A stretch of 30,817 nt of DNA from a virus (lineage: Duplodnaviria; Caudoviricetes): the IMG/VR virus record IMGVR_UViG_3300020575_000002, positions 1 to 30,817 of that record. One strand, 5' to 3'. Below are positions 1-30,817 of this stretch, one piece after another. Position numbers and translations under genes: made by a program. The notes beneath the pieces were generated by a model. The model was not told the origin of the DNA. It made no database searches and saw only the letters and a program-made list of their open reading frames with translations. Within the stretch, counting starts at the first letter, position 1. Each line of letters begins with the position of its first letter.

Positions 1-99
1 CCCATTGCTGCTATACATATAGCCATAACTGCATCAACAAGTTTATCACTTGGTGCTACTTCTAAATGACTAAAAGAATTAGCCAATAAAGTAATACAT
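1..99. repeat. 99-bp direct terminal repeat, left copy (assembly circularisation overlap)
   Basis: Bases 1-99 are identical to 30719-30817, and a gene reads through the junction. Confidence 0.97.
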
Positions 100-185
100 A
101 AAAACAAAGCACTCATCAAAGCTATTACTCTCTTAGTGCTTATTGACCCTCTTTCATCCGATAATAAATTTGCTATCCATTTCAT
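1..185 (-). CDS. Holin-like 2-TM protein, 5' part (76 aa, continues across the origin to 30673)
   Basis: Not in the ORF track. Manual translation MKWIANLLSDERGSISTKRVIALMSALFLCITLLANSFSHLEVAPSDKLVDAVMAICIAAMGSSTIDKFSTKKDAE*; two hydrophobic segments and a charged C-terminus, just upstream of the endolysins. Confidence 0.7.
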   Translation of the reverse strand, partial: MKWIANLLSDERGSISTKRVIALMSALFLCITLLANSFSHLEVAPSDKLVDAVMAICIAAM

Positions 186-186
186 A

Positions 187-573
187 CTATTGTGTTTTAA
201 TAATTGCTAATGCCATAAATAAAGCAAATGCCCATAATCTATTTATCCCTTTCTCTTTCTCGTAGGCTTCTTTGAACTCTTGGTCGATTCCTGTGGCTGG
301 TTTAATATTATTGATATGATATCTGTAAAGGTTGATTGTATCTTGCTTTTTACTAATTTGATTAATTGCTGAATCATAATATCTTGTTTTAATTTTTAAT
401 GAATCTATTGTTTTGTTATAACCCAAATACAAAGCGTTTATTTCTTTGCCTTGCTCTATGGTCATTATAACAACCGAATCTTGTTTAATTTTCCTTATTT
501 GTGGGTATTGCGAATAGCTTGAAACTGACACCAGTATCATTGCTAACACTATCCAAACTTGCTTTGACTTCAC
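187..573 (-). CDS. Exported protein with signal peptide and C-terminal TM segment (lysis accessory/spanin-like)
   Basis: N-terminal VWIVLAMILVSVSSYS-Q, C-terminal LWAFALFMALAII; overlaps the upstream gene by 89 nt. Confidence 0.5.
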   Translation of the reverse strand: MKSKQVWIVLAMILVSVSSYSQYPQIRKIKQDSVVIMTIEQGKEINALYLGYNKTIDSLKIKTRYYDSAINQISKKQDTINLYRYHINNIKPATGIDQEFKEAYEKEKGINRLWAFALFMALAIIKTQ

Positions 574-811
574 TTAATTCCGATTTTAATGTTGTTACTT
601 CTGTTTTTAATTCCTTTATTGTTTCTACTGCCTTTTGTACTAACTCAGCTTCTTTTTTACTCGCCTTAGCCTGTACTTGAACTGAAAAATCGTTTGTTTG
701 CGATACCTTATTCATTAACTTTTGGAACTCTATGTCTTCTTTTGTTTCCTCGCTTTGGTTTTGAGCCGAAGCAGTACACCCCATTAAAAATATAAATAAT
801 AAGTATTTCAT
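485..811 (-). CDS. Putative lipoprotein/o-spanin-like coiled-coil protein
   Basis: MKYLLFIFLMG-C lipobox-like N-terminus (or SPI cleavage at ASA-Q); heptad-rich body IKELKTEVTTLKSELSEVKASL. Confidence 0.55.
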   Translation of the reverse strand: MKYLLFIFLMGCTASAQNQSEETKEDIEFQKLMNKVSQTNDFSVQVQAKASKKEAELVQKAVETIKELKTEVTTLKSELSEVKASLDSVSNDTGVSFKLFAIPTNKEN

Positions 812-1080
812 TATTTAATAGATTGTATTTTACCTAAACTTTCAAGTGTGCTTAATTTAGCCGTTGCAGATGCCAAAGATGAATCACATCTTCTTAAAGC
901 TACTTGCATAATATCTACCTTCTCATCTAACTTTTCTACCTTAATACCTTGACTTGTGATCTGGTCTTTGAACGTGGAACGCACGTCAATATACAATGCT
1001 GATATGCCACAAAGAACAATGAATAAAGTTGCAACCACAGGATTTTTTGCAAAGTCTTTAAATGATACAGGTAAAGCCAT
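811..1080 (-). CDS. Putative i-spanin-like protein (N-terminal TM + coiled coil)
   Basis: TM segment VVATLFIVLCGISALYI followed by a coiled coil; TAATG-coupled to the lipoprotein gene. Confidence 0.55.
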   Translation of the reverse strand: MALPVSFKDFAKNPVVATLFIVLCGISALYIDVRSTFKDQITSQGIKVEKLDEKVDIMQVALRRCDSSLASATAKLSTLESLGKIQSIK

Positions 1081-1081
1081 T

Positions 1082-1630
1082 TTAGAATAATTTTATATAA
1101 TAACCCAATGAATAATGATTTGTAGTTGCGTTTATTGTAAATAAGCCGTTTTTAGCCGTTTTATACCCTAAACCAAGTCCCAAGCCTACTTTATTGTCAA
1201 ATGCCCTTAAATCGCCTAAAACACCCAAATAAACCTCTTTCTTAGGCTTTGGAGTGATAGTCTTAGTAACATAGATAGTTTTTTCGCTTATTTCAGCCTT
1301 AAAACCCCTTCCTTGTATCTTGTTATGTGAGATAGTATCTTGGATGTATGCGTATCCTAATGAATCTATGCGCATAGTATCAGAATAAACCTTTACTTGG
1401 TTGTAGTCTTTTACGATAGTAATTGTATCGTGAACCTCATCTATTTGATAAATTGTGTCTAAAACGACAAAAGGGATAGATTTCCCTTTAATAAACTTAG
1501 TAAAAGTTTTCTGTTGGTAAACTGTGTCAGTATCTACAATGACTGCTGGTTGACCTATGTATTCGGACTTGTCCTTTATAAAAAGAAATACAATAATAAC
1601 CAATATCGCTATTACTATATTCTTGTACAT
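1082..1630 (-). CDS. Membrane-anchored lysis-region protein with beta-rich C-terminus
   Basis: N-terminal IVIAILVIIVFLFI, DT(V/I) repeats, C-terminal alternating strands ending YSLGYYIKLF. Confidence 0.55.
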   Translation of the reverse strand: MYKNIVIAILVIIVFLFIKDKSEYIGQPAVIVDTDTVYQQKTFTKFIKGKSIPFVVLDTIYQIDEVHDTITIVKDYNQVKVYSDTMRIDSLGYAYIQDTISHNKIQGRGFKAEISEKTIYVTKTITPKPKKEVYLGVLGDLRAFDNKVGLGLGLGYKTAKNGLFTINATTNHYSLGYYIKLF

Positions 1631-1803
1631 TACTTAAATCTTTTAGTCGCCTTGATGTAATATCTTGCTGCTAAAAGACCAGAAACAATAGCAATCAAAC
1701 TCGCTATAAGTGAAACTATGGGCTGCACGTTTGCAACACTAATAAATGCGGATGTTCCGCTAACAATAGTTAATAAGTCCGATTGATTGCTATTATGTAC
1801 CAT
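1630..1803 (-). CDS. Small holin-like membrane protein (57 aa)
   Basis: Not in the track. MVHNSNQSDLLTIVSGTSAFISVANVQPIVSLIASLIAIVSGLLAARYYIKATKRFK*; TAATG overlaps on both sides; basic C-terminus. Confidence 0.6.
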   Translation of the reverse strand: MVHNSNQSDLLTIVSGTSAFISVANVQPIVSLIASLIAIVSGLLAARYYIKATKRFK

Positions 1804-1946
1804 TAGTCTTCTTTTACTTCTTGTGGTGGATTTTGCTCTTGTGCAATCTTACCTAAAAACTGCAATAATGGTAAACCATAAGCAGTTGGTATCTGATTGA
1901 TGTAAGCCTCTAATTCCTTTAATTGTGTTTCGTTTAGTTGTAGCAT
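1803..1946 (-). CDS. Hypothetical 47-aa protein
   Basis: Not in the track. MLQLNETQLKELEAYINQIPTAYGLPLLQFLGKIAQEQNPPQEVKED*; A-rich leader, promoter box upstream, TAATG coupling. Confidence 0.65.
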   Translation of the reverse strand: MLQLNETQLKELEAYINQIPTAYGLPLLQFLGKIAQEQNPPQEVKED

Positions 1947-1963
1947 AGTTTTTATTTTATATA

Positions 1964-1971
1964 CAAATATA
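1964..1971 (-). promoter_or_regulatory. Bacteroidota -7 promoter box TATATTTG (lysis cassette)
   Basis: Matches TAnnTTTG and lies in an intergenic gap. Confidence 0.65.
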
Positions 1972-1990
1972 GTTAAATACTTTATATTTC

Positions 1991-2317
1991 CTAAGGGTTA
2001 GAAAATGGGAGTGGGAGTACCACAATCGGCGGGTTAACTTGATTCTCTATTTGAGCATCTAAATTAAGGTCTAAAGCCTCTACATCTATAGAAGAATCTA
2101 ACCAAGAACAAACAATGTCATAGGTCAAGTCCTCGTAAGGGATAAAGTTAGCAACGTCATCCTTTGAGAAGGATTGAGAACCATAGACACTTGCGGTGTA
2201 TTCTTTTTCGTTTACTACTTCATTTGCATTGCGATTCCAATGACAAACGACTACGAAGTCAGTTAAATCACCATCTTGAGGAACGCAGTCTAATTGATTA
2301 ATGTACCAGTATTTCAT
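1991..2317 (-). CDS. Tail-fibre-associated acidic protein
   Basis: Immediately downstream of the fibre gene; motifs FIPYEDLT..IVCSWL and QIENQVNPP are typical of fibre-linked proteins. Confidence 0.6.
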   Translation of the reverse strand: MKYWYINQLDCVPQDGDLTDFVVVCHWNRNANEVVNEKEYTASVYGSQSFSKDDVANFIPYEDLTYDIVCSWLDSSIDVEALDLNLDAQIENQVNPPIVVLPLPFSNP

Positions 2318-2318
2318 A

Positions 2319-5300
2319 TTATTTGTTTTTTAATTGTTCTATTTCTTCTTTAAGTTCTTGAATGGCTTTTACTAAGATTGGAACAAATTTGCTATAATCA
2401 ACCCCTTGCATTTGTTCGCCATCTTTTTTACCTTGTACTGCGTATGGTAATACCTCTTGCAACTCGTGTGCTATTACTCCATACATTCTTGACTTATCTG
2501 ATTTCCATTCGTAATCATAAGTCTTAATTGCAGAAACTAGTTGTAAGGCATTATAATCTTTAAGGTCTTGCTTTAAACGATAATCGGAAGTAACATTATA
2601 TGTTGTTACTGAACCACTTGTATCTATAGAACCTATTTGACCATTAGGATTCCAAAATTCAACTAATGTAGAACCAGAAGTTGCTTGCGCTCTTAATGCC
2701 ATAGCAGCTTTAGTACCAGTTATATTTTCACTTTGGTATCTTGCATTTGTATAAGTTGATGAAATACCAACTAACAAATCACCCCCCGATGTGATTCTCA
2801 TTCGTTCGTTAGAAGATGTTCTAAATATTAATGAACCCGTAGAAATATTATCCATATAAGCCTCTGCACCTTCACCAATAAATCTTAAAGAAGCAGCAGA
2901 TGAATTACCAATATATAGTAATGAACCATTTGTTCCTCTTATGTCAAGTGTTGTATAGTTTGTAATTGCAGTAGGACTACTCGTTCCGATTCCAACGTTA
3001 CCAGTATTAGTCATTGTCATTGTAGTTCCAAAACTTCCACCATTATTATATTTAAAAAATAAATATCCTCCAGCACCTTGCTTTATACCACCTTGTATTA
3101 AATACCCAAAATTAGATGATTGTAATTGCAATCCTGAATATGTATCCACACCAACAACGGCAGTTGTTTGCAAATCCAATAAATATGAAGGACTACTCGT
3201 TCCGATTCCAACGTTGCCACCGCTTGTGATGGTCATTCTCAATGTATTATTAGTAGCAAACTGCAAAGCGTGGTTGGATACAACTTGTAAAGTTGGAAAA
3301 GCACCAGCACCAAAATCGGCATTTGGGTTTAAATAAACATTTCGTGTGCCATCGTTAGCTTGAAAAAATGAACTTGCCGTTACACTACTTGAGAATGTAG
3401 CAGCACCGCTTGAGGCTATTGTAAGTCTTGGGACTGAATTAGTAAGTAGCTTTAAAACTCCCGATGCTCCAACCGCATCAACTCTAAGTTCATTTGCAAG
3501 GCAAAATAATTCTCCATATAAAACTTCTCCTGTCTTAAAATCTATTACAGAACCATTAGTTCCGTTTATAGTTATTGTATTAAGATTTGTATAAACACTT
3601 GGGCTTGCAGTACCCACCCCAAAATTCCCACTAAACGTAGCACTTGTACCACCTAAAGCACCCGTCAAAGTTCCACCCGCTAAAGGTAGGTAAGCACCTA
3701 AATCAGATGTCAATGCTAAAGTGCCTGTTGCATTAGGTAATGTATAAGTATAAGTTCCATTTCCTATTGTAGAACCAAAATCAACTTTACCAAGCGTAGA
3801 TATAGTTATTGCATTAGTATTGTTACTTGATTTAAATAATATCGCAGAACCATTTTGTGCAGCTATTTGAAAAAATGTACTGGTACCAGTTATTCCACCA
3901 TAATTACTACCACCTACACTAGAAGGAAAAGAAACACCACCGACTGCTGAAATAGCTAAGCTAAATGAATTTAAAGCAGTAAAGGTTTGAGTTCTTTCTA
4001 GTAAAGAAATAGTACCATCTGCATCTGGAAATGTATAACTTCTAACTGTATTATCTGTTAAACTACTAAAATTAAAATATGCAGTTTTACTATAAGAACC
4101 ACTAACAAATGAATTAAATACAAATTGTTGACCAGAAGCAGCACCAATAGTTCCATAACCACTTGTTGCAGTAATTGTATTACCAATTTTCATTGATATT
4201 AAACCTGCTGCAGTACCACTTCCATTTGAAAATATATATCTTGAAGTTAAATCAAACTCACCTAAATTAACGCTTCCTGTTGCTCCTGTGTAAGGTACAT
4301 ATGAACTTAGATTGCTTGTTAAAGCAAGAGTTCCTGAAGCATTAGGGAAAGTGTATGTATAATCAGCAGCATTATTAAAAGATAGCTTTGAATATTTAAG
4401 AGTATCCCCATCAATTAAGTATAATGAATTAACTGAACCTGCATTTACTAATTGAAGATTTGCATAACCATTAGTTGAAGCGTGTAATGGAGTTCCTAAA
4501 GTTTTAGCTAAAGCAACTCCAATATCCATTAATGCATAACCATTAAATGTAATATCAGTCCCAAATGTTTTTTCAGCCGTTATTGTTTGAGTAGTATCTA
4601 AAGTAACATAATTACCAGCAGGTTGCTTGTTATTAAACGTACTCCAATCCGTTGAACTTAACTTACCTGTATTTGTAGCCGAAGCCACAGGAAGGTTAAA
4701 AGTATGTGTCGCAACACTTGAAGATATCCCAAAGTCAGTTCCGCTTGTTCCTGTCGCTAAAAATTGTACTTGTCTTGTTAAGTTATTTAATGAAGTCAAT
4801 CCTTTAGAGAAAGTTGTAACTACTTGGCACAAGTGATTGTTCTCTGTGTGTAAAGTAACTGTTCTACCATCTACGTTTACATAGATTCTAATCGCTATTC
4901 TATCCGTTATTGCTAATACAGTTTGAGCCACAGGAATAGCAAAGTAATATGGACTTAAAGTTGTTCCGTTTGTTAAATACTCTGGAACGCTTTGACTACT
5001 TCCTATCAAAGTAAAAGTAGTGCCATCATACTTATAAACTTCTGCATAAACAAAAGGATTATGAGCATCCGAGTTTACACTAAAATAGAACTCACAATTA
5101 AAGTTTCCAGCAGGTACTTCTAATAAAGCTGGGTCATTTGCATCGGTTAAGTAACTTGCTACATATCCATTAGCCGAAATAGTAATATCAGTTCCAGCAC
5201 CAGCAATAGGCGTTTTGCCTAATTGTCTATAAGCAACCCCACCGATAGTACCTTGTGAAACACTTGAGTTAAGATAATAAGAAACCGAACTACCCCCACC

Positions 5301-5450
5301 TGTTGATGTTGGGAAATCAGCTAACGTACCATCTCCTCGTACATATTGAGAAGCAGCACCATCTAAAGCGGTTATAACGCCACTATTAGCCACTACTGGA
5401 CCTTGTATGTCCCTTATCTTTGCTTCTCCTGTTACTTGTAATTGACTCAT
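2319..5450 (-). CDS. Tail fibre / receptor-binding protein with C-terminal intramolecular chaperone (peptidase S74)
   Basis: G/S/T-rich, GNVGIGTSSP repeats, TSDYRLK autocleavage motif, GVIAHELQEVLP and terminal coiled coil LVKAIQEL. Confidence 0.9.
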   Translation of the reverse strand: MSQLQVTGEAKIRDIQGPVVANSGVITALDGAASQYVRGDGTLADFPTSTGGGSSVSYYLNSSVSQGTIGGVAYRQLGKTPIAGAGTDITISANGYVASYLTDANDPALLEVPAGNFNCEFYFSVNSDAHNPFVYAEVYKYDGTTFTLIGSSQSVPEYLTNGTTLSPYYFAIPVAQTVLAITDRIAIRIYVNVDGRTVTLHTENNHLCQVVTTFSKGLTSLNNLTRQVQFLATGTSGTDFGISSSVATHTFNLPVASATNTGKLSSTDWSTFNNKQPAGNYVTLDTTQTITAEKTFGTDITFNGYALMDIGVALAKTLGTPLHASTNGYANLQLVNAGSVNSLYLIDGDTLKYSKLSFNNAADYTYTFPNASGTLALTSNLSSYVPYTGATGSVNLGEFDLTSRYIFSNGSGTAAGLISMKIGNTITATSGYGTIGAASGQQFVFNSFVSGSYSKTAYFNFSSLTDNTVRSYTFPDADGTISLLERTQTFTALNSFSLAISAVGGVSFPSSVGGSNYGGITGTSTFFQIAAQNGSAILFKSSNNTNAITISTLGKVDFGSTIGNGTYTYTLPNATGTLALTSDLGAYLPLAGGTLTGALGGTSATFSGNFGVGTASPSVYTNLNTITINGTNGSVIDFKTGEVLYGELFCLANELRVDAVGASGVLKLLTNSVPRLTIASSGAATFSSSVTASSFFQANDGTRNVYLNPNADFGAGAFPTLQVVSNHALQFATNNTLRMTITSGGNVGIGTSSPSYLLDLQTTAVVGVDTYSGLQLQSSNFGYLIQGGIKQGAGGYLFFKYNNGGSFGTTMTMTNTGNVGIGTSSPTAITNYTTLDIRGTNGSLLYIGNSSAASLRFIGEGAEAYMDNISTGSLIFRTSSNERMRITSGGDLLVGISSTYTNARYQSENITGTKAAMALRAQATSGSTLVEFWNPNGQIGSIDTSGSVTTYNVTSDYRLKQDLKDYNALQLVSAIKTYDYEWKSDKSRMYGVIAHELQEVLPYAVQGKKDGEQMQGVDYSKFVPILVKAIQELKEEIEQLKNK
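2973..3215. repeat. 27-bp identical direct repeat within the fibre gene (2973-2999 and 3189-3215)
   Basis: aggactactcgttccgattccaacgtt occurs twice, 216 nt apart; encodes NVGIGTSSP. Confidence 0.9.
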
Positions 5451-5460
5451 TTATCTAAAT

Positions 5461-5988
5461 TTATAAATATCTTAAACTTGTTTTATTTTCCCTATGACCA
5501 TTTAGCCAATTTGACAAACTTGGTTTTTTATAACCTAATTCTAAAGCAGCTTCGTTTGTAGAATTATAAATCTTACCATTTGATAAATCTATTACCTTCT
5601 TTCTTTTCAAGTCATTCGCTGCCTTTCTTGCTATATGAATTGTGTTTCTACCATTTTGTCTATGCTTTTTACTTGTCTTACTTAATCCATTATCCCAAGC
5701 GTGTTGCATATTTTCTTGATGCGTACACCATTCAAGATTACATAATAAATTATTTGTCTTTATTCCGTCTATATGATTAACAAATCTTTTATTTTCATTT
5801 TTTGGTAAATATGTTTTTGCAACAAGCCTATGAATAGAATAAAATTTTCCACCTAATTCATTATAAATGCAAACCGCATTATATCCATTTGTACGCATTA
5901 ATGGTTTTAAGTATTTCATTTTTTTAATATTAAACACCTTACCATCAAGACTGACGTAGTAATTTGGATAATTTGTTATTTGCTTCAT
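5461..5988 (-). CDS. HNH homing endonuclease (NUMOD4-like/HNH/NUMOD1)
   Basis: YYVSLDGKV, IHRLVAKTYL, VNHIDGIKTNNLLCNLEWCT, C-terminal YNSTNEAALELG. Confidence 0.92.
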   Translation of the reverse strand: MKQITNYPNYYVSLDGKVFNIKKMKYLKPLMRTNGYNAVCIYNELGGKFYSIHRLVAKTYLPKNENKRFVNHIDGIKTNNLLCNLEWCTHQENMQHAWDNGLSKTSKKHRQNGRNTIHIARKAANDLKRKKVIDLSNGKIYNSTNEAALELGYKKPSLSNWLNGHRENKTSLRYL

Positions 5989-6007
5989 ATAGTTTTTTTT
6001 ATAATAT

Positions 6008-7156
6008 CTATTGGAAAAGTGCGCGAATATATTCCCCTGCTGCTAATGCTCTACCAAAAGTAAGAACCCCTGTCGCACTCACAAACTTAACATCATCCCC
6101 AGTTGGAACTCCTGTTGTTAAAATGTTTTGCGCATCCACACCACCTCTTGAAACGTACAAACAAGCATATCCAATCGTATCAGCAAATGTAATAGATGTT
6201 TCGCCACCACTTGCCGTGTAACCTTTTGTTAATACAAGGTTTGCACCTACTATAATCACACCACCACTTGCAGCAGAAGTTCCAGATATTGCATAAGCAC
6301 CTGTTCCTTGTAAACTTACACCATATGTGCCAACGTCTTTATAAGGAGCATTTATTTGCAAAGATGTTAAATTAACATTTCCAGTTATTACGCTTAAACC
6401 ATTTACTCCATTGTCAATAATAAAGTCAATTCCTATTGTTTCTCTTGTTTGTTGTACTTGTAGCATTTGATTGTAACCATATCCACTTAAAGTGATTAAC
6501 CCATCACAAGTTACATTCCAAGTAGCTACATCGTTCTTAAACTCACGATACCAAGCACTTGATTGACTTGTTACCTCTTTTTGGTCTACTGTAACCGAGA
6601 AGGCTGCATTTGTAGAACAAGCAAAAGGAATGTTTAAAGGAATTGTAGTTTTAACAGAAGCCACATTTGTTCCTTGAGTATAAAAAGTCATTGTTTTAGT
6701 AGTAATTTCACTTGCTATAACTTGAATTACTATTCTTTCATTTGATAATAAAGTTGTAGCTGGGAAAGCAAATGTTTGAGTATATAATTTTACACCTAAT
6801 TGAGTAAAAAAGATACCTCCTGTTGTTCCAATAGAAGTTAATGTTGTTCCATTGTATTTATAGATATGATAGTAAAATCTTGGAGCGGAAACTAAATCCC
6901 CAGTTATAGATGCAAAAGCACTAAATGTCCAAGTACCAGCAGGTATTATAGTTGTAGCGACATCTGTTATAAATCCACAAACTATGCCATCTGCCGTTTT
7001 ATTAAAATTAAAAGATGCCTCTAAATTATTTGTTGAACTAAATTGTTTATAACTTAGACCTGAAATTGTAGTTACAGGTATAGAGCCATTCATATAAAAT
7101 GTTCCATTGCTTTCTTTTTTATAAAGCATTATATTCTTTCCTATTACTGCTGCCAT
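6008..7156 (-). CDS. Tail-tube-fold minor tail protein with an inserted domain
   Basis: GKNIMLY ... FACSTNAAFSVTVDQKEVTS ... WNVTCDGL ... GNVNLTSLQINAP ... YGVSLQGTG resembles phage tail-tube proteins; aa ~18-172 are an insertion. Confidence 0.7.
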   Translation of the reverse strand: MAAVIGKNIMLYKKESNGTFYMNGSIPVTTISGLSYKQFSSTNNLEASFNFNKTADGIVCGFITDVATTIIPAGTWTFSAFASITGDLVSAPRFYYHIYKYNGTTLTSIGTTGGIFFTQLGVKLYTQTFAFPATTLLSNERIVIQVIASEITTKTMTFYTQGTNVASVKTTIPLNIPFACSTNAAFSVTVDQKEVTSQSSAWYREFKNDVATWNVTCDGLITLSGYGYNQMLQVQQTRETIGIDFIIDNGVNGLSVITGNVNLTSLQINAPYKDVGTYGVSLQGTGAYAISGTSAASGGVIIVGANLVLTKGYTASGGETSITFADTIGYACLYVSRGGVDAQNILTTGVPTGDDVKFVSATGVLTFGRALAAGEYIRALFQ

Positions 7157-7160
7157 ATTA

Positions 7161-7168
7161 CAAATTTA
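7161..7168 (-). promoter_or_regulatory. -7 promoter box TAAATTTG, 4 nt before the ATG
   Basis: TAnnTTTG in an intergenic gap. Confidence 0.65.
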
Positions 7169-7186
7169 ATCAATTAACTTCATATA

Positions 7187-9358
7187 TTAAGGTCCTGTTA
7201 CACTACACACTCCAAGTGTATTAATAAAATAAATTCTAAAATTTACTAAATTTTCACTTTGAATCTTATACCACGCATTTCCACCATTAAAAGGTACACT
7301 GCAATATCTATCTGTATAAGCCCTTGCTTTAGTAAAAGATGTTGTTGAATTACCTAAAACATAAACAATGTTATCAGTTAAAGGAGCGGCATTTGCAGCT
7401 CCATTTGTAGATTGTGGAGCAGACCTTTTTACTGGATAAGGTTCACCTTGTGTTTCTATTGTATATTTAATATCAATAGTAGTTTCATCATTATTAAGTT
7501 CCAACTCTAATAAAGTACAAGCAATATCATTATTAACTAAATCTATTGTAGCGTTGCCTAATATATAAGGCTTATTTTGAACTGAATTTGTTGTATCTAA
7601 ATCATCTATTTTTATTCTAATTCCTGAACTAAATCTTTCTACATCTATTGGACTTAATCCTTGAAAAGTAGAATCAACATTAATTAAGTTCTTAATTAAA
7701 GAATTTGAATACTCATTAATAATTAGTTCAGTTAAACTTCTATATATAATGCTTGAATATCTTTGATTGTACCAATTAAATAAATTATTACCAGAACTAT
7801 CGCATAAAAAACCTCTATAATAGTATTGACCATTAACTATTGAATTAAACCCATATGGTAAATCTAAATCGTAAACATATTCATTAGAATCAGTAAAATA
7901 TGAATCAATTTTAACATTTGTCAATCTTTGTGTTACACTAATTTTAAAATCATTAAGTTCAACCCAATCATTACTTTCAGAACCTTGAACTGTACCAATA
8001 TAGAATTGTATTGTTAAACTTGAAGTAAATGGAACTCTAATACAAGAAACAGTTTGAGTACCTTTTAAATTAGGCGAATAAGGGATAGGATAATAATAAG
8101 AACTTCCAGATAAAATATTAGACCATTCTTCATTTTGATTCCAAAAATATCCATTGTCAAGCATAATTTTAACATACATTACATTAGTAGGTATGCCACT
8201 ACCTCCAGATTGAACAATACTAAAACTTACATCAAAATTATCTAAAAATTGAACAGTTGGTAAATTAGTTGGCGAAACCCAAGCATAAGATGCAGTTCCA
8301 TTTTCCTTGTATAATAAATATGAGTTTAATTTTGCTTCAAGATATGGTTTAATAAATAATTGAGAAGTCGCACCACTAAATTGAGCATCCCAACCAGTAG
8401 CTATATTACCAACGTATTCTTTTAAATCATAGTTAGTAATGTAATTATCAGGGTAATCAATATCTTTATCAATTCTAACTTTATTAAATCCTTTTTTTAA
8501 TATCTTAAATTGGCTATTGTCTACAAAATAAGCACCAGATGTATTTGCCGAATAACCTTGTATTGTTAATGTTTCGTTTCTTGTTCCAAATGAAACAATA
8601 GAAGAAGCAGCATTGTAAATTGTATAATAATATGAATTTTGTGCAAACTCATTTAATGGAACTATAAACCACATTCCTTCAGCTTGAAAGAACCTACAAC
8701 CAAATGACTTAGAGAAATCTCGTATTAAATCAAGGCAGTTTATTGTTTCTAAGTTATTATCTAATAATGTTGAATATCTAACATAAGTTTGGTTCAAAGG
8801 CTCATTGCTTCCTAATGTTGCTCTATTAGCCATACCATTAGCAAAATAACTAATTCCAGATAATAGGTTTAATGAAGTAGGGAATTGTATGTAATCTAAA
8901 CACTCTAAAATTACTTCAAGTGCTTTTTTTCTACTAATTAAATAATAAGAAACAGGCATTTCATACTTAATACTTTCAAGCATACCTAAACCATCAATAG
9001 CATTAAAAGCTAATTCTTTTCTACCTGTTGTAAATGATATGTCTACACTATCACTTAAAGACCAACCTTGCCATTCTAAAGTTTCTCCGTAAAATAATTT
9101 TACAAGATACTTTCTATCATCTAAAGTAGCAAAATTTGGCATATCAGCCACATTATCGGTTACATCTATACCAACACTTAATTGACTAACTACAATAGGC
9201 TCATAAATATCATCACTCTTAGGTATATATTCTAAACTTATATTTAAACCATCGTATTCAATAAGATCACCTGCATATGAATCTTCAAGTAAGTGAACGT
9301 ATGAAATAACACCAGATTTACTTGCAAATGTTATTTTGTATTTTAAATTGTATGCCAT
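7187..9358 (-). CDS. Tail tip / baseplate hub-type structural protein
   Basis: 723 aa immediately after the TMP; LEWQGW, AIDGLGML and FGCRFFQAEGMWFI motifs; synteny. Confidence 0.65.
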   Translation of the reverse strand: MAYNLKYKITFASKSGVISYVHLLEDSYAGDLIEYDGLNISLEYIPKSDDIYEPIVVSQLSVGIDVTDNVADMPNFATLDDRKYLVKLFYGETLEWQGWSLSDSVDISFTTGRKELAFNAIDGLGMLESIKYEMPVSYYLISRKKALEVILECLDYIQFPTSLNLLSGISYFANGMANRATLGSNEPLNQTYVRYSTLLDNNLETINCLDLIRDFSKSFGCRFFQAEGMWFIVPLNEFAQNSYYYTIYNAASSIVSFGTRNETLTIQGYSANTSGAYFVDNSQFKILKKGFNKVRIDKDIDYPDNYITNYDLKEYVGNIATGWDAQFSGATSQLFIKPYLEAKLNSYLLYKENGTASYAWVSPTNLPTVQFLDNFDVSFSIVQSGGSGIPTNVMYVKIMLDNGYFWNQNEEWSNILSGSSYYYPIPYSPNLKGTQTVSCIRVPFTSSLTIQFYIGTVQGSESNDWVELNDFKISVTQRLTNVKIDSYFTDSNEYVYDLDLPYGFNSIVNGQYYYRGFLCDSSGNNLFNWYNQRYSSIIYRSLTELIINEYSNSLIKNLINVDSTFQGLSPIDVERFSSGIRIKIDDLDTTNSVQNKPYILGNATIDLVNNDIACTLLELELNNDETTIDIKYTIETQGEPYPVKRSAPQSTNGAANAAPLTDNIVYVLGNSTTSFTKARAYTDRYCSVPFNGGNAWYKIQSENLVNFRIYFINTLGVCSVTGP

Positions 9359-11184
9359 TATATTCCACGTCTTAAATTAAGTGATGAATTAGAACGTTGT
9401 AAAGCTAATACTAAATCATTTCCTTTTAGCACAAATTGACCATTTTGTCCCATACTATTACCTGACATTGAACCAGCATTAAATGAAGATTGCATTATGT
9501 TTCCAAGTTTGCTTAATGGTAACACCGCCTCGCTTTCGCTTCCCTCTCCAATCATTGCTAATGTTGGACCAGTTGCAATTCCACCATCTGCCAACCCAAG
9601 TAAACTTTTAAATGCAGTAAAAAATGAAACACCGCCTCCTGCAACATTTGAAGCACCACCACTCAATAATGACATAACACCAGCAAATGCAGCTGCTTGA
9701 ACTAATGATTCTGCTATACTTCTTGCCAATCTACCAAACATTTGACCCAATGCATCACCAAGAGATAAGCCTTGTTGCATTGCATCAACCATTCCAAATA
9801 TAGCACCTGTTACATTTTGTGAAATGTTTTGTGCAAATTCGCTATATCTATCATTTAAATCTTTTAATCTCTTTTTATCTGCTTCATCTTGTTTATTTCT
9901 TGCTTTTGCATCTTTCATTAATAAAGCACCTAATCCTGTATTGTTAGATTCTTCTGTTAAATCTTTAGCCTGTTTTTCAAAGAAACTTTTTCTTTTATCT
10001 TCTTCTTTAATTGCATTTAGATCATATACATCTAAAATAGGTCTAAGATCAAGTTTATTAAACTTTTCTCTTAAAGCCTTCATCTTGGCTAACTCTAAAG
10101 TAAGTGCTTTATTTTCTTCTCTTGCATAGTTTACAACAGGAGAATTATTTGGGTCAGGTGTTTCAATATCTGTTAAAGTAGTAACTAATTCTAAATTTTT
10201 AGATTTTGCAGTTGCTATAACAGAATTTAAAGAATCTAATAATGGTTTATTTCTTTTTTCAATTACTGATTTTTGGCTTTCAACAGATATAACTTTTCCA
10301 CCAAAATCACCAATACCTCCACTTGATACAGTAATAGGTTTTAAAGCACCTATTTCATTTTTTTGTTGTGCTAATATTTTTGCACGTTCAGCGTATGCAG
10401 AAGATAGAATTTGTTGTGTATTTTTTTCTTTACCAGCTGCATCTTCTTGTATTGCAGCTACATTAACTAAATGTACTAAATATGCTTTATCTGTTTGAAT
10501 TGTAGCATCCTTTATAGCTTTATTATCAGAATATAAATTCTTTAGTCTTTTTAGTGCTTCTTCTTGACTTTTTGTATCGCCACCTGCAATAATATTAACT
10601 AAGTTTAAACCAACAGTTCTGTTTGATTGAGCCTCTCCAACTATTTTATAAATATCTTGGTTTAACTTGTTTAGTTCTTCTCTAAAAGTCTTTAATTTAT
10701 CAGTTGGACCTTTAAAGAATTCAGATATTTCTTTACTAAATGTAACTGCTAAAGAAGATACAACACCTAAAGCAATACCTATACCAGCAGGACCAGCTAA
10801 ACCTGCAACCATTGATTTCAATGCATTTGCAGAACTGCCAGTTTCTTTTTGTAATCTTTGGAACGATTCTAATAAAGGGTTTAAGTTATTCGCAATACCT
10901 ATAAATCCATAAGGAGCATCTTGAGCAACCCTTGATAAGTTTGATAAAGCATTAGTTGCATCTCCAACAGGTCTACCAACGCTATTCATCCTAGTATTTA
11001 ATTGGGTAATAGCGCCACTTACATAGCCAATTTTTGAAGTTAATTTATCTATTTCTCCAACATCAACTGACTTCTTTAATGCAGATTGTAATTTCTTAAG
11101 TAAATTTTCGGCTTTGATTAATTCAGCACCTAAATCTTCTGTTTTAGCACCGATATTAATTTGTATATCTAAAATTTCTGCCAT
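9358..11184 (-). CDS. Tail tape measure protein
   Basis: A/G/L-rich helical protein; QDAPYG..GIANNL motif; C-terminal LADGGIATGPTLAMIGE; follows the tail chaperones. Confidence 0.9.
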   Translation of the reverse strand: MAEILDIQINIGAKTEDLGAELIKAENLLKKLQSALKKSVDVGEIDKLTSKIGYVSGAITQLNTRMNSVGRPVGDATNALSNLSRVAQDAPYGFIGIANNLNPLLESFQRLQKETGSSANALKSMVAGLAGPAGIGIALGVVSSLAVTFSKEISEFFKGPTDKLKTFREELNKLNQDIYKIVGEAQSNRTVGLNLVNIIAGGDTKSQEEALKRLKNLYSDNKAIKDATIQTDKAYLVHLVNVAAIQEDAAGKEKNTQQILSSAYAERAKILAQQKNEIGALKPITVSSGGIGDFGGKVISVESQKSVIEKRNKPLLDSLNSVIATAKSKNLELVTTLTDIETPDPNNSPVVNYAREENKALTLELAKMKALREKFNKLDLRPILDVYDLNAIKEEDKRKSFFEKQAKDLTEESNNTGLGALLMKDAKARNKQDEADKKRLKDLNDRYSEFAQNISQNVTGAIFGMVDAMQQGLSLGDALGQMFGRLARSIAESLVQAAAFAGVMSLLSGGASNVAGGGVSFFTAFKSLLGLADGGIATGPTLAMIGEGSESEAVLPLSKLGNIMQSSFNAGSMSGNSMGQNGQFVLKGNDLVLALQRSNSSLNLRRGI

Positions 11185-11189
11185 CTTTA

Positions 11190-11519
11190 TTAATTTACTC
11201 CGTACAATTTAAGTGTTCTTGCTAGTTGTTCATCAGTTATTAAGACCCTTTCCTCATCAACATCTGCCTCATCTAAATCTGGAATACTCCAAAAAGCCTT
11301 CATACTTTTAGGATTTTTCTCGGTTGTGGAACTTAGATATACAATATAGGCAAGGTTTCTAGTCCTTGCCCATTCGTTTAACTCGTTTCTTTCCTTACCT
11401 AAAACGATAATGGAAAAGTCCTTCCAAGTCATATCCCAAAATTCATTTGGTCGTATTCCGCACTCCGCAGCCTTAACTAGAATATCATCCCAGCTTAGCT
11501 TTGTTAGGCTTTTTTTTTT
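11190..11519 (-). CDS. Tail assembly chaperone T-portion (expressed by frameshift from the upstream gene)
   Basis: Frame is open upstream of the ATG at 11432: KKKSLTKLSWDDILVKAAECGIRPNEFWDMTWKDF; the gpT-like GIxPxEFWDMT motif begins before the first Met. Confidence 0.75.
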   Translation of the reverse strand, partial: KKKSLTKLSWDDILVKAAECGIRPNEFWDMTWKDFSIIVLGKERNELNEWARTRNLAYIVYLSSTTEKNPKSMKAFWSIPDLDEADVDEERVLITDEQLARTLKLYGVN

Positions 11520-11859
11520 CTTCTTCCTTTTTTACACCTGTAATGGTGTGGACTGTATTCTCAACGATATATTTTATATAGTCAATAATTTGACCTTCTT
11601 CGCTAAAAATAGAACCCACTTCATCAATCCATTCACAAGCATCATCAATAGAGTACGCAACCTCTTGTTTATTACTTACACAAGCAGATTTGTAACCAAT
11701 GTAAACAAGCTGGACTATTATGTCTAAACTTGTTTGAGCCGTTGAAAGAACTTTAAAGTACTCATCAATACCGATATTGTTTTGTTTAGTAAACTCACGC
11801 ATTGCCCAAGTACCCCACTTTAGGTGGATTGTGTTGTTGTTAGTCTTTAATTGAAACAT
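11485..11859 (-). CDS. Tail assembly chaperone (gpG-like)
   Basis: Lies between tail tube and TMP; ends EEEKKKPNKAKLG over an A10 run. Confidence 0.8.
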   Translation of the reverse strand: MFQLKTNNNTIHLKWGTWAMREFTKQNNIGIDEYFKVLSTAQTSLDIIVQLVYIGYKSACVSNKQEVAYSIDDACEWIDEVGSIFSEEGQIIDYIKYIVENTVHTITGVKKEEEKKKPNKAKLG

Positions 11860-11872
11860 AGTTTTTTATTTA

Positions 11873-12325
11873 TTATGCTTGTTCAGTTTGTGTAATAGGA
11901 GGAACACTTACTACCAAAGTTGCAGTAAATTTAACATCATCCTTATCAGCAGCATTAACATTAAAGTTGCTAATAAAAACTAAACTTGTAGGAGTTCCGC
12001 CATAATAAACATCTCCAGTTGTAGGAACTGCTTTACCCATCTTAATTGCAAATAAAGTCTTTGCAGCGTGAGCATCGTATAATTGTTGGTAACTATCTTT
12101 AGATGGAGTTCCTGTTTCATCAATCGCAAAACCTTCACACTCAAAAGATTGATTGAATGAAGGACTTGGAGTGTATTGATCTCCACATTTAGAAGTTGCA
12201 TCAATCGTTCCTAAAGTTGATGTCAAAGAGTTGGTAGTCAAACAAGCAATAGGCTTGTATGTTCCGTCATTGTTGATGTCAGCTAAGAGGATATAATCTC
12301 TTGCGCCTACTTTTGTTTCTGCCAT
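11873..12325 (-). CDS. Major tail tube protein
   Basis: IACLTTNSL..T...IDATSKC, FECEGF and DVKFTATL motifs; position after the tail terminator. Confidence 0.85.
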   Translation of the reverse strand: MAETKVGARDYILLADINNDGTYKPIACLTTNSLTSTLGTIDATSKCGDQYTPSPSFNQSFECEGFAIDETGTPSKDSYQQLYDAHAAKTLFAIKMGKAVPTTGDVYYGGTPTSLVFISNFNVNAADKDDVKFTATLVVSVPPITQTEQA

Positions 12326-12336
12326 TTTATTTTATT

Positions 12337-12744
12337 TTAATTTTGAGTTATTATTATGTTATATGTTATTAATACTCTAAAAACGTTATCTAAAGGGTTT
12401 AAGCCGTCTAAGTTTCTTACACTTTCAACACTTAAACTTGATGCAGTAAATCCGTTTGCCAATGTTATATTGGTGTCAGAATTTATTGCGTTCAAGACTA
12501 AATCGCTTATAGCTTCAGCACGTTTATAACCAAAGTTAGCATTTTTTGTAATAATATCAACTGTGATGCTAATACTATTTGTATAACCTGCTTTGCCTTG
12601 ATCTTGGCTTGAAGTTCTACCTGTCATAACAATATACTCATCACCAGCACCTTCAGGAGCAAAACCATCATATACAACCAAACTACTCGCACTTGTCAAG
12701 TTAGTATAAAACCACTTCTTTATCTCAATATTAGGATTTAACAT
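12337..12744 (-). CDS. Tail completion/terminator protein
   Basis: VYDGFAP..YIVM motif and synteny; ATG at 12744 preferred over TTG at 12750. Confidence 0.75.
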   Translation of the reverse strand: MLNPNIEIKKWFYTNLTSASSLVVYDGFAPEGAGDEYIVMTGRTSSQDQGKAGYTNSISITVDIITKNANFGYKRAEAISDLVLNAINSDTNITLANGFTASSLSVESVRNLDGLNPLDNVFRVLITYNIIITQN

Positions 12745-13273
12745 TTTCAATTACTTTTTTTATGTTATTTATCATCTTTGGCTTTTCTGTTTCAAAAGCT
12801 GGTATTAAAAATGGTTGTGGTCGAATACCTTTTCTTAATATGTTAATAGCTATTGCATAAGCAATCGACTTATCGTTACCTCCACCAATTCCTTTTCTTC
12901 TAACCCATAAAGTCAAAGCCTCAACCATATCTTTAAAAGTACCTGCCTTTTTCCCTTTAAATCCACTTGCTAACTCCTCAAATCCAGCAGGGATGCTTAC
13001 TTTTCCACCCGTTCCAAACTCTATATAAGGAGCATAAGAAGCACTTGCGCCAATAGTAAAAACAAATCCTTTATCTACATTTTTTTCTTTTAGGTAAATG
13101 CTATTTCTTAATTGACCCATATTTACAGGTGCTAATCTTTTAGCTCCAGATTGAATGTTTAATGCAGATGCGTTTACTTCATTCTTTACATCTTCTTGCA
13201 CTTTTTTATCAAAAGATTGTAGTTTGCCTAAAACTTCAGATATGTTTACTATATCAAATGTAAATCCACCCAT
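12731..13273 (-). CDS. HK97 gp10-family neck/tail protein
   Basis: AKRLAPVNMGQLRNSI, YAPYIEFGT, PQPFLIPAFE. Confidence 0.9.
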   Translation of the reverse strand: MGGFTFDIVNISEVLGKLQSFDKKVQEDVKNEVNASALNIQSGAKRLAPVNMGQLRNSIYLKEKNVDKGFVFTIGASASYAPYIEFGTGGKVSIPAGFEELASGFKGKKAGTFKDMVEALTLWVRRKGIGGGNDKSIAYAIAINILRKGIRPQPFLIPAFETEKPKMINNIKKVIENVKS

Positions 13274-13614
13274 TATCTGTAAATTATTAACTCCAAGAAC
13301 CTATTTTGATTCTCTACGTTCTTAATTGAATGTATCGTATATCTTGAACCTTCAACATCAACCTCGTAGGAATTATTGATGTTAACGCCAAAACGAATAT
13401 AAAGCCTGTTCCTTTGGTCAAATTGTAATTCTGACTGATCTATCTCACGAACTTGATTATCTGGTCTTAAATCGCCCCAAACTGTGCTTTGTAGGGCAAA
13501 TGTCGTAGTGAACCCACCTTGACCATCACTTGTCCTTGTTGGAGCATAGATTAAGACTTCACGAGTCATCGTGTTGGCATCAACGTAGTTTGCTTTCGCT
13601 TTTCCTAACTTCAT
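13273..13614 (-). CDS. Head closure / head-tail adaptor (SPP1 gp16-like)
   Basis: SDGQGGF..VWG, YIRF, YTIHSIKN; ATG at 13614 avoids overlap with the upstream gene. Confidence 0.85.
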   Translation of the reverse strand: MKLGKAKANYVDANTMTREVLIYAPTRTSDGQGGFTTTFALQSTVWGDLRPDNQVREIDQSELQFDQRNRLYIRFGVNINNSYEVDVEGSRYTIHSIKNVENQNRFLELIIYR

Positions 13615-13615
13615 A

Positions 13616-14158
13616 TTATAAAATTGGGGATATTCTTGTCCATCTTTGACACGCTTTCCAAGACTTCTCACAAATACCTGAATCGCCATCTAATCCTCTA
13701 TTCTCGTAATCGTAGCTGATTTGATCTAATATAGCTAATTTAAGGTCTTTAGGGATAGTTGTGTAACCAGCCTCATAAGTAGCCTTTAAGTTGGCATATC
13801 TTGGAGATGATAGTTTTGGGAACTCATTACCTATTAATTGTAGGTTAGGTGTTGTAATCTCTAAACCATCTTGCTCCATATCAAACAACTCAAACGTATC
13901 AATGTCAACTGGTCCGAAAGGAATATCAAAGTTCCCACTAATATTGTTGAAATATGTAGTGATGTCTTTTGGGATTAAACTCAATCCTGTTGCCACTTCA
14001 ATAGCTTCTCTTGCTTGTGTAATCATCAAAGTAATCAAGGTATCTTCAGCGTTTGTTGTAACACGGCAATATAATTTTGCTTCTGCTAAAGTAACTGGCT
14101 CTACTATTGGTGCAACAGGAACGGCACTAAAGTCATTAATATAATTAGAATAAGACAT
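13616..14158 (-). CDS. Head-tail connector protein (HK97 gp6-like)
   Basis: EPVTLAEAKLYCRV...EDTLI..MITQAREAIE; YEAGY..IPKDLKLAIL...YENRG. Confidence 0.9.
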   Translation of the reverse strand: MSYSNYINDFSAVPVAPIVEPVTLAEAKLYCRVTTNAEDTLITLMITQAREAIEVATGLSLIPKDITTYFNNISGNFDIPFGPVDIDTFELFDMEQDGLEITTPNLQLIGNEFPKLSSPRYANLKATYEAGYTTIPKDLKLAILDQISYDYENRGLDGDSGICEKSWKACQRWTRISPIL

Positions 14159-14170
14159 ATCCTTTTTTTA

Positions 14171-14178
14171 CAAAATTA
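14171..14178 (-). promoter_or_regulatory. -7 promoter box TAATTTTG (neck/tail operon)
   Basis: TAnnTTTG just after the capsid terminator. Confidence 0.6.
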
Positions 14179-14194
14179 CTTAATTTATTCCAAT

Positions 14195-14223
14195 AAAAAA
14201 CCCCCACCGAATTGGCAGGGGTT
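14195..14223 (-). terminator. Intrinsic terminator after the major capsid gene
   Basis: Minus strand AACCCCTGCC-AATTC-GGTGGGGGTT-TTTT. Confidence 0.85.
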
Positions 14224-14244
14224 ATTATTTACTAATCCTTAGAA

Positions 14245-15339
14245 TTAACCTACGTTACCCATATCAGCAAAGATTGCAGATGTAGTCAACATTAAGTTGA
14301 TGTCTTCGTAACACTCAATACGAGCAGTTACCAAGTTCTTTTGGAAGTTCTCGCCATTCTCATAAGAAAACTCGATAGCTAAACCTTCTACTTCAACTCT
14401 CTCTAAGTAGCTTGCGTCAAAAATTAAAACTTTGTCATCAGTTACCCAAGAAGCAGATACAACTGGTACACCCCAGATTGTGATTCCGCCATTAGGGTTT
14501 ACGATAACACTACCAGCACCAGCATAGTAACCAGCAGCGATAGTTGCTTTCAATAAACGACCCATTTGAGTTTGAGATACTAAAGCATAAGAAGGAACAA
14601 AGTTCGCAGTCTTTTGGTTAGCGATATAGTCTACTAATTGTAACAAATCGTTAGTTTCAGCAGTTGTAGTTGAACCAGTTGCAGCAACAGATACAGTAGA
14701 GAAGAACGCAGCGTTCTCAGCCTTGAAGAAATCTCTTTGTAACATTCTTGGTAAAGTTTGAGTCATGAAAGGTAATGACTTCAACATTTGCTTAGAGAAA
14801 GTAGAGAAACCAGCTAAGTAATCGTTTACAACTTTAACTTCAGTCAAAGAGTAGTTGTTCTCACCTTTATCGTTACCTTCAGTTTGAGCAGCGATGTTGT
14901 TAGTCAAACCAGCGTTCTCACGATAGTAAACATACAATCCGCTTTCGCTTCTTACTGTAGGGATCAAATCACGGAAGTTGATGCTTTGAGCAGGTTGGAT
15001 AGCTGGATTTGGAGCATAAGATGCTTGAGCATCACCAGTTAAGTTACCACTTAAAGTCATAGTCTTAACGTCAGATAAATCTAAACGATACTTACCATTG
15101 TTCTTTAAAGACTTCTCCATTGCGTCGAAATTACCATCTAATTTCTCTAAGATAACTTCGTCCATAAATTTAACTTCTTTCTTAGCAGCTTTCTTTTGAG
15201 ATGCTAATTGTCCGTCGATTTGCTTTTGTAACTCGTCTTTTACAACAGTTACTTGTGCAGCCACCTCTTTGATTTGGGCTTCTGCATTAGCTTGAAAACC
15301 TTTAAGGTTCTCAGCCATTTCATTGATTAAATTTTCCAT
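14245..15339 (-). CDS. Major capsid protein (HK97 fold)
   Basis: N-terminal coiled-coil delta domain, FRDLIP, TEGNDK, IWGVPVV, FQKNLVTARIE; strongly biased codon use. Confidence 0.93.
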   Translation of the reverse strand: MENLINEMAENLKGFQANAEAQIKEVAAQVTVVKDELQKQIDGQLASQKKAAKKEVKFMDEVILEKLDGNFDAMEKSLKNNGKYRLDLSDVKTMTLSGNLTGDAQASYAPNPAIQPAQSINFRDLIPTVRSESGLYVYYRENAGLTNNIAAQTEGNDKGENNYSLTEVKVVNDYLAGFSTFSKQMLKSLPFMTQTLPRMLQRDFFKAENAAFFSTVSVAATGSTTTAETNDLLQLVDYIANQKTANFVPSYALVSQTQMGRLLKATIAAGYYAGAGSVIVNPNGGITIWGVPVVSASWVTDDKVLIFDASYLERVEVEGLAIEFSYENGENFQKNLVTARIECYEDINLMLTTSAIFADMGNVG

Positions 15340-15341
15340 TT

Positions 15342-16085
15342 TTACTTTTTAAATAGATTGTTAAATTGTTTAATTGCCTTCAATACTTCTTCATCATTTT
15401 TTTCTTCAACTTCTGGTGTCGGCTCAACTGCTTCAGCGGGTTGAGTGATTGTTTCAGTAATTTCCAAAGCCAATAATTCAGCCTGTATTTGTTTTATTTG
15501 AATCTCCATCAAAGCAAAGGTGTCGTCTGTGAAACTACCACCTCTAAATGCCTTGATTAAGTTTTCTAATCTTATTGATAAGTTTTCTTTAGTTTCTTTG
15601 AACTCACTCTTAAAACCCAACATTGGAGTTTCAGGATTAGCACCCCAAAGAACTGCTGAACCTTCATATAGTTTTAACTCTGTAATTGTACGAACACCAG
15701 TCTTTTGATTTACATCAGACTTTAACGTACTAAAACCGATTGAGTGTTGATTGATTAAACCAGCTTCATATAACTTGATAGCGTCTTCGCCACATTCAGT
15801 TTCTATTAAGTCTGTAACCGCAACAAGCATATCGCCTTCTATGTATAACTCTTTAGGCTTCCCTAAAGTGTGTGCCATATCAGCTTTGTGATCTACTAAA
15901 GACCAAATCATATTTTTGCCTTTTGGTCCACGTTCTTTTATAGTCTTGGTAAACGCTTCAGCAACGATAATATCGCCATCTAAATCAACGTTACCAATCC
16001 TTGACCAACACGCTTTTACTGTTCTTGATTCTGGCTCTATATCCAAAATCATATCATTGTAGCTTTTGTTTTCAATCTTACTCAT
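15342..16085 (-). CDS. Prohead protease (HK97 gp4 / peptidase S78)
   Basis: NVDLDGDII...AFTKT, LVDH, HSIGF, LYEGSAVLWGANP. Confidence 0.93.
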   Translation of the reverse strand: MSKIENKSYNDMILDIEPESRTVKACWSRIGNVDLDGDIIVAEAFTKTIKERGPKGKNMIWSLVDHKADMAHTLGKPKELYIEGDMLVAVTDLIETECGEDAIKLYEAGLINQHSIGFSTLKSDVNQKTGVRTITELKLYEGSAVLWGANPETPMLGFKSEFKETKENLSIRLENLIKAFRGGSFTDDTFALMEIQIKQIQAELLALEITETITQPAEAVEPTPEVEEKNDEEVLKAIKQFNNLFKK

Positions 16086-16089
16086 ATAA

Positions 16090-16097
16090 CAAAGTTA
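16090..16097 (-). promoter_or_regulatory. -7 promoter box TAACTTTG, 4 nt before the ATG
   Basis: TAnnTTTG in an intergenic gap. Confidence 0.65.
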
Positions 16098-16107
16098 TTA
16101 ATTTTTT

Positions 16108-16989
16108 TTAATCTGCTAACAAATCTCTTATTAAATTAGAAATTTGCATTAAAGCCACGTTATTAATTAGATTCCAAACCAACCCCATATCTCCCATAGG
16201 TGGGTTATCCTGTAATCTTTTTGGCTTTCCATCTTCGCCTCTAACCGCTTCATAGCCTAACGTACAACGGCAGTTGATAACATCGCCAGCACTTCCACTT
16301 GGGTCGCAAGGATGTAACATTTGCTCAAAACCTCCGTTTTTAGTCTTAACATTAAATTTTTCATCGTAAGCTACTTTTATTCCGTCCATATGATAATGGT
16401 CAAACTGATCTCTTGGCACTCGTCTTGTTCGGTTATCCCTCGCTGCTATCCATTCTTTCATAGTTACAAGTCCTGTTGATGCCGTACCTACCATTGAGCC
16501 AATATTCGCTGCTCTGCCAGTTTCCGTTCTTGCTATCATCTCTGCTCGGTAGTCCGTTATACCAGCCGTTCTTAATAGTTTGATTGTTTCTTGTAGCGTT
16601 AAACCTTCTTCAACAGACCTTATTAAGTATTGTTGAATTTGGTTTTTAGTTGTTTGAGTTATCTCTGCTGCTATATTATCTAAGCCTTTTAATTCTAAAT
16701 AAGTTAACATCACATAAGTAAATAAATCAGTCTGCTTACTCTTGAACTCCTCTGGTCCGAAATATCCTTTAACCGACTTTGATACGTTCTTCTCCGAAAT
16801 TTGTGCCATCTTAACCCCCATTGCAATATGAAGGTTTTGGATGGTCTTTTTTATCTTCTTGTCGCTTATAGCGTTTAAATCTTGGGTATCGCAATAAGTA
16901 TCTACCTGCCTTTGTAGTTCTTTCTTGAACTTTGGCGAATAGGTTTTTAATGCGTTTGCATACAACTTTTTGTAGTCGCTCCAAATCAT
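16108..16989 (-). CDS. Minor head morphogenesis protein (Mu gpF / SPP1 gp7 family)
   Basis: RAEMIARTETGRA, KEWIAARDNRTR, HYHMDG, DVINCRC. Confidence 0.92.
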   Translation of the reverse strand: MIWSDYKKLYANALKTYSPKFKKELQRQVDTYCDTQDLNAISDKKIKKTIQNLHIAMGVKMAQISEKNVSKSVKGYFGPEEFKSKQTDLFTYVMLTYLELKGLDNIAAEITQTTKNQIQQYLIRSVEEGLTLQETIKLLRTAGITDYRAEMIARTETGRAANIGSMVGTASTGLVTMKEWIAARDNRTRRVPRDQFDHYHMDGIKVAYDEKFNVKTKNGGFEQMLHPCDPSGSAGDVINCRCTLGYEAVRGEDGKPKRLQDNPPMGDMGLVWNLINNVALMQISNLIRDLLAD

Positions 16990-18368
16990 TATTCAGGTAT
17001 TGTTAATGGTTGGAACTCATCTGGACTTTGTAAACTTGATGGGATGTATAGTTTTTCCATTTCAGCTTGGTCAACGTAATCAGGTATCTCTAATCCCATA
17101 ATATCCATCTTTTGCTTAGGTGCAATCCACCACGCCTTATCTAGCCATTCTACTTGCTCTGATTTGTTAGCTTCTAACTCTCCGTAAACAGTTGGGTCAA
17201 AGTCAACATAAATATCTGTATTTCTGTAACCCCAATCACTATGTAATTTTCTATTCAAATTATCTCTAATACCTACTAACAAAGGAATAGCACAACGTAC
17301 TGTCAATGCTTTCTCTCCTTCTCTTTGGTTGTTATAAGTCTTGTTATCAGCATCGTTTAATAATTGAGAAGGTACTCCGTAAATATTGCAAAGTGCTTTC
17401 ATATCCCACTTCTCACTCTCAATAATATCTAATTCAACAGGACTTAATCCGATTTGTTTCCAATCTACTTTGTAACCACTAACCGCAATAGAATTAAAGT
17501 TAGCTGATCCACCTTTCTCGCTTACTGCTCTCTTAAGTGCTTGTGCTTGTTGCGTTCCGCTAATTGGGTCAAAGCGTTCATCATTCATAAATAGAACTCC
17601 AGCTGGACCACCATTCTGGAAAGATGCAACCGCCGCAGTCTTGGCTTCGTTCGAACGAGTCAAGTTTCTCGCAGCAGCCATCAAAGGAGATTGACCATAT
17701 AGTTGATTCCCAGTTGTATTCCATTGTAAGTTTATGTATTTATCTTGTAATACTTCTTGCTTAGTAAAGTTCCAAAGTGGACCATAGTTTAATTGGTAAC
17801 CGCTAATAGTTGGAGGGAAGTTTTGAATGTCCGCTAACACGTACATATATTGAGAAGGAAGCACGTACAACTCATACGGCTTTCCTGCATTAATAGATTC
17901 CCCTTCTATCATCTTTGCATAGATAAATGAATTACCTGTAACTAACTTAAAAGTACACCAAGCCTCTACGAAATCACCAAATGTATCTTCTTGGTTAGGG
18001 TATTTTAATAACTCGTTTAATCTTGCATCACCTGTATATAGTTCAAACGCTTTCTTATGTAGCTTCTCAACATCCTTCCAGTTCTCAATCTTATCTGGTT
18101 GGCTCATTAACGCTTTATATTTCTTTGCTGAAGTTTCATCTACCACTCTGTAAACGTGGAATGGAGCAAGTTTTGCTTTGTCCGCAATTAATTTAACGAT
18201 AGAATAAACTATATCATTTGCTGAATAACCATCATTAACGAAACTAATGTTATCGCCACCCTGCCAAGTTATTATCCCTTGTTGTATCGCAACTTGTCCG
18301 TTAAAAGGAATTTGAGGTAGTACAGTAGATAGTTTTTGTCTTTTACCAAAAAAGTCAAGTAATCCCAT
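16989..18368 (-). CDS. Portal protein (HK97 family)
   Basis: VYSIVKLIA, LLKYPN, GNSFIY, YGQSPL, FQNGGPAGVL, YGVPSQLL, TYNN. Confidence 0.93.
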   Translation of the reverse strand: MGLLDFFGKRQKLSTVLPQIPFNGQVAIQQGIITWQGGDNISFVNDGYSANDIVYSIVKLIADKAKLAPFHVYRVVDETSAKKYKALMSQPDKIENWKDVEKLHKKAFELYTGDARLNELLKYPNQEDTFGDFVEAWCTFKLVTGNSFIYAKMIEGESINAGKPYELYVLPSQYMYVLADIQNFPPTISGYQLNYGPLWNFTKQEVLQDKYINLQWNTTGNQLYGQSPLMAAARNLTRSNEAKTAAVASFQNGGPAGVLFMNDERFDPISGTQQAQALKRAVSEKGGSANFNSIAVSGYKVDWKQIGLSPVELDIIESEKWDMKALCNIYGVPSQLLNDADNKTYNNQREGEKALTVRCAIPLLVGIRDNLNRKLHSDWGYRNTDIYVDFDPTVYGELEANKSEQVEWLDKAWWIAPKQKMDIMGLEIPDYVDQAEMEKLYIPSSLQSPDEFQPLTIPE

Positions 18369-18384
18369 TATATATGAATTTTAA

Positions 18385-18392
18385 CAAAGTTA
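18385..18392 (-). promoter_or_regulatory. -7 promoter box TAACTTTG upstream of portal
   Basis: TAnnTTTG in an intergenic gap. Confidence 0.6.
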
Positions 18393-18403
18393 GACAATTT
18401 ATC

Positions 18404-19570
18404 CTAAAATACCGACACCTCAAATTTTAGCTTGGTTAAGTGCGTAAACACGGCATACCTACAAGCATCCATCAAGTCATCATTTGCCTTTACTGGCTCC
18501 TCTATTACGTTATCGTTTTTATCCTTTTTCCATTTGTAAGACATAAACTCCCTTCTAAGGTTTTTGCTATTGTAGTGCAAGTTTATAGGATAAGACTTCA
18601 TCTTTACTATCCCTGCCCATACATCCTTCTGCGCTGGTTTAATGTTAAAGCCTTGTCTGTAAAGTTCCTCAATAGACTTAGGCTCGGCAGCATCCGCATA
18701 GATTGTTGCTCGTTCAGGTAGCTTCTCTTTAATCAATCTTGATAGATCACTCAAAGTAAGTCCGCTTTGATATACTATTTCCTCAAAGTAGTTCTGTCCT
18801 TCGTGATGCGTAACCTTTATAAGTGCAGCAGGGTGAACATAACCAAAGTCCAATCCATAGAATACATCCCCATTTGGTGCTTCATCATATTGTTTCCATT
18901 GAGTATAAATAATTTCTTTTGCTGAGCCTCGTTCTCCTAAGCCATAAACTTTCCACATAAAGTCATCAGGCAAATCTTTATACTGCTCAATGTTTCTTAT
19001 TTGGCTATCGCTTAAGTTAGTGATATTGTTTAGATAGGTGGAATGTATGCGCTTATTCTTTGGGTTATCAGCTACTTCATAAACCCAAGAAATAAAGTCA
19101 GCAGGATTCCAATCTAAGAATGATTGTCCTGTTGTTCTTATCAATAGCTGGTCAAATAAAGCCTTACTAATAAGGTTTGCCTCGTTTACAAATAGTATAT
19201 CCCTTGCTGGTCCTTTTGCTTTATCAGGGTCTTCTAATCCAAATAACTCAATGTATGATCCGTTCTTAAACGTATAAATAAAATCCGTATATCGGAAGTC
19301 CTTTTCATCCCAGATATTCCATTGCTCAAGTATATTTTTAAAGTCCCTGTAAACTCCACGCTTAATATGTGGGAGTGAGTGCGATACCATTGAAATCCTT
19401 ATGTTGGGTTTGCTTATTGCTATGTGGATAAGTAACTGAACAACCGAATAGCTTTTACTTGATCTTGACCCACCTTCATTGCATATTATAGGATATCCTT
19501 CTTCGTATGCCTTTTTATTGGCATAGAAGACAGGTGTAGCCTTAATCTTTAATTGGTTGACAATCTGCAT
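18404..19570 (-). CDS. terL: Terminase large subunit (PBSX/SPP1-like)
   Basis: Walker A-like EGGSRSSKS, Walker B LFVNEA, DWNP, nuclease motifs GLDFGY, ADAAEP and DDLMDACRY. Confidence 0.95.
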   Translation of the reverse strand: MQIVNQLKIKATPVFYANKKAYEEGYPIICNEGGSRSSKSYSVVQLLIHIAISKPNIRISMVSHSLPHIKRGVYRDFKNILEQWNIWDEKDFRYTDFIYTFKNGSYIELFGLEDPDKAKGPARDILFVNEANLISKALFDQLLIRTTGQSFLDWNPADFISWVYEVADNPKNKRIHSTYLNNITNLSDSQIRNIEQYKDLPDDFMWKVYGLGERGSAKEIIYTQWKQYDEAPNGDVFYGLDFGYVHPAALIKVTHHEGQNYFEEIVYQSGLTLSDLSRLIKEKLPERATIYADAAEPKSIEELYRQGFNIKPAQKDVWAGIVKMKSYPINLHYNSKNLRREFMSYKWKKDKNDNVIEEPVKANDDLMDACRYAVFTHLTKLKFEVSVF

Positions 19571-19889
19571 CTGGTTCTATTGTGATTTGCACATTACCCT
19601 TTATGTCAGCGGTTATGTCGGTTGTTTGTTTAGGTCTGCCCTCTAATCGGTCTAATAGTATCTCATAAGCCTTTAGATCGCCCTTCCTTGCCTTTGCTAT
19701 GATTTGCATATCTAATTGCTCCGCTATTGTAAACTCCTCATCTTCGCCTGTTACTGGGTTGCGTACCTTAGTAACCAACTCCAATAAACGCAAAAGTCTT
19801 GTCTTACTATTAGGAACGCCCTTTGGTCTGCCGTTAGGGTTTCCGCTTACCCCTTTTGGGAATGCCTTTAAATTTTCTTCATTTGCCAT
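19542..19889 (-). CDS. terS: Terminase small subunit (DUF5681-like)
   Basis: FPKGVSGNPNGRPKG, KARKGDLKA..ILLDRLEGRPKQ; directly upstream of terL. Confidence 0.8.
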   Translation of the reverse strand: MANEENLKAFPKGVSGNPNGRPKGVPNSKTRLLRLLELVTKVRNPVTGEDEEFTIAEQLDMQIIAKARKGDLKAYEILLDRLEGRPKQTTDITADIKGNVQITIEPDADCQPIKD

Positions 19890-19915
19890 ACTTCGTTGAT
19901 TTCTCGTTGTATTTG

Positions 19916-19986
19916 AGCGGGAAGGTGGTATTGCACCCCTTCTTTAGTCTGGAATGACTAACGCATTACTTTTATGCTTCTCCCGC
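19916..19986 (-). tRNA. Non-canonical tRNA-Gly(UCC)-like RNA overlapping the 3' end of the Mom-like gene
   Basis: GCGGGAG AA GCAT AAAAGTA ATGC G TTAGTC ATTCCA GACTAA AGAA GGGG TGCAATA CCACC TTCCCGC T folds into a cloverleaf; G1-C72, C2-G71, G3-C70, U73 and UCC are present; U8, D-loop GG and TTC are absent. Confidence 0.75.
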
Positions 19987-20658
19987 TTGTCTTGATGCCA
20001 AAGTTACCTTATTACCCTTATACATTCCTGCTCCAAGTTCATCTATTTTTGAAAAAGGCAATATTGGTACTGTTAATTTACAAGTTTTATCTATTAAATA
20101 AATATATCTTAATTGAAATCCATTTAAAGGTACTGCTCCATTTTTTTTAGCATAGCCAGCACTTATACCTAATTTTTTATAATTAGAATTATTTAATGTC
20201 TTATCTGCTATAATTTTTCCTTCCCATTCTAAGATGGTTTTATTTTCTTTTATACCAGTCAAATTAAATCCACTTGCCCTGTATATAGTTCCATCACCAC
20301 ATTGTGTACCATCGGAATAAGATAATATCCATTTTATCTGTGGTGCATTTTTCTTTAATAATTTTATTGTAATTGCAATACATCTGCTTTCGCTATATTT
20401 TGGCAAATATTCATCAAATGCCATTCTATTCAATTCAAGCATTTCATTCCATCCAGTATTTTCTACTAATGGCAAAATTTTCCTTTTATCCATACTTGTA
20501 CCATAACTTAATACTCCGTGCAATTTACCATCTAAAAAGCATCCAAAGTGTAAAGTGCTATTCGGCACTACCTTGCCAGAATAATGGTTTAATTTAACAA
20601 ACTCATTAGCAACTTTGCTTGATATTACTTTAACTAAGATTTCTTTTGCTCTGCCCAT
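19972..20658 (-). CDS. mom: Mom-family (GNAT-fold) DNA adenine modification enzyme
   Basis: ANEFVKLNHYSGK, HFGCF...LHGVLSYG, LELNRMAF...PKYSESRCIA, WILSYSD..QC..GTIYRASGF match the Mu Mom-like motif pattern. Confidence 0.78.
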   Translation of the reverse strand: MGRAKEILVKVISSKVANEFVKLNHYSGKVVPNSTLHFGCFLDGKLHGVLSYGTSMDKRKILPLVENTGWNEMLELNRMAFDEYLPKYSESRCIAITIKLLKKNAPQIKWILSYSDGTQCGDGTIYRASGFNLTGIKENKTILEWEGKIIADKTLNNSNYKKLGISAGYAKKNGAVPLNGFQLRYIYLIDKTCKLTVPILPFSKIDELGAGMYKGNKVTLASRQAGEA

Positions 20659-21218
20659 TGCATTATTATTAAGTATAAAGCGTTACCATTTGAATTTTCG
20701 TTACCCATTGTTTCAGCGTACTTATATTCCTCTGTTCGTTTAATTTCCTCAATGGCATTTTTAATTTGTACGCATTGTTCATCTGCTAAAGTGAATGTCA
20801 TTTGCTGAAAAGGTGATTTATCTCCATCTGGCAAAGTAAATCCTTCACCTAAATCATCTACATTGCTAAAGCCTATTATATCTAAACCCCACTCCTCTAA
20901 TTCTTCGGTTTCCCAATTATTAGCAAGGTCGCTCCAATCCCATTCGCCAAAACCTACGTTATCTTTTACTATAAACTCTTTCTTTTGTTCTTCGGTAAGT
21001 TCTTTAGCTTGTTTTACAGGTACATCTTTAAGACCAGCTTCAATACAAGCCTTTAGCCTCATATTACCACCTAAAACAATATTGTTCTCATCTATAACAA
21101 TAGGTCTAAGTTCAAGCATTTGTGGGAAGTCTTTAATTGACTTTACTAGTTTCTTAAACTTGTCATCCTTGATAATTCTTGGGTTATTTGGATTAGGTTT
21201 GATTTCGTTAATGTTCAT
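20634..21218 (-). CDS. ParB/Srx-like N-terminal domain protein
   Basis: IKPNPNNPR..LVKSI...PIVID...VLGGNMRLKAC...DN...GEWD; C-terminal FQQMTFTLADEQ domain; overlaps mom by 25 nt. Confidence 0.88.
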   Translation of the reverse strand: MNINEIKPNPNNPRIIKDDKFKKLVKSIKDFPQMLELRPIVIDENNIVLGGNMRLKACIEAGLKDVPVKQAKELTEEQKKEFIVKDNVGFGEWDWSDLANNWETEELEEWGLDIIGFSNVDDLGEGFTLPDGDKSPFQQMTFTLADEQCVQIKNAIEEIKRTEEYKYAETMGNENSNGNALYLIIMQWAEQKKS

Positions 21219-21409
21219 TATCGGTTTTTTGTTGGTGTTCGTATTGATATTATGCTATCTACTTTCTTTTCTAAATTGTCATAGCCAACCCATTTCCCAC
21301 ACTTAGTACATTCAAATTGAGTTTCTTTTATCTTACCGAACCATACATAGCCTTCGGTAATTGTACCACATTTACAAGTATATAGCTTCTTTCCGTATGT
21401 ATCTTTCAT
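21218..21409 (-). CDS. Small zinc-ribbon protein
   Basis: CKCG ... CTKCG; TAATG coupling on both sides. Confidence 0.7.
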   Translation of the reverse strand: MKDTYGKKLYTCKCGTITEGYVWFGKIKETQFECTKCGKWVGYDNLEKKVDSIISIRTPTKNR

Positions 21410-21528
21410 TATCTGCCTTGTTGTTTATAAAGTTTAACTGGCTTATCCTTTGGACCAGATGTCTTTTTGTATTTGCCACATTTTCTTTTTCCAAAGCTAA
21501 CTTTGTTATTGCTGCTTACTTTTGCCAT
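21409..21528 (-). CDS. Small basic protein (39 aa)
   Basis: Not in the track. MAKVSSNNKVSFGKRKCGKYKKTSGPKDKPVKLYKQQGR*; TAATG-coupled to the next gene. Confidence 0.65.
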   Translation of the reverse strand: MAKVSSNNKVSFGKRKCGKYKKTSGPKDKPVKLYKQQGR

Positions 21529-21685
21529 TATAGTTGTTTATTATGTCTGCCATAAAATTAAATCTTTCTTCTTGTGTTTCTCCAAATACATAGTGCGTAG
21601 TTCCATCAATGTCAAAAACATAGCAAGGATAACCTGCTATTTCTTGCTCTTTGCACGTTTCAAATATGTTACTTGTATCTATCAA
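21506..21685 (-). CDS. Hypothetical 59-aa protein (TTG start)
   Basis: Not in the track. (M)IDTSNIFETCKEQEIAGYPCYVFDIDGTTHYVFGETQEERFNFMADIINNYNGKSKQQ*; fills the gap after ninG. Confidence 0.5.
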   Translation of the reverse strand: MIDTSNIFETCKEQEIAGYPCYVFDIDGTTHYVFGETQEERFNFMADIINNYNGKSKQQ

Positions 21686-22028
21686 TTAATTCTATTAATT
21701 CAGTTCTTTGCCATTTCTTAACCCTGTTATTAACCGCCTCAAACTCCAACTCTTTGACCGCTTTTTCACCTATCCTTTCAACAAGTCCTATTCGGTACAT
21801 TGCTTGGTTGCCGTGTTTAAACATATTGCACCCAGCACATTGTAAATGGATATTCCATTCGTTAAACCTTAAAGCGGAATACCCTTTAACAGTAAAGTAG
21901 TGTCCTGCTTGATTACCATTGTAGCTTCCGCAACTTATACAAGGTAACCCTTCATCTCTTTTTCTTATATACGCATTAACTACCTTTTGGGTCTTTTCTA
22001 ACAACTTGGGTAAAGGTATCAATGGCAT
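21669..22028 (-). CDS. ninG: NinG/Rap-family Holliday junction endonuclease
   Basis: AYIRKRDEGLPCISCG, AGHY, LRFNEWNIHLQCAGCN..KHGN...YRIGLVERIG. Confidence 0.9.
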   Translation of the reverse strand: MPLIPLPKLLEKTQKVVNAYIRKRDEGLPCISCGSYNGNQAGHYFTVKGYSALRFNEWNIHLQCAGCNMFKHGNQAMYRIGLVERIGEKAVKELEFEAVNNRVKKWQRTELIELIDRYK

Positions 22029-22032
22029 AAAG

Positions 22033-22040
22033 CAAAATTA
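22033..22040 (-). promoter_or_regulatory. -7 promoter box TAATTTTG, 4 nt before the ATG
   Basis: TAnnTTTG in an intergenic gap. Confidence 0.65.
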
Positions 22041-22043
22041 GGG

Positions 22044-22241
22044 TTACTTTTTCAATCTAACAACACATAATCTTTCATTATGCTTGTATCGTTTCTTGTT
22101 TATTGGGTTCATATAAATCATAATCGTTTTATAGTCAGTACCTAAAAACCTTATTGCCTTTGCTATTGATCTAAACCATATCTCCTCTTTTGTATCTAAA
22201 TAAATCAATTTTACTTCAATGTTGTTGTCTATTCCTGTCAT
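22044..22241 (-). CDS. Stand-alone NUMOD1-like HTH DNA-binding protein
   Basis: LIYLDTKEEIWFRSIAKAIRFLG resembles the NUMOD1 pattern. Confidence 0.55.
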   Translation of the reverse strand: MTGIDNNIEVKLIYLDTKEEIWFRSIAKAIRFLGTDYKTIMIYMNPINKKRYKHNERLCVVRLKK

Positions 22242-22356
22242 TAATCAATCGTTTTAATTCAAAGTATAAATGTGCCGTTAAATAAATGCAGCAAGCTAAA
22301 GGAACACTAATGAGCGTAAACTTTAGTAGTTCGTAAATAAATGTTAATTGTTTCAT
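22216..22356 (-). CDS. Small membrane protein (46 aa)
   Basis: Not in the track. MKQLTFIYELLKFTLISVPLACCIYLTAHLYFELKRLINDRNRQQH*. Confidence 0.5.
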   Translation of the reverse strand: MKQLTFIYELLKFTLISVPLACCIYLTAHLYFELKRLINDRNRQQH

Positions 22357-22362
22357 AAGTTT

Positions 22363-22424
22363 AAAAAGCCACCCCAAGTTTCACTAATTACTATCAGGTT
22401 ATTAATATTTTAAATGGGGTAGCT
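22363..22424 (-). terminator. Terminator-like stem with a 38-nt loop
   Basis: Minus strand AGCTACCCCA-N38-TGGGGTGGCT-TTTT. Confidence 0.5.
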
Positions 22425-23148
22425 ATAATTGATTTTGTAAATATAGGTACAAAGAATATCTTTTGCACTCATTTTTAATTAAAGTTTCATCCATTAATCT
22501 TTCTAATTCTTTCTCGGATTTAGCGTTAACCTTGTAGTAAGCTATAACCTTAGCTTTTATCTTTTCAGCTTTATCCTTAGATAGATTGGTAGTGTTTAAA
22601 TCTTTACGCTTCCATAGTATATCAAAAGCCATCGTATTGAGTAGCTTCCAGTCCTTTTTAGCCGACTTGTCCCAATTTTGGTACAATGCCTCAATTACTT
22701 CATCATCATTGATTTTTGGTATATCTACTGGCGGTGGCTCGGTATGTGTCTTGTTTCTTACTTGAACTGCTATTGGTTTATAAGCTGCCATCACATCTCC
22801 AAAGAATTTAGGGTTAAAAGTAATCGCTTTGTCAACCGATAATTTCCCCATTGCGTAAAGTTCAAAAGCTACCCCTAATTCCTTTAGTTTGTAGTTTTTA
22901 TAGTTCTTTATTACAAATTCGCATAGAAACTGAAATGATTCAATGGAAGGTATTTGACATCCACTCAAAGCAATACAGGTCTTTAGGTGTTCTTTTACCT
23001 CAATTTGTGAACATCTACCTACACTCATAGTTTCTAAAGCGATTGCAACCTTTAATTCATCTGGTTCAAGTTTATCGTAAATTTCTAAGGGCATCCCATT
23101 CTCTCTCACTAAAACTTGGTTTGCTATTGTTGCTAATTCCTGTTGCAT
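22423..23148 (-). CDS. Replication-associated protein (helicase-loader position)
   Basis: Overlaps and follows the initiator, as in lambda O-P; LKELGVAFELYAMGKL...FFGDVMAAY; function inferred from synteny only. Confidence 0.45.
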   Translation of the reverse strand: MQQELATIANQVLVRENGMPLEIYDKLEPDELKVAIALETMSVGRCSQIEVKEHLKTCIALSGCQIPSIESFQFLCEFVIKNYKNYKLKELGVAFELYAMGKLSVDKAITFNPKFFGDVMAAYKPIAVQVRNKTHTEPPPVDIPKINDDEVIEALYQNWDKSAKKDWKLLNTMAFDILWKRKDLNTTNLSKDKAEKIKAKVIAYYKVNAKSEKELERLMDETLIKNECKRYSLYLYLQNQL

Positions 23149-23809
23149 TTGGTTTATAATTTATATGAACAAATTTTCCTTCCTTTAAATCCCTTGCCAT
23201 CCAATTTTTTGCGGTTGCAATCCAATTTAACTTCTTTTCCCCATTTGAATCCGACCAATTTTTAATTACTTCGTGATAATATTCAAAATTAGCTTCTTCA
23301 TATTGACTTCCAATAAAAGCTGCCTTAAATTTATTTATATCTAAATATTCAGTTTCACTAAATAGCGTTTGCTTACTAACCTTTAATTTAGTTTCTTTTA
23401 CTTTACTTTCCTTTTCTTTCCTTTCCTTTGCATTACCCTCCCCAATAGCCACCCCATTAGCCACCCCATTTTTCCATCTATTAGCAGCACCTAATTTACC
23501 TTTTTCGCTTAAATTTTGCCTTAAAGCTAAATGATTTTGTAATCTTTCAGAGTAAAATTCTCCAGATGCTATTGAGAATAAATCAAAGTTGTGTACTACT
23601 CCATTAACCTTTACATCGGTTGTTTGCATTTGCATAGCTAAAACAGGAATTAACTCTAAAGGTAATTTGCCTCCAGCATTTGCTAATTGTTCAATTAAAA
23701 ACCAATAAATCCCATAACCTTCCATACCAAGTTGATGCCTTAAAAACAGAATCTTGGTATCATTAGCCGAATTGTAATCGTGGCTAAAATAATAACTATT
23801 ACTTTTCAT
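23072..23809 (-). CDS. Replication initiator (DUF4373/Lin1244-like N-terminus)
   Basis: YYFSHDYNSANDTKILFLR..LGMEGYGIYWFLIEQL; KGKLGAANRW; K/E-rich linker; C-terminal NWIATAKNW. Confidence 0.8.
   Translation of the reverse strand: MKSNSYYFSHDYNSANDTKILFLRHQLGMEGYGIYWFLIEQLANAGGKLPLELIPVLAMQMQTTDVKVNGVVHNFDLFSIASGEFYSERLQNHLALRQNLSEKGKLGAANRWKNGVANGVAIGEGNAKERKEKESKVKETKLKVSKQTLFSETEYLDINKFKAAFIGSQYEEANFEYYHEVIKNWSDSNGEKKLNWIATAKNWMARDLKEGKFVHINYKPNATGISNNSKPSFSEREWDALRNLR
23434..23469. repeat. Three tandem 12-bp iteron-like repeats (candidate ori)
   Basis: taccctccccaa tagccaccccat tagccaccccat, next to a purine/pyrimidine-skewed tract inside the initiator gene. Confidence 0.5.
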
Positions 23810-23819
23810 AAATAAAATA

Positions 23820-23898
23820 GCCCTATCAAATCCCTCCTATGTTGCAGATAGGAGTTCATCTCAAGGGCAATAAGTTCTTAATAGGTCTGCAACACCTA
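23820..23898 (-). promoter_or_regulatory. Structured 5' leader of the replication initiator (two hairpins with complementary loops)
   Basis: TAGGT[GTTGCAG]ACCTA and CTCCTAT[CTGCAAC]ATAGGAG, plus an outer GCCCT/AGGGC stem. Confidence 0.65.
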
Positions 23899-23901
23899 AT
23901 A

Positions 23902-23909
23902 CAAAAATA
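23902..23909 (-). promoter_or_regulatory. -7 promoter box TATTTTTG for the initiator leader
   Basis: TAnnTTTG immediately before hairpin 1. Confidence 0.65.
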
Positions 23910-23911
23910 CA

Positions 23912-24106
23912 CTAATTAACCGAATATTGTGCTATTTGCTTCTTATTTTTTAGCTTAATAATGGTGGTTTTAATGCTCATTCCATCATTCCTAAGGTCTG
24001 CTATTCGTGCTGCTAATCTAAAGCATCCGAACTTGTTTAAAGCATCAATTGGGGTTAACTTTCTACCTTTATTTAGGTAGTTTGCGATTTGTTGGTTTTG
24101 GCTCAT
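23912..24106 (-). CDS. Small winged-HTH DNA-binding protein
   Basis: SQNQQIANYL..GRKLTPIDAL..FGCFRLAARIADLR..G. Confidence 0.85.
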   Translation of the reverse strand: MSQNQQIANYLNKGRKLTPIDALNKFGCFRLAARIADLRNDGMSIKTTIIKLKNKKQIAQYSVN

Positions 24107-24112
24107 AGTTGG

Positions 24113-24364
24113 TTATTTTTCTATTATTATAATTTGACCTTCTTGTAATCCCCAGTTAGATTTTTCTTTAAAATAGTATGTACTTGGGCTACTTGAATCT
24201 TTTTTTGTTATAATCCATAAATTACTTTCTTTCCAAGTTGCATTTACTAATCTAACATTTTTATCTAAAATTATTGTTTCTGTTCCACCATAATTTCTTG
24301 CTATTTCATTTTCAGTACATCCAAATAATGTAAATAATGTACTAAATAATAATATTTTATTCAT
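24113..24364 (-). CDS. Putative lipoprotein
   Basis: MNKILLFSTLFTLFG-C lipobox; beta-rich body. Confidence 0.7.
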   Translation of the reverse strand: MNKILLFSTLFTLFGCTENEIARNYGGTETIILDKNVRLVNATWKESNLWIITKKDSSSPSTYYFKEKSNWGLQEGQIIIIEK

Positions 24365-24412
24365 AATTGTAGGTTTTAAATTTGCGCTTTACGTTATCGC
24401 CCAACGTGGGGG

Positions 24413-24685
24413 TTAGAATGGTAAATCGTCTTCTGATTCTTGTTGGTTTACGGCAAATTCTTTTTTACCTGTTGGTGCATTGTAAGAAACTTGTTTACCT
24501 CTGCCACAATAGTTTTTCTTTGCCTTTTCGGCTCTTTCATCAGCGGATTGGTTGTTCCATACTGTGTGGGTATTTCCGTTGGAATCTGGTTCTTTTAAAA
24601 AGTCGGTAGCAATATTTGCGTAATGCTTACCATTTTTAGCTTCTTTCCAATTAATTTCTTGTTTGCAAATGTTTAGTACTATCAT
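24413..24685 (-). CDS. Single-stranded DNA-binding protein (Bacteroidota phage type)
   Basis: AKNGKHY.NI, DSNGNTHTV, acidic tail ESEDDLPF; located in the recombination module. Confidence 0.7.
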   Translation of the reverse strand: MIVLNICKQEINWKEAKNGKHYANIATDFLKEPDSNGNTHTVWNNQSADERAEKAKKNYCGRGKQVSYNAPTGKKEFAVNQQESEDDLPF

Positions 24686-24695
24686 AATTGTTGTT

Positions 24696-25178
24696 TTAAA
24701 TGTATATAATTGATGTGTTGTTTTTATAAAATCCTGCTAATTTTACTCTTAAAGTTCTATAATTCATATTTTTAGCAAACGCAGCATCTTTTGCCGAATC
24801 ATAAAAGATACCTGTATCTAAATCTACAACAAACTTAGAATTATCTTTTTTCTTTAATCCTAATTTGTATGCGTGTTGCATATTATATGACCTACTGCAC
24901 CATTCTAAATTATTGATATTATTATTATACTTATCTCCGTCAATATGGTTTACTTGTTCTTTATTGTTAAAATTTGGTATAAATAACATAGCTAATAATC
25001 TATGTACTTTAACATTTTTTGATTTATTGTCAATTCTTAATTTGACAGTAAGATAACCATTACCATCATCAAAAGCCTTAATAAACCTATTTCTTGTTAA
25101 ACTAAATATTCTACCATTACTATAAACTCTATAACCCAAGTACTCCATATATAATGCAGCATTATTAATTTGTATCAT
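24696..25178 (-). CDS. HNH homing endonuclease (HNH + NUMOD1)
   Basis: VHRLLAMLFIPN...QVNHIDGDKYNNNINNLEWCS; FYDSAKDAA. Confidence 0.92.
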   Translation of the reverse strand: MIQINNAALYMEYLGYRVYSNGRIFSLTRNRFIKAFDDGNGYLTVKLRIDNKSKNVKVHRLLAMLFIPNFNNKEQVNHIDGDKYNNNINNLEWCSRSYNMQHAYKLGLKKKDNSKFVVDLDTGIFYDSAKDAAFAKNMNYRTLRVKLAGFYKNNTSIIYI

Positions 25179-25183
25179 TGTTT

Positions 25184-25363
25184 TTAGTTTTCGTGTTTAT
25201 TAATTTGTTCTTGTTCTAATGCTATTTCATTTTGTCTATCTTGTTCTTTTTCATCCTCATCTTCTTCTTCTTCTTCTTCCCAATCGCAATGTTCCATACA
25301 ATCAGGGCAAATGTCTATTTCCTCCATTGTGGTATGTGCGCCGCAGCAAGTTGAATATGGCAT
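25184..25363 (-). CDS. Cys-rich Zn-binding protein with acidic tail (59 aa)
   Basis: Not in the track. MPYSTCCGAHTTMEEIDICPDCMEHCDWEEEEEEDEDEKEQDRQNEIALEQEQINKHEN*. Confidence 0.7.
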   Translation of the reverse strand: MPYSTCCGAHTTMEEIDICPDCMEHCDWEEEEEEDEDEKEQDRQNEIALEQEQINKHEN

Positions 25364-25365
25364 AA

Positions 25366-25611
25366 TTAATCGTTTAAATAGTTTTCAAATACTTCAAATT
25401 TATCAGCCAACATTTGATAAGGAATGTAATCCCTTTTAGGTTGATCTAATAACTCTGGGAAGTGTAATTGTTTATGTAATTTAAGTTTATACTTAGCTGC
25501 GTTTAATTGATTAATCATTTCGCTTGCGTTTTGAGGATAGCTTGTATCTACTTTGTAATTCCAAAACTTAACTTCCTCTCTTAAATCCCATAGTCTGCTT
25601 AATGATGTCAT
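25366..25611 (-). CDS. Hypothetical protein
   Basis: 81 aa, overlapping the stop of bet and tiling the operon. Confidence 0.6.
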   Translation of the reverse strand: MTSLSRLWDLREEVKFWNYKVDTSYPQNASEMINQLNAAKYKLKLHKQLHFPELLDQPKRDYIPYQMLADKFEVFENYLND

Positions 25612-26327
25612 AAAGATTCTTTTTTCTTGGTAAATAATTTAGTTACATCTTTAGTTGCAAGTTCGCTATTTAGTGCGTAAAGTTGGCTTAACTCGGTAGT
25701 ATTAACACACAAGTCAATCGCTAACTCCAAGTCATCCACGCTTTCGTGCGCCTTAATGTAAGCTGGGGTTTCATCCGTTGATTGTGCCATTTCATCTCCT
25801 GTGTAAAGTCCGCTTAAGTCTTGTGGGTAAGCCTTTCTTAAAGCTAATGCCTCTGCAACTTTACTTAGCATTGTATGTGGCATCTTCGCCCATAAACCCA
25901 TAGGTTTTCCATCGTTTGTTCTTTGGCAATACTCATCCCAGTATGCAACTCCAACGGCTGCCTCATACCTTGTTTCTCCGTGAAATCTAAATACTGATAC
26001 CTTACAAGATATTAATTTACCATCTTGTTCTACAAAGATTGGTTCGCTTTGACCTCCATAGTTTCCGCTTCTTTCAGCTATTACTCGGAAGCCATCAATA
26101 CTTGTTTGGATTGTCATTTTCTTACTCCATCCGTTTGGTGTTTTTACGTTCCTGTGGATGCAATAAATCTGTCTTGATAATGCATCAAGTCCTGTCCTTT
26201 GTGCTTGATAAAGAAATAGTTTTAGTTCATCAACTGTTGCCTCTGGAGCAATCTGTGATTTTACTAACTCTACTTGATCTTTCGTGTACGAAAGTTGTGG
26301 CTTTTTAGCCAGTTGTTGTTCGCTCAT
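25608..26327 (-). CDS. bet: Bet/RecT-family single-strand annealing protein
   Basis: ELKLFLYQAQRTGLD...QIY, TIQTSIDGFRVIAERSG.Y.G, WAKMPHTMLSKVAEALALRKAYP..LSGLYTGDEM. Confidence 0.92.
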   Translation of the reverse strand: MSEQQLAKKPQLSYTKDQVELVKSQIAPEATVDELKLFLYQAQRTGLDALSRQIYCIHRNVKTPNGWSKKMTIQTSIDGFRVIAERSGNYGGQSEPIFVEQDGKLISCKVSVFRFHGETRYEAAVGVAYWDEYCQRTNDGKPMGLWAKMPHTMLSKVAEALALRKAYPQDLSGLYTGDEMAQSTDETPAYIKAHESVDDLELAIDLCVNTTELSQLYALNSELATKDVTKLFTKKKESL

Positions 26328-26378
26328 ATTGGTTGGTTTTAGAGTTTAAAATTAGGTACTTTAGTGTTAATAACCAAA

Positions 26379-26816
26379 TTAAAGTAGCACATTTAAGTTG
26401 AAAATGTCGTTTTTTATGGTATCGTCGAACTTATTTGATAGCTGACCCCTGATCTTAGAGATTGAGTGTAAAACTGTGGTTCTATCCCTATTAAACAATT
26501 TTGCTATTTCCTCGCCATTTAACTCGGTTTTTTCCTTAGTGAAATACATAGTCATTTGTCTTGCTAAAGTAACCTCCTCACCCCTGTATTTAGACATCAT
26601 TTGTCCGTACTTAATCTGGTAGTAATTGCAAATCTTTTCAGCCATTTGAATTGCGTACTCCTTTTGTTGTTCTTTGTCCATTCTTATTGTTTTTATGTTT
26701 AAATGTTTGTCTAATAAATCCTTTAATTGATTTATCTCTTGCTTTAATTTTTTGTTCTTATCTCGCAAAACTTCTATTTCAAGTTCAGCCATATACGTTT
26801 TGTGTACTTCTCTCAT
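26379..26816 (-). CDS. Coiled-coil + DnaA domain IV-like HTH protein
   Basis: SKYRGEEVTLARQMTMYF.KE.TEL...EIAKLFNRDRTTVLHSISKI matches the DnaA C-terminal signature. Confidence 0.85.
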   Translation of the reverse strand: MREVHKTYMAELEIEVLRDKNKKLKQEINQLKDLLDKHLNIKTIRMDKEQQKEYAIQMAEKICNYYQIKYGQMMSKYRGEEVTLARQMTMYFTKEKTELNGEEIAKLFNRDRTTVLHSISKIRGQLSNKFDDTIKNDIFNLNVLL

Positions 26817-27067
26817 AATGATTCTAATTCTTTTTTAACTTCTTGCCAGTATTTTAATTCTTGACATTCTTTGTAATTATAAAATGTACCTTTATTATCA
26901 TATACTGCGGTATGTTTATGGTCTATTTGATAAATTCCAATAATAACATAATCTACTGCTATTAATGCACATTGATTAGCTTTTTCAATACTTAAATATT
27001 CTCCAAAAGCTAAAAATTGCTCAAAATATTTATTTGATAGTTCTGCTGCTTTTTCTTTTGGTGTCAT
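26813..27067 (-). CDS. Hypothetical protein (MTPKEKA...YWQEVKKE type)
   Basis: ORF tiling the operon, with a 4-nt overlap into the next gene. Confidence 0.65.
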   Translation of the reverse strand: MTPKEKAAELSNKYFEQFLAFGEYLSIEKANQCALIAVDYVIIGIYQIDHKHTAVYDNKGTFYNYKECQELKYWQEVKKELESL

Positions 27068-27068
27068 A

Positions 27069-27365
27069 TTAGAAATGTAAAAGGTTTATAGGTAACATAA
27101 ACTCCTCTGTTAATGTATAAAGGTCAAGGATTAGGAAATGGTAGCTTTTAAGGATTCTTTTTTGGATGTCATTCATTCTTGCAATCTTGATTAACAAGTC
27201 TTCTTCGCTTATCATTGTTCTTGTATCATCAAGTCCTCGCCTCCATTCAGCAAGGTCAGCCTCGAATAGATTTTGCCTTCCCTGTGCTTGTTTTAGCAGT
27301 TCCAGTAGGATTGTTGCTCTTTTGTGCAACTTTAGTTGTTTCTCCTGATAGATTAGTTTGCTCAT
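27069..27365 (-). CDS. Hypothetical helical protein
   Basis: 98 aa with A-rich leader CCTAAAACAAT-ATG. Confidence 0.65.
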   Translation of the reverse strand: MSKLIYQEKQLKLHKRATILLELLKQAQGRQNLFEADLAEWRRGLDDTRTMISEEDLLIKIARMNDIQKRILKSYHFLILDLYTLTEEFMLPINLLHF

Positions 27366-27480
27366 ATTGTTTTAGGATTTTATAAACCAACTTACTTAAA
27401 GTGATTCCTTTAGTGTCGGCTTCGGTTTGTAAATTAGTCTTGATTTGTTGGCTGACCAACGTTGTTATTAGTGTCTTCAT
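27256..27480 (-). CDS. Putative ribbon-helix-helix regulator
   Basis: KTLITTLVSQQIKTNLQTEADTKGITLSKLVYKIL fits a beta-helix-G-helix pattern; C-terminal tail overlaps the next gene. Confidence 0.55.
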   Translation of the reverse strand: MKTLITTLVSQQIKTNLQTEADTKGITLSKLVYKILKQYEQTNLSGETTKVAQKSNNPTGTAKTSTGKAKSIRG

Positions 27481-27601
27481 ACATTACTTTAATGCCTTGT
27501 GCTAAGTTTAAACAGGCTTGAACTGTTTCTCTTACATAGCCATCTGGCATATTAATTAATTGGGTTTGTAGCGTGTTGATGTAAAGTTGCATTGGTGTCA
27601 T
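27434..27601 (-). CDS. Hypothetical 55-aa protein
   Basis: Not in the track. MTPMQLYINTLQTQLINMPDGYVRETVQACLNLAQGIKVMYEDTNNNVGQPTNQD*; starts 1 nt after the upstream stop. Confidence 0.6.
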   Translation of the reverse strand: MTPMQLYINTLQTQLINMPDGYVRETVQACLNLAQGIKVMYEDTNNNVGQPTNQD

Positions 27602-27602
27602 A

Positions 27603-27731
27603 CTAAATGTTTTGAAGGATTGCAGTAATTAAAAATGCCACGCATACAATGATAAATGCGTAAAGTGGTTTGATACTTTCTTGAGCGTAACGCTCGTTTG
27701 CCTTTTCTTGTTGGGTTTTTAGCCTGTTCAT
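27603..27731 (-). CDS. First early gene: 42-aa membrane protein
   Basis: Not in the track. MNRLKTQQEKANERYAQESIKPLYAFIIVCVAFLITAILQNI*; promoter box and A/C-rich leader upstream. Confidence 0.65.
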   Translation of the reverse strand: MNRLKTQQEKANERYAQESIKPLYAFIIVCVAFLITAILQNI

Positions 27732-27755
27732 ATTGGTTGTTTTGGTTTATGAAAT

Positions 27756-27789
27756 CAAAGATAGGGTAAAACCTTATAACTTTATCAAA
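27756..27789 (-). promoter_or_regulatory. Putative early promoter (TTTG-N22-TATCTTTG)
   Basis: -7 box at 27756-27763 and -33-like TTTG at 27786-27789. Confidence 0.65.
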
Positions 27790-27928
27790 CAAGCCAATTA
27801 TTTTAAATAAATGTGATGAACGGCAAATAATAAGGATAAATGGTATATAAGTCAAAAAGTAAAGTAATTGACTTACTTTATTTTAAAATGTGTCAAGTTA
27901 CAGGTTTACTTTGTCCAGTTTATTATAT

Positions 27929-27960
27929 AAAAAACCACCCTAATAAGACTAAAAGGGTGG
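27929..27960 (-). terminator. Intrinsic terminator
   Basis: CCACCCT/AGGGTGG stem followed by T6. Confidence 0.8.
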
Positions 27961-27985
27961 CTAAACCTAAGTTCTCCAATATGAA
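27929..27985 (-). ncRNA. Putative ~57-nt small RNA
   Basis: Own TATATTTG box (27989-27996) and terminator CCACCCT-N12-AGGGTGG-TTTTTT; no ORF between them. Confidence 0.55.
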
Positions 27986-27999
27986 ATGCAAATATATAT

Positions 28000-28027
28000 A
28001 AAAAACCCCACCTTTTTAGGGATGGGG
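28000..28027 (-). terminator. Intrinsic terminator ending the late/lysis transcript
   Basis: Minus strand CCCCATCCCT-AAAA-AGGTGGGG-TTTTTT. Confidence 0.8.
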
Positions 28028-28043
28028 AACTATGAACCAACAA

Positions 28044-28313
28044 CTATTTAGAACCATTTTGTAATGGTGTGTCATTAGAATTGTCAACTCGTCTATAACC
28101 TTGTTTCCAAAGTATATTACATAAAGTTACACTTTTCTCAATAATCGTTTCTTCGCTATCCTCTGGATTTTGGAGATGCCCTACCTCGTGTAAAAGTATC
28201 TCAAGCAATTTTTTACCCTTTAGACGTGAATCAATATAAATAACACCATCGCTTTCAGCAATGCCGTAGGCTTGTTCCCTTCCTAATTTTTTATATATAA
28301 TCTTAATCTTCAT
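28044..28313 (-). CDS. Small HEXXH zinc metallopeptidase-like protein
   Basis: GVIYIDSRL....LEILLHEVGH.....SEE. Confidence 0.7.
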   Translation of the reverse strand: MKIKIIYKKLGREQAYGIAESDGVIYIDSRLKGKKLLEILLHEVGHLQNPEDSEETIIEKSVTLCNILWKQGYRRVDNSNDTPLQNGSK

Positions 28314-28494
28314 CTTTCATTAGTGCTAAATCAGGTCTGTCAATCTCTTTAAATATAAGTTTCTCTCCACCTCTTATCTTTCCTAAGGTTAATTTAATCT
28401 CTTGTTCTAAGTTATGGAGTTCAATTAGTTTAGCAACTAACCATTGCTCCTGTTGTATTGATGTCAATTTTGCAAAGTTTTTAGGGTATCTCAT
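28303..28494 (-). CDS. Hypothetical protein
   Basis: MRYPKNFAKL...; ATG at 28494 abuts the upstream stop. Confidence 0.6.
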   Translation of the reverse strand: MRYPKNFAKLTSIQQEQWLVAKLIELHNLEQEIKLTLGKIRGGEKLIFKEIDRPDLALMKDED

Positions 28495-28495
28495 A

Positions 28496-29536
28496 TTAGA
28501 ATATTTTGTTTTTATAGATTCTTTTATTTTGCACCGAATAGTAACCTTCAACATCCTTTTCTAATATCGCAAAGCCTTGTGAGTAATTATCAACGTGCTT
28601 ACAATATTCTACGTTTGGATGCATTAGGTGTCCCGTTGTCCAGCAAGTAAAGACTTCCTCATCAAATTGATTCTTAGTTGTATAAGATTGTACCTGATGC
28701 ACGTGCGAAGCTATTGCAGACTGCTTAACCCTATCGTAAAGCGTTTTAGCTGGGTTTACACCGCTTCCCCTTCTAAATGTAGTATCTCCGTGAATGATAG
28801 GCAATTTGCCGAACTTAACGTGATCTATATTCTTAATCGGAATAATGTTAAAAGTATTTAGCATTAATATTTCCTCAATATCAAATTTGCCGTTTAACCC
28901 TAATAATTCAGGTGCTTTGGTTCGCATATACCTTTCATACCTAAACTCGTGATTTGCGTCTAAGTTGTAGTAAATAGGTATTTGAGGGAATGTTGCTCTT
29001 ATAAATCCAAGCATCTCAATAATAGCCTCGTATTCCTCATCAAATTTTCTTACTCTTGGGTCTTTCTGAAAGTCGCTTAATTGATAGAAGTCAACCAAAT
29101 CGCCATTGATAAATAATGAATCAATCTTTTGGTCAACTAAGTATTTGAAGCAAACATCAATAGCTTTAGGGTCGTGAAATGGAACTTGCAGATCAGAAAT
29201 AAATCCCATCTTCTTAATTCCTATTGGCAAACAATAAACAACCTTTTCCTCTACCCAAGTAGGCGGTTGCACAAAGTGTGAGCCTGTACGTTTAAAATCT
29301 TCTACAAATTGCTTGTTTACACCTCTTACACTTTTAGTTTCTCCTGCCTTACCCCTGTAATATCTTATCAAGTATCTAACATTCTCTTGATTGTCAAAGT
29401 GTGCGCTTTGCTCCTTCATAATCAAAGATGCTAAAGTGTTGGACGGCATCCATTGAGGATATTTTGCTAAATAGTCTAAAACTATTTGACCGCTCATTGT
29501 TGTTTTTCCGCCTCCCCTTTTTTTTGTTGTTGTCAT
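28496..29536 (-). CDS. Calcineurin-like metallophosphoesterase with N-terminal extension
   Basis: ISDLQVPFHD, INGDLVD, ANHE, IIHGD, SHVH. Confidence 0.88.
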   Translation of the reverse strand: MTTTKKRGGGKTTMSGQIVLDYLAKYPQWMPSNTLASLIMKEQSAHFDNQENVRYLIRYYRGKAGETKSVRGVNKQFVEDFKRTGSHFVQPPTWVEEKVVYCLPIGIKKMGFISDLQVPFHDPKAIDVCFKYLVDQKIDSLFINGDLVDFYQLSDFQKDPRVRKFDEEYEAIIEMLGFIRATFPQIPIYYNLDANHEFRYERYMRTKAPELLGLNGKFDIEEILMLNTFNIIPIKNIDHVKFGKLPIIHGDTTFRRGSGVNPAKTLYDRVKQSAIASHVHQVQSYTTKNQFDEEVFTCWTTGHLMHPNVEYCKHVDNYSQGFAILEKDVEGYYSVQNKRIYKNKIF

Positions 29537-29546
29537 TGTTTTGGTT

Positions 29547-30137
29547 TTATATTGAATTGAGTATTAGGTCTGCTTCTTCTTCTCTTCGTTTGACCAAACC
29601 ATCCAATCCATTCTCCCATAATCTTTTGCTTCTTTCTATTTGGTCAGCTATACCTTCGTAGTCTTTTTTAGCCACAAGGTCAACTATAGCTCTCATTTCA
29701 GTTCTTGTTTCTCCGTCTAATTTATTCCCTCTATCGTAAACCATTGAAACCAAAGCACCCCTTGTGTCCTCGTTTAAACTATCTATCTCTGGATAAATAT
29801 CCTTTGTTAATTTATAGTATTTAGGTATTGACTTATTAACGAATACATCGTAGGCAAAATTGTATGGAATTCTAACTTGTAATATTTCACCCCTAAGCAT
29901 CGTTTTAACCGCCTCTCCTTTAATGCCGACTACTTTCCTTAATGCGTGTAGAAAGTTCAAATTTAAGCCATCCCAATCGCTAAAGAATTGATTATCTCTA
30001 ACCTCACTTAAATTGTACCCTATTCCGATAACAACTCCGCTTTCCGTTAAAATAGGCTTTTGGTATCTACGTTCGTAAACGGCTCTACCTCCAACCTCGT
30101 GTTTAATAATTAGTTCAATAGCTTTTTTGGAGATCAT
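29547..30137 (-). CDS. Lysozyme-like (pesticin C-terminal/T4L-type) muramidase
   Basis: AIELIIKHEVG, SGVVIGIGY, GALVSMVYDRG, GLVKRREEEA; ATG at 30137 preferred. Confidence 0.75.
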   Translation of the reverse strand: MISKKAIELIIKHEVGGRAVYERRYQKPILTESGVVIGIGYNLSEVRDNQFFSDWDGLNLNFLHALRKVVGIKGEAVKTMLRGEILQVRIPYNFAYDVFVNKSIPKYYKLTKDIYPEIDSLNEDTRGALVSMVYDRGNKLDGETRTEMRAIVDLVAKKDYEGIADQIERSKRLWENGLDGLVKRREEEADLILNSI

Positions 30138-30138
30138 A

Positions 30139-30603
30139 TTAATAGTTTTGGTATGTTGTTTTACCATTAACCCTTACTGCTCTTAATACTTGCTTTCTTT
30201 GTCTGCCTGTTGATTCGTAAGACACGTGGACCCAATCACAATTTTCTTTTGTTCCAAATTCCCAGATTAATTGGTCAAATTCAAGATTATCTTTAATGTA
30301 ATCAAAAACCATTTTGTTTGTTACTCCGCTTGGAGAACCATCCATATCCACGTCAATGGCTTCACCCGTGCAATGCTGACTGGTCAAACTTCCCTTCACC
30401 ACACGATTAAGTTCAATAGACCTGTAAGCACTGGAGATATGTATAGGCACTCCAAAGTGAACTCTAACAGGCTCAAATACTTTTTCTGCTAATAACTTAA
30501 AATTAGCAATATGCTGCTCTGTTGGCATATTACTTATTCCGTTTCTCTTTGCTGATTCGCTACGAGTAACCTCGCTTAATGATAGGTGTTGTGATAATTT
30601 CAT
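30139..30603 (-). CDS. Endolysin, peptidase M15 family
   Basis: ISSAYRS..LN, SQHCTGEAIDVD, WVHVS zinc-binding motifs. Confidence 0.9.
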   Translation of the reverse strand: MKLSQHLSLSEVTRSESAKRNGISNMPTEQHIANFKLLAEKVFEPVRVHFGVPIHISSAYRSIELNRVVKGSLTSQHCTGEAIDVDMDGSPSGVTNKMVFDYIKDNLEFDQLIWEFGTKENCDWVHVSYESTGRQRKQVLRAVRVNGKTTYQNY

Positions 30604-30683
30604 ACGTTATAAATAAAATAAGTTAAAGCTATTACCCAAAAGGTAAAGCCTATGATTAATGCTCGTTTTTCGTTATTCGGCAT
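30600..30683 (-). CDS. 27-aa single-TM peptide
   Basis: Not in the track. MPNNEKRALIIGFTFWVIALTYFIYNV*; overlaps the holin stop and is ATGA-coupled to the endolysin. Confidence 0.5.
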   Translation of the reverse strand: MPNNEKRALIIGFTFWVIALTYFIYNV

Positions 30684-30817
30684 CTTTCTTTGTTGAGAAT
30701 TTGTCGATAGTGCTTGACCCCATTGCTGCTATACATATAGCCATAACTGCATCAACAAGTTTATCACTTGGTGCTACTTCTAAATGACTAAAAGAATTAG
30801 CCAATAAAGTAATACAT
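30673..30817 (-). CDS. Holin-like 2-TM protein, 3' part (continuation of the gene starting at 185)
   Basis: In frame across the terminal overlap; 231 nt in total; stop at 30673-30675. Confidence 0.7.
   Translation of the reverse strand, partial: CITLLANSFSHLEVAPSDKLVDAVMAICIAAMGSSTIDKFSTKKDAE
30719..30817. repeat. 99-bp direct terminal repeat, right copy
   Basis: Identical to bases 1-99. Confidence 0.97.

Follow-up and report, generated by a model that had tools for sequence, protein, structure and literature searches.

The window, by which we mean the whole stretch of 30,817 nucleotides that was analysed, holds a complete phage record of 30.8 kb bounded by direct terminal repeats. Its minus strand carries, in this order, genes for a ParB_N-domain protein, a Mom-family protein, a DUF5681 protein that is likely the terminase small subunit (terS), the terminase large subunit (terL), the portal and the capsid proteins. 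An RNA gene resembling tRNA-Gly begins inside the end of mom, so that the last four mom codons and the stop codon lie within it (Table 1). Elsewhere in the window, a single terminator-like hairpin is located upstream of this cassette (21620-21640), and 26379-26816 encodes a phage protein whose helix-turn-helix domain is that of the C-terminus of bacterial DnaA (PF08299, E 4e-19).

Table 1. Features of the mom-RNA locus and its neighbours in the window
Feature	Coordinates	Strand	Basis or remark
tRNA-Gly-like RNA gene, G1 to discriminator U73	19916..19986	-	71 nt; sequence inspection, folding, alignment, covariance model (CM)
CAA tail instead of encoded CCA	19913..19915	-	sequence inspection; CCA would need host addition
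Candidate Bacteroidota sigma-A -7 box TAnnTTTG	19999..20006	-	in mom coding tail, 12 nt before G1
Mom-family GNAT, 228 aa	19972..20658	-	PF25680, phrog_1384, Mu Mom homology, PDB 8bv8
ParB_N-domain protein	20634..21218	-	overlaps mom start; constant upstream partner
DUF5681 protein, likely terminase small subunit (terS)	19542..19889	-	downstream neighbour, outside cassette
Terminase large subunit (terL)	18404..19570	-	cassette at head of packaging genes

An earlier note on this DNA had called the protein Mom-like, and this assignment holds: it matches PF25680 (E 1e-49, 169 bits against a cut-off of 27), phrog_1384 (E 1e-47) and PDB 8bv8 (E 1e-22), and shares 34% identity with Mu Mom. Six of the nine tested Mu residues are kept, H58, Y59, R111, S124, D149 and Y159 corresponding to H25, Y26, R78, S91, D116 and Y126, and the columns of R111, S124 and D149 are kept in 220, 214 and 220 of 220 relatives, respectively. 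The columns of Mu R151, W48 and W181 are not kept and contain Q, K and I; Q occupies the R151 column in 170 of the 220 relatives. Mu Mom transfers glycine from Gly-tRNAGly to the N6 of adenine, accepts all three E. coli tRNA-Gly isoacceptors, rejects Gly-tRNAAla and is reported to require R151 (PMC13219725); the account of Gly-tRNA-Gly as the Mom donor, to which the earlier note had referred, is in print. Since R151 is replaced by Q, the chemistry or the donor of the window Mom may differ from that of Mu. Two of the loci (L562:2034-3470 and L563:2040-3507) carry tandem Mom genes of different subfamilies after a ParB-like gene, followed by one RNA.

The cloverleaf proposed in the earlier note was found on the minus strand with every stem, loop and the CAA tail at its place, from G1 at 19986 to U73 at 19916. 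It consists of an acceptor stem of seven pairs, including G-U at 7-66, a D stem of four pairs, an anticodon stem of five pairs with an 8-nt loop containing C35C36 (alternatively six pairs with a 6-nt loop), a variable region of 4 nt, and a T arm of four pairs with an unpaired, bulged A at 19926 and UGC in the T loop. The final base of the D stem is also the first base of the mom stop TAA (19974-19972). The sequence folds into the cloverleaf at -24.3 kcal/mol (z = -4.0), a value equalled by none of 200 shuffles; in the minimum free energy fold the T arm is paired slightly differently. Our covariance model R1, whose training set includes this RNA, scores it at 88.6 bits as the sole match in the genome. 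ARAGORN, expected in the earlier note to return a pseudo or undetermined tRNA, made no call in the window; the tRNA model RF00005 had no match in the whole genome, an Rfam scan near 19500-21000 gave nothing except two chance-level matches, and when cultured phages were searched with the 74-nt RNA by blastn, only six chance matches of 21-23 nt came up. One assembled RNA-seq contig of 151 nt covers 19837-19981 and is uninformative on mature ends, strand and level; four RNA-seq runs with 5-7% of words in common with the window were all assembled contigs and were not used as evidence.

The bacterial glycine identity set, G1-C72, C2-G71, U73, C35 and C36 (PMC9976931), is completely present in the window RNA. 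The earlier note had added G3-C70 as a bacterial determinant, which did not hold, since the same review lists this pair for yeast and archaea and it is absent from the E. coli determinants. All of the canonical tRNA features U8 (here A), G18G19, a 7-nt anticodon loop with U33, T54-U55-C56 and a five-pair T stem are absent. Pairs 49-65 and 50-64 are both G-C and position 63 is unpaired, where we infer the tRNA numbering of the bulge.

Related loci were collected starting from Mom homologs. The resulting set comprises 321 overlapping loci, 7 of them incomplete, 281 parsed and 33 unparsed (4 with CM matches), and its 165 distinct RNAs form 85 clusters at 85% identity. In an alignment of 73 distinct copies, chosen from 141 distinct parses that include false ones in genome loci, 99.5% of 1459 cells of the named cloverleaf are paired, as compared with 37-55% in slid controls; the copies were selected by a pairing-aware parse, which makes this percentage too high and leaves the diversity of pair types unaffected. 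Changes on both sides occurred in 18 of the 20 pairs, four pair types being seen in the anticodon stem and in the acceptor region between pairs 4-70 and 7-66, and RNAalifold recovered the same fold unaided with a covariation term of -8.1. The proposed conservation of the cloverleaf and of its glycine elements beside other mom homologs is thus borne out by compensatory changes and covariation.

The family was then described cluster by cluster, with a filter that imposed G1-C72 and a G-C-G-like start and left the anticodon and the bulge free. CC in the anticodon loop was found in 85/85 clusters, C2-G71 in 84, and G3-C70 and U73 in 83 each; among 109 distinct metagenome RNAs, for which the search pattern also left it free, CC occurs in 106. 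Two mom-adjoining RNAs without CC (L871 and L890) may represent decay or a changed donor. Features needed for decoding are present in part of the clusters (U8 in 48, D-loop GG in 50, TTC in 51 and a canonical anticodon loop in 16 of the 85), so the loss of U8, GG and TTC emphasized in the earlier note is true of the window copy and is not a rule of the family. The anticodon loop has 8 nt in 28 clusters, A33 in 26 and A34 in 11, and 34 of the 109 metagenome RNAs are short forms devoid of a D arm, while seven clusters are near-canonical in keeping U8, GG, a 7-nt U33 loop and TTC. In 84 of the 85 clusters the T stem has a bulge, located two pairs away from its junction with the acceptor, and the bulged base is A in 82; the imperfect T stem seen in the window is therefore a family signature rather than decay. 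The stem is unbulged in 22 loci of a third Mom clade, 19 of which have A51-U63. The constant defect of nearly all members is thus the 51-63 position of the T stem. By comparison, 15 tRNA-Gly genes from five Bacteroidota genomes, retrieved with a pattern requiring canonical loops and leaving 51-63 free, have G51-C63 (13) or C51-G63 (2) and no bulge. EF-Tu reads the T-stem pairs 49-65, 50-64 and 51-63, with A51-U63 costing +1.1 kcal/mol (PMC3239215), and A51-U63 is a weak pair of the staphylococcal non-proteogenic tRNA-Gly (PMC7826273); a bulge at this place as an EF-Tu antideterminant was found in no paper in our literature search. In these sequences the positions read by glycyl-tRNA synthetase (GlyRS) are thus fixed, those read by the ribosome drift, and the EF-Tu site is disrupted in three ways or more. 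Of the 165 family members, 22 encode CCA, including that of a Psychrobacter phage; the tRNA-Gly genes of the five Bacteroidota genomes mostly lack it.

These data bear on the possibility that the RNA is a working, if odd, phage tRNA-Gly, which tops up the general Gly-tRNA pool after losses to Mom or to cleavage by anticodon nucleases of the host, and serves the ribosome and Mom alike. ARAGORN picked up 66 of the 165 family members and called 50 of them tRNA-Gly, two cultured phages have the RNA annotated in this way, U34 is the commonest base at its position (65/78) with GGA and GGT dominating the glycine codons of the window, and phage tRNAs that evade nucleases by loop changes have been described (PMC10264068, PMC11464382). 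A translating role fits poorly with a canonical anticodon loop in only 16/85 clusters, with the frequency of A33, A34, 8-nt loops and D-armless forms, with the absence of U8, GG, TTC and a 7-nt loop from the window copy, and with the T-stem defect that almost every member shows at the EF-Tu site. We therefore regard this explanation as quite improbable.

The linkage between the RNA and mom was examined from both sides. Among the close Mom loci (the best 80 of 207 in IMG/VR), the RNA was found at the mom end in 79, 76 by structural parse and 3 by CM, and in the remaining locus the contig is cut inside mom. With the Mom of Psychrobacter phage vB_PmaS_Y8A as the query, the RNA was detected in 72/80 loci by CM; in the third clade it was detected in 79/80 by structural parse and in 58 by CM. 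A second subfamily yielded 53/80, where 23 of the 27 misses belong to one near-identical cluster and one is an incomplete locus. Searches starting from the RNA are a stronger test of linkage than those starting from Mom. A pattern with a four-pair T stem gave 116 viral cloverleaves among 119 matches listed (~520 estimated), and 112 of them have an adjoining Mom, 74 on the same strand as mom and 38 on the opposite one. Three of the four Mom-less cloverleaves among these listed matches have short flanks; the fourth (L089:1999-2110, minus strand) is an intact RNA next to which only the last mom codons are left, an apparent mom deletion. A pattern with a bulged five-pair T stem found a Mom-like ORF in 105 of 120 metagenome matches listed (~2000 estimated), including 13 weaker Mom calls that were all confirmed by Pfam; the other 15 comprise 6 chance matches and 9 real-looking RNAs without Mom, 3 of which are long-flanked on both sides. 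These three family-like RNAs without detectable Mom are L806:1155-1229, L858:1076-1149 and L873:1163-1229, the first of which comes after a glycosyltransferase-like gene. In a pattern scan of GTDB, 111 of 120 matches were due to chance in GC-rich genomes and three more (L260, L269 and L306) seem to be chance matches as well. Bacteroidota assemblies account for all six clear RNAs, and for four of these the retrieved flank contains Mom, suggesting a Bacteroidota host for the window phage. The loci are related, and the counts given here overstate their independence; for this reason no weight is placed on Fisher p-values for the neighbour controls below or for the terminator-like hairpins.

Two controls were anchored on the neighbouring genes. 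The best 80 loci found with terS (90-100% identical) comprised 11 with both mom and the RNA, 69 with neither and none discordant; 3 of the 69 have short upstream flanks, and 9 of the 11 are close kin and thus represent few events, while in two of the 11 both the Mom subfamily and the form of the RNA are different. Anchoring on the ParB-like gene gave 70 loci with both, 8 with neither and 2 with mom cut by the contig end (80 loci). Six of seven mom-less terS loci that were checked have a C5 or N6/N4 DNA methyltransferase in the place of mom. The RNA therefore travels with mom, not with terS or the ParB-like gene, and the slot is an anti-restriction slot; the co-occurrence predicted in the earlier note was seen in the searches from Mom, in those from the RNA and in both controls. 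The slot before terS (20634-21218 in the window; L463-L532 and L604-L612) is a swappable DNA-modification cassette, the variants of which in related phages are ParB_N with Mom and the RNA, ParB_N fused to an N6/N4 methyltransferase, and ParB_N with a C5 methyltransferase; in L492 it holds a gene pair with one weak TRM-type match. The idea of a packaging RNA was rejected on the strength of the terS control.

The arrangement of the RNA relative to mom varies. The RNA is antisense to mom in 48 of 165 distinct cases, it begins past the mom stop in 26 of 117 sense copies, and it lies 5' of mom in 30 of 109 metagenome copies. In the sense copies the mom stop is inside the RNA in 56/117, and the frame reads through the RNA in 35. 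At least 34 changes of orientation were counted on the Mom tree (161 rows), a FastTree tree with long-branch warnings that shows only scattered losses and mixing of orientations, not the order of events. At ten loci (L808, L809, L810, L818, L827, L856, L863, L866, L876 and L877) the RNA directly precedes a divergent, often shorter Mom gene, and in L810 and L876 this unit is downstream of an N6/N4 methyltransferase. Antisense copies have signals of their own. Of 47 distinct antisense flanks, 35 contain TAnnTTTG in the 45 nt upstream of the RNA, mostly 4-12 nt before G1, against a background of 3%; when a box shorter by one base is allowed, the number rises to 42/47 against 11%. Both -7 boxes correspond to the Bacteroidota sigma-A consensus (PMC9723704). 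A terminator-like hairpin with a T run is found downstream of 35/48 antisense and 0/117 sense copies; at antisense loci such as L017, L023 and L331 it is embedded in the last mom codons, where it would end the antisense RNA transcript. The mixed orientation, the 5' copies and the promoter- and terminator-like sites of antisense copies argue that the RNA is likely trans-acting.

In the window, the box at 20006-19999 might drive a separate transcript, and the case for it is weak because it coincides with V-T-L codons; an internal box occurs in 39/111 sense copies versus 4/47 on the same strand at antisense loci and is tied to the codons. A sigma-70 promoter and terminator scan of 19500-21800 remained at or below the shuffle level. 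Cleavage of a read-through transcript by RNase P would remove four mom codons and the stop, possibly as a local effect. The earlier note had suggested feedback through such cutting of the mom 3' end; as a design of the family it is contradicted by the antisense copies, the sense copies past the stop and the copies 5' of mom. The same arrangement data weigh on a wider explanation, namely that the RNA acts in cis, either as a processing signal that cuts the parB-mom-terS transcript (for mom feedback or release of the packaging mRNA), as a packaging RNA, or as a relic of recombination or attachment. Its place just before terS, the stops and frames inside the RNA, and the frequent exchange at the joint implied by the orientation changes would suit such an element. 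We nevertheless consider it very improbable, given the 69 phages with the same terS but neither mom nor the RNA, the antisense copies with promoter- and terminator-like sites of their own, the copies 5' of mom, and glycine-specific anticodon bases that cleavage would not need.

The RNA is also not universal among Mom loci. It was found in 5 of 17 annotated Mom regions and is absent from 12, including Mu, JD024 and phiEf11, and it was detected in none of the 13 Mu-type loci searched (of 45 fetched). Psychrobacter phage vB_PmaS_Y8A (OQ059336.1; L320:2162-2302) has two tandem, unannotated D-armless RNAs that encode CCA and lie between terS and a mom gene that is likewise unannotated; its genome paper reports no tRNA genes and lists a second mom (ORF69). 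Tandem copies are also seen in L826, L828 and L849. In Salinibacter phage B2_17 the RNA is annotated as tRNA-Gly, as is that of Microbacterium phage Appa, which is antisense, nearly canonical and keeps G51-C63; in Arthrobacter phage BarretLemon it is unannotated and overlaps the mom stop, and in the Mom region of a Bradyrhizobium plasmid it was read by eye and missed by CM R1. This model under-scores D-armless and unbulged forms, so that divergent RNAs may have been overlooked where the RNA seems absent outside the family. Within the family, 29 of 314 complete loci lack the RNA, with four CM-positive loci counted as present, and at least 7 changes of presence were counted on the Mom tree, the losses being scattered. 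The RNA-less lineages within the family are L630-L653 (except L636), L670, L671, L680, L344, L378 and L406. The RNA is therefore dispensable, as it is lacking in Mu and in some lineages within the family.

Considering these results together, the RNA is probably a dedicated and dispensable glycyl donor for Mom, which would be processed by the host, charged by GlyRS and ignored by EF-Tu. According to this model, the RNA would be transcribed together with or apart from mom, trimmed by host enzymes (RNase P and 3' processing) and supplied with CCA, and host GlyRS would load it with glycine. Due to the T stem broken at 51-63, EF-Tu is predicted to bind it poorly, and Mom would take the glycine from it and transfer it to the N6 of adenine in the phage DNA, which would give the N6-carbamoylmethyl-dA expected of the Mom family, as a protection against restriction. 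The RNA would be a booster rather than an absolute need; a private donor is in principle not needed, as Mu Mom works with all three host isoacceptors. One point against a donor role is that T. thermophilus GlyRS reads C50-G64, a pair that is G-C in the window RNA, and the capacity of GlyRS to glycylate an RNA with an 8-nt loop or without a D arm is a prediction from the sequences.

Alternatively, the RNA might be a bound subunit or regulator of Mom, such as a scaffold, an activator or an uncharged competitive inhibitor that times a toxic enzyme, with the bulged A as the Mom-binding mark instead of a block to EF-Tu and the glycine coming from host tRNA. The near-invariant bulged A (82/85) goes beyond what a mere loss of EF-Tu binding needs, Mom reads the tRNA body, as seen from the rejection of Gly-tRNAAla, R151 differs in the RNA-linked clades, and the linkage and the trans arrangement fit equally well. 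This explanation leaves unexplained why C35C36, which GlyRS uses as a determinant and which is distant from the acceptor end presumably read by Mom, is kept in 85/85 clusters and 106/109 metagenome RNAs, and why CCA is encoded where the hosts likely require it; in addition, the third clade has A51-U63 in place of the bulge. We consider it unlikely. The glycyl donor model can be extended to a more specific form, in which the bulged A at T-stem position 63 would have two functions, keeping EF-Tu away and being recognized by Mom enzymes of the R151Q type; the RNA and the enzyme would then be an orthogonal, co-evolved pair, spread in widespread ParB-like/Mom/RNA cassettes, some of them with D-armless RNAs, that channel glycine into DNA. 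This extension is tentative, and we give it somewhat less than an even chance.

The enzyme of the proposed system is known from Mu. The window Mom belongs to the same family (PF25680; PDB 8bv8), is predicted to use the same glycyl-donor chemistry (PMC13219725), and occupies an anti-restriction slot that DNA methyltransferases also fill. Mu, however, encodes no donor RNA and scavenges host tRNAs, whereas in the window a phage RNA is linked to mom, a ParB_N gene precedes it, and the residues at the R151, W48 and W181 columns differ. Staphylococci provide the precedent for a reserved tRNA-Gly; there the tRNA-Gly species NP1-3 of S. aureus and S. epidermidis are donors for FmhB, FemA and FemB, and EF-Tu sequesters ordinary Gly-tRNA from FmhB (PMC7826273). 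Similar to the phage RNA, they keep glycine identity, have UGC in the T loop, have lost the D-loop GG and have a weakened EF-Tu site, and in both cases the recipient is a GNAT-fold transferase (likely so for the phage RNA). The T loop of the NP species has UGC or UGU, the former as in the window copy, and their weak pairs are A49-U65, U50-A64 and A51-U63, of which the phage family has A51-U63, in 19 of the 22 unbulged relatives only; the phage RNA also differs from NP1-3 in being viral, adjoining its enzyme, having DNA as the target, and showing the bulged-A T stem, 8-nt loops and D-armless forms. Because the NP tRNAs are a lineage confined to staphylococci (PMC7826273), the phage RNA should have a separate origin, and the two are alike only in how they would work. 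With ordinary phage tRNA-Gly (RF00005), nuclease-evading ones included, the RNA shares the cloverleaf, and it is derived from tRNA-Gly; unlike them, it fails RF00005 and ARAGORN in the window, its decoding features are unconstrained, and it stands singly beside mom instead of in tRNA clusters. A connection between Mom and a tRNA-like RNA encoded by a phage was reported in none of the papers found by a search that fell short of most subscription journals; the text of PMC13219725 contains neither 'tRNA-like' nor 'encode tRNA', and two of its supplements contain no neighbourhood terms. The RNA family itself, its bulged and D-armless forms, and the combination of Mom with a reserved tRNA-Gly in one viral cassette thus appear to be undescribed.

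The RNAs described here belong to a large family that is overlooked or wrongly labelled by tRNA finders. If the glycyl donor model is true, this would be, within the literature searched, the first described virus with a dedicated non-translating tRNA for a DNA-modifying enzyme, and non-proteogenic tRNA-Gly would have arisen in nature a second time, outside staphylococci. The members of the family would be natural EF-Tu-blind carriers, including minimal D-armless ones. Cultured phages that carry the RNA (Psychrobacter Y8A, Arthrobacter BarretLemon, Microbacterium Appa and Salinibacter B2_17), together with the published in vitro Mom assay, make the idea testable. The model would explain how Mom could compete with EF-Tu for Gly-tRNA, and it would give a concrete answer to the question of why phages have odd tRNA genes.
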